This document shows, one piece after another, positions 1-64,000 of a DNA stretch of 64,000 nucleotides. Source of the DNA: Patescibacteria group bacterium (GTDB taxonomy: Bacteria > Patescibacteriota > Patescibacteriia > UBA10025 > JBIOWE01); the NCBI GenBank assembly GCA_044868145.1, contig JBIOWE010000006.1, positions 14,558-78,557 of the forward strand, in the 5' to 3' direction. Positions within the stretch are counted from its first letter, which is position 1. The number at the start of each line of letters is the position of its first letter. The translations under genes were made by a program, and so were the position numbers. A model generated the notes under the pieces. It did no database searches and was not told the DNA's origin. It was given only the letters and a program-made list of their open reading frames with translations.

Positions 1-134
1 TCTAACTCCTTTTCGCGTGCGCGAGCTAATGCTTCGTTCGTGGCAACGATGCCAACTTGTTGGCCGGTTTCATCGATGAGCCGGACACGCGGGGCGCGTA
101 TCTGCTCGTTGACCCGAGGACGTTTTGTTTGAAT
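1..134 (-). CDS. infC: Translation initiation factor IF-3, N-terminal part (partial; runs off the window)
   Basis: The minus-strand frame reads ...(I)QTKRPRVNEQIRAPRVRLIDETGQQVGIVATNEALARAREKEL, matching the IF-3 N-domain. There is no in-frame ATG after the upstream stop; an ATT at 132-134 is a plausible start, since infC is known to use AUU. This CDS is not in the ORF track. Confidence 0.55.
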   Translation of the reverse strand, partial: MQTKRPRVNEQIRAPRVRLIDETGQQVGIVATNEALARAREKEL

Positions 135-146
135 GGGTGTGAGGAG

Positions 147-407
147 TTAATGGTTAGACGAAAGGTACTGTCGTAACTGTTTTTTGAGAAATCTATGGCC
201 TGCGCCACTTTTTAGAAAGCGTTCTCTGCCTTTCGCGTCTTGCTTATGTAAATAACACTCTGAATATATGACGCGTAAATTCTTTCTGTTTTTTGTGGAA
301 ATGACATGTTTTGTTTGATGTTGCTCGATTCGCAGTTTGAGATTTGACGAGTACCCGATGTACCACTTTTTCTGTTCATCTTCTAAGAGATAGACCGTAT
401 AAAACAT
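147..407 (-). CDS. GIY-YIG nuclease family small protein (UPF0213/YhbQ-like)
   Basis: N-terminal FYTVYLL...WYIGYSSNLKLRIEQH GIY-YIG motif. The protein is about 86 aa. It is one of five related GIY-YIG modules in the window. Confidence 0.7.
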   Translation of the reverse strand: MFYTVYLLEDEQKKWYIGYSSNLKLRIEQHQTKHVISTKNRKNLRVIYSECYLHKQDAKGRERFLKSGAGHRFLKKQLRQYLSSNH

Positions 408-545
408 TTATTATTATGTGTCACGTAAAGTCGCCTGATCGGCGACCACGTGACTATACGTAAAGTTTATTGTTTGAAGGTTTCCTAGCGTGGTCTCGGA
501 TAGGTGGTTCCACCACGTGGTCACGAACAAAGTGAGTGACTTTAC

Positions 546-943
546 GTGGTGGAGATGGCGGGTATTTCACCCGCGTCTAGATTTTCCGTATCAAAACATC
601 TACAAGCGTAGCGCATTTCAAGGTTTCAGGCAACAAGGTCAAAATGTGCAAAAGCCTCGCTACCCAATCCTTCGTTGTTTTCGGACGCGCCGGAAGGAAC
701 AGCGAGCCCTATCCTACTAATTTGACACCGAGGGTTCGGCTAGTAGGAGTCGCCGATCTCGATGGCTGAAGCGTTTTAGGCAACAGCGAGTGAAGGAACC
801 GCAAATGCATTCGCAAATGCTGTCTTCACTTTGTTCACAAATGATTTGGCATTTATGAGATTCTACGTTGGTTTTACGTCGCACCGTAGAGCGGACGGCT
901 TGCCGTTTTGACAAAGATCCTCTATCGATTATTGAGCATCCCC
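546..943 (-). ncRNA. ssrA: tmRNA (ssrA), about 398 nt
   Basis: The minus strand starts GGGGATGCTCAATAATCGATAGAGG. It ends GCGGGTGAAATACCCGC-CATCTCC-A-CCA, i.e. a T-arm-like stem-loop plus a 7-nt acceptor strand complementary to the 5' GGGGATG, a discriminator and CCA. An internal frame ...GCGAATGCATTTGCGGTTCCTTCACTCGCTGTTGCCTAA encodes a plausible tag peptide, ANAFAVPSLAVA*. smpB lies adjacent on the same strand. Confidence 0.6.
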
Positions 944-1110
944 AAGATTTTCGAAAACTCCTTTTTTAAAAGTAGTTTTCGACGCTTTCCGCAAAAGTTT
1001 TTGTATCGCTCAGTTTGGGACCTTGTAACCCAAACTTCGCGATGGATTCTTTTTTCGGAAACCCTTTATTGAAAGTGTTTCCGAACCTTCGCAAAAAAGC
1101 ATTCAGGTGC

Positions 1111-1557
1111 CTACGTCTTTCCTCTCATTATTCGGCGTATTGCACGGTCGGTTTCGCGTTTTTTCAGAATCTGCCGTTTATCGAATTGCCGCCTGCCGCG
1201 GCACACGCCAACCTCGATTTTCACGAAACCGCCTTTAGTATAAACAGAAAGCGGGAGCACTGTCAACCCTTTCGCGTGGATTTTGCCGATCAGCGTGGCG
1301 ACCTGATGCTTCTTGAGAAGCAACTTCCGGTCACGGGTCGGGTCATAGAAAGACTGCAATGCCATGCGGTAGGGGGCAACGTGACCATTCAAAAGCCAAA
1401 GCTCACCGCCTTTTTGCACCACATAGCTGCCGGTTAAATTGACCTGGCCGCGTTTTGCCGACTTCACTTCTGGTCCCGTCAACACAATGCCAGCTTCGAA
1501 TTTTTCTAGAACGTCATAGTCGAACAGCGCCTTTTTATTTTTTACAATAAGTGTCAT
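1111..1557 (-). CDS. smpB: SsrA-binding protein SmpB
   Basis: Full-length similarity to SmpB (KKALFDYDVLEKFEAGIVLTGPEVKS...GHVAPY...KLLLKK). It sits next to the tmRNA candidate. Confidence 0.9.
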   Translation of the reverse strand: MTLIVKNKKALFDYDVLEKFEAGIVLTGPEVKSAKRGQVNLTGSYVVQKGGELWLLNGHVAPYRMALQSFYDPTRDRKLLLKKHQVATLIGKIHAKGLTVLPLSVYTKGGFVKIEVGVCRGRRQFDKRQILKKRETDRAIRRIMRGKT

Positions 1558-1621
1558 GTTCTGGCATTATATCATTTTGTGAAAACAAAAGCCTATCATT
1601 GTGATAGGCTTATTACTGGTC

Positions 1622-2068
1622 TTACCGACCAAAGTTGGATTCGCGAACACTCTTTCTCAGCTTCTCAGCCGCAGCGATAGTTTCGATAATGTACACACTG
1701 ATAAGGGAAGTGAAAATGTCTTTCACGAAACTTTGAAATCGAGCCGAGGCAATTGCTTTGTCGAGCGATTCAAGCCCCCTTGCTTGTTGAATCCGTACTG
1801 CTTGAAGTCGGCTATAACCACACACGATCGTCTCGAGTCCTTTTGTGTTGGTAACAGTCCCTTCGCATATGACCTCTATGTTATGCTCCAGAAAAATACC
1901 AGCCAGTAATGATGTCATCCGCTCAAAATCGAACTTATCGTTGCTCCATGTTGCCCATTTTTCTCCCCACTGCCGTGTCACTTGCTCAATCAATCCAGCA
2001 GGCATCCCAAATGCCTTTGTAAAAGATTTCTCGAGCAAAGAGAAAACCTCTTTATTTGAATGTGCCAT
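1622..2068 (-). CDS. Hypothetical protein
   Basis: Clean 148-aa ORF with no motif I can recognise. Confidence 0.4.
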   Translation of the reverse strand: MAHSNKEVFSLLEKSFTKAFGMPAGLIEQVTRQWGEKWATWSNDKFDFERMTSLLAGIFLEHNIEVICEGTVTNTKGLETIVCGYSRLQAVRIQQARGLESLDKAIASARFQSFVKDIFTSLISVYIIETIAAAEKLRKSVRESNFGR

Positions 2069-2347
2069 GGTTCCTCCTCCTTGTTTGTTTTGATATCCTA
2101 GCGCTGTTACTTTATTTTGTCAACCCATTGAGAATCTCTCTGTTGTAGAGCGATTGTGCATAGAAAGCTTGACGCGGCCAGATGATAGATGCTAAGATTC
2201 TCTATTGGTTTTGAACGTTGAAAATTCATCAATTAGCGCTAGAAAAGGAGGTGAATGTGAGTAGTAGCGGAGTGCTATACTGTTGATTTTCTAAACCCGT
2301 ATAAACAAGCAACAGCAGAACTGAAAAAGTTCAGGAGGTTCAAAGAA

Positions 2348-3937
2348 ATGAAGAAAGTCATTATTGATGGCAACAGTTTAACAATCGAAGATGTTGTACT
2401 GGTTGCCAGAGGAAGCGTAGAAGATGGGGAGCATAGGTGCCCACATGTAGAAATTTCTGAAGAGGCAAAGAAGAAAGTGAAAGATTCTCGGGCCGTGGTC
2501 GACCATATTGTCGAACAAGGGCTCGTCCGATACGGTATTACGACTGGCTTTGGTCAATTCCAAAATTCAAAAATACTGACTCCCGAAGACGCTGAGTTGC
2601 TTCAAAGGAATATTGCTCTAAGTCATTCTGCCGGCGTCGGGGATTTGTTCCCAATCGAGATTGTCCGTGCAATTATGTTTTTGCGCGCTAACACTCTTGC
2701 GAAGGGATATTCTGGTGTTCGGTTGGAAACATTACAGCTTTTGATTGATATGCTCAACAAAGGCATCTATCCTGTGATACCAGAGCAGGGATCTGTCGGC
2801 GCGAGTGGCGACTTGGCTCCGCTGGCACACATGACAGCCAGCATGATTGGCCACGGATCAGCCGTGTTTGGGGGAGAGGTTTACAATAGCGCTGATGCGT
2901 TGAGGAAGGTCGGTCTTGAACCCATTGTGTTAAGCTACAAAGAAGGACTGGCTTTAACGAATGGGACACAAGTCATGACCGCCATAGGTGTACTTGCGTA
3001 TCATGATGCATGTCGATTGGTAACCACAGCGGACATTGCCCTATCTCTAACGGTGCAAGCTGTCTTAGGCCATACATCTCCCTTCATGGAGTTTATTCAC
3101 GAAGCTCGTCCGTATCCCGGTCAGCAAAAGGCTGCAAAAAACATGCGTCAGCTGTGTGAGGGGAGCATGGTGCTTAATCTTTCTGAAAATCAGGCCCCGG
3201 AAAAACGCAAGGAATCAGTGCAAAATTCCTATTCCATCCGGTGCGCTCCTCAAGTTCATGGTGCTGCGTGGACCAACCTATCATTCATTCGTCAGGTTTT
3301 GGAAATCGAAATTAATTCAGCCACTGATAACCCGTTGATATCCATCGAGTTAGGCGATTCTTTTTCGGGCGGCAACTTTCATGGTCAGCCGATCAGTCAG
3401 GTAATGGATTTTTTAAAAATTACCATGGCGGAGATTGGCAGCATTTCCGAACGGAGAACGTTCAAGCTCATTGACGAGAATCATAACGGTGGCTTGCCAG
3501 AATGTTTGATAGAGCCGAAAGGTAAAAGTGGGCTCAACTCCGGTTTTATGATCGCTCAGTATACTGCAGCTGCTCTAGTTTCTGAGAATAAAGTGTTATG
3601 TCACCCCGCGAGTGTTGACTCGATCCCTACTGCGTCTGATTCAGAGGATCATGTGAGCATGGGGCCCGTTGCTGCTCGGCAGGCCCGAGAGATTATCGGG
3701 AACGTGACGAACGTTCTTGCGATTGAGTTTTTATGCGCCTGTCAGGCAATGGATCTCAGAATAAAAACCGGTTTTAAGGACTTTTCGGGAGCTGCCATGA
3801 AGATACGCGATGAAGTCCGCAAGTTTGTGCCATATCTCGAGCAAGATGAGATGCTATCAGACAAAATCAGTGCTGTAAGAAAACTGATTAGTTCCAATAA
3901 AATCATCGAAGCGGTAAAAGAGTACATTGAATTCTAG
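2348..3937 (+). CDS. hutH: Histidine ammonia-lyase (aromatic amino acid ammonia-lyase/MIO family)
   Basis: GASGDLAPLAH Ala-Ser-Gly MIO-forming motif; full-length HAL/PAL fold with the conserved ...NPLI... and C-terminal helices. Confidence 0.8.
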   Translation: MKKVIIDGNSLTIEDVVLVARGSVEDGEHRCPHVEISEEAKKKVKDSRAVVDHIVEQGLVRYGITTGFGQFQNSKILTPEDAELLQRNIALSHSAGVGDLFPIEIVRAIMFLRANTLAKGYSGVRLETLQLLIDMLNKGIYPVIPEQGSVGASGDLAPLAHMTASMIGHGSAVFGGEVYNSADALRKVGLEPIVLSYKEGLALTNGTQVMTAIGVLAYHDACRLVTTADIALSLTVQAVLGHTSPFMEFIHEARPYPGQQKAAKNMRQLCEGSMVLNLSENQAPEKRKESVQNSYSIRCAPQVHGAAWTNLSFIRQVLEIEINSATDNPLISIELGDSFSGGNFHGQPISQVMDFLKITMAEIGSISERRTFKLIDENHNGGLPECLIEPKGKSGLNSGFMIAQYTAAALVSENKVLCHPASVDSIPTASDSEDHVSMGPVAARQAREIIGNVTNVLAIEFLCACQAMDLRIKTGFKDFSGAAMKIRDEVRKFVPYLEQDEMLSDKISAVRKLISSNKIIEAVKEYIEF

Positions 3938-3949
3938 CCACATAAAATT

Positions 3950-4023
3950 GGAGGCGTAGTGCTAGTGGCCCAGCACGGTTGGTTGTGGCCCAACAAACAC
4001 GGGTTCGAATCCCGTCGCCTCTA
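3950..4023 (+). tRNA. tRNA-His (anticodon GTG)
   Basis: Hand-folded cloverleaf. Acceptor GGAGGCG/CGCCTCT with G1-U72; D-stem GTGC/GCAC; anticodon stem GTTGG/CCAAC with loop TTGTGGC (anticodon GTG); T-arm ACGGG-TTCGAAT-CCCGT; discriminator A. It lies immediately upstream of hisS. Confidence 0.8.
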
Positions 4024-4052
4024 ATATTTACTACCAGAGGAGGTGGTACGTA

Positions 4053-5453
4053 GTGAATCAAGAAAAACAAGATAGAATACAGCCGAAGATCTTGCGTGGA
4101 ATGAGGGATTATCTCCCAAGCCAAATGATGGCTCGACAGGGCATGATCGCAACGATACGATCGGTGTATGAACTGTACGGATTTGTTCCGCTCGATACAC
4201 CAGCGATAGAATGGTTGCCAGTACTCACCGGCCAATACGGAGGACAAACAGACATGGACATCTTTACGTTGAAAGATCCAGATGGAGAGCCTGCGGCGCT
4301 CCGGTTTGATCTCACTGTTCCTCTGGCGCGCGTGGTGGCAATGTATCCTGACTTGCCTCGTCCATTCAAACGGTATCATGTTGCGCCCGTGTGGCGAGCT
4401 GACAAGCCAGCCCCTGGACGTTTCCGAGAATTTCTGCAATTTGACGCAGACATCGTCGGTACATCGTCCATGGCTGCGGACACCGAGATCATAGCGATCA
4501 TGTATGATACACTCAGCGCACTTGGCGTTCAACGGTTTATCATTCGTTTCAGCAATAGGAAAGTACTGAATCGTTTGATACAAAAAGCTGGCATTGATCC
4601 TTTCTTCGCGGTTGATGTTTTCCGCATCCTCGATAAGGTCGAAAAACTTAGCCTTGATGGTGTAAAGGAAGAGTTAATGCGACAGGGTGAACCCGGAGTT
4701 GACCAGCGAGAAATTGTTGCGAGTGCACGTTGCCTTGGTTTACCTGAGTCATCCGCCGATACAGTGTTGAATTTTTTGAAGATCCGCGGTAACAATGACG
4801 AAGTTCTGAAGCAGCTAAGCGAGTTCTTTGATGATCTTGCGGGCGCTCGGGAAGGGATACAGGAGCTCGCGGCAATCTTACAGGGCCTTCGGTCCCTGGA
4901 GATTCCAGAAGATCGATACACCATCGATCTGTCAATTGCACGTGGCCTTCTTTACTACACCGGACCGGTGTTTGAAACGTCATTACTGGACGCGGAACGA
5001 TTTGGAAGCGTATTCTCAGGCGGGAGGTTCGATCGTCTGATTGGACGATTCCTCGGCGAAGACGTGCCAGCAACGGGGGCATCAATCGGTGTTGATCGAT
5101 TATTGGCAGCGCTCGAGGCACTGGATCTCATCAAATCGCAGCCCACGCCTGCGCAAGTGCTTGTGACGATTCTTGACTGGAATCGCATGAACGACTACCT
5201 GCAGATTGTTGGAGAGATCCGACGCGCAGGCATTCCCGCGGAACTCTATATGGGCGAAAAGGCACCTATTGGTAAGCAATTACAATATGCCAATCGACAG
5301 AGTATCCCGCTGGCAGTTATCGCGGGTCCAAAAGAGTTCACGGCAGGAACGGTTACCGTGAAAGAACTCTTACGAGCTCTGGAGGATACATCGAAACAAA
5401 CATCTATTGAAAGAAAACAGCTCATTCCCTTTATTAGGCAGATGCTCTCTTAA
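4053..5453 (+). CDS. hisS: Histidyl-tRNA synthetase
   Basis: Class II HisRS motifs (RGMRDYLP, ...FRYERPQ-like RFDLTVPLAR, GGRYD-like GGRFDRL). GTG start preceded by a GGAGGTGG RBS. Confidence 0.9.
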   Translation: MNQEKQDRIQPKILRGMRDYLPSQMMARQGMIATIRSVYELYGFVPLDTPAIEWLPVLTGQYGGQTDMDIFTLKDPDGEPAALRFDLTVPLARVVAMYPDLPRPFKRYHVAPVWRADKPAPGRFREFLQFDADIVGTSSMAADTEIIAIMYDTLSALGVQRFIIRFSNRKVLNRLIQKAGIDPFFAVDVFRILDKVEKLSLDGVKEELMRQGEPGVDQREIVASARCLGLPESSADTVLNFLKIRGNNDEVLKQLSEFFDDLAGAREGIQELAAILQGLRSLEIPEDRYTIDLSIARGLLYYTGPVFETSLLDAERFGSVFSGGRFDRLIGRFLGEDVPATGASIGVDRLLAALEALDLIKSQPTPAQVLVTILDWNRMNDYLQIVGEIRRAGIPAELYMGEKAPIGKQLQYANRQSIPLAVIAGPKEFTAGTVTVKELLRALEDTSKQTSIERKQLIPFIRQMLS

Positions 5454-5466
5454 TAAGAAAGCACCT

Positions 5467-5503
5467 AAAGTCACAGATCAAAATGGTCTGTGACTTTTTA
5501 TTT
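5467..5503 (+). terminator. Rho-independent terminator after hisS
   Basis: Hairpin AAGTCACAG/CTGTGACTT followed by a T-tract. Confidence 0.6.
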
Positions 5504-5928
5504 CTCGTGACATTTGGAAGACAGGCAATGCCTTATCCACACGATGAACTTGACAAGTTACTCTGGACACTGTAAAGTTGGGATTACTCTTTTAAAACAT
5601 TTGTACAAATGCGCTAACATAAGGGAAAAGTAGATGGCGCGGTAGATCATGAGCGAGCCTATGGCAGTGCGAGATAGGCGTTCTACGGCTTTCGAACACA
5701 CCCTTAAAGCAGCTTTGGTCAAAACCAGAGACGGTGGTCACTCCATCGTGAACCTTGAACGAAGTGCCTGGATGTTGCATGAATAGCAAAGTCCGGGAAG
5801 AAGGATGGGACCGCGGGATTAGACTCTCGTTCCTTCATGCAGTACCTTTCTATAGGTAGTGCTTTGGGGACGGGAGTTTTTATTTACTCTTGACATACTA
5901 CATTATACTTCTGCTAGAAATAATTCTT

Positions 5929-6708
5929 ATGGAAAAACTGCAACCACACTTAAAAATCAAACAAGGCGATATCGGTCCTTACGTTTTGCTGCCCGGCGAT
6001 CCTGGTCGCATCAAGCGCATTGTGAAGTATTGGGATGAAGCGAAAGAAATTGTGTTTAATCGTGAGTTCTTGACGTACACTGGCATGTACAAAGGTATAC
6101 CCATTTCGGCGACGTCAACCGGAATCGGTTCACCATCCGCAGCCATTGCGGTTGAAGAACTTTCGAACGTCGGTGCTAAGGTTTTTATTCGCGTTGGCAC
6201 GTGCGGTGCTTTGAAAAAAGAAATTCAGCCTGGCAACCTCATCATTCCTTCTCGAGCGCTGCGAAATGAGGGTACGACACCAGAATATGTTGAATCAGGA
6301 TTTGATGCCGTTCCCGCACCGGAGGTATTTGATGCATTACAGCAAGCCGCGAAAGAGCTGGGCAAGGTGTATTTTGTTGGTGTGAACAGAACGCACGACG
6401 CGTTTTATGAACCAGCACAGAATTTCTTAAGACTCACGGAAATTCCAGAATATAAGAGCGGAGTATTGGTCAGTTCTGAAATGGAATGTTCGACAGTTTT
6501 TGTCACCGCACGACTGCGCGGTTTGAAAGCCGGTGCCGTACTTGCTGTAAACACATCTGAACCGTTGGAAGAGATCGCGAAAAATCCGGATCTGATTTAT
6601 CATCTCGAGACTTCGCCAAAAGCTGATGACGGAATTGATGCCACCATTCAAGTAGCATTGAAAGCGATTGAAGAATTAGAAAAGAAATTGCAATTGAGAA
6701 AAAAATAA
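5929..6708 (+). CDS. Nucleoside phosphorylase, PNP/UDP-1 family (DeoD/uridine phosphorylase-like)
   Basis: PYVLLPGDPGRIKRI ... GIGSPSAAIAVEEL ... RVGTCGAL motifs. ATG at 5929 is preferred over the TTG at 5890; the TTGACA at 5890 looks like a -35 box. Confidence 0.75.
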   Translation: MEKLQPHLKIKQGDIGPYVLLPGDPGRIKRIVKYWDEAKEIVFNREFLTYTGMYKGIPISATSTGIGSPSAAIAVEELSNVGAKVFIRVGTCGALKKEIQPGNLIIPSRALRNEGTTPEYVESGFDAVPAPEVFDALQQAAKELGKVYFVGVNRTHDAFYEPAQNFLRLTEIPEYKSGVLVSSEMECSTVFVTARLRGLKAGAVLAVNTSEPLEEIAKNPDLIYHLETSPKADDGIDATIQVALKAIEELEKKLQLRKK

Positions 6709-6760
6709 GAAAACGTCGAATTGTTCTTTAACAATTTAAAACCAGAAAATGGAGGAACAC

Positions 6761-7594
6761 ATGCAGAAGTACTTAATCCTTTCGGATTTAGATTTAACGC
6801 TCATTAACCGCCAGTACGAGCCAACAATACCTATTGATAGGATCCACGCGGTAGTACAGAGGTGCATTGATCGGGGAACAGTCCTTGGTCTTATCTCTGA
6901 CAGCTCACAAGTAACATTGGAGCGTTGGCAGACACGGTTTCGATTCAATGGGCCTATTATTGCAGAAAAAGGAGCTTATATCATTCTGCCCAATGGCAAT
7001 AAGATTATCACCAGTGACCAACGAGTCGACTGGCCAAAGCTGAAGCGCGATATGATGGAGGCATTGCGCCGAGGTTTCGAAGGCGACATGCAGGTTATCG
7101 AAGATGACTACCTGCGGATTTTGCAACAGGGTATCGCCAAACGGGATAATAAACGTGGCGTAATCATCATGAATAGAAGTCGGCAACATAGCATGAGTTT
7201 TCATGTGCGGATTTTTTATGGAGCGAGAGGGCTTGCGATGAACGGTCTCCTTTTTGAAAAAGGGGTCGAGATTGCTCGTCAGACGCTTGCCAAATCCGGG
7301 CTTCACCAGTTACATTTTGCCCCAAATCCAGCATACGAAATAGTCATCGTGAGCGATCCAGACGTCAACAAAGGGATCGCTATGCCGGTGCTTTTAAACC
7401 ATTATCCAAACCGTACCCTGGTTGTACTCGGTAATGACGCCGGTGAGCTACCCCTTCGACCGTACGCCCAGAAACTTTGCGCTGTGCAAAACGCCACGGA
7501 TGACTTGAAGGCAGTTGCTGATTATGTTGCTCGTAAGCCATACACGGCCGGCGCTCTTGAAATTCTCGAACACATCCACAAGAAAAAGGAGTAA
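6761..7594 (+). CDS. HAD-superfamily hydrolase-like protein (putative)
   Basis: N-terminal LILSDLDLTLI resembles HAD motif I (DxDxT). ATG 6761 carries a GGAGG RBS; the alternative ATG is at 6749. Confidence 0.4.
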   Translation: MQKYLILSDLDLTLINRQYEPTIPIDRIHAVVQRCIDRGTVLGLISDSSQVTLERWQTRFRFNGPIIAEKGAYIILPNGNKIITSDQRVDWPKLKRDMMEALRRGFEGDMQVIEDDYLRILQQGIAKRDNKRGVIIMNRSRQHSMSFHVRIFYGARGLAMNGLLFEKGVEIARQTLAKSGLHQLHFAPNPAYEIVIVSDPDVNKGIAMPVLLNHYPNRTLVVLGNDAGELPLRPYAQKLCAVQNATDDLKAVADYVARKPYTAGALEILEHIHKKKE

Positions 7595-7596
7595 TC

Positions 7597-8559
7597 ATGA
7601 AACCATATGTTGTGACTGAAGACGTTGTATTATTGATGGAACGATGGGCACGCCAAAGCGGATTCGTCCTTCCAAACGTAAAGTTTTTTCTGACGCTGCA
7701 AGATGCGCTCATTCGCTCGTTGCATTTTAGTTTCGAAGATGTCCTTTTCATTCGAGCACACGATATGCAGAGGAAGATGAGAGAGCTTGTCGACGTCTCG
7801 CCTAATGCATTTATTATTTCTGTTGACCAGATTTACAACAGCACGGCTTTTCATCTAGAAAGCAACCGCATTGCTGATGCCGCCACGCTGGAAATTCTCG
7901 GAGAAGCACAACGACCGGGTAGCCCAACGCTTGTTGAACAAATCAGACAGCTACCCAAGGGGCAGCCTATCACGCTTGTCGACGATGGATGTTTTTCAGG
8001 AGATACACTACTACGCATTTACGAGATGTGTAAGCAAGAAAGAGTGGTCGTAGCAAACATTGTTGTCGGCATCTTGATTGACCGACCGAATAACCATCTT
8101 GTTAAAGCGCACCAAGACGTTTCGCTCCATGCTGCATACGAATTTCCATCAGTGATTGATTGGGTATGCGAGCGTGACTTCTTCGTAGGCGTGCCACTGT
8201 CAGGTAGAACTGTTGGAAGAATCCAATCGGATGGTACGGTCGAACCATTATGTCCTGATGTAGCCTTACCGTATTGCTTGCCTTTCGGTGATCCAGTAAA
8301 GTGCGCATCCATTCCTCCTAAAAACGCTATCACGTTTTCCCAGCACTGTTTGCGTTTGAGCAGAGCTTTGTGGGAAGCTGTAGGTGAAGCGTCTGGCAAG
8401 CAAGTATTGGCGCACGACATCCAGAGGATTCCACGGGGGGTTACGCGTGATGACACACCATTTGTTACCATTTTGGACCAAGCCATAGAATTTTTGGAGG
8501 TAAAGTCCAAAAAACTGCACTGCAGCCACCGACCTTTCACCAAAAGCAGTAGGAAATAA
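7597..8559 (+). CDS. Phosphoribosyltransferase-domain protein (type I PRTase fold)
   Basis: PITLVDDGCFSGDTLLRI is a PRPP-binding motif. An N-terminal extension of about 120 aa has unknown function. Confidence 0.55.
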   Translation: MKPYVVTEDVVLLMERWARQSGFVLPNVKFFLTLQDALIRSLHFSFEDVLFIRAHDMQRKMRELVDVSPNAFIISVDQIYNSTAFHLESNRIADAATLEILGEAQRPGSPTLVEQIRQLPKGQPITLVDDGCFSGDTLLRIYEMCKQERVVVANIVVGILIDRPNNHLVKAHQDVSLHAAYEFPSVIDWVCERDFFVGVPLSGRTVGRIQSDGTVEPLCPDVALPYCLPFGDPVKCASIPPKNAITFSQHCLRLSRALWEAVGEASGKQVLAHDIQRIPRGVTRDDTPFVTILDQAIEFLEVKSKKLHCSHRPFTKSSRK

Positions 8560-8576
8560 CCCTACTGCTTTTTTCT
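8545..8576 (+). terminator. Rho-independent terminator
   Basis: AGCAGTAGG/CCTACTGCT hairpin followed by a T-tract. It overlaps the end of the PRTase CDS. Confidence 0.55.
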
Positions 8577-8692
8577 TTGTCATTTCGACGACTAGAGGGA
8601 GGAAAAATCTCCAGATGAGGAGGTATTGGCAAGGAGATTTCTCGTCAGCCTCGACTTCTCTCGGCTTCCTCGAAATGACAACAAGAGGGCCA
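8577..8692. repeat. Structured intergenic repeat, family E (copy 1)
   Basis: Imperfect terminal inverted repeats TGTCATTTCGAC / CGAAATGACAA around an internal GAGGGAGGAAAAATCTCC...GGAGATTTCTC hairpin. A related copy is at 36377-36455. Confidence 0.5.
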
Positions 8693-8712
8693 CGTTATGA
8701 TATAATTGAACC

Positions 8713-10371
8713 ATGAACCTCAAAAACCAACTTCAGAAAAAACTGAAAGCCGTGATTCTCAAAACCTGGCCGAATTTGGAAGAACGCGTGCCAGTGGTTG
8801 ATATTGAATATCCGAAAGACACGAGATACGGCGATTACTCGACCAACATTGCGATGAAACTTGCGCCGCTGGTTCATGAAGAGCCGCGGCAGATTGCTGG
8901 GAAGATTGCGCAATTCACGATGCCCGCAATCAAGCGAATTGAGATTGCTGGCCCTGGGTTTGTGAACTTTTTTCTGGGTGAAGTTTGGCTCCAGCGCCAA
9001 CTTGATGCGATCCTTAAGCAAAAGGCGAGGTTTGGGACAAGCACGATGGGCAGGAACAAGCGAATCAATGTTGAGTTCATCTCAGCAAACCCGACCGGCC
9101 CACTCACCCTTGGCAATGGCCGCGGTGGGTTCACGGGCGACGTCCTGGCGAATATTTTTGAGCTGGCTGGCTACAAGCCATGGCGCGAATATTACGTGAA
9201 TGACATTGGCAACCAAGTGAACATTCTCGCCGAGTCCGTGCTCCGCCGCTACTGGCAGCATAAGGGCATCAAAATCGAATATCCGGATTATTGTTATCAA
9301 GGCGCGTATATCGATGAACTCGCTAAAACCCTGTACCTGCCGAATTATAAATTATCCGCAGCGCAGAAGTTAGAAGACATCCGCGACAAAGTGAAGATGC
9401 GCATCCTCGATAAAATGCTGAAAGGCATCCAGCGTGTGATACGCCACAAACTGAACATTCAGTTCGACAAATTTTTCTCCGAGCGGTCGCTGTATCGTTC
9501 AGGCAGCGTAGACCGTGTGCTGAAATTGCTCAAAGCCAAAGGTCTTATTTATAAACACGATGGCGCGTTCTGGATGAAAACAACGCAGTTCGGCGATGAC
9601 AAGGATCGCGTCGTAATCCGTGAAAACGGCGAGCCCGTGTATTTTCTTTCCGATATTGCGTATCATTACGAAAAGCTTACAAAACGGAAGTTCGATCGTA
9701 TCATTAATATCGTCGGCGCGGACCATCACGGCTACCCGCCGCGCGTCCGTGCCGCCATGGAAGCGCTCGGCGTCGGCAACAGGCTCGACTTTATACTCAT
9801 GCAGCTTGTGCGGCTCATTCGCGCCGGCCAGGAAGTAAAAATGTCCAAACGGCTGGGAACCTACGTAACGCTTGAGGAAGTTATAGATGAAGTTGGTCTT
9901 GACGCCGCCCGCTTTTTCTTCTTGATGCACGCGCCAAACACACATATGGACTTTGACATCGATTTGGCGAAAAAGAAGTCTGAAGAGAACCCCGTATACT
10001 ACGTTCAATATGCCCATGCACGAATCTGTAGTATAATCAGAAATGTAGAGAAAGAACACAAAAAGAAGCGGAAAGAAGAAAACACGAGTGGGCAAAAAGT
10101 TGGACAATTCGAGAGAGGAGAGTACGGCCTGATCAAGGAGCTTCTGAAGTGGCCGGGACTTGTCGAAGAAGTGAGCCAGAGCTATCAAGTTCAACGCCTG
10201 CCCTTTTACGGAATGGCCCTTGCAACGAAGTTTCATGAATTTTATACGAAGTACCGTGTGATCGATCGAGGCGTAGTGAATGAGCGACGACGGCAGCTCG
10301 TGGAAGCAACAAAAATCGTTCTGGCAGGCTGCTTGCATACTATGGGCATCAACGCGCCAGAGAAGATGTGA
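8713..10371 (+). CDS. argS: Arginyl-tRNA synthetase
   Basis: Class I ArgRS: SANPTGPLTLGNGRG (HIGH region), KMSKRLG and full-length similarity. Confidence 0.9.
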   Translation: MNLKNQLQKKLKAVILKTWPNLEERVPVVDIEYPKDTRYGDYSTNIAMKLAPLVHEEPRQIAGKIAQFTMPAIKRIEIAGPGFVNFFLGEVWLQRQLDAILKQKARFGTSTMGRNKRINVEFISANPTGPLTLGNGRGGFTGDVLANIFELAGYKPWREYYVNDIGNQVNILAESVLRRYWQHKGIKIEYPDYCYQGAYIDELAKTLYLPNYKLSAAQKLEDIRDKVKMRILDKMLKGIQRVIRHKLNIQFDKFFSERSLYRSGSVDRVLKLLKAKGLIYKHDGAFWMKTTQFGDDKDRVVIRENGEPVYFLSDIAYHYEKLTKRKFDRIINIVGADHHGYPPRVRAAMEALGVGNRLDFILMQLVRLIRAGQEVKMSKRLGTYVTLEEVIDEVGLDAARFFFLMHAPNTHMDFDIDLAKKKSEENPVYYVQYAHARICSIIRNVEKEHKKKRKEENTSGQKVGQFERGEYGLIKELLKWPGLVEEVSQSYQVQRLPFYGMALATKFHEFYTKYRVIDRGVVNERRRQLVEATKIVLAGCLHTMGINAPEKM

Positions 10372-10450
10372 TAGCTTATAGCATATAGCGTATGGCTTAT
10401 AGGGAAATCCCGCTTGGAACTATAGGCAATATGCTATTAGCCATTAGCTT
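10371..10450. repeat. Heptamer palindromic array, NTAT(A/G)GC units (copy X)
   Basis: ATAGCTTATAGCATATAGCGTATGGCTTATAG ... CTATAGGCAATATGCTATTAGCCATTAGCT. Heptamer units run in one orientation and then in the inverse orientation, filling the argS/GT4 intergenic space. Confidence 0.55.
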
Positions 10451-10456
10451 TCGTCT

Positions 10457-11593
10457 ATGCGTATTGGAATAGATTGCAGGACAATTTTGAATCCCGAGCT
10501 CGGCGAACGCGCCGGCGTCGGACATTACACATACTATCTTGTCAAAAACCTTTTACGGATCGACAAGACGAATGAGTACGTATTGTTTTTCGATTGGCGC
10601 GTACGCGACACGCGTGAGTTCGACCAAAAAAATGTCCGGATACGGCATTTCCCTTTTTCGCAATATAAGAAGTTTTTGCCGTTCGCGTATTCGCACATGC
10701 TAACATCCGCTTATTTATTGAAAGAACGGCTGGACGTGTATCATTCGCCGGCGAACGTTATCCCTCTCGCGTATCCTAAAAAGGCTGTTATTACAATTCA
10801 CGACCTTGCGATTTATAAGAATCCAGGGTGGTTCCCGGGTCAAATTTTCAGCACACGGCTTTTAGTTCCGCAAAGCGTCAAGAAAGCGAATAGAATCATT
10901 GCAGTGTCAAAAAGCACCAAACGCGATCTCCAAGATCTGTTTAGTGTGCCTTCAAAAAAAGTTGTCGTGATCTACGAAGGCGTGCAGGTTGAGAAAATTC
11001 CGGTTCACTCACGCGCTATCGACAAAGTTTCACAAAGAAACATCGGCTCAAAATACATTCTTTTCGTTGGAACGCTCGAGCCGCGGAAAAATCTCTTGAC
11101 GCTTCTTAGGGCGTACAAAAAATTGCTGACCTGGGATAAAAAATTCGAAGCTTACAAGCTCATTCTTGCCGGACACAAAGGTTGGAAGCACGAAGAAATT
11201 TTTGATGCAATACGTGAGCTTGGGTTGAAGAAGCACGTGCAGTACGTCGGTTATATTACGCATAATGACAAGATAGAACTCATCAAACGGGCCAGCTGCT
11301 TCGTGAACCCATCGTTCTATGAAGGGTTCGGCCTGACAATGGTTGAAGCGATGGCGCTTGGGACGCCGCTCATCGCCAGTAATGTGTCCTCGATCCCTGA
11401 AGTCGTCGGCGATGCCGGTACGCTCGTTGATCCCGAAAAAGATGACGAGCTCGCCGCCGCGCTCAAGAAAATGTTAAGCAGCTCCTCGGTTCGCGAAGCA
11501 TTCGTACAAAAGGGAAGAGCGCAAGCAAAAAAGTTTTCGTGGGACCGCTGCGCGCGAGAAACGAAAAAAGTCTACGAAAGCCTCAAAAAGTAA
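10457..11593 (+). CDS. Glycosyltransferase family 4 (GT-B, GT4)
   Basis: C-terminal EGFGLTMVEAMALGTPLIASNVSSIPEVVGD motif typical of GT4. Confidence 0.8.
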   Translation: MRIGIDCRTILNPELGERAGVGHYTYYLVKNLLRIDKTNEYVLFFDWRVRDTREFDQKNVRIRHFPFSQYKKFLPFAYSHMLTSAYLLKERLDVYHSPANVIPLAYPKKAVITIHDLAIYKNPGWFPGQIFSTRLLVPQSVKKANRIIAVSKSTKRDLQDLFSVPSKKVVVIYEGVQVEKIPVHSRAIDKVSQRNIGSKYILFVGTLEPRKNLLTLLRAYKKLLTWDKKFEAYKLILAGHKGWKHEEIFDAIRELGLKKHVQYVGYITHNDKIELIKRASCFVNPSFYEGFGLTMVEAMALGTPLIASNVSSIPEVVGDAGTLVDPEKDDELAAALKKMLSSSSVREAFVQKGRAQAKKFSWDRCARETKKVYESLKK

Positions 11594-11610
11594 TCGATGG
11601 AAAAAAGAAA

Positions 11611-11640
11611 AAGCCCTTGGTATTCGTAAGGGCTTTTTTC
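11611..11640. terminator. Bidirectional rho-independent terminator
   Basis: AAGCCCTTGG...TAAGGGCTTTTTT with A-tract and T-tract flanks, between convergent genes. Confidence 0.6.
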
Positions 11641-11644
11641 GATG

Positions 11645-12361
11645 TTAGTCGATATTCAGCATCCGTTTGATGCTCAGAGCGAGACGTTCGCAGTGGTCGA
11701 GTAACTCCTCGGCGCTTGCATAAATTTCGAGCCAGGTGAGCGTGCGTGCAATTTCTTGGACGGTGTTCAAAGATTGTAAATGCTCAACCTGTGCTTCCAA
11801 CAGTTTTGCGTCACTCTTTTTCTCACAAAGGTCGACCTCCCGCCAGTATTCGTTAATCCGCGTTGAATTAAGCTTCTGAGGCGGCAATAACTCGACCATG
11901 CCTGTAAGGTTATGAATAGCGTCAGTGATCAATCCGCCGAGATGTTGTAGGGTGCTGTTGGCTTTTTCTATTTTGTGAGTGAAAAGCGCCTGGCAAAGAT
12001 CTTCCAGCTCATGAGTGATTAAACGAACGATTCGCGCCACGTCATGGATGTCCTTTTTCGGATAGGGAGGCAGAACCGACTTTTTTAGCCTGAAGTATGT
12101 CACGTTAAACAGCACGTCGCTCTCGCGCTTAGACCGCTGGGTCGCGTTCATAAGTTCCGTGACGGAGATTTCCGAGCCCTGTGTCTGATGGGAATGAATA
12201 AATAGCTCGAATTTTTTTGCCGCGTCGTCAAGATTCTTTACCTGGTCAAGAAGCGGCTCATACAGACTTGGGTCTTTCGGCAGCAGCCGATAGAAAATAG
12301 AGTAGCATTGTACGACCACGCGAATAAAAAATCTCAACACGTAAAAAAGAACGTTCCTCAT
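11645..12361 (-). CDS. Hypothetical helical protein (possible PhoU-like/DUF47 fold; tentative)
   Basis: ORF about 238 aa from the internal ATG. The call rests on predicted helices only, with no firm motif. Confidence 0.3.
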   Translation of the reverse strand: MRNVLFYVLRFFIRVVVQCYSIFYRLLPKDPSLYEPLLDQVKNLDDAAKKFELFIHSHQTQGSEISVTELMNATQRSKRESDVLFNVTYFRLKKSVLPPYPKKDIHDVARIVRLITHELEDLCQALFTHKIEKANSTLQHLGGLITDAIHNLTGMVELLPPQKLNSTRINEYWREVDLCEKKSDAKLLEAQVEHLQSLNTVQEIARTLTWLEIYASAEELLDHCERLALSIKRMLNID

Positions 12362-12479
12362 TTTCCCCTCCTTGTGAATTTTAAGGTGCAAGTAGTTTCT
12401 GAACAGCTAAGGCTACACCAGTTTTGGATTCTTGTCAAGAAGCCGCTTTTTCGGTACAATAACGATTAGTCAAAGACTC

Positions 12480-15428
12480 ATGGAACAAGAAAACACAAAA
12501 CCGAATTTCCCGGAGACGGAAGAGAAGGTGCTGCGTTTTTGGGAAAAGGAAAAAATCTTTGAGACGTCACTTGAGCGGACAAAAAACGGGAAACCGTTCG
12601 TTTTTTTTGAAGGGCCGCCAACGGCAAACGGCCGTCCCGGCATCCACCATGTCCTCAGCCGCGCCTACAAAGACGTGATCCCGCGATATAAAACGATGCG
12701 TGGATTTTTTGTTGAACGAAAAGCCGGATGGGACACGCATGGTTTGCCCGTAGAGCTTGAAGTAGAAAAACAATTGAAACTTTCCGGCAAGCCGGACATT
12801 GAGAAATACGGCATCGAGAAGTTCAATGAAAAATGTAAGGAGAGCGTTTGGAAATACAAGACGGAATGGGAACAAATGACCAAGCGCATCGGTTTTTGGC
12901 TTGACCTTGAGCATCCGTATATCACGTATGAGAATACGTATATAGAGTCGCTCTGGTGGATCATCAAGCAGATATGGGAGAAGCGTTTGCTCTATCGGGG
13001 GTACAAGGTGGTGCCCCACTGCCCGCGTTGCGGCACCGCGCTTTCGTCGCACGAAGTGGCCCAAGGGTATAAAGAAATCACTGAAGAGTCTGTGTACGTC
13101 AAGTTTCGCCTCAAGGACTCACTTACGCTCAATAAGGGAAAAAAGAAAAAGGCTGACAAAGCAAACACCTTTTTTCTCTCGTGGACGACTACGCCGTGGA
13201 CGCTGCCGGGGAATGTCGCTTTGGCGGTTGGCAAGAACATTTCGTATGTAAAAGTGAAACAGGGGGATGATGTTTATATCCTCGCCAAGGATCGCCTCAC
13301 TATTTTGGACGGCAAGCACAAAATCCTGGAAGAAATGAAAGGACAAGACCTCGTTGGCATTGAATACGAGCCCCTGTACCCGTTTATTCCTCTCGAAGGC
13401 AAGAAGGCGTACTACGTTGCGGCTGCGGATTTTGTTACAATCGCGGAAGGAACAGGTATTGTGCACACCGCAGTTATGTACGGCGAGGATGACTATGCAC
13501 TGGGTGAGAAGCTGGGACTCCCGAAACACCATACGGTCGATCAGGCCGGTCGTTTTACTCAAGAAGTCAAACCCTGGGCCGGCAAGTTTGTGAATGAAGC
13601 AGAAAAAGATATTGTCGCGGACCTTCGGAAACGCAGCTTACTGTATAAGTCGGAACAGCATAAACATTCCTACCCGTTCTGCTGGCGATGCGACTCTCCT
13701 TTGCTGTACTATGCCAAAGATTCTTGGTTCGTTGCCATGAGCAAACTGCGCAAACAACTCATCGCGAATAATCAACAGGTGAATTGGGTGCCGCCGTACG
13801 TAAAAACGGGCCGCTTTGGCGAATGGCTCAACGAAGTGAAGGATTGGGCGTTTTCACGCGAGCGGTATTGGGGCACGCCGCTGCCGATTTGGGTTTGTCA
13901 GCAATGCCAACATACGGAATGCCTGGGGAGCATTGATGAGCTTGCCGAACGCTCCGCGACAAAGATCGATAGAAAGAAATTAGATTTGCACAGGCCCTAC
14001 ATAGACAATATCTCGCTTACGTGTTCCAAATGTGGGGGGACCATGCGACGCGTCCCGGAGGTCGCAGACGTCTGGTTCGATTCCGGCGCCATGCCGTTTG
14101 CCCAATGGCATTACCCCTTTGAGAATAAGGAACGAGTTGATTCCGGCGCGGCGTTTCCCGCGGGCTACATTGCCGAGGCGATTGACCAAACACGCGGCTG
14201 GTTTTACACGTTGCTTGCGGTTTCCACATTGCTTGGCAAAGGGCCCGCCTATAAGAACGTCGTATGCTTGGGACATGTGCTTGATGCGAAGGGCCAAAAG
14301 ATGAGTAAGTCAAAAGGCAACGTTATTGATCCGTTCACGGCGATAAAGCAGTACGGCAGCGATCCAATCCGGTGGCATTTGTTTACGATGAGCCAGCCTG
14401 GTGAATCCAAAATGTTCGACTTGAAGGGAGTCGAAGAAGCGGTCAAAAAGCATTTCCTCATCCTTTGGAACGTACTGAGTTTTTACGCAATGTATAAGCA
14501 GTCACCCGTTACGAAAAAAATAGTATCGACCAATATCCTTGATCGCTGGGTCATGGCCAAGCTCAATGTGCTCATCGCTGACGTAACAGACAAACTTGAA
14601 CAGTACTCCGTGACTAGCGCGTGTCGCGAGGTCGGATTCTTTGTCCAAGAGCTTTCGACCTGGTACATTCGCAGGAGCCGCAATCGGTTTAAAGGGAATG
14701 AGGCCGAACGTGACCAAGCGCTCCATACATTGCAAACAGTGTTACTCACGGTAAGCAAACTCCTGGCGCCGTTCACGCCATTTTTTGCCGAACATATATA
14801 TCGTCAGGTCAGCAAAAATGAGCAAGATGCGGTAACGAGCGTGCATCTTTGTTCCTGGCCAACACCTGATCTGCCTCTGATTGACCGAAAACTACTCCAC
14901 GGCATGGACGTGCTACGCAAGGCAATCGAGCTGGGACACGCGCTTCGCAAAGAGCAACGGTTGAAGGTTCGCCAGCCGCTTAGCCAGTTTATTCTGGTTG
15001 GCGCTCAATCATTCGATCCGGAGCTCATGCGACTCATCCAAGAAGAGTTGAATGTGAAAGAAGTTATTCTTTCAAAGAAACTTCCGAAAGGGGCTGAGTT
15101 TGTTTCTCAACTGTCAGGAACCTTGACCGTCGCGCTTGATACGACCGTCACCGACGAGCTAAAAATCGAAGGTATTGTCCGAGAATTTACGCGCCATATC
15201 AACTCGATGCGCAAAGATGCGCGACTGTCTATGAGCGACGTGATAACACTCTATTACGAAATTGAAAATGATGACATACGCAAAATATTTGAGGTCTATG
15301 GACATCGCATCAGTAAAGAAGTGATTGCGGCCCAACATCTGAAAGGCATTCCAGACAATGTAGACGTGAAGAAAGTACTAGACATTCAAGGCAAGAAAGT
15401 GTTGTTCGGCATTAAAAAACGATCATAG
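12480..15428 (+). CDS. ileS: Isoleucyl-tRNA synthetase
   Basis: PPTANGRPGIHHVLSR (HIGH), KMSKSKGN (KMSKS), CP1 editing domain. ATG 12480 (MEQENTKPNFPE...) is preferred to the upstream TTG. Confidence 0.9.
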   Translation: MEQENTKPNFPETEEKVLRFWEKEKIFETSLERTKNGKPFVFFEGPPTANGRPGIHHVLSRAYKDVIPRYKTMRGFFVERKAGWDTHGLPVELEVEKQLKLSGKPDIEKYGIEKFNEKCKESVWKYKTEWEQMTKRIGFWLDLEHPYITYENTYIESLWWIIKQIWEKRLLYRGYKVVPHCPRCGTALSSHEVAQGYKEITEESVYVKFRLKDSLTLNKGKKKKADKANTFFLSWTTTPWTLPGNVALAVGKNISYVKVKQGDDVYILAKDRLTILDGKHKILEEMKGQDLVGIEYEPLYPFIPLEGKKAYYVAAADFVTIAEGTGIVHTAVMYGEDDYALGEKLGLPKHHTVDQAGRFTQEVKPWAGKFVNEAEKDIVADLRKRSLLYKSEQHKHSYPFCWRCDSPLLYYAKDSWFVAMSKLRKQLIANNQQVNWVPPYVKTGRFGEWLNEVKDWAFSRERYWGTPLPIWVCQQCQHTECLGSIDELAERSATKIDRKKLDLHRPYIDNISLTCSKCGGTMRRVPEVADVWFDSGAMPFAQWHYPFENKERVDSGAAFPAGYIAEAIDQTRGWFYTLLAVSTLLGKGPAYKNVVCLGHVLDAKGQKMSKSKGNVIDPFTAIKQYGSDPIRWHLFTMSQPGESKMFDLKGVEEAVKKHFLILWNVLSFYAMYKQSPVTKKIVSTNILDRWVMAKLNVLIADVTDKLEQYSVTSACREVGFFVQELSTWYIRRSRNRFKGNEAERDQALHTLQTVLLTVSKLLAPFTPFFAEHIYRQVSKNEQDAVTSVHLCSWPTPDLPLIDRKLLHGMDVLRKAIELGHALRKEQRLKVRQPLSQFILVGAQSFDPELMRLIQEELNVKEVILSKKLPKGAEFVSQLSGTLTVALDTTVTDELKIEGIVREFTRHINSMRKDARLSMSDVITLYYEIENDDIRKIFEVYGHRISKEVIAAQHLKGIPDNVDVKKVLDIQGKKVLFGIKKRS

Positions 15429-15430
15429 CC

Positions 15431-16234
15431 ATGGCCATACTTTCGACCGAAGCGATGGTGCTCTCGAAGAAGAATATTCGCGAAGCGGATCGCCTGTATA
15501 CGTTTTACACAAACCAATACGGCAAGGTTGAAGCCATCGCGAAAGGAGTGCGCAAGACGAGGAGCAAGCTCGCGGGAACGCTCGAACCGATCTCCCGTAT
15601 TACGATCACGTTGGCAAGCGGCAAAACATTCTTCACCATCGTGGCATGCGAAACGCTTTACGCATATCGACGTATTAAATCTGAGCTGGAGCCATTGCTG
15701 CTTGGGCAGCGTATCCTTGCCGTTGTTGACCGACTCACTGAGTTCAATCAAGCCGACGCGCGCACCTATTCGCTGGTCCGAGAAACGCTTGATGGGCTTG
15801 AGGAAGAACGTTCAGAAGGGCATTTGCCTCTTGTTGCGTATTGGTACTTTCTTTGGCGTTTCACGGCGGTGCTCGGTTACGCGATTGATTTGTATCGATG
15901 CGCAGTCTGCGGCAAGCGTTTAACGCCGGACGGCAACGTCCTTTCGCTGAGCCATGACGGTGTTTTGTGCGCCTCATGCGCAAAAACGCGTCAGGGAATG
16001 GCATTCCCACGGACGGCCATTGTCGTGGCGAGGGAAATATTCCGTCGGCCCCTTCTGGAATTCGGGCGCGTGCGATTCACGCCATCCACGAGGCAAACGT
16101 TCCAGCGGGTCACCGCCCACCTTCTGGATTCGCTCGCGGAGCGGGAAGCGCGGTCAAGCAAGGATATCTTTTGGCAACAGGCTGACGGCGTGACAAACCA
16201 CCAGTATGGAAAAAAACATCGACAAACAAGCTGA
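15431..16234 (+). CDS. recO: DNA repair protein RecO
   Basis: N-terminal OB-fold (EAMVLSKKNIREADRLYTFYT) and a C-terminal CxxC...CxxC zinc motif. Confidence 0.8.
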   Translation: MAILSTEAMVLSKKNIREADRLYTFYTNQYGKVEAIAKGVRKTRSKLAGTLEPISRITITLASGKTFFTIVACETLYAYRRIKSELEPLLLGQRILAVVDRLTEFNQADARTYSLVRETLDGLEEERSEGHLPLVAYWYFLWRFTAVLGYAIDLYRCAVCGKRLTPDGNVLSLSHDGVLCASCAKTRQGMAFPRTAIVVAREIFRRPLLEFGRVRFTPSTRQTFQRVTAHLLDSLAEREARSSKDIFWQQADGVTNHQYGKKHRQTS

Positions 16235-18080
16235 CCATAGCCAACTCGAGGGGTTGCGGGCCCTTTTTGGTCCTCGAGAGGGCCAGCCAGATGACTTGCG
16301 CCATATAAGCAGGAAAGATCCGTTCAAACGACGCAAAATTTTCGCTTTGATCATCCTCGCCCTCGTCGTCTTATCTTCCGCAGCGCTTGCAGGCTTCTTT
16401 TTGTTTAATAAAAATGAAAAATTTTCTGGCGACAACATTGTTCTTTCGATCAGTGGGCCAGCCAATGTGGACGCTGGGGGAGAAGCGCAATTTCTCGTGA
16501 CCTACGAAAATAATGAAACTGTTGATATTCGCAATGTCCAGCTTACCATGCAGTTCCCCACTTATTTCCGTCTGACTTCTTCGAGCATTGAATCGACGAA
16601 TGACGCCAAGAATGCGTGGGATCTTGGTGATTTGAAGAAGGGCTCAAAAGGCGCGTTGGTTCTGACCGGCACGGTTACCGGCTTGGTGGGTCAATCCGCC
16701 TCCTTGGACGCCATTCTCTCGTATACGCCGGCGAATTTCAGTTCTGAATTCCAGAAACGTACGAGCCATTCCGTCACGATCAAGTCGGCAACGACCAGCG
16801 TGAGTCTCGATATTCCTGTGCGCGTTTTGAGCGGCCAAGAGGAAACATACGCCATTCATTACAAGAACACCGCGGCCGAGGACGTCAGTCGTTTGCGCAT
16901 TCGGGTGACCTATCCCTCGGGGTTTACTATCGTAAGCCAAAAGCCTGATCCGAGCGAAGGCAAGGACGTCTGGGAAATCGAATCCCTGGCAGCCGGTAAA
17001 GAGGGAGAGGTGACTTTTACCGGCACGCTCGAAGGCAAAGACAATGAGTTGAAAGAGTTTCGCGTGCAATTGGAAACATCCGGACCGGACGCGGCATTCC
17101 ACATCCAAGAAGAAAAAACAGCGCTCGTACTTGTCCTGCAACCGCAATTCCTTGTTCAATTATTCGTGAATGGCACTGAAAAAAGCGGAACGACGTCCTT
17201 TCACACTACCCAGACGATTGCCCTTCGATACAGCAACCAGAGTGATCGTTCATACGAAAACGTTGTCTTGAAGGCGAACCTCACCGGATCAGTGATTGAC
17301 TTGTCAACCGTACAGAACATCAGTAAAGGCAAGCGCAGTGGTACAACCATCATTTGGGATAAAACGGTTGTCCCCGGCCTTGCTCACGTGGATCCCGGCA
17401 AGGGAGGCGAAGTGTCTTTTACCGTGCAAACGAGTGAGGAGCCGGCGCCCGGCGATCAAAACGTTCGTTATTCATATGAAGTAACCGCTGAAGCAAGCGC
17501 CAACGACACGAAAGATTTTCAGAATAAGACTTTTACGCTGAAGGTCGATCCTGTGGTCACCAAGATCTCCACGTTTTTTTCTTTTCGTGCGGAAGCCCGG
17601 TATTATAACGAAGAATACATTCCGGTCGGTTCCGGGCCGTTGCCGCCTAAGGTAGGCGAGGCGACCCGCTACCGTGTGTATTGGTTTTTACAAAATACGA
17701 CGAATGAAGTGAGCAATGTTCAGGTTCAAACAACGCTGCCTGAAACCGTGACATGGACCGGGCGCTCAACGGTTTCCGCAGGCGAGGCGCTCACCTTTGA
17801 CTCAGTGACGCGCATCGTGACCTGGCGAATCAATAAATTGCCGCCCCATGTTGGCACTCTTATTCCCGAACTTGAAGCGAGCTTTGAAGTGCAGGTCACG
17901 CCACAGGAGGCCGACGTGGGAAAAACACTCGTTTTAACGAAACAAGCATTCGCAAGCGGCGACGATACGTTTACCAACCAACACCTGCAGAATGCCGAAG
18001 ATTCCCTGACCACAGAGCTTGCGAATGATCCGCTGGCGAAAGGCAAGGGCACGGTTCAGCCTGCAGATGAACCTCAATAA
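16206..18080 (+). CDS. Membrane-anchored surface protein with DUF11-type repeat domains
   Basis: N-terminal TM helix, then repeated units of the form VTY-N-(V/T)...V-L...G...W-LG-L--G-----T--V (for example SISGPANVDAGGEAQFLVTYENNETVDIRNVQL). Confidence 0.5.
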   Translation: MEKNIDKQADHSQLEGLRALFGPREGQPDDLRHISRKDPFKRRKIFALIILALVVLSSAALAGFFLFNKNEKFSGDNIVLSISGPANVDAGGEAQFLVTYENNETVDIRNVQLTMQFPTYFRLTSSSIESTNDAKNAWDLGDLKKGSKGALVLTGTVTGLVGQSASLDAILSYTPANFSSEFQKRTSHSVTIKSATTSVSLDIPVRVLSGQEETYAIHYKNTAAEDVSRLRIRVTYPSGFTIVSQKPDPSEGKDVWEIESLAAGKEGEVTFTGTLEGKDNELKEFRVQLETSGPDAAFHIQEEKTALVLVLQPQFLVQLFVNGTEKSGTTSFHTTQTIALRYSNQSDRSYENVVLKANLTGSVIDLSTVQNISKGKRSGTTIIWDKTVVPGLAHVDPGKGGEVSFTVQTSEEPAPGDQNVRYSYEVTAEASANDTKDFQNKTFTLKVDPVVTKISTFFSFRAEARYYNEEYIPVGSGPLPPKVGEATRYRVYWFLQNTTNEVSNVQVQTTLPETVTWTGRSTVSAGEALTFDSVTRIVTWRINKLPPHVGTLIPELEASFEVQVTPQEADVGKTLVLTKQAFASGDDTFTNQHLQNAEDSLTTELANDPLAKGKGTVQPADEPQ

Positions 18081-18114
18081 AAAAATCGGCGCCATGCATT
18101 ATGGAGCCGATTTG
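18078..18114. terminator. Putative bidirectional terminator
   Basis: ATCGGC...GCCGAT hairpin with A- and T-rich flanks, between convergent genes. Confidence 0.4.
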
Positions 18115-18726
18115 TTACGGAAAATATTTTTGCAGCGACGCCTTGAAGGAGAACTGTTCCTTGATGGTTAGATGGCCAATGATGCTCGCTAAGGCGAAGA
18201 TATCCGCCATAATAATGAATCCTTGAGCCATCGTCTTGTGCTGTAAGAAGAGTAGACAGAAACATGCGCCCTCACAGCACAGTTTTATTTTGCCGAATAT
18301 GTTCGCGCCAATTCTGCGACGTATTTTGAAGAATGTTTTGAATCCAGGGAGTGCGAACAATACGAACGTAAGCACGACCCACGCTTCATACCAAAAGGAG
18401 AGGGGACGCAGCGATTCAAGAAAAATGAACAAGAGCAGGGACATATGCAACACTTTGTCTGCAAAGGGGTCGTAGAGCCGTCCGAATGCGCTATTGTTCT
18501 TGCGCAACCACTTTGCCGTCCGCCCATCCAGATAATCAGTGAACAATGCACCGATATACACCCAGAACGCCCATGGACTATTCATGTTGTACAATGCGGC
18601 AATTGGCCACACGGCAAGCACGCGTAGAGTCGTAATGATGTTCGGCAGGACAAAGAAGACTCTTAGTCCATAAAGAGTTTTTTTCAATCCTTCTCGCGCC
18701 ACTGAAATGAGTTGTGAAAAGATCAT
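18115..18726 (-). CDS. pgsA: CDP-alcohol phosphatidyltransferase (PgsA-like)
   Basis: DYLDGRTAKW...GRLYDPFADK matches the D-x2-DG-x2-AR...G-x3-D-x3-D motif. Multiple TM helices. Confidence 0.8.
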   Translation of the reverse strand: MIFSQLISVAREGLKKTLYGLRVFFVLPNIITTLRVLAVWPIAALYNMNSPWAFWVYIGALFTDYLDGRTAKWLRKNNSAFGRLYDPFADKVLHMSLLLFIFLESLRPLSFWYEAWVVLTFVLFALPGFKTFFKIRRRIGANIFGKIKLCCEGACFCLLFLQHKTMAQGFIIMADIFALASIIGHLTIKEQFSFKASLQKYFP

Positions 18727-18862
18727 ATTTCCCTCCTTGTTTTGGCTGTATCGTACTTGTTGGATGTTGTTTCGTCAAGGTTGTTATCGAAACTCTTGAC
18801 AAGCTTGCCTCATACAACTACACTTCTTAATATATTGAACTTTTTTCAAAAGGAGGTAGGTA

Positions 18863-19120
18863 ATGAAACCGCCATTTTGGCTCGGACAAGAGCCTAGTCC
18901 ATGCGGTCATTATTTCCCAGAAGTTATCCGGCTGCGTGACGCGCAAAAGTCAGACGGTTGTTCAAGAGTTTTTGACTGCCTCCATTGTGGGGAATATCAG
19001 GAGCTTATCCCACCGGAGGAATATTCGGAAAAGTCAATTGACTCCTCAATAGCCCCCGCAGTGCGTGAAGTATTTTACCTAGCACTTCCCAGTGCACCCG
19101 TTCAAACCCAACATGTATAA
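18863..19120 (+). CDS. Hypothetical Cys-rich small protein
   Basis: CGHYF...CLHCGEY zinc-ribbon-like spacing. Confidence 0.3.
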   Translation: MKPPFWLGQEPSPCGHYFPEVIRLRDAQKSDGCSRVFDCLHCGEYQELIPPEEYSEKSIDSSIAPAVREVFYLALPSAPVQTQHV

Positions 19121-19198
19121 CGTTGGGTTTTTTTTGACACGTGTTGAGGCTTGTGATAGAGTGGGATATTCATCGTACTTTACAAAAAAGGAGGAACC

Positions 19199-19732
19199 GT
19201 GCCGGAAATCAAAGAAATTGTGCGGGGATTATTGTATATTTTGAAAAAAGCCGAAGGAGATTCCAGCTGTTTTACGCGTCCGGTCTCGGTCACCGCGCTG
19301 CATCATTATCATATCCCGAGCCAACTCTCGCAGGTGCCAAAAATCGTTAGCCGTATGATAAAAGAGCTGACCGGCCTTGGTTTTGATAAGAAGTGGGTAG
19401 CCGATTGTACCAGCGCAGCTACGGAAGCAATAAGCAATGCGATTGAACATGGAAATCGGCTTGACGCTTCAAAAAAGGTAGAAATCGTTACCATACTTTT
19501 GGAAGCGCCAGAGGGTCGCTACTACTATATGTTTATTCAGGATGAAGGCACGGATCGTCATTTCTCTTTTAAGCGGACGCCGGAGTTTGAGGAATCTGTA
19601 AGAAGCTTGGCGAAACGCGGTAGGGGGTTGGCGCTCATAGCCGCATTCGTGGATATCGCACTTTTCGTACGCGGAAAAGGAACAGGCGTTATTTTAATGA
19701 AAAAGGCACCAACGCCAAAAAAGCCCAGGTAA
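19199..19732 (+). CDS. Anti-sigma regulatory factor-like Ser/Thr kinase (GHKL ATPase, RsbW/SpoIIAB-like)
   Basis: NAIEHGN N-box, DEGTD G1-like motif, GRGLALI G2-like motif. GTG start with an AAGGAGG RBS. No STAS partner is adjacent. Confidence 0.55.
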   Translation: MPEIKEIVRGLLYILKKAEGDSSCFTRPVSVTALHHYHIPSQLSQVPKIVSRMIKELTGLGFDKKWVADCTSAATEAISNAIEHGNRLDASKKVEIVTILLEAPEGRYYYMFIQDEGTDRHFSFKRTPEFEESVRSLAKRGRGLALIAAFVDIALFVRGKGTGVILMKKAPTPKKPR

Positions 19733-19755
19733 TTTGCTTCTGGGCTTTTTTATTG
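19720..19755 (+). terminator. Rho-independent terminator
   Basis: AGCCCAG...CTGGGCT hairpin followed by TTTTTT. Confidence 0.6.
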
Positions 19756-19903
19756 GGTTGCCCCGCCCACTTTTCAGAAAATCTTTCTGTTACAAAACAA
19801 TAGTTCTTTCAGAAAATCCACGAAAAAAATAATCGGGTATTGATGAAAAGTGAGCGGGTTGACACATTTTATTATTCTGGTATCATATGGGGGAAGTATC
19901 TTT

Positions 19904-20518
19904 ATGCCATCAACAATGAAAAAAGGGAAAATTGTCCGTCGCTTTGGCGAGAATATTTTTGATTCGGAAAAATACAACAAGGTACTGACTCGACGGAGTT
20001 ATCCCCCGGGTCAGCACGGGCCAAAAGGCAGCGGACGACGTTCGGAATACGGTGAGCAGCTTATGATGAAGCAAAAGCTGCGCCTTATGTATGGGTTGCG
20101 TGAGCGACAGTTTCGCCATGCGTTCGAGCGCGCTTTGCAGATGTCGGGCAACACGGGCGAGAATTTACTGCGACTCCTGGAAGCACGCCTCGATAATGTC
20201 GTACACAGACTGCGCATCGCTTCGACAAAATCGCAAGCGCGCCAGCTTGTTTCGCACGGTCATTTTTTACTGAACGGTCGGCGCGTTGACGTACCGTCCA
20301 TTCTCGTGAAATCAGGCGACACAATCACTATTCGTCCAAAAAGCGGTACGTCGAAATACTTTCAGGAAGGGTTGAAGAAGATCGAAATCAAGCAAATTCC
20401 TGCGTGGCTTTCATGGGATCCGGCAAAGCAAGAGGCGAAGGTGGTCTCTGCTCCTGAAATAGAAAACGTACAAAAGAGCGTTGACGCAAGTCTCGTCGTA
20501 GAGTTCTATTCCCGATAG
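19904..20518 (+). CDS. rpsD: 30S ribosomal protein S4
   Basis: S4 N-terminus without zinc finger, plus the S4 RNA-binding domain (LLRLLEARLDNVVHRL...QLVSHGHFLLNGRRV). ATG 19904 is 8 nt after GGGGGAAG. Confidence 0.85.
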   Translation: MPSTMKKGKIVRRFGENIFDSEKYNKVLTRRSYPPGQHGPKGSGRRSEYGEQLMMKQKLRLMYGLRERQFRHAFERALQMSGNTGENLLRLLEARLDNVVHRLRIASTKSQARQLVSHGHFLLNGRRVDVPSILVKSGDTITIRPKSGTSKYFQEGLKKIEIKQIPAWLSWDPAKQEAKVVSAPEIENVQKSVDASLVVEFYSR

Positions 20519-20622
20519 AGCAACTCCTTTTATTCGTTTCGGCAGAGTAAACACTCTGTTTTTTTGTTTACAAAATGTGAAAAATATGATATAATCTATC
20601 CGGTTGCTGATAAAAACCGACT

Positions 20623-21012
20623 ATGACGCAAAACGTTTTTGTTTCATCGCTTCGTTATATTCTGATTGAAGTCATCGGCGATATTTTTTATTTTCCTGTG
20701 TGGTGGTATTCGGCCGGACTCGTGCGCGCGGGTCGATATTGTATTCGAACATTTCAAACTCGGATCCGCAACATTGCTCTGGGCCTCTGGTTGCGGAGTA
20801 TGTTCAAGCCCATGTTCGGAGATTACAGTCGTCAAGGCAGATTAATCAGCATTTTCATGCGTCTCGTCGTATTAATCTATAAGCTCGCGCTGACCGTGTT
20901 TGCGCTTTTCTACTCGCTGCTCCTGTTTCTGCTTTGGGTGATCTTACCAATCGTTATTGCCTGGTATCTGCTCTTTCAGGTGTTCGGGCTCCCCTTACCA
21001 TTTTCTCGATAA
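20623..21012 (+). CDS. Hypothetical membrane protein
   Basis: Three to four predicted TM helices. It overlaps the upstream extension of the next ORF. Confidence 0.35.
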   Translation: MTQNVFVSSLRYILIEVIGDIFYFPVWWYSAGLVRAGRYCIRTFQTRIRNIALGLWLRSMFKPMFGDYSRQGRLISIFMRLVVLIYKLALTVFALFYSLLLFLLWVILPIVIAWYLLFQVFGLPLPFSR

Positions 21013-21020
21013 ACGCATCA

Positions 21021-23777
21021 ATGGCTACGGAATCCGCTCAACGTTTCGTCTACATTCCATGTTCGCTTTGCCATGGCAGCGGTGTGCAAGCCGGTCAGTC
21101 GTGCCCACAATGCAATGGCCGCGGGGCCTATCTTTGGCTCGAGAACGAATTTTTTTATTGGGGCAGAGTTATTGACACCTTTCACATTTTTGAACGTGAA
21201 CTTGAGCAAACGACCCGATTAATCCTGAACGGTTTTTTGCTGCTCTTCGGCATTCTCGGGATCGCTGCGCTCGTCCTTGCCGTGCTCCAGTCGATGACGC
21301 AGGCCGGCGACCCGTTCGCCGCGTTCACGTCCCGTTCGCCGCTCATGAGTCTTTTTGCGATCAGTCTTGTGGCGGACTTGTATGTCTATTACCGTTTTCA
21401 GCGGCAGTCATTTTTGCAGAAAACCGTCAAAGGGAAATCGTACGAATCGCCTGTCACAGATCTTCCCGTTGAAGAACTCTTTAGCCAGGCGGTGGCGCAA
21501 GGCAAACGCGCAAACGACGTTTCCTTGGCCTATAGCCAGGAAGCGCATCGCATGGTGGAACAGGCATGGCAACTCGCCAGGCGCCTGAAGCACGGCTCGG
21601 TTGAACCGTTGCATTTGTTCGGGACCCTGCTCGCCAATCAAAAATCGCGCGTGATCCTCGCGCGACTGGGCGTTGACGTTCGCATCCTCACTGACAAGAT
21701 ATCCCGCGTCCTTGAACGCGCGCCAATTGTTGAAGGAACTCCCGTGTTCTCTCCGGCACTGCGTACAATTCTTCTCGCTGCATATAAGGAAGCGTCCATG
21801 ACTCGTCAGCGTACCGTTGACGCGCCGCAACTGTTTGCGGCAATCGTGGAGCATGACCAACACTCGCGGAATATTCTCTATGACATGGAAATTGAGTATG
21901 ATGACGTGCGGAACGTTGTTGAATGGATTAATATCCAACAGCGCTTTTCCGCGCGTTGGCGCTCGTGGCAATCGAAGGCGCGCCACAAACCAAAAGGTGT
22001 GGTGGATCGCGCGATGACCGCGGTGGCCACGCCGCTTTTGGACAAGTTCAGCCGGGACCTCACTTTGCTGGCGCGGTCGGGCGTGTTGCCGCCGGCGCTT
22101 GGGCGCGAGAACGAAATTGAAGCGGTGTTCCGGACGCTCGAAAGCGGCAAGAATGCGCTTTTGGTCGGTAATCCCGGCGTGGGAAAAACGAGCATTGTGG
22201 AAGGCATCGCGGAATTGATGACGAGCGAAGAAGTTCCGCCGTTTTTGCAAGACAAGAGATTTGTGAGCATTTCCATCGCGTCGCTCGTCGGCGCTTCTGG
22301 CAGACAGGGCGAGCTCGAAGGACGGCTGACCGACATTATGAACGAGATTACGCGCGCTGGGAACATTGTGGTTTTTATCGATGGTATTGAAAAAATGATT
22401 GGTATTTCCACAGAGGGCGCGCAAAATCTTGATGTGGCCGATATTTTTGGCCAAGCGCTGCAACGCAAGCTTTTTTGGTGCATCGCGACCACCACACCGC
22501 CAGACTTCCGCCGTTACGTCGAGCACTCATCCTTGCTCGAGGTGTTTGCGCCGGTTATCGTTGACGAACCCAATACCAACGACACGATTCTCGTTCTTGA
22601 AGGAAAGGCAGGCCCTATCGAAGTGAAACATCTCGTGTATTTTTCGTATAGCGCCATTGAAAAAATCGTGGAAATGTCTCAACGCTACATTCATGACCGA
22701 TTCTTGCCGGAAAAAGCGATAAGCTTGCTTGAGGAAGTGGCGGTGTACGCCAGAAAAAAACACGGGAAGCATTCAATCGTTCGTGGAGACGAAGTGGCGG
22801 AGGTCGTTGCGCAAAGAACGCATATTCCTGTCACGCGCGTCACCCAGCAAGAGGGTGAGCGCTTGATGAATCTTGAAAAGCGCATTCACGAGCGAATGGT
22901 TGACCAGGAAGAAGCGGTGGGCGCTGTGGCAACCGCGCTGCGGCGCGCGCGCGCGGAATTGCGTGACGTACGGCGGCCAATCGTGAACCTCTTGTTTCTC
23001 GGGCCAACCGGCGTGGGAAAAACAGAACTCGCGAAAACCGTGGCAGAAGTGTACTTCGGTTCGGAAAATACCATGATCCGTCTCGACATGTCCGAATATC
23101 AAGAAAAGTCATCTATTAACCGGCTGATTGGCGCGCCGCCGGGCTACCGGGGCGAAGGGGAAGGCGGCTTTCTTACTGATGCCGTTCGCGCGAATCCGTT
23201 TTCGCTTGTGCTCCTCGACGAAATTGAAAAAGCGCATCCGGATATTCTCAACATTTTTTTACAGGTTATGGACGACGGGCGATTGACGGACACGCTTGGC
23301 CGAACTATTGATTTTACGAACGTGATATTGATTGGTACCTCAAACGCTGGCACGCCGCTCATCATGCAGCGCGTGCGCGAAGGCGTGCCCATGGAACGCA
23401 TCAAACGAGAACTGCTGGAAGAAGCACTCGGTCAATATTTCCGGCCGGAGTTCCTGAACCGGTTTGACCACGTCGTCGTGTTTAAACCGCTTGGTATGGA
23501 AGAGGTGGTGAAGATTACGGAATTGCTTCTCAAGCAGGTCGCGGCAAATCTGCAACCGAAAGGCATTACGTTTCGCGCTTCCAAAGAAGCGATCGCAGAA
23601 CTCGCGCAGGTTGGATTTGATCCAGTGTTTGGCGCGCGTCCGCTCCGTCGCGCAATCCAGGAGCGGGTGGATAACGCACTCGCGAACTATCTTTTGCAGG
23701 GAAGAATAGGCCGTCGAGATATTGCGATTCTTGATGTCGGCGGCGCGATTCGCGTGGAAAAAGCGGAACAACTGTAA
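21021..23777 (+). CDS. Membrane-anchored Clp/Hsp100-type AAA+ ATPase (ClpA/C/B-like) with N-terminal zinc ribbon
   Basis: CSLCHGSG...CPQCNGRG zinc ribbon, one TM helix and a Clp_N-like repeat. NBD1 has GNPGVGKTS but Walker B reads FIDGIEK (Glu replaced by Gly). NBD2 is canonical (GPTGVGKTELAK, LLDEIEKAHPD). I saw no ClpP-docking loop. Confidence 0.8.
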   Translation: MATESAQRFVYIPCSLCHGSGVQAGQSCPQCNGRGAYLWLENEFFYWGRVIDTFHIFERELEQTTRLILNGFLLLFGILGIAALVLAVLQSMTQAGDPFAAFTSRSPLMSLFAISLVADLYVYYRFQRQSFLQKTVKGKSYESPVTDLPVEELFSQAVAQGKRANDVSLAYSQEAHRMVEQAWQLARRLKHGSVEPLHLFGTLLANQKSRVILARLGVDVRILTDKISRVLERAPIVEGTPVFSPALRTILLAAYKEASMTRQRTVDAPQLFAAIVEHDQHSRNILYDMEIEYDDVRNVVEWINIQQRFSARWRSWQSKARHKPKGVVDRAMTAVATPLLDKFSRDLTLLARSGVLPPALGRENEIEAVFRTLESGKNALLVGNPGVGKTSIVEGIAELMTSEEVPPFLQDKRFVSISIASLVGASGRQGELEGRLTDIMNEITRAGNIVVFIDGIEKMIGISTEGAQNLDVADIFGQALQRKLFWCIATTTPPDFRRYVEHSSLLEVFAPVIVDEPNTNDTILVLEGKAGPIEVKHLVYFSYSAIEKIVEMSQRYIHDRFLPEKAISLLEEVAVYARKKHGKHSIVRGDEVAEVVAQRTHIPVTRVTQQEGERLMNLEKRIHERMVDQEEAVGAVATALRRARAELRDVRRPIVNLLFLGPTGVGKTELAKTVAEVYFGSENTMIRLDMSEYQEKSSINRLIGAPPGYRGEGEGGFLTDAVRANPFSLVLLDEIEKAHPDILNIFLQVMDDGRLTDTLGRTIDFTNVILIGTSNAGTPLIMQRVREGVPMERIKRELLEEALGQYFRPEFLNRFDHVVVFKPLGMEEVVKITELLLKQVAANLQPKGITFRASKEAIAELAQVGFDPVFGARPLRRAIQERVDNALANYLLQGRIGRRDIAILDVGGAIRVEKAEQL

Positions 23778-23822
23778 ACAAAAAAAACAATGCTTGCGTA
23801 TCCGTGGCATCGTTGTTTTGTC

Positions 23823-24206
23823 TTAGGTCGAGACGTTACGCACCGAGTTGAAAACGAAGAGGAAGATCGACCAAGCGAGTAAGACAATGACGAGCCCAAT
23901 AACGGCCCCGCGGAGGATCTCCTTGGCTTTGCGGATGCGATCTTCGTTTCCGGCCGCGGTCATCCATACGAGTCCTCCGTAGACAATCAACACGACTGCC
24001 ACGAGTCCGAGCAGGCCAAGCACCCACTGTAGGAAGTTAATTGAGGTGCTCTGCAGGTCATTAGCTGGTAAATTGAGCTTTGCTCGAATCGAACCTCCGG
24101 GGTCGAATTCAATCGCTTGTGCGACGTATGTCGAATGGAATATGAGCACGCCAAAAGTCGTGAGCGACAGGAGAGTGCGGTTGATGGATCGTTGCATTTT
24201 TTGCAT
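23823..24206 (-). CDS. Small secreted/membrane protein with a signal peptide and two C-terminal hydrophobic helices (pilin/VirB2-like topology; tentative)
   Basis: The internal ATG gives MQKMQRSINRTLLSLTTFGVLIF..., with two TM helices separated by AAGNEDRIRKAKEILRG. Confidence 0.35.
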   Translation of the reverse strand: MQKMQRSINRTLLSLTTFGVLIFHSTYVAQAIEFDPGGSIRAKLNLPANDLQSTSINFLQWVLGLLGLVAVVLIVYGGLVWMTAAGNEDRIRKAKEILRGAVIGLVIVLLAWSIFLFVFNSVRNVST

Positions 24207-24309
24207 ATGCCAACTCAAGTATAAGAGAAAGATGCTTGCTTGACAAGATGAGAAGCAGCGGCTTACAATAGCTCCACAAAACAGCAACTTGAAAATAAGG
24301 AGGAGCATC

Positions 24310-25554
24310 ATGAATTCCGCAACAATGATTGGCGGAGGAGAAGAAAAAACTATCCGCTGTACGTTTGAGGGAAAACGTATTGAATGCAAGGCGCGCGTCA
24401 ACCTGCTCGAGACGTGGATTGCAGTGGTTACGGAGGGTCCCCAGATCGGCATGCTTGGTTTGCCCATTTGGGAAGACGAGGCGAAACTCGTTTCGTCATC
24501 CGGGGAAATTCCAGATATCGAATGGACGAGCGATAAGGTTCATTATGTACTGTATCGTTCGCTCTATTACGCGCTGCGAAACGTTATGCAAATTTTTCAA
24601 AAGTACCATCTTGCTGTCCATGTGGGTGAGCATGCCGCTATGCAGGAAGCGCTGACCGCTTCTCGAGAGCTCAATCAAATCTTTTTGGGAGTTCGCAAGG
24701 ATAACGAAAAAGAATTTGAAGCGTTGCTCGCCGGGAAGATTCAGTCGATGCTTGGCCGATTAAGCCCGCGCCCGAAGAATCTGTATAAAAAGGAAGGACA
24801 GATGTATCTTGGTGAGTTGCGCACGGCTCGTGATCGCTTGGGCAGAGTGAATCAGAGTGCCAAAATGGCTATATCGAAGGCAGCCGAACGTCGCTTCAGT
24901 ATGCGTGACGAGCAAATTTGCTTTACTATGCCCGTGCTCGCCGAGCGTCAGAAAGCGCTCGAGATTCTTCGCGATCTTATTGCGCTGCGTTTTTCTTCGG
25001 CAAAAGAATTCCTTGAGAATCTATTGGAAGAATCCAATTATCAGAAACTCTTCGGGAATCCTGTGCAACGGGTGAACGTAGGCGCAAGACTTTATAGCCT
25101 TGCGCAAGATATTGCCGCCATTGATATTCAGCCGTATACGTTTACAGCAGCGATGGTCGCAAAGGAATTTCAGCAGGCACAGCAGCTGCTTTTGAAGAAT
25201 CAGCCATGGAAAGCACGCGAAATTCTTGATATCAGTTTACGATCGCTACGCTTGAAAGCCGCACAACAGCGCATCGAAGATCTTATCACGGATATAACGA
25301 TCAGAGACGACGGTACGTTGGATAAGCGTAGCCTCGACGCCAGGATTAAGGATGTGTACTTGGATCTCAAGAACATTCCTGAGGCAGGGTTCGTCATATC
25401 TACGAAGGAGGGGATTCTCGTTTTTCTTGAGACAGCTCAAGCGTTTTTGCAAGCGGGCAGTATGAAGCAATGCCGCGCCGCCCTCAAAGAAGCTTCCAAT
25501 GTGATGCAAGCGCTGCCGCAAGGGGCACTGCACATTTCAAACACCACTCAATAA
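24310..25554 (+). CDS. Hypothetical protein (largely helical)
   Basis: ATG 24310 with an AAGGAGGAG RBS. No recognisable motif. The terminator hairpin at 25538-25573 overlaps its end. Confidence 0.4.
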   Translation: MNSATMIGGGEEKTIRCTFEGKRIECKARVNLLETWIAVVTEGPQIGMLGLPIWEDEAKLVSSSGEIPDIEWTSDKVHYVLYRSLYYALRNVMQIFQKYHLAVHVGEHAAMQEALTASRELNQIFLGVRKDNEKEFEALLAGKIQSMLGRLSPRPKNLYKKEGQMYLGELRTARDRLGRVNQSAKMAISKAAERRFSMRDEQICFTMPVLAERQKALEILRDLIALRFSSAKEFLENLLEESNYQKLFGNPVQRVNVGARLYSLAQDIAAIDIQPYTFTAAMVAKEFQQAQQLLLKNQPWKAREILDISLRSLRLKAAQQRIEDLITDITIRDDGTLDKRSLDARIKDVYLDLKNIPEAGFVISTKEGILVFLETAQAFLQAGSMKQCRAALKEASNVMQALPQGALHISNTTQ

Positions 25555-25667
25555 TTTGAGTGGTGTTTTTTTATCTTGACGCCTGATATATTGTTTGTTA
25601 ATGTAACAAGACGGAAAAATAAAGAGCTTTTTGAAAACTTAAGACTAAAAAGGAGGTGACTACTCTT

Positions 25668-26768
25668 TTGAAGAAGCAAAGAAAAAAATGGTCACGCGAG
25701 AAGATCATAGCAAAAATTCAGTTCCGCCGCTCAAAAGGGTGGCCACTGAACTGGCAGTATGTTAGTGATTACTGTCAAGGACTTGTATCTATGGCGCAGC
25801 ACTACTTTGGTAGTTGGCGTTCAGCGATCGAGGTTGCAGGAATAGACTATAAATCGATTTGCGATCATCTCCCACCAAATACATGGACCAAACGAACCAT
25901 CAAGAAAACCATACAAGTTCGTCACAAACTCGGCCTGCCATTAAATGGAGATAATGTCAGAAAAACGCTTCCAGGATTGATGTCAGCAGCAAGGAGAATA
26001 TTTGGTTCATGGAGGAAGACGGTGGAAGCTTCTGGCATTCGTTATGAGAGGGTGCGAGTGTTGACAGCGTGGAATAAAAGGAAGATTATTCTTGCCATCC
26101 AACGGCGGAAGCGACAGCATAAACTATTAAATGTTGGTGCCGTTATAAAAGAAGATCGGAAACTTGTATCCGCAGCTGATTTACATTTTGGTTCTTGGAA
26201 CAAAGCGCTGAAGACCGCCGGATTCAATCCTGACACAATCTACATTCACCGTGTTTGGTCAAAAGAGAAGGTCCTGAGTGTCTTGCGCAAACGAATTCGA
26301 GAAGGTAGGGCAGTCAACAGGCAAGCACTCATAGAAGAGGATATGGGCCTTCAGCAAGCGACTGACAATTACTTTGGAAGCTGGGGAAAGGCTATACGGA
26401 AACTCGGGTATGACCCAAACGCTATGAGAAAACACCATTTTTGGTCAGAGAAAGAAATCCTTCAGAAACTTAGTGTCCTGATAAAAAATGGTGAAGCGAT
26501 AGATACGATAAGTCTGTTCAAGAAAGATCCAAAATTATTCAGCGCAATTCAGGTTCATATGGGAGGGCTCCATAACGCCTTAGCCCGGTTGGGCGTCAGC
26601 TCGGAGAAGCATCTACAATATCGTGTCCCCCTAAACAAGTGGGTTCGGAACTTGAATAAAAAAGAGATGCAAGAACTCACTGGGCAAACCTTAAGAATGA
26701 TTCACTTGGAGCGTTCCTCTACACCTATTTCTCAAAGGAGGAAGGCTGGTATAAAAAAGAAAAGATAG
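25668..26768 (+). CDS. Tandem-repeat DNA-binding protein: five copies of a ~62-aa 'homing-endonuclease-associated' type repeat, no nuclease domain
   Basis: Repeats W-x-K/R-E/K-K-I-I...G-x-P-L-N...V...L..AA...FGSW..A...AGI. TTG start 25668 is inferred by parallel with the paralog: both have AGGAGGTGA...TTTGAAGAAGC upstream. The 25656 GTG lies inside the RBS. Confidence 0.55.
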   Translation: MKKQRKKWSREKIIAKIQFRRSKGWPLNWQYVSDYCQGLVSMAQHYFGSWRSAIEVAGIDYKSICDHLPPNTWTKRTIKKTIQVRHKLGLPLNGDNVRKTLPGLMSAARRIFGSWRKTVEASGIRYERVRVLTAWNKRKIILAIQRRKRQHKLLNVGAVIKEDRKLVSAADLHFGSWNKALKTAGFNPDTIYIHRVWSKEKVLSVLRKRIREGRAVNRQALIEEDMGLQQATDNYFGSWGKAIRKLGYDPNAMRKHHFWSEKEILQKLSVLIKNGEAIDTISLFKKDPKLFSAIQVHMGGLHNALARLGVSSEKHLQYRVPLNKWVRNLNKKEMQELTGQTLRMIHLERSSTPISQRRKAGIKKKR

Positions 26769-26923
26769 TTGTTAAGGATCTTTCAAAACCTCGATGATTA
26801 TATCGGGGTTTTATTTTATTATTGACACTTGACATTTTTTGAGCTAATTGTTAAAGTAGCATGAAATAAAACCTTTAACAGAGTATCTTGACAATCAAAA
26901 AGCACGAAAGGAGGTGATACCCT

Positions 26924-28003
26924 TTGAAGAAGCGAAAGTTACGCCATTGGACACCCGAGAAGATTCTGCGAATAATAGAGTATAGATCTTCAAAGGGGTG
27001 GCCACTGAATGCTAACCATGTACAGGATCATTGCGGCGGATTGTACATAGCTGCTGTGAGGCATCTTGGAAGCTGGCAAAATGCACTCGCAAAGGCCGGT
27101 ATTGATTATCGTAGTGTTTACAAACAGTTCCACGGAATTTGGAATAAAAAGTCTGTAGTTCAGGCAATTAGAAAAAAATATCGAGCCGGAGAACCGATGA
27201 ATTATCAACATGTGCTGGAACACCAAGGATTTCTCCTTTCTGCCGCCATCAAGAAATTCGGTGCGTGGCGTAAAGCGGTGCTCGCCGCTGGTATCTCATA
27301 TCAGGATGTTGCCGTAAAACGTCTTTCCGGTTATTGGAACGAGCGCTCATTTAAGAGGGCAGTTCGGAAAATGTATGAAGAAGGAGAGGCTCTCAATCCA
27401 GGCTACATAATGAAACGCCATGCGGGGATGTTCGGTTTCGCCAATCGCACCTACGGATCATGGAGAAAAGCTCTCTTTGTGATCGGTATCAAGGATTACG
27501 ACAACGTTCTTGTCCTTCAGCAATGGACGAAGGCAAAGGTCATTAAGTGTATTCTAAAAAGGTGGAAAGAAGTTAAGAGCCTTGACCAGAAAGAATTGGA
27601 GAAAGAGGACATGCCATTGTTCGGGGCAGCCCAGAAATATTTCGGCAGTACCGTTCGAGCGCTTCTAGCAGCTGGGCTCGATCCGAATACAGTCAGGACA
27701 CGAAAGCGATGGACCAGGGCAAATATCCTTGCCGAGCTTCGCGACCTTGTCTTCGCTGATCATGAACCTATTGACGCAGGAAGTTTGCTGCGAAGACACC
27801 CCTCATTACTAAGCGCTATTAATAAACATTGCGGGGGGCTTCGCAACGCGTTTGCAATGCTTGGCCTAGAACCAAAAAAGTATCTTTTAGCCGACTTGCC
27901 GATAGAAGACTGGGTGCGATCACTAAGTAACAACGAATTTGCAAGAGTTATCAAAGAAACACAGAAAATGATTGCAATCGAACAAAGAAAGGAGAAAACA
28001 TGA
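26924..28003 (+). CDS. Tandem-repeat DNA-binding protein, paralog of 25668-26768 (five repeats)
   Basis: Same repeat architecture (SSKGWPLNANHVQDHCGGLYIAAVRHLGSWQNALAKAGIDY, etc.). Its stop codon overlaps the next ATG (ATGA). Confidence 0.55.
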   Translation: MKKRKLRHWTPEKILRIIEYRSSKGWPLNANHVQDHCGGLYIAAVRHLGSWQNALAKAGIDYRSVYKQFHGIWNKKSVVQAIRKKYRAGEPMNYQHVLEHQGFLLSAAIKKFGAWRKAVLAAGISYQDVAVKRLSGYWNERSFKRAVRKMYEEGEALNPGYIMKRHAGMFGFANRTYGSWRKALFVIGIKDYDNVLVLQQWTKAKVIKCILKRWKEVKSLDQKELEKEDMPLFGAAQKYFGSTVRALLAAGLDPNTVRTRKRWTRANILAELRDLVFADHEPIDAGSLLRRHPSLLSAINKHCGGLRNAFAMLGLEPKKYLLADLPIEDWVRSLSNNEFARVIKETQKMIAIEQRKEKT

Positions 28004-29394
28004 AGCAGGAAGATCAGTATGCAATCAAGTATTTACCCATCGAGGACATTGAACAAACACTGAAACAACCTCGAGAGACATTTGAAGCAGAGCCATTGGA
28101 TGAGCTTGCGAAGTCAATAAAAGACAAAGGGCTGCTTCAACCAATCATTGTAAGACAGAACGGCACGAAGTACGATGTCGTAGTCGGGGGTCGACGTATT
28201 AAAGCCGCGGCGATAGCAGGGCTGCGAGAAATCCCTGTAATTATTGCGGATGTATCTACATCAGAAGCTTTTGAACTCGCCCTTATTGAAAACGTCCAGC
28301 GAGAAGACCTCACGTTTTTTGAGGAGGCAAACGCGCTCTTGCATCTCATGCGGTCTGGAGATTTTAATAACGCTGATGATTTGGCTGAACGGATTGGAAA
28401 GAACAGATCCTTCATAGTGAGCAGACTGAAACTTCTCCAGTTGCCGGAATCCATTCAAACAATGGTTGCGGAAAAGAAACTTGGTATCTCACACGCGGTC
28501 GCCTTGACGAAATTGCCCGATAAGAAACGTCAAGAAGCCACGGCTAAAATTGTCGCGAAGGATCGTCTGACGCTCACAGAGACACAGAGTCTTGTTTTGA
28601 AGAAAACAGGGTCCCTTGTTCGGCGCTATAAAGTAGCAGAGACGAACTCGCCCATTGCGATTCTCGAACGGCTACACAACTATCTAACCCTTGTAGCAAA
28701 TTTAGATTGGAGCCAGGAAGGAAAGATTACCCAGAAAGGTTTGAGAGAAAACTTGGAGAGGGTTGCGCGCAGCTTATTAAACGTTGCGGAGCTTCTCGCT
28801 AAGGGTTCCCCTGCCGAGGAAACGAGGGAGTTCTTGCAAAAAACAAATAAATCAGTAAGTGCGCAACTCAAGATTCTGGGTTTAACGAACCATTGCGAAC
28901 AAGCACGATGGCACTTGCGACGGTTTGATTTTTCCGGGGTGAACCTCGAAGACACTCAACGAATAGCAGAAGTTCTACAGGCACTCCGTCAATTGATAGA
29001 TCTTCGATTAAAGAATCTGCCGCTCCGAAGAGTCAAGGAAGCAAAGAAATCTGCGAGTAAACAGCGTCCAAGCGATAAGTCCTTTGTATCCCCCGATCAT
29101 GTTTTGCGGACTATTTGTGACCAATATGGCATTTCGCTCAAACGGTTTTTGAGCCCCGAGCGAACTGAAGATTTGATCACTGCTCGGCAAATTGCCGCTT
29201 ATATCTTACGCGAGGACTTGGGCCTTACATTTCCTAACATCGCAAAAAAACTGAATAGGGCTACCCATCTAACTGTTATGTATGGCCATGAGGTTATCCA
29301 GGCAGCGATCAAGAAAAATAAGGATTTGCGTATCAATCTTAGTTCGCTCCGAGAAAAGATCTTCGGACCAGCGGTGCAAGTGAAGGATGGGTAA
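28000..29394 (+). CDS. ParB-like protein (ParB N-domain plus HTH) fused to a DnaA domain-IV DNA-binding domain
   Basis: ParB box I [18 protein letters not shown]; box II/CTP-arginine patch [15 protein letters not shown]; ParB HTH [35 protein letters not shown]. The C-terminus [48 protein letters not shown] aligns with DnaA domain IV ([44 protein letters not shown]). Confidence 0.65.
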   Translation: [464 protein letters not shown]

Positions 29395-29490
29395 AATGCC
29401 TAATAGCGCGGTAACCCAAAGGCATTCAAAGAGTACATTTAAGGCGCTTTCTGCAAATTTTCAACTTTGGAGGAAGCGCTGATAACTTTT

Positions 29491-29521
29491 GAGGCACTGT
29501 AGCAACGGTGCCTCTTTTTAT
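29491..29521 (+). terminator. Rho-independent terminator after the ParB-like gene
   Basis: GAGGCAC...GTGCCTC hairpin followed by TTTTT. Confidence 0.65.
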
Positions 29522-29561
29522 TTGCTCAAAAGTTCAAAAATCATTATAATAACCTTAAAGA

Positions 29562-30929
29562 ATGGCTGTTGAATCTACAAAAATGGATAAACTCATGTCC
29601 CTGGCCAAGCGCAGGGGTTTTATTTTTCCGTCGTCCGAACTGTATGGCGGGCTTTCTGGTTTTTGGGATTTTGGGCCGCTCGGTGTGGAGCTCAAGAAAA
29701 ACATCAAGCTCGCGTGGTGGAAGCGATTCGTGCAAATGCGCGACGATATGGTTGGGCTTGACTCGACCATTATTACCAATCCCAAAGTGTGGGAGAAGAG
29801 CGGGCACCTCAAGGGTTTTTCTGATAAATTGGTAGAATGTAAAAGTTGTCACCGTAGATTCAAAGAAGCTGATTTCGCGGCAGCCGACGGAAGTGTTGAA
29901 TTAGTTTGTCCTTACTGTGGAAGCAAGAACTTTGAAAAAGCGAGAGATTTTAACACAATGTTCAAAACATTTGTAGGGCCTGTTGAAGATAGCGCCAGCC
30001 AAGCATATTTACGACCAGAAACCGCGCAAGGCATTTTCGTCAATTTTGAGAACATACGTCAGTCGACGCGTTCACGCATTCCTTTTGGTATAGCGCAAAT
30101 CGGTAAGGCATTTAGGAATGAGATAACGCCGGGGAATTTTATCTATCGCTCGCGCGAGTTTGAGATGATGGAAATCGAATATTTTATAAATCCCAAAGAC
30201 GATGACCAATGGTACAAATACTGGATTGAGGAAGCGCTGAACTATTTTTACGCTTTAGGGATCAGGAAAGACACGATTCGCAAACGCGAGCAAACAAAAG
30301 AAGAGCTGGCGCATTACGCGAAGGCGACAACGGATATTGAGTATAAGTTTCCATTCTCCGCCCACGGCGGATCCGCCGAAGGGGGAGAGAAAGGTTGGGC
30401 GGAACTGACAGGTATTGCAAATCGCACAGATTTCGATCTCAAAGCGCACAATTTGAAATACAAAGACGACCTGACGAAAGAGGAGTTTTTCCCGTACGTG
30501 ATTGAACCATCATTTGGCGTAGATCGCGCGGCGCTGGCATTTCTTCTTGATGCATATGAAGAGGTGAAAGGCGGGCGAACGACAACGACGGAAAGCACGA
30601 AAGAGTCCGAAGTGGTGCTCCGCTTGCATAAAACACTTGCCCCGTACAAAGTCGCGGTGTTGCCGCTCTCGAAGAAAGAGAATCTTATGAAGATGGCTAA
30701 GGAGATCTATGATATGCTGCGTCCGCATTTTATGACCGCGTATGATGACGTCGCCTCCATTGGCCGCAGGTATCGCCGGCAGGATGAAATCGGCACGCCG
30801 TATTGCGTCACCGTGGACTTTGAAAGCTTGGAAGACCGCGCGGTGACCGTGCGCGATCGCGACACCATGAAGCAAGATAGGGTGCAGAAGGAAGAGTTGC
30901 TGACGTATTTGAGGGAGAAGTTGGCGTGA
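29562..30929 (+). CDS. glyQS: Glycyl-tRNA synthetase (dimeric alpha2 type)
   Basis: N-terminal KRRGFIFPSSELYGGLSGFWDFGPLGVELKKNIK, class II motifs and a C-terminal anticodon-binding domain. Confidence 0.9.
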   Translation: MAVESTKMDKLMSLAKRRGFIFPSSELYGGLSGFWDFGPLGVELKKNIKLAWWKRFVQMRDDMVGLDSTIITNPKVWEKSGHLKGFSDKLVECKSCHRRFKEADFAAADGSVELVCPYCGSKNFEKARDFNTMFKTFVGPVEDSASQAYLRPETAQGIFVNFENIRQSTRSRIPFGIAQIGKAFRNEITPGNFIYRSREFEMMEIEYFINPKDDDQWYKYWIEEALNYFYALGIRKDTIRKREQTKEELAHYAKATTDIEYKFPFSAHGGSAEGGEKGWAELTGIANRTDFDLKAHNLKYKDDLTKEEFFPYVIEPSFGVDRAALAFLLDAYEEVKGGRTTTTESTKESEVVLRLHKTLAPYKVAVLPLSKKENLMKMAKEIYDMLRPHFMTAYDDVASIGRRYRRQDEIGTPYCVTVDFESLEDRAVTVRDRDTMKQDRVQKEELLTYLREKLA

Positions 30930-31070
30930 TGCGCACCAAACACAGCGCACCCCGCCGTGGGTGCGATGGGTGGTTCACGGGATGGGTCGATCGCAGGCAC
31001 AGCAGCCTGTGCTCGGTAGGGTAATTGTATTGGTAAAACAAAAAGCCGAGACGGATCTCGGCCGAAGAAA

Positions 31071-31394
31071 TTACCTGCTCTTACTTTTCTTGTTTTTAGC
31101 CCCTCTCTGTTTCTCGGATCGTTGCCTATCTCTGATCATCATGAATTCCTCACGAGCTGATTCCATAATGAATTCGTACTCGTGTTTCGGAACAAAGATC
31201 GTTCCGCAGATTGGACAAATACATGCAGTGGCTCTGGCGCGCTCTTCTCCAATTTCTATATCAGTTGAATGAGCGTTGGGATGGTCTACCCGAAACGGTG
31301 TAGTCAATACGATTCCGATGGAGCCCGGACTAACTCTACCCCTCGGTGACTCCGCAGTAAATGTGTGACCGACTGGGCATTTTACTTGATACAT
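31071..31394 (-). CDS. Hypothetical zinc-ribbon protein
   Basis: Two Cys pairs, CPVGH...CICPICG. Confidence 0.35.
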   Translation of the reverse strand: MYQVKCPVGHTFTAESPRGRVSPGSIGIVLTTPFRVDHPNAHSTDIEIGEERARATACICPICGTIFVPKHEYEFIMESAREEFMMIRDRQRSEKQRGAKNKKSKSR

Positions 31395-31471
31395 TGATTC
31401 CTCCTATGATTTGATTGTTCAAAGTTCAATTTTGATTAAGCCAGCTTAGCATTTGCGAATCTTGTTTGTCA

Positions 31472-32860
31472 ATGTCATTACAACTTTACAACACTCTAAC
31501 CCACAAAAAAGAACCCTTCAAACCATTGAAGGGTAAAGCTGTTGGCATGTACACCTGCGGGCCGACGGTGTATGAGTATGCGCATATCGGGAATTTGCGC
31601 ACGTATGTCTTTGAAGACGTACTGAAACGCGTTTTGAAGTTCAATGGCTACAAGGTGAAACACGTAATGAACATTACGGACGTTGGACATCTGACCTCGG
31701 ACGCTGATACGGGCGAGGATAAAATGGAGCAAGCGGCGCAGAAGGAAAAAAAGTCCATTTGGGAGATCGCCGAGTTTTATGCGAAGGCATTCAAGCACGA
31801 TTTATGGGATTTGAACATTGAAGAGCCGGACATTTGGTGCAAAGCAACGGATCATATCAAAGAACAAATCGAATGGGTGAAAAAGCTCGAACAAAAAGGA
31901 TTCACCTATCGCACGTCTGACGGCATTTACTTCGATACTTCCAAACTGTCGGATTATGGCAAGCTCACTGGCCAAAATCGGCAGGAGTTGCTTGCTGGTG
32001 CTCGCGTTCAGATGAGCGCGGAAAAAAAGAATCCAACGGACTTCGCCCTGTGGAAGTTTTCGCCGAAGGATAAAAAACGCGCGATGGAATGGGAGTCGCC
32101 ATGGGGCAAAGGGTTTCCCGGCTGGCATTTGGAATGTTCCGTGATGGCGCAGAAGTACCTCGGTGAAACGTTTGACATCCATTGCGGCGGGATTGACCTT
32201 GCGCCCATCCATCATACGAACGAAATCGCGCAAGCGGAAGCGATAACGGGCAAGCCGCTCGCCCGCTATTGGCTGCATGGTGAGTTTTTGACGATTGATG
32301 ACGGCCGCATGGGCAAATCCGAAGGAAATTTTATCACGCTCAAAACGTTGAAAGAGAAGGGGTTCAACCCTCTCGCGTATCGTTTGCTCCTTCTGCAAAC
32401 GCATTACCGTTCCAAAATGAATTTCACCTGGGAAAGTTTGCAAGCTGGCCAGGCGAGTTTGACGAATCTCTATCATCAAGTCGCGGCGCTCGGAGAAGCA
32501 AAAGGCCTGTTGAAAGAATACCTGACGAAATTCCATGACGCGATCAACGACGATTTAGACATGCCAAAAGCGATGTCTATCATGTTCAAACTCGTTGACG
32601 ATCCTCGTGCCCCTGCAGGGGCGAAAAAAGCGACATTGTTGCGATTCGACGAGGTCTTGGGTCTGAATCTGGATAAACCGCAGGCGATTTTTTCAGAGAT
32701 GTCGATTGCCACAACGACCACGCCATCGCCGCATGAGGCTGAGGTTGCAAAACTATTGCGCGAGCGAGATGCGTTCAGAAAAGCTGGCGATTTTAAAAAA
32801 GCCGATGAACTTCGCAAGAAAATTGAATCAATGGAGTATCAGGTGAAAGATAAGCAATAA
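31472..32860 (+). CDS. cysS: Cysteinyl-tRNA synthetase
   Basis: [20 protein letters not shown] (HIGH), KMGKSEGN (KMSKS) and zinc-binding Cys residues. ATG 31472 matches the CysRS N-terminus. Confidence 0.9.
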
Positions 32861-32987
32861 AAAGTCATTGCGAGGAGCGAAGTGGTAATGTAATCTTATA
32901 TGGAGACCCTGAAACAAGTTCAGGGTGACAAGCTACAGCCATCTGTCATGCTGAACTCGTTTCAGCATCTCCCGGCCGCTCCTCGCA

Positions 32988-34271
32988 ATGATGCCATATA
33001 CTATGTTCAAACAATACAAACTGAAAAACGGTTTGCGCGTGATTCACTCGCCTTTGCATGAGACCGAGGCAGTGACTGTGCTGATTTTATTCAAAGTCGG
33101 TTCGCGCTATGAACGCAGGAACATCAATGGCATCTCGCACTTCGTCGAGCACCTGATGTTCAAAGGCACGAAGAAACGTCCAACAACCCTGGATATTTCC
33201 AAAGAGCTGGACGGCATCGGCGCGAGCTATAATGCGTTTACGTCAAAAGATCACACGGGCTACTACATTAAGGCAAGCCATGACAAAATTGAACTGTTGC
33301 TGGATATGTTATCTGACATGCTATTCAATTCCAAATTCGATCCGACCGAAATAGAGCGCGAGCGCAAGGTGATCATCGAGGAGATCAACATGTACGAAGA
33401 TAACCCTATGATGATGGCCGAAGATTTTTTTGAGCAAGCGGTCTACGAAGGCAGTACGCTCGGTTGGCAAATAGCCGGGCCCAAGGAAGTGATTCGGAAA
33501 GTAACGCGTAACGATATTGTTCAATATTTCAATCGTTTCTACGGTCTACGCAACATGATAGTCGGCATTGCCGGCAACACGTCGAAGAACATTATCCAGC
33601 GTGTGCAGCATTATTTTAACCAACCGGATCCGAATAAGCGCTACCCCGCGTTTCCTCCTGCTCATGTGCGCCAAACAAAACCGCGGGTACGGGTGAAGTT
33701 CAAAGAAACCGAGCAAGTGCATTTGATGTGCGGCTATCCGTCGTATTCCTATTATGACAAGCGTTTATACCCGCTGATGCTGCTCTCTATTATTCTCGGC
33801 GGCAACATGAGCTCGCGATTATTCATTTCCATCCGTGAGCGTAAGGGACTGTGTTATTATATCCGCGCCGGCGTGAATATTTATGAAGACACGGGCAATT
33901 TTGCCGTGCAAGCCGGCCTGGATCGCAAACGTATTCATGAAGCAATTCGGGCGATTCATGGAGAGCTCGTGCAAGCTGCGCGCCAGGGCGTAACACCGGA
34001 CGAACTCCAAAAAGCAAAAGATTTTCTCAAAGGCAAGCTTATTCTGGACTTTGAAGATTCTGAACAAATCGCTTCGTATTACACGCGGCAAGCGCTCTTG
34101 AAAAAACGTGTTCTGTCGCTCGACGAGTACTTTCGACGCATTGACGCGGTGGGAAGAGTCGGGGTGCAAACCGTGGCGCGCGATATTATGCGGAAGAACC
34201 GTTTGAACCTGACGCTCATTGGTCCGTATAAGCAAGCCAAAGAATTTGAAACACTTTTACACTCTTTGTGA
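32988..34271 (+). CDS. M16 family zinc peptidase (insulinase-like)
   Basis: HFVEHLMFKGT inverted zinc motif (HxxEH) and NGLRV. Alternative starts are at 32991 and 33003. Confidence 0.8.
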   Translation: MMPYTMFKQYKLKNGLRVIHSPLHETEAVTVLILFKVGSRYERRNINGISHFVEHLMFKGTKKRPTTLDISKELDGIGASYNAFTSKDHTGYYIKASHDKIELLLDMLSDMLFNSKFDPTEIERERKVIIEEINMYEDNPMMMAEDFFEQAVYEGSTLGWQIAGPKEVIRKVTRNDIVQYFNRFYGLRNMIVGIAGNTSKNIIQRVQHYFNQPDPNKRYPAFPPAHVRQTKPRVRVKFKETEQVHLMCGYPSYSYYDKRLYPLMLLSIILGGNMSSRLFISIRERKGLCYYIRAGVNIYEDTGNFAVQAGLDRKRIHEAIRAIHGELVQAARQGVTPDELQKAKDFLKGKLILDFEDSEQIASYYTRQALLKKRVLSLDEYFRRIDAVGRVGVQTVARDIMRKNRLNLTLIGPYKQAKEFETLLHSL

Positions 34272-34294
34272 TCGGTGTATACTAAAGAAGTATT

Positions 34295-35350
34295 ATGGAA
34301 GATAAAAAGCACATCACCATAGATATTTCGACCTCCACGCTCATCCGGACGCTGCTCATTTTGGTAGTTGCCGCTCTCATTTATTTATTGCGCGATGTGG
34401 CGCTCATCCTTGTTGTTGCGCTCGTGTTGTCGTCCGCCGTGAACCCCTTTATCGCCGAGTTGCAGCGCAAGAAAATCCCACGCGTCCTTGGCGCGCTGAT
34501 CGTCTACATTTTGTTGTTCGGCGTGGTCTCATTGATAATCGGTTTGCTCATTCCACCGATTGCAACGCAGATTCGTGAGCTTTCGCAAAACTTCTCAACG
34601 TATTGGTCGCGCATTATTACCGATTTCACTCAGTTCCAAGGGTCATCGATTCAGCGAAGCTTCGTGGACAATTTGCAGAAAGGACTTCAATCCTTGCAAA
34701 CGAACATCGGGCAAACGAGCGCCAGCGTGGTCACCACTATCGCGAGTATTTTTGGTGGTTTCTTTGCCTTCATCGGTATTATCGTCATCACATTTTACAT
34801 TCTTATTGAAGAAGACGCGGTGAAGCGATTTTTGCGTTCGGTTACACCGGTCCGGTATCAGCCGTATCTGTTTCATTTGATTAATCGGATGCAAGAACGG
34901 CTCGGGCAGTGGCTGAAAGGTCAACTCTTGCTCTGCCTTATTATTGGTATCTTGTCTTATATTGGACTCTCAGCCGTCGGGGTGCCGTATGCGCTTGTGC
35001 TCGCGCTCTGGGCGGGGCTGACGGAATTTATTCCATACCTCGGTCCGTTCATCGGCGCCGTGCCAGCGATCTTCATCGCGCTCACGACGGGTGGATGGGT
35101 GCCCGCGCTTCTTGTGCTTGGGTTGTACGTCGTCATCCAGCAACTGGAGAACCATTTGATTGTGCCGAAGGTTATGGAGAAAACGGCTGGCATCAATCCG
35201 CTCGTGGTTATTATTGTTATGTACATCGGCGCGAAGCTCGCGGGCATCCTAGGCATTCTTCTGGCGGTTCCGGTCGCCTTGATCGTCAAAGTATTCATGG
35301 AAGATTTGGTCGGCAAGAAGGAAGTAACGGCCAATAAATTGGAAACCTAA
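34295..35350 (+). CDS. AI-2E family transporter (PerM/UPF0118)
   Basis: Eight TM helices and the conserved YLGPFIGAVPAIFIALTTGGW segment. Confidence 0.8.
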   Translation: MEDKKHITIDISTSTLIRTLLILVVAALIYLLRDVALILVVALVLSSAVNPFIAELQRKKIPRVLGALIVYILLFGVVSLIIGLLIPPIATQIRELSQNFSTYWSRIITDFTQFQGSSIQRSFVDNLQKGLQSLQTNIGQTSASVVTTIASIFGGFFAFIGIIVITFYILIEEDAVKRFLRSVTPVRYQPYLFHLINRMQERLGQWLKGQLLLCLIIGILSYIGLSAVGVPYALVLALWAGLTEFIPYLGPFIGAVPAIFIALTTGGWVPALLVLGLYVVIQQLENHLIVPKVMEKTAGINPLVVIIVMYIGAKLAGILGILLAVPVALIVKVFMEDLVGKKEVTANKLET

Positions 35351-35353
35351 CCC

Positions 35354-36025
35354 ATGGGACGTTTGTACGTCGTTGGAACGCCGATTGGCAACCTTGATGA
35401 TGTGTCCAAGCGGGCGCTTGATATTTTGCGGCAGGTTGACGTAATCCTGTGCGAGGACACGCGGCACACGGCAATACTCCTGAATCGTTACGACATTCGG
35501 AAGGAACTTGTGAGCTATCATCAGCATTCGAAAGTGAGGAAGCTCGACGAGATTGTTCGCATGCTTGAACAGGGGAAGAGTCTTGCCATGGTGTCCGACT
35601 CCGGCACGCCCGGCATATCCGATCCCGGCAACGTGCTTGTGCGCTACGTGCGCGACAAGCTCGGCGACAAGGTCACGATATCGCCGACTCCAGGCGCTTC
35701 AGCCTTGACCGCGCTCGCATCGGTTACCGGCTTGCCGACTCATCAATTCCTGTTCCTCGGCTTCTTGCCCCATAAAGGCAGGACCAAAGTGTATAAAGAG
35801 ATCGAGGAAGCCGAACGCACCGTCATATTTTACGAATCGCCGTATCGGATTATGCGAACGCTGGAAGATTTGAAGCAGCGCATTCCGGACCGATACGCGG
35901 TCATTGGCCGCGAGCTCACGAAACAGTTCGAAACCATATATGCCGGTTCCATTGCCGATGCATTTGAAAAGTTAAAAGCAGGGGAGCAGCGTGGGGAATT
36001 TGTGGTAGCGATAAGTTCGAAATAA
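35354..36025 (+). CDS. rsmI: 16S rRNA (cytidine1402-2'-O)-methyltransferase RsmI
   Basis: LYVVGTPIGNLDDVSKRALDILRQVDVILCEDTRHT tetrapyrrole-methylase-like fold signature. Confidence 0.85.
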   Translation: MGRLYVVGTPIGNLDDVSKRALDILRQVDVILCEDTRHTAILLNRYDIRKELVSYHQHSKVRKLDEIVRMLEQGKSLAMVSDSGTPGISDPGNVLVRYVRDKLGDKVTISPTPGASALTALASVTGLPTHQFLFLGFLPHKGRTKVYKEIEEAERTVIFYESPYRIMRTLEDLKQRIPDRYAVIGRELTKQFETIYAGSIADAFEKLKAGEQRGEFVVAISSK

Positions 36026-36133
36026 CGCACTCCCGTGCGTCAAGCCATTCAGGGGCGGCTTGACAGACCTGCCCGCAATCGGCTTCGCCGAAGGCGAAGG
36101 CAGGCGGGCGAAAGTCTGTTAATCAAAAACTTT

Positions 36134-36349
36134 ATGCAAGAAGACAATACAAAAGCATTTAATAAAGGCGACGTGGTGTCGGATGACGGCGAATATGTGT
36201 GCGTGCCCTGCGGGTATCATCACACGTATAAGCAGCATGAGAAGTTCGGCGAATGTATTTCCTGTCTTTCCGGCACACCCGAAGGCCACGAGGATTTTGT
36301 GGAGGGGATGGAAATGTGGGAGAAGGTCGACAGCAAAAGAAAAAAGTAA
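36134..36349 (+). CDS. Hypothetical zinc-ribbon protein
   Basis: CVPCGYHH...CISCLSG. Start moved to the internal ATG; the ORF-track N-terminus (RLRRRRRQ) is a GC-rich hairpin read-through. Confidence 0.35.
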   Translation: MQEDNTKAFNKGDVVSDDGEYVCVPCGYHHTYKQHEKFGECISCLSGTPEGHEDFVEGMEMWEKVDSKRKK

Positions 36350-36376
36350 CAATTGAGAAATACTCTTTTATTATTG

Positions 36377-36455
36377 TTGTCATTCTGACAACCGGAGGGA
36401 GGAAGAATCTCCCAGCTTAAAGAAGGAGATCCTTCCCTACGCTCAGGATGACAGC
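36377..36455. repeat. Structured intergenic repeat, family E (copy 2)
   Basis: TGTCATTCTGAC...GGAGGGAGGAAGAATCTCCC...GGAGATCCTTCCC...CAGGATGACAG. Related to 8577-8692. Confidence 0.5.
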
Positions 36456-36500
36456 GAAAGAGCCAGCATGGCCTTTTTTGTGTTATAATTAACGTATGAT

Positions 36501-37934
36501 ATGGCGAAGAAATTCTACATAACGACACCTATTTACTACGTGAACGACCGCCCACACGTTGGCCACGCGTACACGACGATTGCTGCGGACGTTTTGGCGA
36601 GGCACTATCGCGCGAAAAAGTACGAGGTGTTTTTTTTGACGGGCACGGATGAATACGGCGATAAGGTGGCTGAAAGCGCGGAGCAACACGGTATGCATGT
36701 TCACGCCTTTGTTGATCAAAACAGCCAGGCGTTTCGCGAGGCCTTTGATCGGTTGAATATCAAGTACGACATTTTTATGCGCACGACCATGCCGGAGCAT
36801 GAAGCGTCCGTGAACATTTTCATAGAAAAGTTGTCTAAAGCAGGAGCGCTCTATCAGGATGAATACGTTGGTTTGTATTGTCGCTCATGCGAAGATTTCT
36901 ATACGGAAAAGGATTTGATTGACGGACTATGCCCGATCCATAAAAAACCGCTCGAGCAGTTAAAAGAAAAGAATTGGTTTTTTCGGCTTGAAACGTATTT
37001 GCCAGCGGTGCAAAAGCTCATTACGAGCGGCAAGATGAAGATTGAGCCGACGAAACGCAAGACCGAGGTGTTGGGCCTTTTCAAACAGGGGTTGAAGGAT
37101 TTCTCCGTGACGCGCGAACGCGTGCAATGGGGGATTCCGTTTGCCCAAGATCCGCGACAGAAAATATACGTGTGGGTCGAAGCGCTGCAAAACTACATTT
37201 CCGCGATTGGGTACGGCCGCGACTCTGAACGCTTTAAGAAATGGTGGCCCGCAGACGTGCATTTGATGGCCAAGGACATCATTAAGTTCCACGCGGTGTA
37301 TTGGCCGGCGATGTTGCTCGCGGCAGGCGAAAAGCCGCCGAAGAAAATATTCAGCCATGGGTTTTTCAGTATCAATGGCCAGAAAATGTCCAAAACCACC
37401 GGGAATGTGATTGACCCGAACACCATGGTGCAGAAATTCGGGGCAGACGCGACGCGCTATTTGCTTTTGACGCAATTCCCGTTCGGCAGCGACGGCGATA
37501 TCAAAGAATCGCTGTTCGTCGAAAAATACAACGCTGATTTGGCGAATAACCTTGGAAATTTGGTCAGTCGCGTGCTCAATATGATTGAGAAGTATACGGG
37601 CGGCGCAATTCCAAAAATCGTTGCGTCTCCAAAATCTTTGGCGAGCGTGGGCAAACACATCGAATCGCTTGAGTTTGATAAAGCGTTGAAAGAGATAGGC
37701 GCAACCATCACCTGGGCGAACGGCTATATCGACACCAACGCACCGTGGGATCTTGCAAAAGATCCCAGTCAAAAATCAAAACTCGAAACGGTTCTTTCCG
37801 AGCTTGCCGCAGTTTTGAAAGAACTCGCGCCTGCGCTTGGGCCGTTCATGCCAGTTGCGGCGGCAGAAATCCACAAACGTTTGGAACAACCATCCATAAC
37901 CAAAGGTCAACCATTGTTTCAACGATTAGCATAA
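36501..37934 (+). CDS. metG: Methionyl-tRNA synthetase (short form)
   Basis: PHVGHAYTT (HIGH), KMSKTTGN (KMSKS) and the CxxC...CxxC knuckle (CRSCEDF...CPIH). Confidence 0.9.
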   Translation: MAKKFYITTPIYYVNDRPHVGHAYTTIAADVLARHYRAKKYEVFFLTGTDEYGDKVAESAEQHGMHVHAFVDQNSQAFREAFDRLNIKYDIFMRTTMPEHEASVNIFIEKLSKAGALYQDEYVGLYCRSCEDFYTEKDLIDGLCPIHKKPLEQLKEKNWFFRLETYLPAVQKLITSGKMKIEPTKRKTEVLGLFKQGLKDFSVTRERVQWGIPFAQDPRQKIYVWVEALQNYISAIGYGRDSERFKKWWPADVHLMAKDIIKFHAVYWPAMLLAAGEKPPKKIFSHGFFSINGQKMSKTTGNVIDPNTMVQKFGADATRYLLLTQFPFGSDGDIKESLFVEKYNADLANNLGNLVSRVLNMIEKYTGGAIPKIVASPKSLASVGKHIESLEFDKALKEIGATITWANGYIDTNAPWDLAKDPSQKSKLETVLSELAAVLKELAPALGPFMPVAAAEIHKRLEQPSITKGQPLFQRLA

Positions 37935-37938
37935 CCAT

Positions 37939-38442
37939 ATGTCCACATTCGATATTATTTTGCTCATCGTGTTCGGTTCGTTCGTCGTCACCGGTTTTTG
38001 GGCAGGCTTAATTCAATCCATAGGCTCGCTTATCGGGCTGGTTGTGGGCTCGTACGCCGCGTCACGTCTGTATGACGACATAGGCGCGTTCTTTCAGTTT
38101 TTCCTGGTGAAGCAGGCGGTCGCGAACCTACTGGCCTTTATTCTTGTTTTTGTCGCAACCGGCAAGCTGATTGGCTTTGTGATGTACCGCGTGCAAAAAG
38201 CGTTTAAGGTCATTTCGTTCATTCCGCTCGTGGGCTTGGCGAACCGTTTGGCCGGCGCCGCGCTTGGCGTCCTTGAAGGCGCCATCGTGCTCGGGGTCGC
38301 GCTCATGTTCGCCAGTCAATTTTTCGCGGGCCAGCACTTCGGCAGCGTGATCGAAAGCTCGCAACTCGCACAGACTTTCATCAAAGTCGGCAAGATTATG
38401 ACGCCGCTTATCGCCGACGCGCTCCACCGCATTAGCCTATAG
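37939..38442 (+). CDS. cvpA: CvpA family membrane protein
   Basis: Four TM helices and the CvpA-like N-terminus (DIILLIVFGSFVVTGFWAGLIQSIGSLIGLVVGSYAA). Confidence 0.7.
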   Translation: MSTFDIILLIVFGSFVVTGFWAGLIQSIGSLIGLVVGSYAASRLYDDIGAFFQFFLVKQAVANLLAFILVFVATGKLIGFVMYRVQKAFKVISFIPLVGLANRLAGAALGVLEGAIVLGVALMFASQFFAGQHFGSVIESSQLAQTFIKVGKIMTPLIADALHRISL

Positions 38443-38530
38443 CTTATAGCGTATGGCATATGGCTTATCATAAGAGCGTTGCGTGTCCTTGCCTTGCTAT
38501 TTGCCATAAGCTATACGCCATATGCTAGTA
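38431..38530. repeat. Heptamer palindromic array, NTAT(A/G)GC units (copy Y)
   Basis: CCTATAGCTTATAGCGTATGGCATATGGCTTAT ... ATAAGCTATACGCCATATGCTAG. The array spans the whole cvpA-tatD intergenic space and overlaps the stop and start codons. Confidence 0.55.
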
Positions 38531-39361
38531 GACACGCATTGTCATTTGAATTTCCGTGCGTTCAAAGACGACGTTGACGAGGTTGTGAAGCGCACCCTTG
38601 ACGCGGGCATGAAAGTCATCAACGTAGGTTCGCAATATTCGACGAGCAAGCGCGCGGTTGATTTGGCGTGCCAGCATATCCGGCAATTGTACGCGGCCGT
38701 GGCGTTGCATCCCATTCATTTATTTGACGTGGAAGTGGACGAAGACGAGGTAAAGTTTCACTCGCGCAAAGAAGAGTTCGACCGTAAACAGTATGAGGAG
38801 TTGGCGAAAGACCCCGGCGTGGTGGCCATTGGCGAGAACGGCTTGGATTATTACCGGTTTCCCGAAGGCGTTGATCAAAAAGAAGTGATTGCCAAGCAAA
38901 AGGATACGTTTCGCAAGCATTTGGACCTGGCACGCGATTTAGAGCTGCCGTTTATTGTGCATTGCCGCAGCCCAAAGCAAAAGCCCGATTGGGCCTATGA
39001 AGATATCGTCGAGATTTTGAAAGAATATCCGGGCATGCAAGGCGTCATCCATTGCTTCACCGCAAGCATTCCAGTCGCGCGTCAGTTTTTGGACATTGGC
39101 TTCCATATTTCATTCACCGGCATTATTACGTTTCCGAACGCCAAAGATTTGGTGGAAGTGGTAAAGTACGTGCCGCTCGATCGTATTCTCGTGGAAACGG
39201 ATGCGCCGTACTTAGCGCCACAGCAATATCGCGGCAAGCGGAATGAACCATTGTACGTCCGTCATGTGGCAGAAAAGATTGCGGAAGTAAAGGGTGTAAG
39301 CTACAACGAGGTTGAAGCGCAAACCACGAAGAACGCGGTTGCGTTGTTTCGTCTAGAATGA
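38522..39361 (+). CDS. tatD: TatD family metal-dependent hydrolase/DNase
   Basis: MLVDTHCHLNF, HCFT and DAPYL motifs. Confidence 0.85.
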   Translation: MLVDTHCHLNFRAFKDDVDEVVKRTLDAGMKVINVGSQYSTSKRAVDLACQHIRQLYAAVALHPIHLFDVEVDEDEVKFHSRKEEFDRKQYEELAKDPGVVAIGENGLDYYRFPEGVDQKEVIAKQKDTFRKHLDLARDLELPFIVHCRSPKQKPDWAYEDIVEILKEYPGMQGVIHCFTASIPVARQFLDIGFHISFTGIITFPNAKDLVEVVKYVPLDRILVETDAPYLAPQQYRGKRNEPLYVRHVAEKIAEVKGVSYNEVEAQTTKNAVALFRLE

Positions 39362-39507
39362 CCTCCCACCGCCCCTGAGCCATTACCTCCCCTCTGGAAT
39401 GTATGCGCTAAAAGATGGAACGCATGACTCCCCTCCTTGGTAAGGAGGGGAAGAAAGTACGACGCACAATAATTTAAATTGAGAGCGGAAGGGGCGGTGG
39501 GAGGTCA
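39358..39507. repeat. Structured repeat, family A/B/C (copy A) flanked by an 18-bp perfect inverted repeat
   Basis: TGACCTCCCACCGCCCCT ... AGGGGCGGTGGGAGGTCA arms enclose a core TTACCTCCCCTCTGGAATGTATGCGC...ACTCCCCTCCTTGGTAAGGAGGGGAAG...ACGACGCA. The core is shared with the copies at 51115 and 56127. Confidence 0.6.
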
Positions 39508-39551
39508 CGGCTCATTGTTTTCGTACTCTATCTGCGTTACAATAAGCCCAT

Positions 39552-40586
39552 ATGGACACCGCTTCAATTATTTTATTAGTGATCGTCGTCGTTGGCTTTG
39601 CCGTACTCATTTGGCAATCGAATCGCAAAAAGCCGGACGTGGGCAAGGATAATTCCGTGCTCCTGATGCAAAACCAATTGAACGAAATCAATCGCACGCT
39701 GGACCAGAAGCTCGGCGAATCGGTGAAACACATGCAAAACCAGTTCGGCCAGTCCGCGAAAATCATCCAGAACGTTACGGAAAAACTGACCAAGCTTGAC
39801 GAAACGAATCGCCAGGTTGTCGGATTCGCGGATCAATTGCGCAATTTGCAGGATATTTTGCAGAATCCGAAGCAGCGCGGCATCCTCGGCGAGTATTATC
39901 TGGAAACCGTGTTGAAGAACGTTCTGCCGCCGAAAAGTTTTCAAATGCAATATAAGTTCAAAGACGGAGAAGTCGTTGACGCCGTGGTATTCGTGAAAGA
40001 CCGCATTATCCCTGTTGATTCGAAGTTTTCGCTTGAGAATTACAATCGCATTCTCGCGGCGCGGGACGACGAAGAGCGGCAGAACCTGGAAAAAGTGTTT
40101 AAGCAGGATTTAAAGAACCGCATTGACGAAACCGCGAAATACGTTCGGCCAAGCGAAGGCACGATGGAATTCGCGTTCATGTTTATCCCGAGCGAGGCGA
40201 TTTACTACGATTTGCTCGTGAACCAAATCGGCGCGATTAAAGTGAATACCCAGGATTTGATTCAATACGCGTTCAAGGATAAGAAAGTGCTGATCGTGTC
40301 GCCGACCACCTTTCTTGCGTACTTGCAAACCGTGTTGCAAGGGCTTCGCGCGCTGCAAATCGAAGAGTCCGCCAAAGAAATCCAGCACGGCGTCGAATTG
40401 CTCGGCAAGCATTTATCCAGTTATCAGGTCTACTTCAATAAGGTCGGCAATTACCTCGGCAGCGCCGTTGGGGCGTACAATAAAGCAGGCGACGAGTTCC
40501 GCAAGGTGGACAAGGACGTGGTGAAAATCACGGGGCAAGGTGTTGGCTACGAGCAGCAGATGCTGGAAAAGCCGCGGGAGGAGTAG
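39552..40586 (+). CDS. rmuC: DNA recombination protein RmuC
   Basis: N-terminal TM helix, a long coiled coil and the RmuC-like C-terminal domain (GEYYLETVLKNVLP...FAFMFIPSEAIYYDLL). Confidence 0.7.
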   Translation: MDTASIILLVIVVVGFAVLIWQSNRKKPDVGKDNSVLLMQNQLNEINRTLDQKLGESVKHMQNQFGQSAKIIQNVTEKLTKLDETNRQVVGFADQLRNLQDILQNPKQRGILGEYYLETVLKNVLPPKSFQMQYKFKDGEVVDAVVFVKDRIIPVDSKFSLENYNRILAARDDEERQNLEKVFKQDLKNRIDETAKYVRPSEGTMEFAFMFIPSEAIYYDLLVNQIGAIKVNTQDLIQYAFKDKKVLIVSPTTFLAYLQTVLQGLRALQIEESAKEIQHGVELLGKHLSSYQVYFNKVGNYLGSAVGAYNKAGDEFRKVDKDVVKITGQGVGYEQQMLEKPREE

Positions 40587-40612
40587 CAAATCGATTCATT
40601 TGGTGGCAATGT

Positions 40613-40963
40613 ATGAAACGAATAGTAATTATAATAGCCGCACTCCTGCTGGGTATCAGTTTAACAGTAGTCACGCGGCACGCGGAAAGCCTTTATCCAT
40701 TAGGCGAACCAGTTGAAGGCGCAAGTAATATCCAATTTATTGGCTGGCCTATAGCCACCGGCTGCAAAAACACACAGGAAGTTCAGCCGACGGAAGATGG
40801 GGGTACAATTTTTCTTTTGATCCCATGTCGTTACGTTTTGTTAGGGGGAGCAAATCTCATATTGAATGGATTATTTTTGAGCCTCGCATCGTTTGGTCTT
40901 ATTTTGTCGCTTGATGCGGTTGCTACGGCCATGATGAGACACAAGAAGCCGAGGGAGGAGTAG
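40613..40963 (+). CDS. Hypothetical secreted/membrane protein
   Basis: Signal peptide plus a C-terminal TM helix. Confidence 0.3.
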   Translation: MKRIVIIIAALLLGISLTVVTRHAESLYPLGEPVEGASNIQFIGWPIATGCKNTQEVQPTEDGGTIFLLIPCRYVLLGGANLILNGLFLSLASFGLILSLDAVATAMMRHKKPREE

Positions 40964-41093
40964 CCAGCCGTCAGCCATTCAGCCTTGCAGCCACACAGCG
41001 CCCGAAGGCAGTTTTTTTATCCCTTTACATCTCAACAAGGAACGTGATAAAATTGTTGAAACCATTATAGAACTTTAACAAAAGGAGGATTTC

Positions 41094-41636
41094 GTGGAGT
41101 TGATCAAAAAAATCAGAACCCTTCTGGGACTGCAGGTTACTGCTCAAGCGGGCGATCTCGCAGACCCGAGCAAGTTGCCGAAAAGCACCGATGAGGTCAA
41201 GGTCGTAGAGCAAGCGGACGAACTGCGGATGTATCCGTGCGGCCATGAGGGGCCAGCCTCGTTCCAGCTCTCTCTTTATGGGGAGTTATGGAAGGAAATG
41301 CATGAAGAAAAAGAATGTCCAACATGCTGGATTCAAAGAATCAAAAAGCATGTGATTCGCTGCGCTCTCTGCGGTCTGCCCATTTTCCCGGGTGAAGGCG
41401 TCGCCGTCTATCACAAATCAAGCGAGGGGTTGCGCCTTAAGATTGCCACATACGTGGGCAAGGAAACCGTACTCGGCTGTATGCGCTGGGATTGTTGCCC
41501 TTCCGGCGGATTCTTTGGAGGCCGCTGGACCGAACAAGGGTTCAAATCTCTTTTTGAGGGAAGAACAGCGGCGGAACAGGCGTATGTAAAAGACACCATG
41601 GTTATCGGCGACGTGGAAGAGGACAAGCAGGAATAA
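41094..41636 (+). CDS. Hypothetical Cys-rich protein
   Basis: Several CxxC/CC pairs with no family I can assign. A terminator hairpin at 41645-41678 follows. Confidence 0.3.
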   Translation: MELIKKIRTLLGLQVTAQAGDLADPSKLPKSTDEVKVVEQADELRMYPCGHEGPASFQLSLYGELWKEMHEEKECPTCWIQRIKKHVIRCALCGLPIFPGEGVAVYHKSSEGLRLKIATYVGKETVLGCMRWDCCPSGGFFGGRWTEQGFKSLFEGRTAAEQAYVKDTMVIGDVEEDKQE

Positions 41637-41720
41637 GAATGACAACGGCTATAGCATTTGTGCATAGCCGTTTTTTCTATCCTTCAAAAACCCAGGGGAA
41701 AATGGTAGAATGGAGGTACT

Positions 41721-42077
41721 GTGAAGTCAAGCACTATCGAAGAAAAGCAATCTTCAGCCCAAGCGAGGGTAGCATCGATCCAACATCATATTAATTTTGT
41801 CGGTATCGTTTTGGTTGTATTGCTTATTTTGAGTGTTCCATTCCGCGCGTCGACCACAACGTTGTACATAGCACATTGGATTGATACTGTTATTGGCTAT
41901 ATTGTAATCGCCGCGTTCGTGTTTGGCGTTTTGCTAGGTATCAATTTACTCGCTCGGAAGAAACAGGCGGAAGCGCACATCGCGAAGAATCTTATCGTTT
42001 GGAGTATATGCATATTTATCTTCCTCGCTCTGCTGAGCACCTCGATTATCCCCTCCAACCCGAGCGGAATCCAATAA
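41721..42077 (+). CDS. Hypothetical membrane protein
   Basis: Three TM helices. Confidence 0.3.
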   Translation: MKSSTIEEKQSSAQARVASIQHHINFVGIVLVVLLILSVPFRASTTTLYIAHWIDTVIGYIVIAAFVFGVLLGINLLARKKQAEAHIAKNLIVWSICIFIFLALLSTSIIPSNPSGIQ

Positions 42078-42084
42078 TAATTTC

Positions 42085-42402
42085 ATGACTTTTTTGCAAA
42101 AACATGCCGCGCTCACCTTTATGCTGCTCTACCTCGCAGTCGGTTTGGGCTATGCGGCAATCGGCGGGATGATACATCCTGATTCTGATATCGGCTGCGT
42201 CCTCTGCTTCCAGGGTATCTTCCCCTGGCTCATCATCGACCTGCTCTTCTGGCCCCTGTTTCCTTTTTTCAGTATTATGACTGGGATCATGGCTGTCGAT
42301 CCGATCCTCATGGTTGAGGGCTTCATGCAGCTTGTGATTATTGCCATCGTGTTCATTGGCTGGGGAGCTGTGGTGAAGCTTCCTAAGAAGAAAACAACAT
42401 GA
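42085..42402 (+). CDS. Hypothetical membrane protein
   Basis: Three TM helices. Confidence 0.3.
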   Translation: MTFLQKHAALTFMLLYLAVGLGYAAIGGMIHPDSDIGCVLCFQGIFPWLIIDLLFWPLFPFFSIMTGIMAVDPILMVEGFMQLVIIAIVFIGWGAVVKLPKKKTT

Positions 42403-42474
42403 TGCTTGATCAGCATTAGTTTTTTCGGTGGGGCATACCCTTGACATATATTATAATCGCATTATAATACACCC

Positions 42475-42714
42475 ATGACCCAAAAAGTTCTCCGCGTCGG
42501 CAGTTCCGCTGGCATCACGATTTCGAAGGAAGCGCTCAAGGCCTTAAAAGTTCGGGCTGGTGATTCGGTTGTAACCACAGTCTCCGAAAAGCTCGGCATT
42601 ATGGTCGTGAAGTCTTCAAAAAATCATACCTCCATTGACCTCGACATTATTGCCTGGACGAAAAGTTTTTTAGAGCAGTACGGGGATGATCTAAAGGCAT
42701 TGGCCAATAAGTAG
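42475..42714 (+). CDS. AbrB/MazE/SpoVT-type swapped-hairpin DNA-binding protein (putative antitoxin/regulator)
   Basis: VLRVGSSAGITISKEALKALKVRAGDSVV matches the looped-hinge-helix pattern. About 79 aa. Confidence 0.5.
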   Translation: MTQKVLRVGSSAGITISKEALKALKVRAGDSVVTTVSEKLGIMVVKSSKNHTSIDLDIIAWTKSFLEQYGDDLKALANK

Positions 42715-42851
42715 CCCCACTTGGCTGAAGCGGAACAGTCGACGGATGCGGCGGTAGCAAGGTTTTTTTCTTCGCTTCAAAAACCGTCGGGGAAAGCCTT
42801 GTTGGCCGATTTTCATTTGGTTGCGCGATTCTTGCGCGATCTAGAAATCCC

Positions 42852-42908
42852 ACTTGACACTACGTCATAATCTTATATAATCTTATATAGTCAGAATATA
42901 AGATTATG
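42852..42908 (+). promoter_or_regulatory. Promoter with a 13-bp perfect palindromic operator overlapping the -10 box and the fic start codon
   Basis: TTGACA-N17-ATAATC. Palindrome CATAATCTTATAT ... ATATAAGATTATG; the ATG of the Fic gene lies inside the right arm. Confidence 0.5.
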
Positions 42909-43970
42909 GTATTACAAAACACCAGGTTTGACAGGCGAATTCAACGGATAGCGCCTCTCATATTATCCTCCATCGCGCAGATCGATGAATTAAAAGGGCA
43001 GTGGATTTCCGGAGCGCGGTTGAGTCCGCAAACGCTCGGCCGGCTGAAGCGGGCCGTTCTGTTGACGTCAACCGGCGCATCAACGCGCATCGAAGGCGCG
43101 AAGCTTTCTGATGAAGAAATCGAGAAGCTACTCCGTGGTCTCCGCGTGGAGAAGTTCGCCGATCGCGACAGCCAGGAAGTGAGGGGTTATTATGAACTCT
43201 TGAATAATGTTTTTGATTCATGGAAAAAGATTCGTTTTTCCGAGAGCAGCGTAAAGCATTTTCACAAGGAACTGTTGAAGCATGTGGAGAAAGATGTGCG
43301 GCATCGTGGTGAATACAAGAAAATGGAAAATAGCGTCAACATGGTTGATACGAATGGAAACGTCGTCGGCGTTATCTTTAAGACGACGCCTGCATATCTG
43401 ACTCCGAAAGAAATGCGGGAAATTATGGAATGGACCACCAAAGCGCTCACGGAAAAACACTATCACCCTTTGCTCGTCATTGCGAACTTTCTCGTGGAAT
43501 TTCTCGCGATCCATCCGTTTCTCGATGGGAACGGCCGACTTTCTCGCATCCTGACGAACCTCCTGCTCTTGCAGGCCGGGTATGCGTATGTGCCATACGT
43601 TTCGCATGAAAAACTCGTCGAGACGAATAAATCGGACTACTATCTCGCGCTTCGGCAAAGTCAGAAAACGTTCAAAACCAATCAAGAAAACATAGCGCCG
43701 TGGCTCACGTTTTTCCTCAACATCTTCTCTGTGCAATCGAAGAGAGCCGTTGATTTGTTGTCAAAAGAAAACGTGGAAAAGATTCTGTCACACAAACAGC
43801 TCGCGGTTTGGCAATATCTTCAAACAGTAGCTGAAGCGTCACCAAGGGAAATTGCCGAACACAGCCGAGTCGCGCGCCCGACCGTCAACCAAGCGCTCGA
43901 TAAGCTTCTTCGCTTGAAGAAAATCGAGCGGCTTGGGGAGGGGAGAAGTACGAGGTATCGGAAGATCTAA
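42906..43970 (+). CDS. Fic family protein (Fic/Doc fold) with C-terminal winged-helix domain
   Basis: Canonical Fic motif HPFLDGNGRLSR. A C-terminal HTH region follows (PREIAEHSRVARPTVNQALDKLLRLKKIER). Confidence 0.85.
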   Translation: MVLQNTRFDRRIQRIAPLILSSIAQIDELKGQWISGARLSPQTLGRLKRAVLLTSTGASTRIEGAKLSDEEIEKLLRGLRVEKFADRDSQEVRGYYELLNNVFDSWKKIRFSESSVKHFHKELLKHVEKDVRHRGEYKKMENSVNMVDTNGNVVGVIFKTTPAYLTPKEMREIMEWTTKALTEKHYHPLLVIANFLVEFLAIHPFLDGNGRLSRILTNLLLLQAGYAYVPYVSHEKLVETNKSDYYLALRQSQKTFKTNQENIAPWLTFFLNIFSVQSKRAVDLLSKENVEKILSHKQLAVWQYLQTVAEASPREIAEHSRVARPTVNQALDKLLRLKKIERLGEGRSTRYRKI

Positions 43971-44117
43971 TTGTATTTAATAATAAAGGTGTTTTTACCT
44001 GAACTCTTTAAGGTGTAAAGAAAAAGTTAATTTATCAACTCCCGTCTCTACAATGAGGAATTGATTTTTTGATGGAAAAGTGGGAGAATGAGTATAGATT
44101 TACAATAAGAAAACAAC

Positions 44118-45242
44118 ATGGCAGGAGAACGAAAAATCTTCTTCGTAGTAGCAACGGGTGGTCAATCAACCCAGGAGCATTATGTCGATACGATTAAGAA
44201 TAAGCGGACGATAGACGAAGCTGCTCGTTTTTTAGATCCGCAAGATGCAAAAAAGTTGAATGAAAAAATGCATGGCCAACCTTTTGCAGTGTGGGGTGCC
44301 GTGCCCGGAGAACGGAACAATCCAACATGGGAAACAATGGAGGAGGGGGACTATCTTTTAATCTATCGTGAAAGCAAAATTATTCTTGCGGCCGAGGTGG
44401 CGCTGAAAGTTCGCAATCCGCGCCTAGCGAAACACTATTGGAAAGAAGACGTCAACGGAAAAACATGGGAGCTCATGTTTTTCTTGTACAACGAGAATGA
44501 GGTCAATGTTCCAATGAAGCGGCTCAACACCTACCTTGGATATGCGGAAACGTATCACCCGCAAGGATTTATGGCCATTCAGCAAGAGAAAACCGATGCC
44601 CTCCTTTCTCAATACGGCGATCTATTGTCGTTCTTATCTCGTATAGAATCCGGCCAGAAGCCGGAAGCCATCGATGTCGACAGAAAGAAAGTCTTTAATC
44701 AAGTTGTGGATGAGAAAGTGGAGCGAGCACCAACCGAGCATGATGAAATGCAGTGGCGCTTGATTCGTCTCGGTAATAAAGCACACCTCGACGTTTGGGT
44801 GCCGCAAAATGATCAACATCGTAGCTACGATGGTCATGAGTTTCGTCAGTTTGTTATCCCTAAGTTTCAAGAAGCGATTGACGTCCCGGCTTATATTAAG
44901 AACATCGACACAGTCTGGAAACTCGGATTATCGATTAAGTCAGCTTTTGAAATAGAACATTCCACCTCGATTTATTCAGGGATCCTCCGCCTCTCGGACT
45001 TGCGCTCCTTAGCGCCGAACTCAAATTATCCTTTGTTTATTGTATCGTCGCCGGAACGAAAGTCGAAAGTTTTTGAGCAGTTACGCCGCCCGACATTTGC
45101 AAATGAGTATCTACAACTCGATCGCGCAGTGCGGTTTCTCTCATATGACGCGGTCCGTAAGCTCGACGAGGACCTAAAAGATGGGAATGTTGGGTTTGAT
45201 TTGGCATGGCTGACCGAGCGGGCGGAGGGTGTGTCAGCATAA
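44118..45242 (+). CDS. Protein with N-terminal EVE/PUA-like domain and uncharacterised C-terminal domain (possible nuclease)
   Basis: N-terminal FAVWGAVPGERNNPTWETMEEGDYLLIYRESKIILAAEVAL fits the EVE pattern W-GVRN..ARN.L..M..GD..FFYHS...IVGIAEV. The C-terminus has D/E-rich strands (HLDVWV, AFEIEHS) but no clean PD-(D/E)xK. Confidence 0.4.
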   Translation: MAGERKIFFVVATGGQSTQEHYVDTIKNKRTIDEAARFLDPQDAKKLNEKMHGQPFAVWGAVPGERNNPTWETMEEGDYLLIYRESKIILAAEVALKVRNPRLAKHYWKEDVNGKTWELMFFLYNENEVNVPMKRLNTYLGYAETYHPQGFMAIQQEKTDALLSQYGDLLSFLSRIESGQKPEAIDVDRKKVFNQVVDEKVERAPTEHDEMQWRLIRLGNKAHLDVWVPQNDQHRSYDGHEFRQFVIPKFQEAIDVPAYIKNIDTVWKLGLSIKSAFEIEHSTSIYSGILRLSDLRSLAPNSNYPLFIVSSPERKSKVFEQLRRPTFANEYLQLDRAVRFLSYDAVRKLDEDLKDGNVGFDLAWLTERAEGVSA

Positions 45243-45296
45243 GTTGTTGTTCCACTGCCTGGAGCTCGAACGATTTTTTTTCAAGGCAAGTAAAAG

Positions 45297-46847
45297 ATGA
45301 CATACAAAAAAGAAATATACGAAGATTTGATTAATAGTCTTGATATTGGATCCTCAGTTGCAGAACAAGATCGGTTTCTTGAGATAGCCAAAGTTGATAC
45401 ACCCGTATTAAATGATCTAATCGCTGATAGGGTGGACTTAATCTTAGGCATGAAGGGTTCTGGTAAGACAAGCCTATTTCGGCTAGTCATTGCGGCTGCG
45501 GAGCAACTAGAAAAGTACAAAATACTAATTGCTTCCGGGGTCGAGCCGACAGGTAATGCTGTCTTTGCGCAATTCAAAGAGGAGTTCGACAAGTTTTCCG
45601 AAGAGGACTTCGATAATTTTTGGATGATATATATTATTAATCTTGTTTATAATACCTTTATTGCTAAGCCAGAATATCAGCATGAGCTTAAAAAAGTCAG
45701 TAAAGAACGCAGCGATTTTATTAATGAGTCTATTGCTATTGGAGTTCCACAGGTTTCAGGAGTTACCGATTTTAGGAGCTTGGTGAATCGAAGCCTAGAA
45801 GCACTTAGAAACCTCCCCAACGTAAAAAAAATCTCTGCAAGTATGAAGTATGACGCGAAACAGCCAGGACTATTTGAGCCGAAGATTGAAGCAGAACTTG
45901 TTCCTAAACAATCCGGAAAAAAATTACCGATCTACACTACAAAACTCGCCGTGATCCTAAACGGCATTCTGGAAAAAACAGGTTATAAGATATGGATTCT
46001 ACTTGATCGTCTCGATATCGTTTTTGAACATGGGAGCGCGCTCGAGTTTAAGGCACTTAGAGGACTTTTGAAGGCTTATGAAGGTTTTCAGGCTAGCGAT
46101 TCAGCAAATAACAAATTGAGAATAAAGATTTTTCTTCGCTATGACCTTTTTGATTTTTTTACTAGCCCGGAAACATATAAGAGAATTTATAAACACCGCG
46201 GACCACATCTTAGTGCTCTAACTCATATTACGGCACGCGCAACAAAAGATCCCCTACATTGGAATAGAGAGCAAATACAATTATTGATGCTAAAAAGATT
46301 GTTTTTATCAGCTAGTTTAAGAAGCTATTTTAATGTATCTATAAGTGATCTTGAGAAGGAAGAGGTTAGGAATCGGATTTGGGAAATACTTTTTGGAGGT
46401 CAAGTAGATGCCGGCTCAAAAAAACCAGACTCAATGTCGTGGATATATACACGCCTTAGAGATGCAACTCTGTATGTAACGCCTCGTGCGGCTATGGATT
46501 TCCTCGATGGAATGATCTCGGCTCAAAAGAAATCTTTCTTACTTAATAAAGTAGACCAAGAGCACTTTTTTTCATCTACAGCCATCAAAAATGGAATTAT
46601 TGTTTCTTCGAGTCAAAAATATCGGGATGAAACAAAAAATGAGTATCCGGGTATTGTAAAATACATTGAAAAGCTGAGAGAAAAAAAAGCCAGAATCCCT
46701 CTTGCAGATATACAAAAACTGTTGGGTGGTGATTATGAATCTGTTCTTTTGGAATTAACGAAAATAGGTCTAGCGAGTCGTTCTAATGGGGATATTGTTA
46801 TCGCGAATATTTTTCGTCCAGCTCTTAACATTCGTCCACAACTATAA
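45297..46847 (+). CDS. P-loop NTPase (Walker A/B) of unknown family
   Basis: Walker A LILGMKGSGKTSL; Walker B KIWILLDRLDIVFE. The long C-terminal helical region is unassigned. Confidence 0.6.
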   Translation: MTYKKEIYEDLINSLDIGSSVAEQDRFLEIAKVDTPVLNDLIADRVDLILGMKGSGKTSLFRLVIAAAEQLEKYKILIASGVEPTGNAVFAQFKEEFDKFSEEDFDNFWMIYIINLVYNTFIAKPEYQHELKKVSKERSDFINESIAIGVPQVSGVTDFRSLVNRSLEALRNLPNVKKISASMKYDAKQPGLFEPKIEAELVPKQSGKKLPIYTTKLAVILNGILEKTGYKIWILLDRLDIVFEHGSALEFKALRGLLKAYEGFQASDSANNKLRIKIFLRYDLFDFFTSPETYKRIYKHRGPHLSALTHITARATKDPLHWNREQIQLLMLKRLFLSASLRSYFNVSISDLEKEEVRNRIWEILFGGQVDAGSKKPDSMSWIYTRLRDATLYVTPRAAMDFLDGMISAQKKSFLLNKVDQEHFFSSTAIKNGIIVSSSQKYRDETKNEYPGIVKYIEKLREKKARIPLADIQKLLGGDYESVLLELTKIGLASRSNGDIVIANIFRPALNIRPQL

Positions 46848-46988
46848 GTGTCATTTTTACAATACTGCCTACAAAAGTATCATTAACATTCGGTTTTCTT
46901 GATTGTTTAGTCAAAAGATTCGCTCACCAAGCGTGGGGACAGCACGCCTCCGAAAAGCGGCTAACAAAAAACCCTAATTTGAGAAAAT

Positions 46989-47438
46989 ATGAACGAGAAA
47001 AATTGCAAGAATTTATTTCGGCAATACCGGGAACTACGAGAAAGGACTACAATGCGAGCCCAACGCATAGACTCCACGAGAGAGGTGAAAGCTCAATACA
47101 TAGATTTTAAGGCTCAAGAAGAATTAGAGAGTGTTAGAAAACAGTTAGAGGATTGTTTATTATTTTTTTCAGAAGAACAGCTTATCCATATCTCTAAAGA
47201 CGATGATTTGCAGGAAAAAGCGTTTGAGACATTGAGTAAGAAAAGAGGGTTTGGTGACACCAAAAATTATTCGACGAACGATTTAGGGCAAAAATGTGAA
47301 GAATGTGGTGAACCGCTAAAGCCATCTCAATTCGCAAGAATTAAGAGAGATGGTCAGGCGAGTGAACAGGTCGATAACGGTTTAGTTTGTAGGAATTATC
47401 CTGCATGCCCGAAAGCTGAAAAGGAAATAGAAAAATAA
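46989..47438 (+). CDS. Hypothetical protein with C-terminal zinc ribbon
   Basis: CEECGEP...CRNYPACP. Confidence 0.3.
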   Translation: MNEKNCKNLFRQYRELRERTTMRAQRIDSTREVKAQYIDFKAQEELESVRKQLEDCLLFFSEEQLIHISKDDDLQEKAFETLSKKRGFGDTKNYSTNDLGQKCEECGEPLKPSQFARIKRDGQASEQVDNGLVCRNYPACPKAEKEIEK

Positions 47439-47553
47439 CCTCGTGCGCTCCAGCAAAATCAAACTTAAATCTAAAGTCTTAGCTATATCCCGGTATGAAG
47501 CAGGGCATGTAGGGGGGGCTTTGCCTTTTGGTAAATAAAGAAAACCTACAATT

Positions 47554-47799
47554 GTGTACTATCTCTACATTTTAAAATGTGCTGATGGGACACTGTATAC
47601 GGGTATTGCGGTCGATTTGGTAAGAAGAGTGCATGACCATAATCATTCAGAACTCGGGGCGAAGTATACGAAGGGGAGGCGGCCGGTCAAGCTGATTTAC
47701 TCGAAAAAGTTTCGCAATCGCTCGGCCGCTTCCAAGGTGGAAGCACGCGTCAAAAAACTGTCGCACAAGGAAAAGCTGAAGATGGTGAGGCAGAGGTGA
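47554..47799 (+). CDS. GIY-YIG nuclease family small protein
   Basis: MYYLYILKCADGTLYTGIAVDLVRRVHDHN. GTG start. Confidence 0.7.
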   Translation: MYYLYILKCADGTLYTGIAVDLVRRVHDHNHSELGAKYTKGRRPVKLIYSKKFRNRSAASKVEARVKKLSHKEKLKMVRQR

Positions 47800-47804
47800 A
47801 GCGT

Positions 47805-47872
47805 TTGACATTGTGAGAACGCAAGCGTACAATGGTAAATAGTAAGCCTTCCCCAAAAGAACGGCTTTTTTG
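47805..47872 (+). promoter_or_regulatory. Family F element: conserved promoter plus hairpin/T-tract (copy 3)
   Basis: TTGACA-N18-TACAAT, then TAAGCCTTCCCC...GGCTTTTTT. It aligns with copies at 56052 and 58184. Confidence 0.45.
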
Positions 47873-48050
47873 TTGAAATAAAACCTAACACCCGTGAACC
47901 CATGAAAAATCTACTTTTCCCGCAGAATGCCATGTGGATAAAGACTCGCTTGACAAATCTGCTGGCGTTGCTATACTTTGGCGTAGTTAATCCCACTGTC
48001 TTCTCCCCGCCTATGGCGGGGGGACGGCAGTTTTTCAAACCTTCAAAAAT

Positions 48051-48611
48051 ATGAAAAGAGCATTTGTTTTTATTGATGGTAGTAATTTCTACTTCAGATT
48101 AAAAGATTTAACGTCTAAGCTTAGTGGTAGATTCAGTCTACTCGACTATCATTTTAGAGAATTTTCTGAATGGCTGGTAAGGCCCAACAAACTAGAAGAA
48201 ATTCATTATTATGTTGGCGCCATTAAGAGGAAAGCAGATAATGAAAAAGTTGAAAAGATGTACGCCGATCAACAGCGACTTATAGCTAAACTAGAGCAAC
48301 AGAATGTTTTTGTTACATTGGGGCAATTGATTAGACATCCTGACAAAACGTACCATGAGAAGGGCGTTGATGTGCGCTTAGCAGTCGAAATGATTCGATT
48401 TGCCAGAGAGAATAAATATGATTGTGGCTATCTCCTCAGTTCTGATACCGATTTAGTGCCTGCCATTGAGGAAGTTAAATCTTTTGGCAAGACCGTCCAA
48501 TACGTTGGCACGGCTAAGGGTCAGTCATTCGGGATCTCTAAGGTAGCAAACGACGTTAGATTACTCAGAGCAGAAGAGATAGAAAAGTTTTTACCCAAAT
48601 CTCTTGTATAG
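48051..48611 (+). CDS. NYN domain (LabA/DUF88, PIN-like) protein
   Basis: FIDGSNF...EKGVDVRLAVEM...DCGYLLSSDTDLVPAIEEV are NYN acidic motifs. Confidence 0.7.
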   Translation: MKRAFVFIDGSNFYFRLKDLTSKLSGRFSLLDYHFREFSEWLVRPNKLEEIHYYVGAIKRKADNEKVEKMYADQQRLIAKLEQQNVFVTLGQLIRHPDKTYHEKGVDVRLAVEMIRFARENKYDCGYLLSSDTDLVPAIEEVKSFGKTVQYVGTAKGQSFGISKVANDVRLLRAEEIEKFLPKSLV

Positions 48612-48991
48612 TAAACTACCTGTGAGTTTTTCTTTTTCTCAAAAGAATTTTTGGTAAAAATGAAGAAGCCCCGCTTCGGGACGGAACCAAGGTGGCAGTT
48701 TTTATTGTGCCGTCTGACACCATCTGGCCCTGGCTTTCGTCGGGGCACGTTTTTGCTATACTGGAGCCGTGACCCCACCCCAAAACTCCTCCTGACCCTC
48801 GGCATCGTCTTCTACGCGGTCGCGACGCTACTATCCTTCGCGTCTCGCCGCCCCTCCCTCAAACTAATTGACCAAAGAGAGATTTTCACGAACATATCAT
48901 CTATGCGAAAAATTATTACCACACCCCCACACCAGGGTCTGGTGTGGGGGACAACTTTCATCACCTTAGACTATACGAAAGGAAAATTACT

Positions 48992-49489
48992 ATGAACGAC
49001 ATCACCCCCAACCTCTGGTACGACTCGCAAGCCAAAGAAGCGGCCGAGTTTTACGTCAAAGTTTTTCAAGGCGCGCCTGGTGCTGATCCAATGAAGTCGA
49101 AAGTGAAGACCGTTACGCACTACCCGAAGTCAACAGAAAAAGTTTCCGGTAAACCGGCTGGCAGCGTCTTGACCGTCTCGTTTGAACTGAATGGTCAGGA
49201 ATTTTTGGCTCTCAACGCCGGCCCAGCGTTCAAGTTTAACGAGGCCGTTTCGTTCATCATCAACTGCGACGATCAGGAGCAGATTGACTATTACTGGTCG
49301 GAGCTCTCGGCCGTACCCGAATCAGAAATCTGCGGCTGGTGCAAAGATAAGTTCGGGGTGTCGTGGCAAGTGGCTCCCAAAGGGTTTGATGAAGCCGCAA
49401 AAGACCCGGTCAGGTTCGAAAAATACATGGCCGCCATTATAACGATGAAGAAGATTATCATCAAGGATCTTGAGGCGACGAAAGGCTAA
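48992..49489 (+). CDS. VOC-superfamily protein, PhnB/3-demethylubiquinone-9 3-methyltransferase-like domain
   Basis: ITPNLWYD...AEFYVKVF...ELNGQEF..LN...FKFNEAVSF...CDDQEQIDYYW pattern. Confidence 0.55.
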   Translation: MNDITPNLWYDSQAKEAAEFYVKVFQGAPGADPMKSKVKTVTHYPKSTEKVSGKPAGSVLTVSFELNGQEFLALNAGPAFKFNEAVSFIINCDDQEQIDYYWSELSAVPESEICGWCKDKFGVSWQVAPKGFDEAAKDPVRFEKYMAAIITMKKIIIKDLEATKG

Positions 49490-49495
49490 TCCACC

Positions 49496-50395
49496 ATGCG
49501 CAACATTATCACCACCACCTTCCTCACCCTCGACGGCGTCTACCAAGCCCCCGGTGGTCCCGATGAAGACAAGTCGGGCGGCTTTCAGTACGGCGGCTGG
49601 CAATTTGGTAAGTTTCAAGACGAATTAACGGGAAAAATTTTAAGTGGCTGGTTCGCTGCGCCGTTTGAACTTCTCCTCGGCCGAATCACGTATGACATCT
49701 TTGCTGCTTTTTGGCCAACCGCGAAAACTGATCCTGAAGTCGCTGTGCCGTTTAACGCCACAAAGAAATATGTTGTTTCACATGACCTGGGCTTCAAAGC
49801 GGCTTGGAACAACTCCGTTGTTGTGTCCGGAGATGTGGTCACGGAAATCAAAAAGCTGAAAGCGATGGACGGCCCGGATCTGTGGGTGTGGGGGAGTGGC
49901 AACCTGATCCAGACGCTCTTGAAAGCCAACCTGATTGATCGGATGCACATCTGGACACACCCGGTCACGATTGGATCAGGCAAGCGATTGTTTGCCGACC
50001 TGCCTGCGCCGCGGCCGAATATTTTTTACGTATATGTAATACTTTGCGATGACGATTCAATGTATATCGGCCAAACCGAAGATATTCCAAAACGTTGGTT
50101 TGAACATAACGTGGGAAGGGCTGCTGAACACACAAAACGACACAAACCACTTGAAATCATTCACTATGAAGAGTTTATTTCTCGAGAAGCTGCGGTAAAG
50201 CGCGAGCAAGATTTAAAGACAGGGTTTGGCCGAAAATGGCTAAAACACGAGTGGCAAGCCGGCCGGACGCGGCAGGCTGGTGGCACACAACCCGCGTTAT
50301 GGAAACTCGTGGACTCAAAAGTTTCTACCACCGGGGTCATTATTACCACCTACGAATTCAACGGGCCGCTGAAACCGGGGGCGGTGCCGACCTAA
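49496..50395 (+). CDS. RibD_C/dihydrofolate-reductase-like (YwjB family) protein carrying an in-frame GIY-YIG module insertion
   Basis: N-terminal part LTLDGVYQ...LLGRITYDIFAAFWPT...VWGSGNLIQTLLKANLIDRMHIWTHPVTIGSGKRLF, then FYVYVILCDDDSMYIGQTEDIPKRWFEHN (GIY-YIG). The DHFR-like C-terminus resumes at PALWKLVDSKVSTTGVIITTYEF. Confidence 0.6.
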   Translation: MRNIITTTFLTLDGVYQAPGGPDEDKSGGFQYGGWQFGKFQDELTGKILSGWFAAPFELLLGRITYDIFAAFWPTAKTDPEVAVPFNATKKYVVSHDLGFKAAWNNSVVVSGDVVTEIKKLKAMDGPDLWVWGSGNLIQTLLKANLIDRMHIWTHPVTIGSGKRLFADLPAPRPNIFYVYVILCDDDSMYIGQTEDIPKRWFEHNVGRAAEHTKRHKPLEIIHYEEFISREAAVKREQDLKTGFGRKWLKHEWQAGRTRQAGGTQPALWKLVDSKVSTTGVIITTYEFNGPLKPGAVPT

Positions 50396-50530
50396 ATGGT
50401 ATCGAGTGAAACGAAGCTGAAAGCTCCTCACCCCCAATAGCCGCCTTCATCATCTTCGATCCCCGCATCATCAGCGTCACGATAATCAAAAACCGCCTTT
50501 CAGCGGTTTTTGTACTCCTTAAGAGATAGC

Positions 50531-50929
50531 CTACTTCTTCTTTGCTTGCAGAATACTGACGCGGTTGCCTTCGGGATCAGTGAATACTGCCCACAGGCCA
50601 ATTTGCGGAATTTCTTCCGGCTGGCTGACCACGCTTCCGCCCGCATCCGTGACCGCTTTCATGGCTGCCTGGATATCGTCGACGGAAATAACCACTGATG
50701 GCATGGGCGAGACATGTTGTGCCTTTTTGTCATAGAAGCCGCCGTTGATGGTACCGGGCGTTTTGACCATACGATTTTCGTCGGTTTCGGCGGTATGGGC
50801 AGTGACATAGCCACCGTACTCCGGCCCGGTTTTGTCCATTTTCCAACCAAAGGCTTTTTTGTAAAAGGCCGCGACGCGATCTGCGTTTTCGTAGGGCATT
50901 TCGAAATGCACGACAGGGTTGTATTTCAT
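50531..50929 (-). CDS. VOC family protein (glyoxalase/bleomycin-resistance fold)
   Basis: HFEMPYENADRVAAFYKKAFGW... plus a C-terminal paired beta-alpha-beta-beta-beta module. Confidence 0.7.
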   Translation of the reverse strand: MKYNPVVHFEMPYENADRVAAFYKKAFGWKMDKTGPEYGGYVTAHTAETDENRMVKTPGTINGGFYDKKAQHVSPMPSVVISVDDIQAAMKAVTDAGGSVVSQPEEIPQIGLWAVFTDPEGNRVSILQAKKK

Positions 50930-51114
50930 AACGTTGAGCCGGTCAATAATAAGGCTGACCTCATGAGTCTAACACGTTATGGGGATGGCGTGAATCTCGT
51001 TATAGCCGGTTTATGAGCTGCAAACATACTCTATCACAATATTTGACGTCCTCGCCTTCCTCGGGTACATTGAAGACAACAAGCCCTCCCCAAAGAACTG
51101 GGGATTTTTTATTA

Positions 51115-51256
51115 TGATAGCCATTACCGCCCCTCTAGAGCCGTATGCACTTGTACCATGTACGCAAATTATCCCCTCCTTACCAAGGAGGGGATGAGCA
51201 TACGACGTTGCTCGGTTTGATGAGTTGGCCGACGGGGAGGTGATGGGCAGTCCAGC
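51115..51256. repeat. Structured repeat, family A/B/C (copy B)
   Basis: ATAGCCATTACCGCCCCTCTAGAGCCGTATGCAC...ATCCCCTCCTTACCAAGGAGGGGATGAGCATACGACG...GAGTTGGCCGACGGGGAGGTGATGGGCAGTCCA. About 90% identical to copy C over the core. Confidence 0.6.
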
Positions 51257-51294
51257 ATCGTATGACCATTCTATTTAATAAAAGACCGTTATGA

Positions 51295-51615
51295 TCCAGA
51301 CGAAAACTGTTAAGACGGAATGCACCAAAAGCCGAGATTATCCTTTGGCAATGCTTGAAGAATCAACAGCTGGGTCATAAATTCCGCCGTCAGTACAGTA
51401 TCGGCGGATATGTTGTTGATTTTTATTGCCCACAGAAGAGATTTGTCATTGAAGTTGACGGGCCAACACATTTTTCTCGGGGCGTACGGGACTATGATGC
51501 AACTCGCCAGCTATTCTTTGAATCGCTTGGCATGAGGGTCTTACGCGTGACGAACGACGATGTGTATGAGAACGTTCGGGGTGTCGTGGAAGCTATTCTA
51601 CGTTTATTGAAGTAA
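51295..51615 (+). CDS. DUF559/Vsr-like endonuclease-domain small protein (non-ATG start or 5'-truncated)
   Basis: RKLLRRNAPKAEIILWQCLKNQQLGHKFRRQYSIGGYVVDFYC...VIEVDG matches the DUF559 N-terminal motif. The ORF track starts at TTG 51355, but the frame is open from 51295 with no ATG. Confidence 0.6.
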   Translation, partial: SRRKLLRRNAPKAEIILWQCLKNQQLGHKFRRQYSIGGYVVDFYCPQKRFVIEVDGPTHFSRGVRDYDATRQLFFESLGMRVLRVTNDDVYENVRGVVEAILRLLK

Positions 51616-51710
51616 ATCGTTTTTACAATTTGGTATTGACGCGAAGATGATCGTATGCTACCGTAAGGTATTCAATAAACGTTCCTTTCAAACTACAAGG
51701 AGGGATTATC

Positions 51711-51923
51711 ATGAAACAATTCATTGTTATTGAAGCAACCGCACTCAATAATCATAAGAGGCGGGCGCTTACAGGATTCACCTATAATGAAACGGCATTG
51801 CGCGAGTTGGCAAATAACTGGTGGAACACGCCTCTCGACGCTTCGTTCAAAGATATTGCTACGGTAGCGCACAAATCAGGGTTTATGGTGTTCCAGTATG
51901 TACCGCCCAAGAAAAAAGTTTAG
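51711..51923 (+). CDS. Hypothetical small protein
   Basis: 70-aa ORF with a GGAGG RBS. Confidence 0.25.
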   Translation: MKQFIVIEATALNNHKRRALTGFTYNETALRELANNWWNTPLDASFKDIATVAHKSGFMVFQYVPPKKKV

Positions 51924-51989
51924 TCACAAGACTCATTGAAAGTCTCAATGAGTCTTTTTTTTCCTTAAAAAAAAGAGTACAATGAACGT

Positions 51990-53225
51990 ATGATGAAAAA
52001 AATTGTGATCATTGTCAGTATCGTCGTCGTGGCAGGTGGCGCGGTGTATCTTGCGCTCACCAATAACGATTCTCCGATTGTCCAATCCCTCCAAAACGCC
52101 GTTCAGAATAATCAGAACGACAACCAGCAAGATCTCAACAAAGTTTTTAGCCAAGGCAAATGCCAGGGCCAGGACCGCGTGACCTTCACCAGCCCGATGG
52201 TTCGGCCGGAAGATACGGCCTACATTATCCCGCTCGGCCTGATGGTGAAGGGCCATGTGACGCCCATTGACCACCAGTATTATTATCCTAGGAACATGAA
52301 TGCCGGGACAGAGTATCCGGTGTACGCGCCAGCGGACGGCGTGATTGTGGCCGTCGGGCGACACAACCAGCAAGTCGAAAAGCACCTCCAGCAGTTTCAC
52401 TACGATCAGGTCGATGTGGCGATTGAACACTCCTGCCGTAGCTATTCGTTTCTCGGCCTGATGAGCACGCTCGAACCGAGCATCGTGCAGGCGGCCGGCG
52501 GGCTGGAAGAAAATTCAGGAAAAAATGTACGCATCCCGGTCAAGGCCGGTCAAGTCGTCGGCACGGTCGGCGGACACTCACTCGATGTAACGGTCTACGA
52601 TCAGGAGCACACCTTATCCGGCTTCCTCCGGCCGGAGTCCTATCAGACACAAGCCGGCAAGCTCCATATCGTCAATATGTTCGACTACTACGCTGAACCG
52701 GTCAAAAGCCAACTCCTGGCTTTGAACCCCCGCACCATCGAGCCGCGCGGCGGGAAAATCGACTACGACGTTGATGGCAAACTTATCGGCACCTGGTTTA
52801 TCCAAGGCACGAATGGCTACGATGGGGCACAGCGAGATGCATATTGGAGGGGGCATTTGAGTTTTGCGCCGAACGTCCTGGACCCGACGTTCATGATGAT
52901 TTCGATTGGCACATTCAATGGCGAAACGGACGGGTATCAGTTTGGAATCAAGGGCAACGGCCCTGATCCGGCGACAGTCAACATGAGCAGCGGCCTGGTA
53001 AAGTATGAACTGGTTAATCTACAGATTGTCGATGCGAATGGTCAAGGGTTTGGTGGCCCGACAAGCTCCGCCACGGCTATCCACGGGCAACTGCGGAGCG
53101 AGGTCGAAGGCGTGATGCTCGTACAACTGCTCGGAGACCGGCTGCTGAAAGTCGAAACGTTTCCAAGGAAAACCGCGGCCGAGGTTTTTGATTTTACGGC
53201 CAATGCGCAATTATACGAACGCTAA
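51990..53225 (+). CDS. Membrane-anchored protein, paralog family member 1: degenerate LytM/M23-like domain plus conserved C-terminal domain
   Basis: N-terminal TM helix and a Q/N-rich linker. GHVTPIDHQYY...VYAPADGVIVAV...VAIEHS...VKAGQVVGTVGGHSLDVTVYD follows the M23 motif order (HxxxD...GQvIGxvG) but lacks HxH. The C-terminal block is IDYDVDGKLIGTWF...GHLSFAP..DPTF.ISIG...GPDPA...SGLVKY. Confidence 0.5.
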   Translation: MMKKIVIIVSIVVVAGGAVYLALTNNDSPIVQSLQNAVQNNQNDNQQDLNKVFSQGKCQGQDRVTFTSPMVRPEDTAYIIPLGLMVKGHVTPIDHQYYYPRNMNAGTEYPVYAPADGVIVAVGRHNQQVEKHLQQFHYDQVDVAIEHSCRSYSFLGLMSTLEPSIVQAAGGLEENSGKNVRIPVKAGQVVGTVGGHSLDVTVYDQEHTLSGFLRPESYQTQAGKLHIVNMFDYYAEPVKSQLLALNPRTIEPRGGKIDYDVDGKLIGTWFIQGTNGYDGAQRDAYWRGHLSFAPNVLDPTFMMISIGTFNGETDGYQFGIKGNGPDPATVNMSSGLVKYELVNLQIVDANGQGFGGPTSSATAIHGQLRSEVEGVMLVQLLGDRLLKVETFPRKTAAEVFDFTANAQLYER

Positions 53226-53227
53226 GC

Positions 53228-54052
53228 ATGGAATTTTTCAAAAAACATTGGTGGAAATTCGCAGCTGGGCTGTTGATCATCCTCGTCGTCGGGATTTTTG
53301 GTTTGGGACAAGTCAAAAGATACCCAAGCAGTGAAAATATACAAACTCGCTCTACATCAACGGCGCCTAGTCCAAACGCTCCCTACATTACGGCTAATCC
53401 AATTGACCTAAGCCAGATAGAAAAAATTTCAAAATTTCGCAGTTGCGCTGGTCATGATAACTCGGGTCATAATTTCTTTGGAGAAGTCGAGACTGACCGC
53501 TCAATGAAACATTACGTTAAGCCGCTCGCGGCTTTCGATGACGACAAAGCTAGAATCCACTCCCCGTTTGACGGCACCGTGTATTCTGCCGACGGACCGC
53601 ATCCAGAGCTCGGACCCGGCCAGGCCAGAGGCGGATCGCTTGAGCTTATGAGTTCCATGGAGCCACACGCCGTTGTTCTGTTGGGCCATATTACTGCCCT
53701 TGCCGGCTTGAAGAAAGGAGACACCGTGCAATCGGGCCAGCTGCTTGGCTACGCGACTACGAGCGGCGGCAGCGACTTTGATTTGGTACTTCGCGCTATC
53801 AACCAGCCTGGCGCTCAGTCTACTTTCGGCGACACCTTTGATTCGGTGTTCAACCATATGACGCCCCAAGTCTTAGCCGAATATGCCAAGTTTGGCTTGA
53901 CCAAAGACGCCATGTTTTTCAGCAAAGAATTTCGCGATCAACATCCATGTCTGTTTGGAACTGTGGCCGCCGAACCGAACGAGCGCAGCGGCCCACAACC
54001 TGACATCCAAACTTCTCCAGACAATTGGGTCTTTCTTAAGACTCGCACGTAA
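53228..54052 (+). CDS. Membrane-anchored protein, short paralog (degenerate LytM/M23-like domain only)
   Basis: TM helix, then CAGHDNSGHNF...SPFDGTVYSADG...VVLLGHITAL...KKGDTVQSGQLLGYATTSGGSDFDLVL. Confidence 0.45.
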   Translation: MEFFKKHWWKFAAGLLIILVVGIFGLGQVKRYPSSENIQTRSTSTAPSPNAPYITANPIDLSQIEKISKFRSCAGHDNSGHNFFGEVETDRSMKHYVKPLAAFDDDKARIHSPFDGTVYSADGPHPELGPGQARGGSLELMSSMEPHAVVLLGHITALAGLKKGDTVQSGQLLGYATTSGGSDFDLVLRAINQPGAQSTFGDTFDSVFNHMTPQVLAEYAKFGLTKDAMFFSKEFRDQHPCLFGTVAAEPNERSGPQPDIQTSPDNWVFLKTRT

Positions 54053-54068
54053 TGTACAATAATGATGT

Positions 54069-55346
54069 ATGGAATTCCTGCAACTTTTCAAAAAACATTG
54101 GCGGAAAATAGTTAGACTAGTTTTAATCTTGGTCATCATTCTTGTGGGAGCAACTGTTATTTTCTCTCAGCTCAAAAAAACAGGTGAACTGCCACCCGCC
54201 CTTGAGAAATTTGTCACCGGCCGCAACCTAACGGTCGCAGAGCAAGAGGGCAAAAAATATACCAACGGTCGCTGCAGTGGAAATGACGTCAAGCAATTAA
54301 CTCATTCTCCTTTGGCTCCCGAAGATATCACCAATATTCTGCCTTACGGTGGGGTGGTAGGCGCTCACGTTATGCCAATCTCCCACGGCTATATTTGGCC
54401 GGGCAAAATGAACGATCCCCGTGATAAGTACAACGTTTATGCCATGGCCGACAGCACACTTTTTAGTATTTCCAGCCGCTCAGTGAACGTCGATACGGGT
54501 GAAGCGAAGCAGGCAGAATACCAACTACAATTTAGCATCAGCTGCGTGGAGTTTTACTATTACGATCTAATCACTAGCCTCACGCCCGAACTGCAAAAGT
54601 ACCTCGACGAACAACCTAGTCAGAGTCAATTCGGCAATAGTGTTTCCGTCAGCATTCCGATCAAAGGTGGCCAGCTGCTCGGTAAAATCGGCGGCCAGAC
54701 ACTAGATTACGCGGTTTGGGATTTCAACAAAACTTTAACGGGATACATTGTCCCTGAACACTACGAGGAAGACTTTCCCCGCATCCACTTGGTCAGTCCA
54801 TTCGATTATATGAACGATGAGATCAGGCAAACCCTGCTGCCGAAGCTTGCACGCGGCGCTGAACCGATTGAGGGCAAGGTTGACTACGACATTGATGGCA
54901 AACTGATCGGCGGATGGTTCATGGAAGGTTCCGGCAGCTATGGTGGTCTTCATCAAGGCAATGGTCGCTATTGGGCAGGTCATTTGGCCATTATTCCTGA
55001 TTATCATGATCCGACGTTTATGGGTATCTCGATTGGTACCTATATCCCGGAGCAAGAGGCCCAGTTTGCTATCTCGCGCGATGCGCCCGATCCAAGAAAC
55101 ATTGGCGTAGAGTCTGGTTTGGTGAAATATGATTTATATCAGGGCGACCACACCTTAAGTGACGGCGGTATGTGGGATCGTTTTACGCCAGTTAAAGACC
55201 TCAGAGGCAAGACCAACGGGCCGAGCCAGGGCTGTGCGGTGTTTCAGCTGACTGAAGCGCGTAAGCTCAGGGCAGAGTTCTTCCCAAAAAAAGCTTGCGC
55301 ACAAGTAGTCGGATTTACAGTGGCAGCAACGTTCTATGAACGATAA
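54069..55346 (+). CDS. Membrane-anchored protein, paralog family member 3
   Basis: Aligns throughout with 51990-53225 and 59992-61263 (AHVMPISHGYIWP, YAMAD, GGQLLGKIGGQTLDYAVWD, VDYDIDGKLIGGWF, GHLAIIP.YHDPTFMGISIGT). Confidence 0.5.
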   Translation: MEFLQLFKKHWRKIVRLVLILVIILVGATVIFSQLKKTGELPPALEKFVTGRNLTVAEQEGKKYTNGRCSGNDVKQLTHSPLAPEDITNILPYGGVVGAHVMPISHGYIWPGKMNDPRDKYNVYAMADSTLFSISSRSVNVDTGEAKQAEYQLQFSISCVEFYYYDLITSLTPELQKYLDEQPSQSQFGNSVSVSIPIKGGQLLGKIGGQTLDYAVWDFNKTLTGYIVPEHYEEDFPRIHLVSPFDYMNDEIRQTLLPKLARGAEPIEGKVDYDIDGKLIGGWFMEGSGSYGGLHQGNGRYWAGHLAIIPDYHDPTFMGISIGTYIPEQEAQFAISRDAPDPRNIGVESGLVKYDLYQGDHTLSDGGMWDRFTPVKDLRGKTNGPSQGCAVFQLTEARKLRAEFFPKKACAQVVGFTVAATFYER

Positions 55347-56046
55347 TATAAAACAAACAGTTTCTCCAAGGGTAACACCGCGCGTGCCCATGTCCAAGCA
55401 CCGCCTTGAAGCGTTTAGCGACGGTGTGTTTGCGATTGCTATCACCATTCTCGTTCTCAACCTGAAGCTGCCGGAGATCGTCAAAACCGCAAATCTCAAT
55501 CACGACTTGTGGCGCGCGATCGTTGACCAGTGGCCGCGGCTCCTCTCATACGCCATCAGCTTTGGGATCGTCGGGCTCTACTGGGTTGGGCATCACTTGA
55601 TGTTCCACTATATCCGGCACACTGACCGGATGTTTCTGTTTATCAATAATCTCTATTTGATGGTCATCGCATTCATGCCGTTTCCAGCGGCGCTTCTCGG
55701 GCAATACGGAACGACCCAAGCGGCGATCATCGTGTACGCGGCAACGTTGATCGTGGCCGGACAGTTGTTTAATGGCCTGTGGCGTTACGCCACGCGCCAC
55801 CACCGCCTGGTTGATCCGAATCTGTCTGACCGCGTTATTCGTTTAGTCAAGAAGATCATTTCCGTTGCGCCGGTCATTTACCTTGCAGCCATCGGCCTGT
55901 CGTTCATTAATCCGCGACTTAGCCTGATTATGTTTGTCATTACCCCGCTGCTCTACATCGTACCCGGACCAATTGACCGGCTGATGAGCGCGGAAGAAGA
56001 AAACTTACGCTCGAGCGGCAATAACTCGTCACCGCCCAGGGTATAG
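55336..56046 (+). CDS. DUF1211/TMEM175-family membrane protein (putative K+ channel family)
   Basis: RLEAFSDGVFAIAITILVL signature plus a second TM repeat. Confidence 0.7.
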   Translation: MNDNIKQTVSPRVTPRVPMSKHRLEAFSDGVFAIAITILVLNLKLPEIVKTANLNHDLWRAIVDQWPRLLSYAISFGIVGLYWVGHHLMFHYIRHTDRMFLFINNLYLMVIAFMPFPAALLGQYGTTQAAIIVYAATLIVAGQLFNGLWRYATRHHRLVDPNLSDRVIRLVKKIISVAPVIYLAAIGLSFINPRLSLIMFVITPLLYIVPGPIDRLMSAEEENLRSSGNNSSPPRV

Positions 56047-56051
56047 AACTT

Positions 56052-56124
56052 TTGACTTTTTTGCTTTGCTCGCGTACATTGTAAGTAATAAGCCTTTCCC
56101 AATTTCACGGAAGGTTTTTGTTTT
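56052..56124 (+). promoter_or_regulatory. Family F element: conserved promoter plus hairpin/T-tract (copy 1)
   Basis: TTGACT-N18-TACATT, then TAAGCCTTTCCCAATTTCACGGAAGGTTTTTG. Confidence 0.45.
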
Positions 56125-56126
56125 TC

Positions 56127-56263
56127 ATAGCTCTTACCGCCCCTCTGGGAATGTATGCGCTTGTACAAAGTCTGCAGAACTCCCCTCCTTATTAAGGAGG
56201 GGATGAGCGAACGACGCAGTTCAGTGTTGTGAGTTGGCCGGCGGGGAGGTGATGGGCAGTCCA
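56127..56263. repeat. Structured repeat, family A/B/C (copy C)
   Basis: ATAGCTCTTACCGCCCCTCTGGGAATGTATGCGC...ACTCCCCTCCTTATTAAGGAGGGGATGAGCGAACGACG...GAGTTGGCCGGCGGGGAGGTGATGGGCAGTCCA. Confidence 0.6.
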
Positions 56264-56354
56264 TTATCACATTCCGCAATCCAAACACTGACGAATTATT
56301 GACAGGAGCCTGTGAACACTGTATATTGACGACTCCAAGAGGGATTTTTTTATT

Positions 56355-58130
56355 ATGGAAATACGAAACATCGCCATAATCGCCCACGTCGACCACGGCA
56401 AGACAACCTTGACCGACGGTCTTTTGCGACAGACCGGCATGGTTTCGGATGAGAGCCGGAGCATGGACTCCAACGAATTGGAACAAGAGCGCGGCATTAC
56501 GATTTACGCGAAGAACGCCTCGATGGTGTACAAGGGCACGAAGATCAACATCGTCGACACGCCCGGCCACGCGGACTTCGGCTCCGAAGTCGAACGCGTT
56601 CTCCGGTCCATCGACTCGGTACTCCTTATCGTTGACGCCCAAGAAGGGCCCATGCCGCAAACGAAGTACGTTTTGAAAAAGTCACTCGATTTGGGTTTGC
56701 AGCCCATTGTTGTCATCAACAAGATCGACAAACCCGCGGCGCGCATCCCGGAAGTGGAAGAGATGGTCCTCGAATTGTTCATGGATCTTGGGGCGAACGA
56801 CGATCAGTTGGCCTTTCCGACTGTGTACGCGATCGGCACGCGCGGCGTGGCGATGCGCAAGCCAGACGATCCGCAAAAGGACCTGACGCCGCTCTTGGAC
56901 ACGATTCTTGAACGCGTCCCGATCGCCCCGCACGCGACGGACGTGCCGCTCCGCATGCAGCCATTCAATCTTGGATACGACGACTTCATTGGCCGGCTGG
57001 CAATCGGACGCATGTACGAGGGTCGGATGCGCGTCGGGCAGGCAGTGTTCGTCAAAGACACGAAAGGTCACTCCCGGCCTGGGAAAATTCGGAGCATCTC
57101 CACGTTCCACGGGTTCGAGCGTCAGACCGTAGACACCGCGGAGGCAGGCGACATTGTGATGGTCGCTGGCATTCCGGATATCGACATCGGCGAAACGATC
57201 TGCGACAGCGAAGACCAAAAGCCTCTCGCGGCGATTCACGTGGATGAGCCCACGGTCGCGCTTAATCTTTTGGTGAACGACTCGGTTTTTGCCGGACAGG
57301 ATGGGACGCTTCTGACGAACAGCCAGATCAAAGAACGGCTGGAGAAAGAGTTAGAGGTGAACGTCGGTCTGCGCATAGATTTTTCGGCGAAGGACGCGTA
57401 CCGCATTTACTGCCGCGGAGAAATGCACATCGCGATTCTCTTGGAGCAGATGCGCCGCGAGGGGTACGAAATGCAAGTGTCGCAGCCGCAGGCGATTGAG
57501 AAGGAAGCGGACGGGAAGCGTCTTGAGCCGTTCGAGGAAGTGACGATCGACGTTCCGAACGAGTTGAGCGGGGTCGTCATCCAAAAACTTGCCCGCCGGA
57601 AAGGCACAATGACGAGTATGCACGTCGGTGAGACGACCCGCATGGTGTTTACCGTTCCGACGCGCGGCCTGCTCGGCTATCGCGGCGAGTTCGTCGTGGA
57701 CACGAAAGGCGAGGGGATTATGGCGTCGCACGGACTTGGCTTTCGGGACTACGCGGGGACGATCGCATCACGCGAGACGGGTTCGATGATTTCCATGGCG
57801 TCGGGCAAGGCGCTTGCGTACGCGCTCTATAACCTGCAGGAGCGCGGCATGCTTTACATCGGCCCGAACGTTCCGGTCTATGAAGGCATGGTCATCGGGA
57901 ACACTTCAAAAGGAGATGACATGGCCGTCAATCCGACAAAGGGCAAGCAGCAAAGCAATATGCGTTCCTCCGGATCCGATGAAGCGATTCAAACCACCAC
58001 CCCGCTCCTCTTGACGATTGAGCGCGGCTTGGAAATCATGAAGGAGGACGAGTACCTCGAAATCACGCCGAAGAACATCCGCCTCCGCAAACAACTTTTG
58101 ACCGTAACAGAACGAAAGCGGGTGCGGTAG
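56355..58130 (+). CDS. typA: Translational GTPase TypA/BipA
   Basis: [34 protein letters not shown] and the full EF-G-like architecture. Confidence 0.9.
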
Positions 58131-58183
58131 TTTCCCGTCTGAACGAACGGCATTTTTTTTATAAAAGAGTATACATTGCCTGG

Positions 58184-58253
58184 TTGACCTTTTCACTTTG
58201 CTCACGTACACTGGAGATAGTAAGCCTTCCCTAATTTTACGGAAGGTTTTTTT
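58184..58253 (+). promoter_or_regulatory. Family F element: conserved promoter plus hairpin/T-tract, immediately 5' of a GIY-YIG ORF (copy 2)
   Basis: TTGACC-N17-TACACT, then TAAGCCTTCCCTAATTTTACGGAAGGTTTTTTT-ATG. The 3' hairpin arm GGAAGG is the only SD-like sequence upstream of the ATG. Confidence 0.5.
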
Positions 58254-58568
58254 ATGCGACGTTATTACGTCTATATCATGACAAATAAAGTTAACACGGT
58301 GCTCTATATCGGGGTTACTTCAAATTTACAGTGGCGTGTATTTGAACACAGGCATAAGCTCACTAAGGGATTTACAGCTCGGTATAATGTGAATAAGCTG
58401 GTGTATTATGAGGGGTATGAATATGTGTGGGATGCAATTAGTAGAGAAAAGCAACTCAAAAACTGGCGACGTCAATGGAAGATTGATTTGATCAATACGT
58501 CTAATCCGCGTCTCAATGACCTGGCCCGTGAATGGTATGAGGGAGATCCTGAATCAAGTTTAGGATGA
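58254..58568 (+). CDS. GIY-YIG nuclease family small protein
   Basis: YYVYIMTNKVNTVLYIGVTSNLQWRVFEH... Confidence 0.7.
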   Translation: MRRYYVYIMTNKVNTVLYIGVTSNLQWRVFEHRHKLTKGFTARYNVNKLVYYEGYEYVWDAISREKQLKNWRRQWKIDLINTSNPRLNDLAREWYEGDPESSLG

Positions 58569-58712
58569 CAATCGTTAATATTCAGGGTGACGATAATGAG
58601 GTTCAGGATGACAATACGACACAACATTTGTCATTCCGGGCTTGACCCGGAATCTCAATAACTTGGAATGCAAATGGTATGAGATGAACACATTCCATGC
58701 TACACTAATGAT

Positions 58713-59957
58713 GTGAACACATCTCCGAAGGCAAACGGTTTTAACGGCCTGGGTATTGCTCCGCGCTTGCTCGACAGCCTTGACCGCCTGAAGTTTACCG
58801 AGCCGACGCCGGTTCAGCGCCGGTCTATTCCTATTGGCATTGAAGGAAAAGACTTGATTGCCATTGCCCAGACGGGCACGGGCAAAACGTTGGCATTCGG
58901 CATTCCTCTGATTCAGCGGTTGGCCCAGATGAAGGGCAAGGGGCTTGTGCTCGTGCCCACGCGCGAGCTGGCAATGCAAGTCGACGAATCGCTTCACGAC
59001 ATCGGGCGTTCTTTGGGTTTGCGTAGCGCGGTGCTCATTGGTGGCGCGTCCATGTTCCAGCAGCATCAGAGCTTACGGCGAAAACCCCACGTGATCATCG
59101 CGACGCCGGGCAGACTCTTGGATCATTTAGAGCAGAAAACGTTGAGCTTGTCGGACATCACGATGTTGGTGCTCGACGAAGCGGACAGAATGCTCGACAT
59201 GGGATTTGCCCCGCAAATTAAAAGGATTCTTGCGGCGGTGCCCACGAAGCGGCAGACCATGCTTTTTTCGGCGACCATGCCAAAAGCAATTATCGACATC
59301 GCGCACCGGCACATGGCAGTGCCGCTCCATGTGGAGATCGCGCGTTCCGGCACGTCGGTTGCCACCGTGACCCAGGAACTTTTTTTCCTTAACAGCGAAT
59401 CAAAAACCCGTCTTTTAGAAACGCTGCTCAAGCAATACCCGGGTCCTGTGCTCGTGTTCGTAAGAACGAAGCACGCGGCGCGCAGGCTTGCTCGCTACGT
59501 GCAGGAGATGGGGCACCGGGCCGCTGACATCCATTCCAACAGAAGTTTGTCGCAGCGTCGCGAAGCGCTTGAGGGGTTTAAGTCCGGGAAATACCGCGTG
59601 CTAGTGGCGACGGACATTGCGGCCCGCGGAATTGACGTAACCGGAATTGAGCTGGTCATTAATTTTGACCTGCCGCAGAGCCCAGAGGATTATATCCATC
59701 GGATCGGTAGGACCGCGCGCGCGGGGCGTGCGGGCAAGGCAATATCGTTCGCGACTTTTGACCAGCGTGGCGACGTGCGGAGCATCGAACGGTTATTGCG
59801 TAAAACATTGCCGGTGCGACCGTTACCCGTCTTACCGCCGGCGCGCATCGTCCATCATGCTCACCCAGGTGATCGCCGGCAATTCGATTCGCGCGGTCAT
59901 CGCAGCAAGAGCCATCGGCGGCCACAAGGAAACTTTCGCCGCAAGGGATCGTATTGA
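58713..59957 (+). CDS. DEAD-box ATP-dependent RNA helicase
   Basis: Q-motif PTPVQ, AQTGTGKT (motif I), DEAD (VLDEADRMLDMGF), SAT, and HRIGRTARAG (motif VI). GTG start. Arg-rich C-terminal tail. Confidence 0.85.
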   Translation: MNTSPKANGFNGLGIAPRLLDSLDRLKFTEPTPVQRRSIPIGIEGKDLIAIAQTGTGKTLAFGIPLIQRLAQMKGKGLVLVPTRELAMQVDESLHDIGRSLGLRSAVLIGGASMFQQHQSLRRKPHVIIATPGRLLDHLEQKTLSLSDITMLVLDEADRMLDMGFAPQIKRILAAVPTKRQTMLFSATMPKAIIDIAHRHMAVPLHVEIARSGTSVATVTQELFFLNSESKTRLLETLLKQYPGPVLVFVRTKHAARRLARYVQEMGHRAADIHSNRSLSQRREALEGFKSGKYRVLVATDIAARGIDVTGIELVINFDLPQSPEDYIHRIGRTARAGRAGKAISFATFDQRGDVRSIERLLRKTLPVRPLPVLPPARIVHHAHPGDRRQFDSRGHRSKSHRRPQGNFRRKGSY

Positions 59958-59991
59958 AGCAAAATAATTTCAGTAGTACAATAAAGGTGCA

Positions 59992-61263
59992 ATGAAAAAA
60001 AATATAATCATCGTCAGTCTAGCCGTCGTTATCGTTGGACTCATAGGGTATGTGGTCCTCAGCCAACGCAATACGAGTCCGGCAGGCACGACGAACCAAA
60101 CAACGAATTCGACGAGTAATACGAAGGGCACCGCGAATCAGTCGGATCAGCAGAAGGCCGCTGATCAGGCGGGAAAACAAATCAGCGGCGGACACTGCAC
60201 CGGAACCGACAAACCGAAATTAACGCACCTGCCCATGGACCCGGCAGACTTCGCTTTTATTTTGCCCTACGGATTGATGGTTGGCGGACACGTCACGCCG
60301 GTTGATCACCAATATTTCAGTCCGATTATTTTTGATTCACCGCCGAGCACGTACAACGTCTATGCCATGGCGGATAGTCAGTTGGTTGGCGTGCAAACCC
60401 GTACGCATCAGGGCCAAGGTCAAAATAAAAGTATCATGGTCACCGACTATCACCTCATTTTCAGTGTCAGCTGTCGTTTATTCTACTACTACGACCTCGT
60501 GAACAGTCTGGCGACGGGTTTGGAGGACGCATTCAACGACATGAATAACCATAATGGCGTGCATGTCACCTCTGGCCAACTCATCGGCAAGATTGGCGGC
60601 CAGACGCTCGATTTCGCGGTGTGGGACACCGAGAAACCGCTCACCGGCTTCATAGTACCGGAACACTACGCACGCGAATCGTGGAAAATCTACACGGCTG
60701 ATCCGCTTGACTACTATGCGGACGACATCAAAGCGGCTGCCTTGGCGAAGTATGTACGAACCGCTGAACCCTTGAGTGGCAAGATTGATTACGACATTGA
60801 TGGCAAACTCATCGGTACCTGGTTTAAGCAAGAAGCTAATGGGACAACGACTGGCTACGCCGGCACTGGCGAAAATGACTACTGGACAACGCATCTGTCA
60901 TTCTCCCCATACTTTCTCGACCCTTCTGGTTTTCTCATCTCCATAGGCAATTGGCCGAAGCCGGATGGCGCATCGCAATTCGCGTCAAAAGAGGACGGCC
61001 CGAACCCGGCTGACGTTGACGTGAGCACCGGCTTGGTGAAGTATAACTTGGTTCGGTTCGACGATTACAAAGCGAACGGTCAGCGGTGGGACAACATGAC
61101 TTTTCCCAATTCGCCGATTAGTTTGCATAAGCTCAGTTCTGTTGAAGGATGCATGTTGGCGCAAATGACGGACACCCGGACATTGAAAGCGGAAGCGTTC
61201 AACGGCAAGAATTGCAGCCTAGTGACCGGGTTTACGTCAGCCGCAACCATATATATACGGTAA
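59992..61263 (+). CDS. Membrane-anchored protein, paralog family member 4 (degenerate LytM/M23-like plus C-terminal domain)
   Basis: GHVTPVDHQYFSP, YAMADSQLVGV, GQLIGKIGGQTLDFAVWD, IDYDIDGKLIGTWF, THLSFSPYFLDPSGFLISIGN, DGPNPADVDVSTGLVKYNL. Confidence 0.5.
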   Translation: MKKNIIIVSLAVVIVGLIGYVVLSQRNTSPAGTTNQTTNSTSNTKGTANQSDQQKAADQAGKQISGGHCTGTDKPKLTHLPMDPADFAFILPYGLMVGGHVTPVDHQYFSPIIFDSPPSTYNVYAMADSQLVGVQTRTHQGQGQNKSIMVTDYHLIFSVSCRLFYYYDLVNSLATGLEDAFNDMNNHNGVHVTSGQLIGKIGGQTLDFAVWDTEKPLTGFIVPEHYARESWKIYTADPLDYYADDIKAAALAKYVRTAEPLSGKIDYDIDGKLIGTWFKQEANGTTTGYAGTGENDYWTTHLSFSPYFLDPSGFLISIGNWPKPDGASQFASKEDGPNPADVDVSTGLVKYNLVRFDDYKANGQRWDNMTFPNSPISLHKLSSVEGCMLAQMTDTRTLKAEAFNGKNCSLVTGFTSAATIYIR

Positions 61264-61561
61264 CCTAACATTGTCATCAAAAACGTTTATGGACCAAGAA
61301 ACAACACAAAAATTCGCCGAGCTCAATAAAAAACTCGACGACATCTATCGGTCAGCGGAACGGACCCGCAAAATATTCATGTGGACGCTCATTCTTGGGC
61401 TTGCCACAGTACTTCTTCCACTTATCGGACTTCTGTTCGTCATCCCGTCGTATTTGAATACGCTCAACGTAGAGAGTCTGATCAAATAAGAAAATGGCGG
61501 CTAACAGTAGTTGACGACATTTGATTGTATTGTTCTTTTAAAAAATTAAAGGAGGTGTAGT

Positions 61562-61822
61562 GTGGATCGTACACAAATTCTGGCGAAAGTCATAGAAATT
61601 GTGGTTGATGAACTTGACGCAGACCTTGAGAAAGTGACTGAGCAGTCAAGCTTTATGAACGATTTAGGCGCTGATTCCCTCGATTCGACAGAGCTCATCA
61701 TGAGGTTCGAGGATGCGTTCTCTCTCGAGATACCCGACGCGGACGCGCTAAAGATCACAACTGTTCGTGAGGCAGTTGATTATATTGAAACGGCGCTTAC
61801 GCAAAAAAATGGCAGCACGTAG
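61562..61822 (+). CDS. acpP: Acyl carrier protein
   Basis: LGADSLDSTELIMRFEDAF with the phosphopantetheine-attachment Ser. GTG start with an AAAGGAGG RBS. Confidence 0.8.
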   Translation: MDRTQILAKVIEIVVDELDADLEKVTEQSSFMNDLGADSLDSTELIMRFEDAFSLEIPDADALKITTVREAVDYIETALTQKNGST

Positions 61823-62094
61823 CGCACATTCTCCCTCAACCCCGAGTCGTTTGGCCCGGGGTTTTTCTTTCAACGAAGAATTGCGAATTGAAGAATTAGA
61901 GTATTGAAGAATTATAAATGCAAAGCCGCCTTGACGTCATTATTTGATTACAGTAGACTAAATGACAGAAAGCCTCCCCGAACATTTGGGGAGTTTTTTG
62001 TTCAATTATTAATTTCAATATTAAAGAATTAGAGGATTTCGAATGAACAATGAATAAATCCTGAATTCGCAATATTTAATTCGTAATTAACTAT

Positions 62095-62469
62095 ATGAAG
62101 TACAGAACATTTGAGGAATTGCCAATTTGGCAGGAAGCAATTCGTTTGACGCAGGAGATCTATTCCATGTCTGGTCAAAAATCATGGGGTTATGATTATG
62201 GTCTACGAGATCAGATACGCAGGGCGATGGTGTCCGTGAGCGCAAATATTGTTGAAGGATTTGAGAAGAATACTAATAAGGAGTTTATTCGCTATTTACG
62301 AATCGCCAAGGGCTCAATTGGGGAGGTCCGAAATCATTTTTATGTAGCAGAATCTTTGGGATATATTTCGAACAAAGAATTCAACGTAGTGAACCAAGAG
62401 CTGCTCACAGTAGCAAAACAAATTGGTGGATTCATCAATTATCTGCGTAAATTTAGATATCAAGAATGA
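62095..62469 (+). CDS. Four-helix-bundle protein (TIGR02436 / 23S rRNA intervening-sequence protein family)
   Basis: IWQEAIRLTQEIYSMS...DQIRRAMVSVSANIVEGF...EFIRYLRIAKGSIGEVRNHFYVAESLGYIS. Confidence 0.7.
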   Translation: MKYRTFEELPIWQEAIRLTQEIYSMSGQKSWGYDYGLRDQIRRAMVSVSANIVEGFEKNTNKEFIRYLRIAKGSIGEVRNHFYVAESLGYISNKEFNVVNQELLTVAKQIGGFINYLRKFRYQE

Positions 62470-62646
62470 ATGAAAGGATTGAATCTTCCTTGAATCCTTT
62501 AATCTTGAATCCGTAATTCTTGAATTATTGCTTAACTTAGCCAAAAATAATTTTCGAGTCTTGATTTAAATCAAAAAAGATAGTAGTATATGGGCGATTG
62601 TGGAAATCCACAATAGTGATTTTGGAGGAATTTTTGGCAACACTGT

Positions 62647-62907
62647 ATGCCTGAAGATCGTCGAAAAACATGGTGGCAAGCGCTGTCCCTGGCGGGCCAG
62701 CTTGGGTGGGTTATTGCTGTGCCCCTTGTTCTCTTCGCGGCTGTTGGTCAATTACTGGATAAACAACTCGATACATCGCCGTGGCTCCTGCTTGGCGGCA
62801 TCGGCGTGTCCATCCTCGTTTCAACCATAGGTCTCGTTTTCCAGTTTCAGCGCATCATTCAACAATATAACAAGGACAACAAAAACAACACGAAAAAAAT
62901 CGTATGA
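62647..62907 (+). CDS. Small membrane protein preceding atpB (AtpZ/AtpI-like; tentative)
   Basis: Two TM helices. Its position overlaps the atpB start. Confidence 0.4.
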   Translation: MPEDRRKTWWQALSLAGQLGWVIAVPLVLFAAVGQLLDKQLDTSPWLLLGGIGVSILVSTIGLVFQFQRIIQQYNKDNKNNTKKIV

Positions 62908-63644
62908 ACGTCTCGATCGCGGCTGAGCCCCTTTTCCATATTGGCAGTTTCCCATTTACGAACAGTTTGTTGGCCGCTCTTATCACGGTCATTTTTTTGA
63001 TTACCGTCGCTGCGGTGCTCCGTAGGAAAATTGCGCTTGTACCAAAGGGATTGCAGAACGTTGTTGAGCTATCGTTCGAAGGCGGCTTGGGGATTATGGA
63101 ACAAGTAACGCAAGACGCGAAGCAGTCGAGGAAATTTTTCCCGCTTGTTTTTACCATATTTATTTTCATTCTCGTCTCAAACTGGTTCGGGCTCATTCCG
63201 CTCTGGGGCCCTATTGGCCTCCGCGAAGTCCACGAGGCCAAGGACGTGTTCGTTCCTTTGCTGCGTTCCGCAAACAGCGATTTAAACATAACGCTCGCGC
63301 TCGCACTTATTGTATTGTTTACATTTCAATTTTTCGGCATTGCGTCTGTCGGTTTTTTTAAGTATGCCGGCAAGTTCATTAATTTCAAAGGCCCGTTAAA
63401 ATTCTTTCTTGGCATTCTCGAGCTTATTTCCGAAATCGCAAAACTGATTTCCTTGAGCTTTCGATTGTTCGGCAATATTTTTGCGGGAGAGGTGCTGCTG
63501 CTCGTTATGATGTTTCTTATTCCCTACGTTCTGCCTGTTCCGTTTCTCGTGCTTGAAGTTTTTGTCGGTGTTATTCAGGCGTTCATCTTTGCCATGCTGA
63601 CCATCGTGTTCCTGAAGATTGCGATGACCGAAGCACACCACTAA
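62904..63644 (+). CDS. atpB: F0F1 ATP synthase subunit a
   Basis: LSFRLFGNIFAGEVLL with the conserved Arg, and five TM helices. Confidence 0.85.
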   Translation: MNVSIAAEPLFHIGSFPFTNSLLAALITVIFLITVAAVLRRKIALVPKGLQNVVELSFEGGLGIMEQVTQDAKQSRKFFPLVFTIFIFILVSNWFGLIPLWGPIGLREVHEAKDVFVPLLRSANSDLNITLALALIVLFTFQFFGIASVGFFKYAGKFINFKGPLKFFLGILELISEIAKLISLSFRLFGNIFAGEVLLLVMMFLIPYVLPVPFLVLEVFVGVIQAFIFAMLTIVFLKIAMTEAHH

Positions 63645-63685
63645 TTTTTTTTCACTAATTATCACGAATTAATATTTAATAATAG

Positions 63686-63928
<243 letters not shown>

Positions 63929-63946
63929 TAACGGTCATTCACTCGT

Positions 63947-64000
63947 ATGGCAGAGCTTTTTGAAAAGCTTGGCGTTGATTGGAAACTGCTTCTCGCTCAA
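63947..64000 (+). CDS. atpF: F0F1 ATP synthase subunit b (5' partial; runs off the window)
   Basis: MAELFEKLGVDWKLLLAQ. The call is positional, after atpE. Confidence 0.45.
   Translation, partial: MAELFEKLGVDWKLLLAQ

Follow-up and report, generated by a model that had tools for sequence, protein, structure and literature searches.

How did an unbroken reading frame for a RibD_C-type reductase come to contain a GIY-YIG nuclease domain? The question arises from a 299-aa open reading frame (ORF) in a 64,000-nt stretch of DNA from a Patescibacteria group bacterium (hereafter the window; positions are those of the whole stretch). The initial annotation, made from sequence alone, had described a RibD_C-type reductase ORF with an in-frame GIY-YIG insert, richer in AT than its flanks and without Hint/intein blocks, and all of these claims held. 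Pfam recognized RibD_C at aa 3-170 (5e-18, ending at profile position 177 of 197) and GIY-YIG (PF01541) at aa 177-244 (E 4.9e-14; 52.8 bits against a cut-off of 22.6), and nothing else in the 299-aa ORF at E<=1, Hint and intein domains included. The GC content was 0.41-0.43 in the insert interior and 0.51-0.57 in the flanks.

The boundaries were set by comparison with the empty site. In a nucleotide alignment with an insert-free orthologue that is ~98% identical (L001/P0004; 22 differences over 618 nt), the insert appeared as a clean 282-nt gap, and thousands of insert-free RibD_C orthologues of ~200-205 aa exist. The initial annotation had placed ~87 aa at 50020..50290; this failed, as the insert is 94 codons at 49999..50280, and the peptides LPAPRP and GRTRQAG, which had been assigned to the host, are both encoded by the element. 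The sequence TTT GCA GGY GG in P0004 and P0007 may be the footprint of a deletion. We chose the exact boundary by the symmetry of the terminal inverted repeats (TIRs), which gives a perfect 9-bp TIR in 61 of 76 copies, compared with about one matching base in nine with a codon-aligned boundary. The insert splits a host codon, GA^T, and the comparison of empty and filled sites revealed no target duplication. The empty RibD_C site reads …TTT GCC GAT GGC ACA… (site sequence TTTGCCGATGGCACA), so that the reconstructed pre-insertion peptide is F-A-D-G-T; A[D/E]G is found in 53/63 orthologues. The peptides spanning the junctions of the fusion are …RLFADLPAPRPN… and …TRQAGGTQPALWK…. The features of the locus are as follows.

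49496..50395, + strand: whole fusion ORF of 299 aa, a RibD_C reductase interrupted by the element (ORF list, Pfam, identical protein in two assemblies).
49496..49998, + strand: host N-terminal part, RibD_C aa 1-167 plus the GA of split codon 168 (98% identical to insert-free L001; Pfam RibD_C aa 3-170).
49999..50280, + strand: the proposed mobile element, 282 nt, without start or stop codon and with one of six frames open (gap against the empty site; TIR symmetry).
49999..50017, + strand: 5' terminal inverted-repeat arm CCTGCCTGCGCCGCGGCCG, encoding ..LPAPRP (identical in four RibD_C-borne copies; third-position conservation; a single copy in the window).
50024..50227, + strand: coding region of the GIY-YIG nuclease domain, ORF aa 177-244 (Pfam PF01541; nearest structures; invariant motif residues; codon pattern).
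50261..50280, + strand: 3' terminal inverted-repeat arm GGCCGGACGCGGCAGGCTGG, encoding ..GRTRQAG (arm co-variation; hairpin fold of the joined arms).
50272..50280, + strand: core of the 3' arm, one base off the family consensus GCAGGCAGG (T at 50278).
50281..50395, + strand: host C-terminal part, T (the third base of GA^T, Asp) and then GTQPALWKLVDSK... to the stop (aligns with the C-terminus of insert-free orthologues).

The initial annotation had interpreted the insert as a selfish GIY-YIG element that landed in frame without an intein, a reading that would have been refuted if related orthologues all carried the insert or if a frameshift separated the two parts. Neither was found: orthologues are overwhelmingly without the insert, and there is no frameshift. 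Independent NCBI and Logan assemblies both contain the same 299-aa protein, which makes a frameshift or chimera artefact unlikely. The selfish reading thus survives its own tests, and it gains further support from the inverted-repeat ends, the many unrelated hosts, the miniature derivatives and the youth of the element relative to its host alleles, as described below.

The encoded domain is likely a single-domain GIY-YIG nuclease of the UPF0213/Slx1-like branch, although its activity and substrate are inferred, without biochemical data. The best matches of the insert in a PDB sequence search were the UPF0213 proteins 1ywl (EF2693, 4.3e-10) and 1zg2 (BH0048, 9e-9), while the Slx1 structure 4xlg scored only 0.61; NCBIfam gave no subfamily assignment. 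Residues Y12, Y22, G24, R32, H36 and E69 are invariant in an alignment of 22 element sequences (the window copy being the first row) and near-invariant across 76 DNA copies; among the catalytic-motif residues of this fold we take these to include the GIY Tyr, the YIG Tyr, the Arg, the His and the metal-binding Glu. In the interior codons of the family, positions 1 and 2 are conserved and position 3 is free, and the nuclease protein is therefore under purifying selection. Neither Pfam nor NCBIfam detected a DNA-binding domain, leaving a bare catalytic domain of ~90 aa. A UPF0213/YhbQ-type protein is free-standing, with its own start and stop (~80-110 aa); here, by contrast, each of the 80 copies examined lies within a longer open frame and has neither.

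The closest free-standing relatives are ~82 aa long, share ~52% identity and lack the terminal LPAPRP/RQAG segments. Free-standing GIY-YIG ORFs also occur in the window, where the initial annotation had counted four; we found three.

147..407, - strand: free-standing GIY-YIG ORF, ~30-33% identical to the insert.
47554..47799, + strand: free-standing GIY-YIG ORF, ~30-33% identical to the insert.
58254..58568, + strand: free-standing GIY-YIG ORF, ~30-33% identical to the insert.

The proposed homology of the insert to these ORFs held only in part, as they are distant, family-level paralogues and the implied link is unsupported; at this level of identity and with no DNA similarity, we rejected them as the source of the insert. 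One of the window's ORFs is Ssn-like (30% identical to the element) and has an NTS-like hairpin downstream of it.

The module is not confined to this gene. A word-index protein search with the insert alone returned 18 and then 60 mostly short proteins, and an exhaustive search of representative proteins was needed, which gave 7064 matches, 367 of them at E<=1e-10. In nearly all of the 150 best cluster representatives, residues 1-94 are matched within the protein, which is 100-1101 aa long. The same ~94-codon module is found inside unrelated genes, in no fewer than 150 protein clusters and in 338 copies from metagenomes. The host parts sort into 33 unrelated clusters, with 96 of 138 hosts in the HsdS cluster. 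Hosts confirmed by Pfam are HsdS, ArgRS, TrmD, trigger factor, QueC, TatD, MGMT, MsrB, a DUF1156 methylase and HsdR, and HsdM is also among the host genes. Some insertions lie at conserved motifs: HLGHVFxD|GP in MsrB, PCHRVVRSD|G in MGMT and DPND|EPAS in HsdS. ArgRS and TrmD are usually single-copy and essential. The family is widespread, essentially undescribed and resident in many bacterial genes, housekeeping genes generally regarded as essential among them. No copies were found in viral contigs or in PLSDB plasmids. A contig scan with the 18-nt 5' arm yielded at least two true copies (L046 and L063); the pattern is very GC-rich, and almost all other matches were due to chance in high-GC genomes.

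In all of these hosts the element obeys the host frame. We examined the best 80 of the 338 metagenomic copies at the DNA level by tblastn, independently of ORF calling. In 80/80 the frame is open for at least 19 codons on either side (medians 186 and 199), stops within 5 codons of an element end are absent throughout, and the length of the element is divisible by 3 in essentially every copy. Within the element the coding frame (+1 in element-based numbering) is the only one of six that is stop-free. The RibD_C family itself carries the module at three different sites, after YVVSH in P0002 and with a junction after SGD in P0003 in addition to the site in the window. An AlphaFold model of the fusion puts all three sites between secondary-structure elements, so the earlier suggestion of a surface loop is supported, but by a model of medium quality only. 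The host part of the model is acceptable; the insert, which the initial annotation had proposed to check as an independent domain, reaches a pLDDT of only 35-50 because the alignment is shallow there, and we kept it out of fold searches and of the geometry of the termini. That the insert forms an independent, tolerated domain is an inference that lacks structural verification.

The ends of the element are conserved as DNA and not merely as protein. They form a GC-rich inverted repeat with the core CCTGCCTGC…GCAGGCAGG, which is perfect over 9 bp in the 61 copies mentioned above and is extended by co-varying inner segments; the 5' arm is identical in all four RibD_C-borne copies. At four-fold degenerate positions of codons 1-4 and 89-93, conservation across the 76 copies amounts to 1.6-2.0 bits, compared with ~0.1 bit in the interior. 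A variable position of one arm matches that of the other in 62 of 76 copies (26.6 expected), and in a divergent subfamily both arms are altered to CCACAACCG. The ends are thus under selection at the nucleotide level, and the arms co-vary. Some sub-lineages have a decayed 5' arm (TTTACCTGC) or lack the 3' end. Element ends were detected with an HMM. Peptide patterns served as seeds for finding the loci, one of them spanning codons 2-11, and the conservation counts are partly pseudo-replicated, as many copies sit at homologous host sites.

The arms form stable DNA hairpins; those of the window copy, when joined, fold into one of -20.7 kcal/mol (z -2.9). The RNA fold of the whole insert was no more stable than that of shuffled sequences (z -1.1), and only the terminal stem was significant. 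Arm co-variation is not proof of a hairpin, as a single protein binding both duplex ends predicts the same. We regard a perfect 11-nt internal inverted repeat of the window copy (50067-77 / 50223-33) as a by-product of the YIGQT and GFGRK codons, because its pairing wobble positions are not conserved in the family.

The element has a short target preference. Relative to the insertion point, G occupies -3 in 68, A occupies -2 in 62 and G occupies +1 in 61 of the 76 copies; the element enters a codon after its second base, in most cases an Asp codon (GA^Y) with G(G/A) next to it. When the split codon is reconstructed, 32 copies give GAC and 21 give GAT; its last base is C, T or A, as expected for host codons. 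Comparison of empty and filled sites gave no target-site duplication.

Short derivatives that retain only the termini accompany the full-length element. We found 14 such palindromes of 20-66 nt in the flanks of the same loci; in 9 of the 14 the length is divisible by 3, and 11 of the 14 lie within long ORFs. Miniature units are also present in proteins P0124, P0129, P0147 and P0191. Some features of the window count against a mobile element: it holds only one copy (a single copy of the element arm) and no miniature derivatives, and the 3' core of that copy has the one mismatch listed above.

The element is far younger than the host alleles that carry it. In the pair L156/L157, synonymous third-base identity is 0.98 in the element and 0.58-0.66 in the host flanks; in three further pairs the values are 0.82-0.87 and 0.48-0.60, and for the window's own copy 0.75-0.86 and 0.45-0.53. 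Identity falls sharply at the element boundaries, without co-converted flanks. Four pairs thus document horizontal spread into the same site of diverged alleles. All recent transfers that we detected are of this same-site kind. Among 78 copies there was no near-identical pair at unrelated sites, and recent ectopic transposition is therefore not demonstrated.

Taken together, presence/absence polymorphism, the in-frame rule, the many unrelated hosts, the three RibD_C sites and the miniatures are established, and they make it likely that the insert is a translated-through, TIR-bounded mobile nuclease cassette of ~282 nt. How it moves is inferred and has not been shown; biochemical and expression evidence is nil, and nuclease activity, substrate and movement pathway are all inferences. 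The element has no start, stop or promoter of its own and is always in frame, leaving the host ORF unbroken, so that only read-through translation can produce the nuclease, as a domain within the host protein. In the mechanism that we propose, the nuclease would be the mobility enzyme: by analogy with Ssn, it may recognize the hairpin of paired arms in single-stranded DNA and cut at the hairpin base, which is the exact host/element junction. GIY-YIG enzymes are hydrolytic and form no covalent intermediate, and so cannot join strands on their own; excision and insertion at GA^YG(R) sites would be finished by host ligation or repair. The extra domain would be tolerated because selection spares only insertions in permissive loops.

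The closest known parallels are the Ssn nucleases with their SRM/NTS repeats (Chenal et al., Nat Commun 2025, PMC11893778) and the Rickettsia palindromic elements. The Ssn enzymes are small GIY-YIG proteins of a single domain, whose genes have hairpin repeats on both sides. Ssn binds a hairpin in single-stranded DNA and cuts just upstream, and the authors termed the arrangement IS-like (PMC11893778); that cut position corresponds to the host/element junction. In both systems a small nuclease without a separate DNA-binding domain is bracketed by inverted-repeat or hairpin DNA, and hairpin copies of 20-50 nt are scattered in the same genomes. However, Ssn genes are free-standing, with start and stop, whereas the element has neither and every copy is in frame in a host gene. 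Ssn repeats are complete hairpins on both sides of the gene and lie outside genes (only 2% are intragenic in N. meningitidis), whereas each end of the element is half of one hairpin with the nuclease ORF in the 'loop' and hairpin miniatures nearby. The repeat sequences are unrelated (element CCTGCCTGCGCCGCG…, NTS …GTCATTCCCGCG…), and the element nuclease is nearer to UPF0213 than to the window's Ssn-like ORF. Proteins of more than 150 aa were left out of the Ssn family tree (PMC11893778); the criterion of <=150 aa for that family (cd10448) is not met by the element, which is always internal to proteins of 100-1101 aa.

Rickettsia palindromic elements (RPEs) and MITE-like repeats are likewise short palindromic DNA within genes that keeps the frame and is translated as an extra peptide, and the 21-66-nt miniatures of the element behave in the same way. 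RPEs are not known to encode a product or to have a dedicated enzyme, and the element, to which they have no sequence relationship, differs in having an autonomous-looking full-length form with its own nuclease. IS200/IS605 and REP/RAYT systems (REPtron) resemble it in their hairpin ends, short specific target without duplication, and an enzyme gene accompanied by many short palindromic non-autonomous copies. These, however, use HUH/Y1 transposases with covalent DNA intermediates and are free-standing and largely extragenic, whereas the sole protein encoded by the element is a hydrolytic GIY-YIG nuclease inside host ORFs. More generally, the element meets the criteria of a DNA transposon or IS with MITEs in its conserved TIRs, many unrelated sites and end-retaining short derivatives, but it has neither a target-site duplication nor a DDE, HUH, serine, tyrosine or Cas1 transposase; GIY-YIG is its only domain.

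Inteins with homing endonucleases are also selfish, in frame, often at conserved motifs, including those of housekeeping genes, co-translated and equipped with a nuclease, and spread into the same site of diverged alleles. The element is far smaller (94 aa), has DNA inverted repeats, and lacks both a Hint/splicing domain and the Cys/Ser/Thr…His-Asn junction residues (its first residues are Leu-Pro, its last Ala-Gly, and a Gly follows). Without a Hint domain or nucleophilic junction residues, protein splicing is excluded, and the extra domain is likely, by inference, to be retained in the mature host protein. A group I or group II intron with a GIY-YIG ORF does not fit either, as there is no Rfam match beyond noise in 49400..50600 and the frame is continuous at both junctions in all copies; 282 nt leave no room for a ribozyme. 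The sole precedent in the literature that we searched is anecdotal: the Methylococcus capsulatus HsdR MCA0838 carries a single Slx1-like GIY-YIG insertion that an 80%-identical homologue lacks (Dunin-Horkawicz et al. 2006, PMC1564403) and was judged by the authors to be recent and possibly parasitic (PMC1564403). As here, a GIY-YIG domain lies inside a Type I restriction-modification subunit, but the case was reported as unique, and termini, target, family and miniature copies were not described. MCA0838 may possibly belong to the same family.

A bolder version of the mobile-cassette reading deserves mention, even if we consider it less likely than not. The element would represent an unrecognized class of prokaryotic transposable element, a ~280-bp 'hairpin with a gene in its loop' whose only product is an Ssn-like GIY-YIG nuclease. 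It would have given up its own start and stop, live exclusively in host frames, move as single-stranded DNA once its nuclease has cut where its own hairpin begins (a hydrolytic counterpart to the 'peel and paste' of IS200/IS605, finished by host ligase or repair) and spawn RPE-like in-frame miniatures, thereby providing the enzyme that models of such intragenic repeats have lacked.

The alternative that survives best, though we consider it unlikely, is a classical homing endonuclease gene without an intron or intein, for which a double-strand break in the empty allele is repaired by recombination that copies the element, the inverted ends being incidental. In its favour, every recent transfer detected was into the same site of diverged alleles, which meets the criterion of same-site spread, and the element sits at conserved protein motifs (MsrB, MGMT, HsdS), as homing elements often do. 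Against it, the bare ~90-aa catalytic domain differs from I-TevI-type GIY-YIG homing enzymes in lacking a DNA-binding domain and hence the means to recognize a long site, and GA^YG(R) is all that more than 30 unrelated host genes have in common. The fall in identity at the boundaries is abrupt, without co-conversion of flanks; homing requires neither nucleotide-level selection on the ends nor arm co-variation; and derivatives consisting of termini only exist.

It is very unlikely that the insert is removed before or during protein synthesis, by RNA excision via the terminal stem or by ribosomal bypassing, with translation of the nuclease as a minority event. In its favour, pairing of the arms can place the two host flanks next to each other, the hosts include housekeeping genes (ArgRS, TrmD), and conserved motifs contain some of the sites. 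Translational bypassing of GC-rich hairpin inserts is known elsewhere, for example in T4 gene 60 and for mitochondrial 'byp' elements. However, apart from noise, no Rfam family, intron or ribozyme matched in 49400..50600, and bacteria are not known to possess any means of cutting an mRNA at a stem of this kind and rejoining the ends. Neither excision nor bypassing needs a length that is a multiple of 3 or a frame open through both junctions, as seen in 80/80 copies. Moreover, a nuclease that lacks a start codon yet shows purifying selection on its protein sequence must be translated by read-through from the host frame.

Less probable still in our view is an adaptive domain fusion, in which GIY-YIG was recruited for a useful nuclease function of the host, for example in restriction-modification subunits, and is no longer mobile. 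Most cluster representatives are indeed HsdS, HsdM, HsdR or other DNA-acting proteins, the HsdS cluster alone accounting for the majority of hosts noted above, and the sub-lineages with a decayed 5' arm or missing 3' end could be fixed or domesticated. But the host in the window is a small-molecule reductase with a 98%-identical orthologue that lacks the insert, a DNA nuclease is useless to ArgRS, TrmD, trigger factor, QueC or MsrB, and protein function leaves the conservation of the ends at the nucleotide level and the miniatures unexplained. Finally, an artefact of assembly or sequencing, be it a chimeric contig or an overlooked frameshift between two genes, is all but excluded even for a metagenome-assembled contig, given the identical product in two independent assemblies, the 338 further metagenomic copies of the same architecture and the clean boundaries against the empty site.

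At present, gene annotation mislabels copies of the element as fusions or as 'GIY-YIG nuclease family protein'. If the mobile-cassette reading is true, bacteria, and especially small-genome Patescibacteria, would carry a widespread selfish element hidden in unbroken genes such as those for ArgRS, TrmD and trigger factor, with a nuclease expressed solely as a passenger domain of the host protein. This would be a third route, beside inteins and introns, by which a nuclease-encoding parasite enters housekeeping genes. It would tie the hairpin-specific Ssn nucleases to an actual mobile lifestyle and would give RPEs and other in-frame palindromic repeats a model that includes an enzyme. The insertion sites chart, in nature, where proteins tolerate a 94-aa domain, and the pairs of nuclease and arm may be a new source of sequence- or structure-specific cutters of single-stranded DNA.

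Pfam assigned two domains to the 299-aa product of the reductase gene: RibD_C at residues 3-170 (5e-18, ending at profile position 177 of 197) and GIY-YIG at residues 177-244 (4.9e-14). Nothing else matched at E<=1, and therefore no Hint/intein domain is present; NCBIfam gave no additional information. GC content was 0.41-0.43 in the interior of the insert versus 0.51-0.57 in its surroundings. On this evidence the core observation of the initial annotation, a GIY-YIG module within a RibD_C ORF, was correct, as were its claims that the insert is AT-rich and free of Hint/intein blocks. Its boundaries for the insert (50020-50290), however, did not hold:

49496..50395, + strand, RibD_C fusion ORF, 299 aa (ORF list)
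49999..50280, + strand, the element, with the boundary set by terminal inverted repeat (TIR) symmetry

The suggested comparison with orthologous RibD_C proteins, to see whether they lack the insert, was passed. A whole-protein search returned thousands of proteins of ~200-205 aa, all RibD_C only, whose named members are annotated 'dihydrofolate reductase family protein' in Patescibacteria or Parcubacteria. One of the insert-free proteins, P0004 (205 aa), is 98% identical to the window protein; compared with the window gene, its gene (L001) has 22 differences in 618 positions and is missing exactly 282 nt. The identical 299-aa protein was recovered from two independent assemblies, one from NCBI and one from Logan, so that an assembly artefact as the source of the fusion is virtually ruled out.

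The module was also found in three further RibD_C proteins. In P0005 it lies at the window's site (after …GKRLFA-D), in P0002 ~70 residues upstream of that site (after …YVVSH), and in P0003 (L003 5001..5735) between …SGD on the left and the window's site on the right, with ~55 host residues gone. The last structure could be the expected remnant of recombination between two element copies in one gene, and its product is probably a dead reductase. All four RibD_C-borne copies have identical DNA ends, and their amino acid identity is 74-87% in the element versus 47-79% in the hosts. An AlphaFold model, in which the insert itself was poorly modelled, predicts that all three RibD_C insertion sites fall between secondary-structure elements.

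To define the ends we analysed 76 distinct copies. Four-fold degenerate third positions carry 1.6-2.0 bits in codons 1-4 (CTG CCT GCG CCG) and likewise in codons 89-93 (CGG NCG CGG CAG GCA), whereas those of interior invariant Gly, Thr and Pro codons carry ~0.1 bit, indicating that the terminal peptides LPAPRP and RTRQAG are by-products of conserved DNA. The base preceding codon 1 is C in 72 of the 76 copies, and codon 94 varies at its last base. With the boundary moved by one base, 61/76 copies have a 9-bp inverted repeat without mismatch, CCTGCCTGC…GCAGGCAGG, while only ~1 of 9 bases matches at the unshifted boundary. As the same shift also yields host codons in a natural mixture (GAC 32, GAT 21, GAA/GAG 6), we placed the window element at 49999..50280. 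The target is GA^YG(R): G (68/76) and A (62/76) are the preferred bases preceding the cut, and the split codon tends to be followed by G (61/76) and next by G/A. In the window the split codon is GA^T (Asp), there is no target duplication, and the rebuilt pre-insertion peptide, F-A-D-G-T, agrees with the A[D/E]G of 53 of 63 orthologues. The window copy has every family-invariant residue, and its 3' core has a single mismatch to the consensus (T at 50278).

The arms extend past the 9-bp core with a 2-nt offset. The variable 5'-arm base matches its 3'-arm partner in 62/76 copies, versus 26.6 expected under independence. Clade structure does not account for this co-variation: in the interior, copies of one arm class are 0.63 identical and copies of different classes 0.61. 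In a divergent HsdS subfamily (locus L208) both arms changed jointly to CCACAACCG, hence its peptide ends LPAPQP…/…GRLWHAG. The co-variation demonstrates a functional coupling of the two element ends, and is equally compatible with a hairpin or with one protein binding both duplex ends; these were not distinguished. When joined, the arms are predicted to form DNA hairpins with folding energies between -17 and -21 kcal/mol (z -2.7 to -4.7).

Scanning metagenome contigs with tblastn confirmed 338 copies, and 80 loci were retrieved for a frame test independent of gene calls. In 80/80 loci the element's frame continued without a stop for 19 or more codons in each direction (medians 186 and 199), and in no locus did a stop fall among the 5 codons next to either end. 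Only one of the element's six frames is stop-free, and the consensus has no conserved start codon among its first codons. The nuclease would therefore be translatable only by read-through from the host gene, with the host frame continuing beyond the element, an inference from sequence alone. The nuclease protein family is under purifying selection. The element is a TIR-bounded, stop-free cassette encoding a nuclease, and persists only where the host frame is kept.

When 1.84 billion cluster representatives were searched exhaustively by HMMER with the 94-aa insert as query, 7064 matched, 367 at E<=1e-10. Of the 150 best representatives, nearly all align query residues 1-94 to an internal segment of a protein of 100-1101 aa, and a few proteins carry the element twice. 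After HMM-based excision of the element, the host parts formed 33 unrelated clusters, by far the largest being Type I R-M specificity subunits (96/138). Other Pfam-confirmed hosts are HsdR, ArgRS (in a Candidatus Taylorbacteria MAG, annotated merely as arginine--tRNA ligase), TrmD, trigger factor, QueC, TatD, MGMT, MsrB and a DUF1156 methylase; a further copy lies inside HsdM of a Syntrophaceae MAG (L046). No copies were found in the viral contigs or PLSDB plasmids searched. Some HsdS-like sub-lineages (L209, L195, L197, L199 and many proteins of 535-560 aa, with the context CTYKRVGG|LP.P…) have a decayed 5' arm (TTTACCTGC) or lack the RQAG end, and may be immobilised or domesticated copies.

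We compared third-base identity only at codons with identical amino acids. In a SNF2-family helicase gene (L156/L157) it was 0.98 in the element versus 0.58-0.66 in the host flanks, and in three other pairs 0.82-0.87 versus 0.48-0.60. For interior codons of the window copy against those of P0002 and P0003 it was 0.75-0.86, with host genes at 0.45-0.53. Identity falls within one 60-nt window of the element ends. Hence the host alleles had already diverged when the element entered them, and it did so with precise boundaries; it is younger than its host alleles, polymorphic and horizontally mobile. For P0002, entry was at another site within the RibD_C family. Among 78 copies compared, no two near-identical ones lay at unrelated sites, and all recent events in the sample were same-site; spread to new genes is inferred solely from host diversity. 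In two HsdS genes (L195 and L197), identity is 100% upstream of and through the element and ~40% immediately after its 3' end, the change being located from +300 nt after the element start; this recombination breakpoint (target-recognition-domain exchange) coincides with the element end.

Loss may also leave traces. P0004 and P0007 (gene L206), both insert-free with a rare A-G-G variant, read TTT GCA GGY GG, codons homologous to window 49991..49998 and 50281..50284. This is the expected product of deletion between the upstream Ala-codon GC and the codon-93 GC, which would leave the terminal five bases of the element, GCAGG. Of the 22 differences between the window gene and L001, two lie at junction positions -3 and -1 (P about 0.02). 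A microhomology-mediated deletion footprint of a former insertion is conceivable, though the evidence is only suggestive. Compared with its 98%-identical empty orthologue, the window host is altered at conserved positions by rare substitutions (P98L, A284T, P288F, A289N), and 12 of the 22 differences fall within 92 nt downstream of the insert. The cluster at 50325..50375 includes six consecutive bases (TTCAAC versus CCAGCA in the orthologue) that turn the conserved YEPAG into YEFNG. Possible causes, which were not distinguished, are a relaxation of constraint, changes that compensate for the insert, and a small tract of gene conversion.

Fourteen arm-only palindromes of 20-66 nt, such as CCTGCCTGCGCCGCG-TAC-GTCGCGGCAGGCAGG, occur in the flanks of the 80 retrieved loci; they relate to the full element as MITEs do to autonomous transposons. 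Nine of the 14 have a length divisible by three, and 11 are located within long open frames; such units appear as peptides, for example LPAPPSEATRQAG or LPAPGFARQAG, in several proteins. None was found in the window. A single long ORF (L192 2298..4600) is a local hotspot, with a full-length element and four or five of these miniatures, one nested, in ~2.3 kb.

The window has three free-standing GIY-YIG ORFs, not four as initially annotated, and a free-standing DUF559 ORF:

147..407, - strand, GIY-YIG, 86 aa, no convincing flanking hairpin repeats
47554..47799, + strand, GIY-YIG, 81 aa, no convincing flanking hairpin repeats
58254..58568, + strand, GIY-YIG, 104 aa, hairpin downstream at 58628..58658
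51355..51615, + strand, DUF559, 1 kb downstream of the studied gene

The three GIY-YIG ORFs show 30-33% identity to the insert, the 47554 ORF being its closest relative in the window (33%), and no DNA similarity to it. The hairpin TTGTCATTCCGGG-cttga-CCCGGAATCTCAA, ~60 nt downstream of the 104-aa ORF, is very similar to the Neisseria NTS/SRM motif described in the literature, CGTCATTCCCGCG MAV GCGGGAATCYRG, which is recognised by Ssn ssDNA nucleases (PMC11893778). It is the only NTS-like repeat in the window (0 expected by chance), and ORF and hairpin are likely a genuine Ssn/SRM pair in a Patescibacteria-like genome. P0159, a 1101-aa DUF1156 methylase, contains the GIY-YIG cassette and an in-frame DUF559 (Vsr-like endonuclease) segment bracketed by direct peptide repeats (…SPSPSDMERGPGGE…), perhaps another type of nuclease cassette inserted in frame.

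Among characterised enzymes the Ssn nucleases come closest: they are small GIY-YIG proteins of a single domain, and hairpin repeats of 20-50 nt lie on either side of their genes. Ssn binds the hairpin in ssDNA and cuts just upstream, the immediately upstream bases governing cleavage; its authors noted an IS-like architecture, parallel to IS200/IS605 and REP/RAYT (PMC11893778). That study left proteins >150 aa out of its family tree and its repeats were essentially extragenic (PMC11893778), so an in-gene lifestyle would have been missed. Identity to the window's own Ssn-like gene, a proxy for Ssn/cd10448 membership, is only 30%. UPF0213 proteins are nearest to the element nuclease (1ywl, 4e-10), which is not itself a free-standing UPF0213 protein; nor is the element an intein, intron ORF or known transposase.

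We infer, without any measured activity, that the nuclease is the mobility enzyme. The two arms would pair, placing the stem base at the exact host/element junction with the conserved GA just before it. Because of this geometry and the Ssn parallel we favour cleavage of ssDNA at the hairpin base followed by host-mediated joining, a proposal by analogy for which nothing has been measured, and whose weakness is that GIY-YIG enzymes cannot ligate. A homing-type mechanism on duplex DNA is not excluded. RNA-level removal or ribosomal bypass of the insert is unlikely, given the strictly conserved frame and length and the absence of an Rfam match, although only expression data could exclude it.

The finding is real, and its initial interpretation as a selfish in-frame GIY-YIG insertion is supported. 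No description of the family, its ends, target or miniatures was found in the open-access full-text literature searched. It represents a widespread, apparently uncharacterised variant of hairpin-/TIR-associated GIY-YIG element that resides within genes and in their reading frame. Should the nuclease turn out to be a hairpin-directed transposition enzyme, the family would constitute a new class of prokaryotic mobile element.

Follow-up and report, generated by a model that had tools for sequence, protein, structure and literature searches.

Membrane-anchored proteins with a divergent M23/LytM-like domain and a family-specific C-terminal domain in Patescibacteria

Four genes in a window of 64,000 nucleotides from a Patescibacteria group bacterium (contig JBIOWE010000006.1) encode proteins that combine a membrane anchor with an M23-like domain from which the HxH motif is missing. 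The question is whether these proteins act on the cell wall, regulate other enzymes that do, or serve another purpose at the cell surface. A large part of bacterial diversity belongs to the Patescibacteria, which live attached to other cells and whose conserved surface proteins mostly lack annotation. Of the 106 CPR-enriched families in a published survey, most had poor annotation, and 76 contained a membrane helix (PMC6744442). The initial annotation regarded the four genes as a tandem paralog family of pseudo- or altered-metal enzymes, expanding and diverging under diversifying selection.

Genes and domain layout of the locus

The four open reading frames are located on the forward strand at 51990-53225, 53228-54052, 54069-55346, and 59992-61263 and encode proteins of 411, 274, 425, and 423 aa, respectively. 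We refer to the three long proteins as W411, W425, and W423. A terminator-like hairpin with a 12-bp stem and a T-run (51928-51956, forward strand) is located 34 nt upstream of the W411 gene and closes the upstream unit. As described previously, an N-terminal anchor is followed in each protein by a polar linker and then by an M23-like domain.

The grouping into one tandem family holds for the long proteins, which align end to end with 34-40% identity and, judged from these alignments, are true paralogs. With the family HMM they reach E values of 1e-139 to 1e-184, and nothing else in the window is matched; in particular, the 274-aa open reading frame has no match at E <= 10. The short protein is only 19% identical to the long proteins and belongs to a separate family with 164 relatives. 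Its kinship with the long N-domain was seen only in the profile-profile comparison (hhalign, 95.5%, E 1.6e-8), which covers the long N-domain only, and in the short-family HMM, which also matches the N-domain region of about 26 long-family representatives. By these profiles, the relationship of the 274-aa protein to the long proteins is remote and confined to their N-domain. A common stretch of 29 nt occurs at the 5' ends of the short gene and the W425 gene, a hint of local recombination.

Each of the four proteins contains one N-terminal hydrophobic segment (Kyte-Doolittle 19-residue mean 2.4-3.05) with a basic tail before it, and a Kyte-Doolittle scan revealed no second segment of that kind in any of them. 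In W411, the transmembrane anchor (residues 5-23) is followed by an N/Q-rich linker, the M23-like N-domain, and a C-terminal barrel (nt 52728-53222, forward strand). W425 has the same architecture, with its C-domain at nt 54849-55343 (forward strand). Residue numbers and the structure model refer to W423. Its signal-anchor helix (residues 5-23; 60004-60060), polar linker (residues 26-65; nt 60067-60186), and M23/LytM-like N-domain (residues 66-255; 60187-60756), all on the forward strand, are followed by an interdomain segment and a C-terminal domain. The W423 linker is predicted to be disordered (pLDDT <50 at residues 27-47), and both linkers and N-termini vary among the window copies. An NCBIfam search returned no relevant family for the window proteins; matches to BamI, cytochrome c550, and SpoIIIAH on residues 1-80, which comprise the anchor and the low-complexity linker, were rejected as compositional.

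Relationship to M23 domains and the C-terminal barrel

The AlphaFold model of full-length W423 has a pLDDT of 89.2 and a pTM of 0.83. In a fold search with this model, the M23 beta-sheet core was recovered: the best PDB matches were EnvC-LytM (E 9e-4), PrgK-LytM, CbpA, and LasA, and the best viral matches were phage Peptidase M23 and Lysin A. The statistics of these matches are modest, with E values about 1e-3 and TM scores of 0.2-0.45 on the matched chains. The M23 likeness, previously proposed from motifs, is upheld by this model and by profile comparisons. We aligned both families to an alignment of genuine M23 domains, made up of CPR proteins with a positive Pfam M23 result together with LytM and lysostaphin. 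The long family matched with 96.0% (E 4e-9, 137 columns), and D105 falls on the Asp of HxxxD; the short family matched with 98% (E 3e-13). Against the single LytM sequence, the short family reached 87% and the long family just 7%. A PDB search with the short-family profile had a match to 5kqb, 'Peptidase M23' (E 0.0036). Remote homology of the long N-domain to bona fide M23 domains is therefore supported.

None of the four window proteins passes the Pfam M23 (PF01551) gathering score of 28.7 bits; the scores are 16.7 bits for W411 and 18.5 bits for the short protein, and W425 and W423 have no match. Peptidase_M23 is nonetheless the sole recurrent Pfam match at E <= 0.01, found in 14 of 52 short-family and 2 of 71 long-family members. 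PDB sequence searches with the 423-aa protein and with the family profile returned chance matches only (a NanoLuc fragment, TraV). A crude M23 HMM built from LytM and lysostaphin was too insensitive: it had three matches and missed a Pfam-positive neighbor at locus L002.

With M23B enzymes (LytM, lysostaphin; PF01551, MEROPS M23) the long proteins share the beta-sheet-core fold, an extracytoplasmic location, and an association with other wall enzymes. The motif order is also the same (PYG...GG-H, H(x)nD, V-Y-A-x-x-D-G, G-Q-x-I-G-x-x-G, and a D-P-x-x-Y tail), and all motifs quoted in the initial annotation were found in the long-protein alignment. Unlike M23B enzymes, the long proteins have no HxH and no His260 equivalent, the spacing is H-x4-D instead of H-x3-D, and their Pfam scores stay below the cut-off; they also carry an obligatory C-terminal barrel and the extra invariant residues H106, Y108, D207, and Y226. 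A small CPR M23 family annotated 'peptidoglycan DD-metalloendopeptidase family protein' (P0396) adjoins the long gene at L002. Both families are patescibacterial, have an N-terminal anchor, and have in common the pre-motif L-P-x(n)-P-(Y/M)-G, located before the metal motif, and a tail, C-P-L-x-Y-F or D-P-L-D-Y-Y. Unlike the long family, the P0396 family passes Pfam M23, keeps H-x3-D and the last His (Q-L-H), is ~215 aa long, and is without the barrel.

The extra C-terminal domain of the long proteins matches no known family, in agreement with the initial annotation; its size is about 165 aa rather than the ~200 aa given there. In W423, it is a predicted eight-strand beta-barrel (60805-61260, forward strand; pLDDT 87.7) with the conserved features G275-x-W277-F278, H301, and a terminal Y421-x-R423. 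Before it lies the interdomain segment R256...G263-K-I-D266-Y-D268-I-D270-G271 (60757-60804, forward strand), whose DxDxDG-type loop may bind calcium; this segment is modelled with confidence only in the full-length protein. Among the best 150 representatives found with the C-domain profile, the N-domain was present in all but 6, and these 6 are 163-199 aa long and apparently fragments. The C-domain nearly always runs to the last residue of the protein. The N- and C-domains are thus obligately coupled.

The best PDB match of the C-domain, Tp0751, is not significant (E 0.22, TM 0.39-0.52). Nearly all of the weak matches are barrels of the calycin type (Tp0751, nitrophorin, staphostatin, streptavidin, Bacteroides lipocalin). 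Calycin/lipocalin-like barrels such as those of Tp0751, the nitrophorins, and the staphostatins are antiparallel, of similar size, and eight-stranded like the one predicted here. The G275-x-W277 on the first strand and the invariant terminal Arg presumably recall the calycin signature, of which both are features. Unlike calycins, the C-domain has a DxDxDG loop before the barrel and is always fused to an M23-like domain.

Conservation of the putative active site

In M23 enzymes, the HxH motif supplies the water-activating His and the third zinc ligand, and the catalytic His (LytM His260) is located ~30 residues before HxH. The H(x)nD motif is a zinc-ligand motif of M23 (PMC9662197). In 202 long-family members, H100, D105, H106, Y108, D207, Y226, R256, D266, D268, H301, and R423 are 97-100% conserved, and for the His/Asp/His/Asp/Tyr set conservation reaches 98-99% even though the lineages are very diverse. 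The H100-x4-D105 pair, itself conserved at 98-99%, is part of the W423 motif H100-V-T-P-(I/V)-D105-H106-Q-Y108 (60289-60315, forward strand), a variant of M23 H(x)nD with an extra invariant His and Tyr. W411 has all the near-invariant putative site residues and a subtype signature, L167/G168/S205. W425 is the exception: Ser replaces Asp105, a substitution that it has in common with its closest ortholog, P0269.

The reported replacement of HxH by (S/T)LD applies to the long proteins. They have T/S205-L-D207-F on the corresponding predicted strand, with D207 99% conserved; in W423, this strand, T205-L-D207-F-A-V-W-D212 (60604-60627, forward strand), is a candidate substitute for the M23 HxH strand. 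In the hhalign alignment, the last M23 His pairs with H225, conserved in only 51%, whereas predicted secondary structure and conservation point to D207. An equivalent of LytM His260 is also absent from the long family; Y167 and D168, each ~75% conserved, are at that place. The short family differs: HxH is likewise absent, with S-D-F-D185(-L) at the strand position, but an invariant H154 aligns with LytM H260, and H95 is present as the His of H(x)nD without a conserved Asp after it. In the W423 N-domain, C69 and C161 are near-invariant and probably form a disulfide.

Because the putative site residues are near-invariant, the 'pseudo-enzyme' option of the initial annotation is doubtful; the pattern of conservation suggests a site that was remodelled rather than one that decayed.

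The long family comprises at least 876 clusters at 50% identity. Nearly all are from Patescibacteria and unannotated, and literature searches did not find a description of the family. A few contigs are labelled DPANN in their records; the neighbor domains on these contigs (DEAD helicase, MMPL, PAP2, NlpC/P60) are compatible with either domain of life.

Several long-family members are fused to other domains: a canonical M23 domain (43 bits), SLH repeats, a beta-lactamase/PBP-type domain, or a polysaccharide lyase. One protein (P0019, locus L006) is a fusion of a short and a long protein, and at about 12 of 83 loci a short-family gene lies beside the long one. At L002 and L082, the long gene lies next to VanY, M23, or NlpC/P60 genes. 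Among 142 immediate neighbors classified with Pfam, M23 was the commonest domain (6), followed by glyoxalase (5) and DUF1801 (3). The association is weak, with M23-type neighbors or fusions in about 15% of loci. BLAST clustering of open reading frames within 4 kb revealed no conserved operon, with no neighbor family in more than 7 of 82 loci. We saw no amidase partner near the long genes, and most loci had neither an M23-type nor an amidase neighbor.

Proposed function and alternative explanations

The most likely explanation, to which we give about even chances as a whole, is that the long proteins are extracytoplasmic metal-dependent cell-wall hydrolases or binders that sometimes work with an M23-type partner. 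The uncleaved N-terminal helix would hold each long protein on the outer face of the cytoplasmic membrane, and the flexible polar linker would let the remainder reach into the cell wall. The N-domain would be a divergent M23/LytM fold in which one half of the metal site, the H(x)nD motif (H100-x4-D105), was retained, while the HxH half and the LytM His260-type His would have been replaced by the strictly conserved H106, Y108, D207, and Y226. The C-terminal barrel, locked to the N-domain via the R256...DxDxDG segment, would add the invariant H301 and R423. The result would be an enzyme that depends on a divalent metal, or at the minimum a protein whose binding does; its target may be the peptide stems or the cross-links in peptidoglycan or in a related polymer of the envelope. 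Some family members may act jointly with a partner of M23 type, for which the 274-aa protein is a candidate. Metal binding, catalysis, substrate, and the partnership with the short protein are inferred. The fold, the homology, the conserved site, the obligate module, the envelope context, and the topology count for this explanation. The sub-threshold Pfam scores, the loss of HxH and His260, the matches to EnvC and PrgK-LytM, and the modest fold statistics count against it, as do the disagreement between H225 and D207, the weak neighbor association, and W425 without D105.

Some of the same observations would be expected of a non-catalytic, 'degenerate' LytM scaffold or regulator, whose remodelled groove binds a second wall enzyme and activates or positions it; we consider this a lesser, though still appreciable, possibility. 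As we read the literature, degenerate LytM domains have lost active-site residues and have accessory coiled-coil or LysM domains. Like the long proteins, EnvC, NlpD, DipM, Csd2, and the PrgK LytM domain have the LytM fold with an incomplete canonical metal site. Loss of HxH and of the His260 equivalent, both absent here, usually marks non-catalytic M23 domains (PMC9662197), and the top fold matches, EnvC and PrgK-LytM, are both regulatory or inactive (PMC9662197, PMC12857230). By analogy with EnvC and NlpD for amidases and Csd2 for Csd1, the partner may be the adjacent short protein, in a pairing like that of Csd1-Csd2 (PMC9662197); the recurrent adjacency to M23-type proteins and the one fusion with them fit such a pairing, and W425 additionally lacks D105. 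However, the His/Asp/His/Asp/Tyr set is kept at 98-99%, whereas degenerate domains have lost site residues. In addition, most loci have no candidate partner next to the long gene, Pfam searches revealed no coiled-coil or LysM domain, and the phyletic range is different.

A role in ligand capture or adhesion during episymbiosis seems rather unlikely. The ligand of the calycin-like barrel would be small and either hydrophobic or derived from the host, the M23-like domain would be a binding module, and the target would be the host cell surface and not the cell's own wall. Surface exposure on a long linker, the near confinement to Patescibacteria (plus the few DPANN-labelled contigs), the calycin-type matches, and the apparent resemblance in GxW and terminal Arg are consistent with this role. 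The C-domain, however, has no significant match (best E 0.22, TM about 0.4-0.5) and occurs without the M23-like domain only in apparent fragments among the best 150 representatives; fusions and neighbors indicate wall polymers, not lipids.

The initial annotation's own explanation, locally expanded and rapidly diversifying surface pseudo-enzymes shaped by host or partner interaction, we regard as very improbable. Three long copies and a relative do lie within 9.3 kb, their linkers and N-termini vary, and the common 29-nt stretch would fit. However, orthologs in other genomes are 59-73% identical to each window copy, compared to 34-40% among the paralogs within the window. Because each copy has closer orthologs elsewhere, the paralogy is old and not a recent diversification, and this ranking largely refutes the explanation. 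Subtype-specific substitutions of the window copies also occur in their outside orthologs, related genomes mostly have a single long copy per locus, and ~35 positions are at least 95% conserved over the 202 diverse members. The dS values among the paralogs are undefined or 2.9, that is, saturated; dN/dS is therefore uninformative on the window copies, and positive evidence for diversifying selection is absent.

A more far-reaching form of the hydrolase explanation is speculative, and we think it improbable. Rewired M23 zinc ligands (His/Asp plus Asp/His/Tyr) would be completed by the barrel and the calcium-type loop (H301, R256, D266/D268, R423) into a composite active site of a new kind, used at the cell surface by Patescibacteria, and perhaps by DPANN archaea, to cut or harvest host-wall material in episymbiosis.

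A large, strongly conserved, surface-exposed, and unannotated family now has a structural assignment, a remodelled M23-type fold with a new barrel domain. If the long proteins are active, they would broaden the chemistry known for the M23/LAS-type site and would be candidates for the enzymes with which ultrasmall bacteria remodel walls or attack the wall of a host. If they are inactive, they would represent LytM-type regulators of a new class, in which the groove is conserved.

Gene layout and relationship of the window copies

Four open reading frames on the plus strand were found exactly where the initial annotation had placed them: the long paralogs W411 (51990-53225, 411 aa), W425 (54069-55346, 425 aa) and W423 (59992-61263, 423 aa), and a short protein of 274 aa (53228-54052). 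The W411, short, and W425 genes are tightly packed, with gaps of 2 and 16 nt, and a strong hairpin with a T-run (51928-51956) lies 5' of this three-gene cluster. A TMEM175-type potassium-channel gene (55336-56046, +) overlaps the W425 stop by 11 nt, and is therefore probably transcribed together with the cluster. W423 is located 4.6 kb downstream, beyond typA, a GIY-YIG gene, and a DEAD-box helicase gene. A 68-nt direct repeat with 82% identity (56052-56119 and 58184-58251, +) precedes typA and the GIY-YIG gene, respectively; each copy contains a promoter-like TTGAC(T/C)-17-TACA(T/C)T and a CCTTCC...GGAAGG hairpin.

Three small genes of the selfish-element type are dispersed amid housekeeping genes (58254-58568, 51355-51615, and 62095-62469, all +); they encode a free-standing GIY-YIG nuclease, a short DUF559/Vsr-like endonuclease, and a 23S-rRNA-intervening-sequence protein. 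At 49496-50395 (+), a protein with a RibD_C domain (residues 3-170) continues in frame into a GIY-YIG nuclease domain (177-244) and extends some 55 residues beyond it; this resembles the insertion of a homing-type nuclease into a host gene, or its fusion to one. The window also contains a tmRNA gene (547-943, -; 95.5 bits) and a tRNA-His(GTG) gene (3949-4024, +).

Each of the four proteins has a single N-terminal hydrophobic segment after a basic tail, and none has a second one; residues 27-47 are disordered in the structure model of W423. The long proteins align end to end at 34-40% identity, contain all the motifs first quoted for them, and match the long-family HMM at 1e-139 to 1e-184. This HMM found no further copy within the 64 kb and did not match the short protein, which is 19% identical to the long proteins. 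The sole hint of local exchange among the window copies is a 29-nt stretch in the 5' end of both the short gene and W425 (53229-53257 and 54079-54107, +; 26/29 nt identical), which codes for the cytoplasmic tail FKKHW(W/R)K in both. Since these two proteins are less than 20% identical elsewhere, local recombination or a common 5' signal is possible.

The expanded, diverging family proposed in the initial annotation is not supported. The closest relatives of each copy are outside the window (68-73% identity for W423, 64% for W425, and 59% for W411), and in the match list of each copy its window paralogs stand only at ranks 68 to 234. Subtype-specific residues are common to the window copies and their outside orthologs. 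These relationships argue that the window copies are three old subtypes in one genome rather than the product of recent, diverging expansion; most loci contain a single long-family copy. The dN/dS ratios were unusable because the Nei-Gojobori dS among the window copies was undefined or 2.9.

The M23-like N-domain and its putative active site

The AlphaFold2 model of W423 (input alignment of 71 sequences; pLDDT 89.2, pTM 0.83) had its top PDB matches to the LytM domains of EnvC (8tzl_E, E 9e-4) and PrgK (8s0u), followed by CbpA (5gt1) and LasA (3it5); the viral models it matched were phage proteins named 'Peptidase M23', 'Lysin A', and 'M23ase beta-sheet core'. As a genuine-M23 comparison we used an alignment, A5, which combined LytM and lysostaphin with a patescibacterial M23 family that is Pfam-positive and has one member adjoining a long-family gene in locus L002. 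In hhalign, the long family matched A5 at 96.0% (E 4e-9, 137 columns), the short family matched A5 at 98% (E 3e-13), and the two families matched each other at 95.5% (E 1.6e-8). Peptidase_M23 was the only Pfam family recurrent in members (14/52 short, best 2.5e-7; 2/71 long), and the short-family HMM matched the N-domain in about 26 of the 150 best long-family representatives. In the Pfam M23 scan, W411 and the short protein scored 16.7 and 18.5 bits, below the cut-off of 28.7, and W425 and W423 had no match; NCBIfam searches and PDB sequence searches returned nothing informative. Because the fold, profile-profile, and recurrence tests agree, the N-domain is a member of the M23 superfamily, though below the curated family threshold. 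The M23-like domain described in the initial annotation is thus confirmed; lack of an M23 core and lack of profile support, which were to speak against it, were both looked for and neither was found.

M23 enzymes are defined by the motifs H(x)nD and HxH; catalysis also draws on a further His (LytM His260) and on an oxyanion Tyr (PMC9662197). Across 202 full-length long-family members (W423 numbering), H(x)nD corresponds to H100-x4-D105 (99% and 98% conserved), and D105 sits on the M23 Asp in the alignment with A5. The lead-in P-Y-G...G-G-H is like the PYGQYHGGGAH of LytM, the adjacent H106 and Y108 are conserved at 99% each, and the His260 position is occupied by Y167/D168 (about 75% each). 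HxH is absent, in line with the loss claimed for the window copies; the predicted strand 206-212 has T/S-L-D207, with D207 99% conserved. As candidate counterpart of the last M23 His we tentatively favor D207 rather than the hhalign equivalent, H225, which is just 51% conserved.

Also near-invariant are a possible disulfide pair, C69 and C161, and the polar residues Y226, R256, D266, D268, H301, and R423, the final residue. D266 and D268 lie in a D-x-D-x-D-G loop, which we take to fit the classic calcium-binding pattern. W411 has the complete set of conserved site residues; in W425 and in its nearest ortholog, P0269, position 105 is a Ser. In the short family, an invariant H154 aligns with LytM His260, and H76, H95, and D185 are present; HxH is absent. 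The tight His/Asp/Tyr conservation in the long family speaks for a functional site that probably binds metal and that, from its residues, appears remodelled rather than decayed.

The C-terminal domain

Modelled alone, W423 residues 255-423 gave an eight-strand antiparallel structure (pLDDT 87.7). The initial annotation could not assign this domain, and no significant PDB match was obtained for its model; the best was the lipocalin-fold Tp0751 (E 0.22, TM 0.39-0.52). Further non-significant matches were nitrophorin, staphostatin, streptavidin, and a Bacteroides lipocalin, all calycin-type barrels like Tp0751. G275-x-W277 on the first strand and the invariant terminal Arg are reminiscent of the calycin signature, a lead only. 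Among the 150 best C-domain representatives, every sufficiently long protein contained the N-domain, the 6 C-domain-only matches (163-199 aa) were apparently fragments, and the domain almost always ended at the protein's last residue. The R256...DxDxDG segment had a block pLDDT of about 95 in the full-length model versus 50-83 in the isolated domain, and may thus pack against the N-domain; the two domains look like one functional unit.

Distribution, genomic context, and proposed role

The window lies on a contig of 397,665 bp, presumably of patescibacterial origin. In a database clustered at 90%, relatives of W423 at E <= 1e-3 number 998. No Pfam domain is recorded for any of them, and wherever one is named, the name is 'hypothetical protein' (Nomurabacteria, Kerfeldbacteria, Berkelbacteria, 'Patescibacteria group'). 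A profile of the C-terminal 165 residues matched at least 876 representatives at 50% identity, of which 538 reached E <= 1e-10. Species-representative genomes contained 201 stretches with a long-family relative. The vast majority of the 80 fetched were from Saccharibacteria, Berkelbacteria, WS6/Dojkabacteria, WWE3, Woesebacteria, Uhrbacteria, Peribacteria, or unclassified Patescibacteria; a few contigs were labelled proteobacterial MAG or DPANN archaea (source labels only). No account of the long family turned up in Pfam, NCBIfam, the source annotations, or the searchable literature. The short family has 164 relatives, 2 with a precomputed PF01551 match. Far more divergent long-family relatives (~25% identity) occur in L028 (17870-19987, -) and L017 (8022-9302, +), with the profile match limited to the N-terminal two-thirds and one of them paired with a short-family-like gene; the superfamily is therefore wider than the 876 clusters counted.

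Long-family members are on contigs labelled Woesearchaeota, Nanoarchaeia, and Micrarchaeota (L034, L066, L082), and several short-family relatives are likewise labelled Micrarchaeota (source labels only). Neighbor domains on the DPANN-labelled contigs were DEAD helicase, MMPL, PAP2, and NlpC/P60. If the archaeal labels are true, the long family would be present in archaea without peptidoglycan.

There was no conserved operon: with ORFs up to 4 kb away clustered for 82 loci, no neighbor family was found in more than 7. The sole recurring partner of long genes is an M23-type protein. A short-family gene adjoins the long gene in about 12/83 loci, lies immediately upstream in L016, L029, L038, and L044, and is fused with it into a single protein (P0019) in L006. 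Canonical M23 genes adjoin the long gene in L002 and L028, and M23 is the leading Pfam family among 142 immediate neighbors (6 matches). VanY and NlpC/P60 genes adjoin long-family genes in L002 and L082, the latter with NlpC/P60 next door. Fused to longer members are a canonical M23 domain (43 bits), a pair of SLH repeats, a domain of beta-lactamase/PBP type, or a polysaccharide lyase. These neighbors and fusions point to a role in the cell envelope.

In L001 (Nomurabacteria; 9308-13313), a copper-handling cluster is located 3' of the family gene, with an ArsR/YHS regulator, a P-type ATPase, a DsbD/cupredoxin protein, and an HMA protein; cupredoxins were 2 of the 142 immediate neighbors. A link between the long family and metal is possible, and may be coincidence.

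The long proteins have the M23 fold, remote homology, and H(x)nD; they lack HxH, a His260 equivalent, and a score above the Pfam threshold. We therefore place them outside the M23 peptidases proper, in a separate branch of the M23 superfamily that is new and lacks annotation. We give about even chances to a surface-anchored protein that depends on a divalent metal to hydrolyze or bind peptidoglycan-type substrates, that combines a remodelled M23 groove with an obligatory barrel domain, and that sometimes acts with an M23-type partner. A LytM-type regulator without catalysis is a distinctly less probable reading. Unlikelier again is a ligand-capture or adhesion protein serving episymbiosis. Set against old subtypes and near-invariant site residues, the diversifying family of pseudo-enzymes initially proposed seems very improbable. 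The kind of protein, an M23-superfamily surface protein, is familiar; unfamiliar are its rewired yet conserved site and the barrel domain welded to it.
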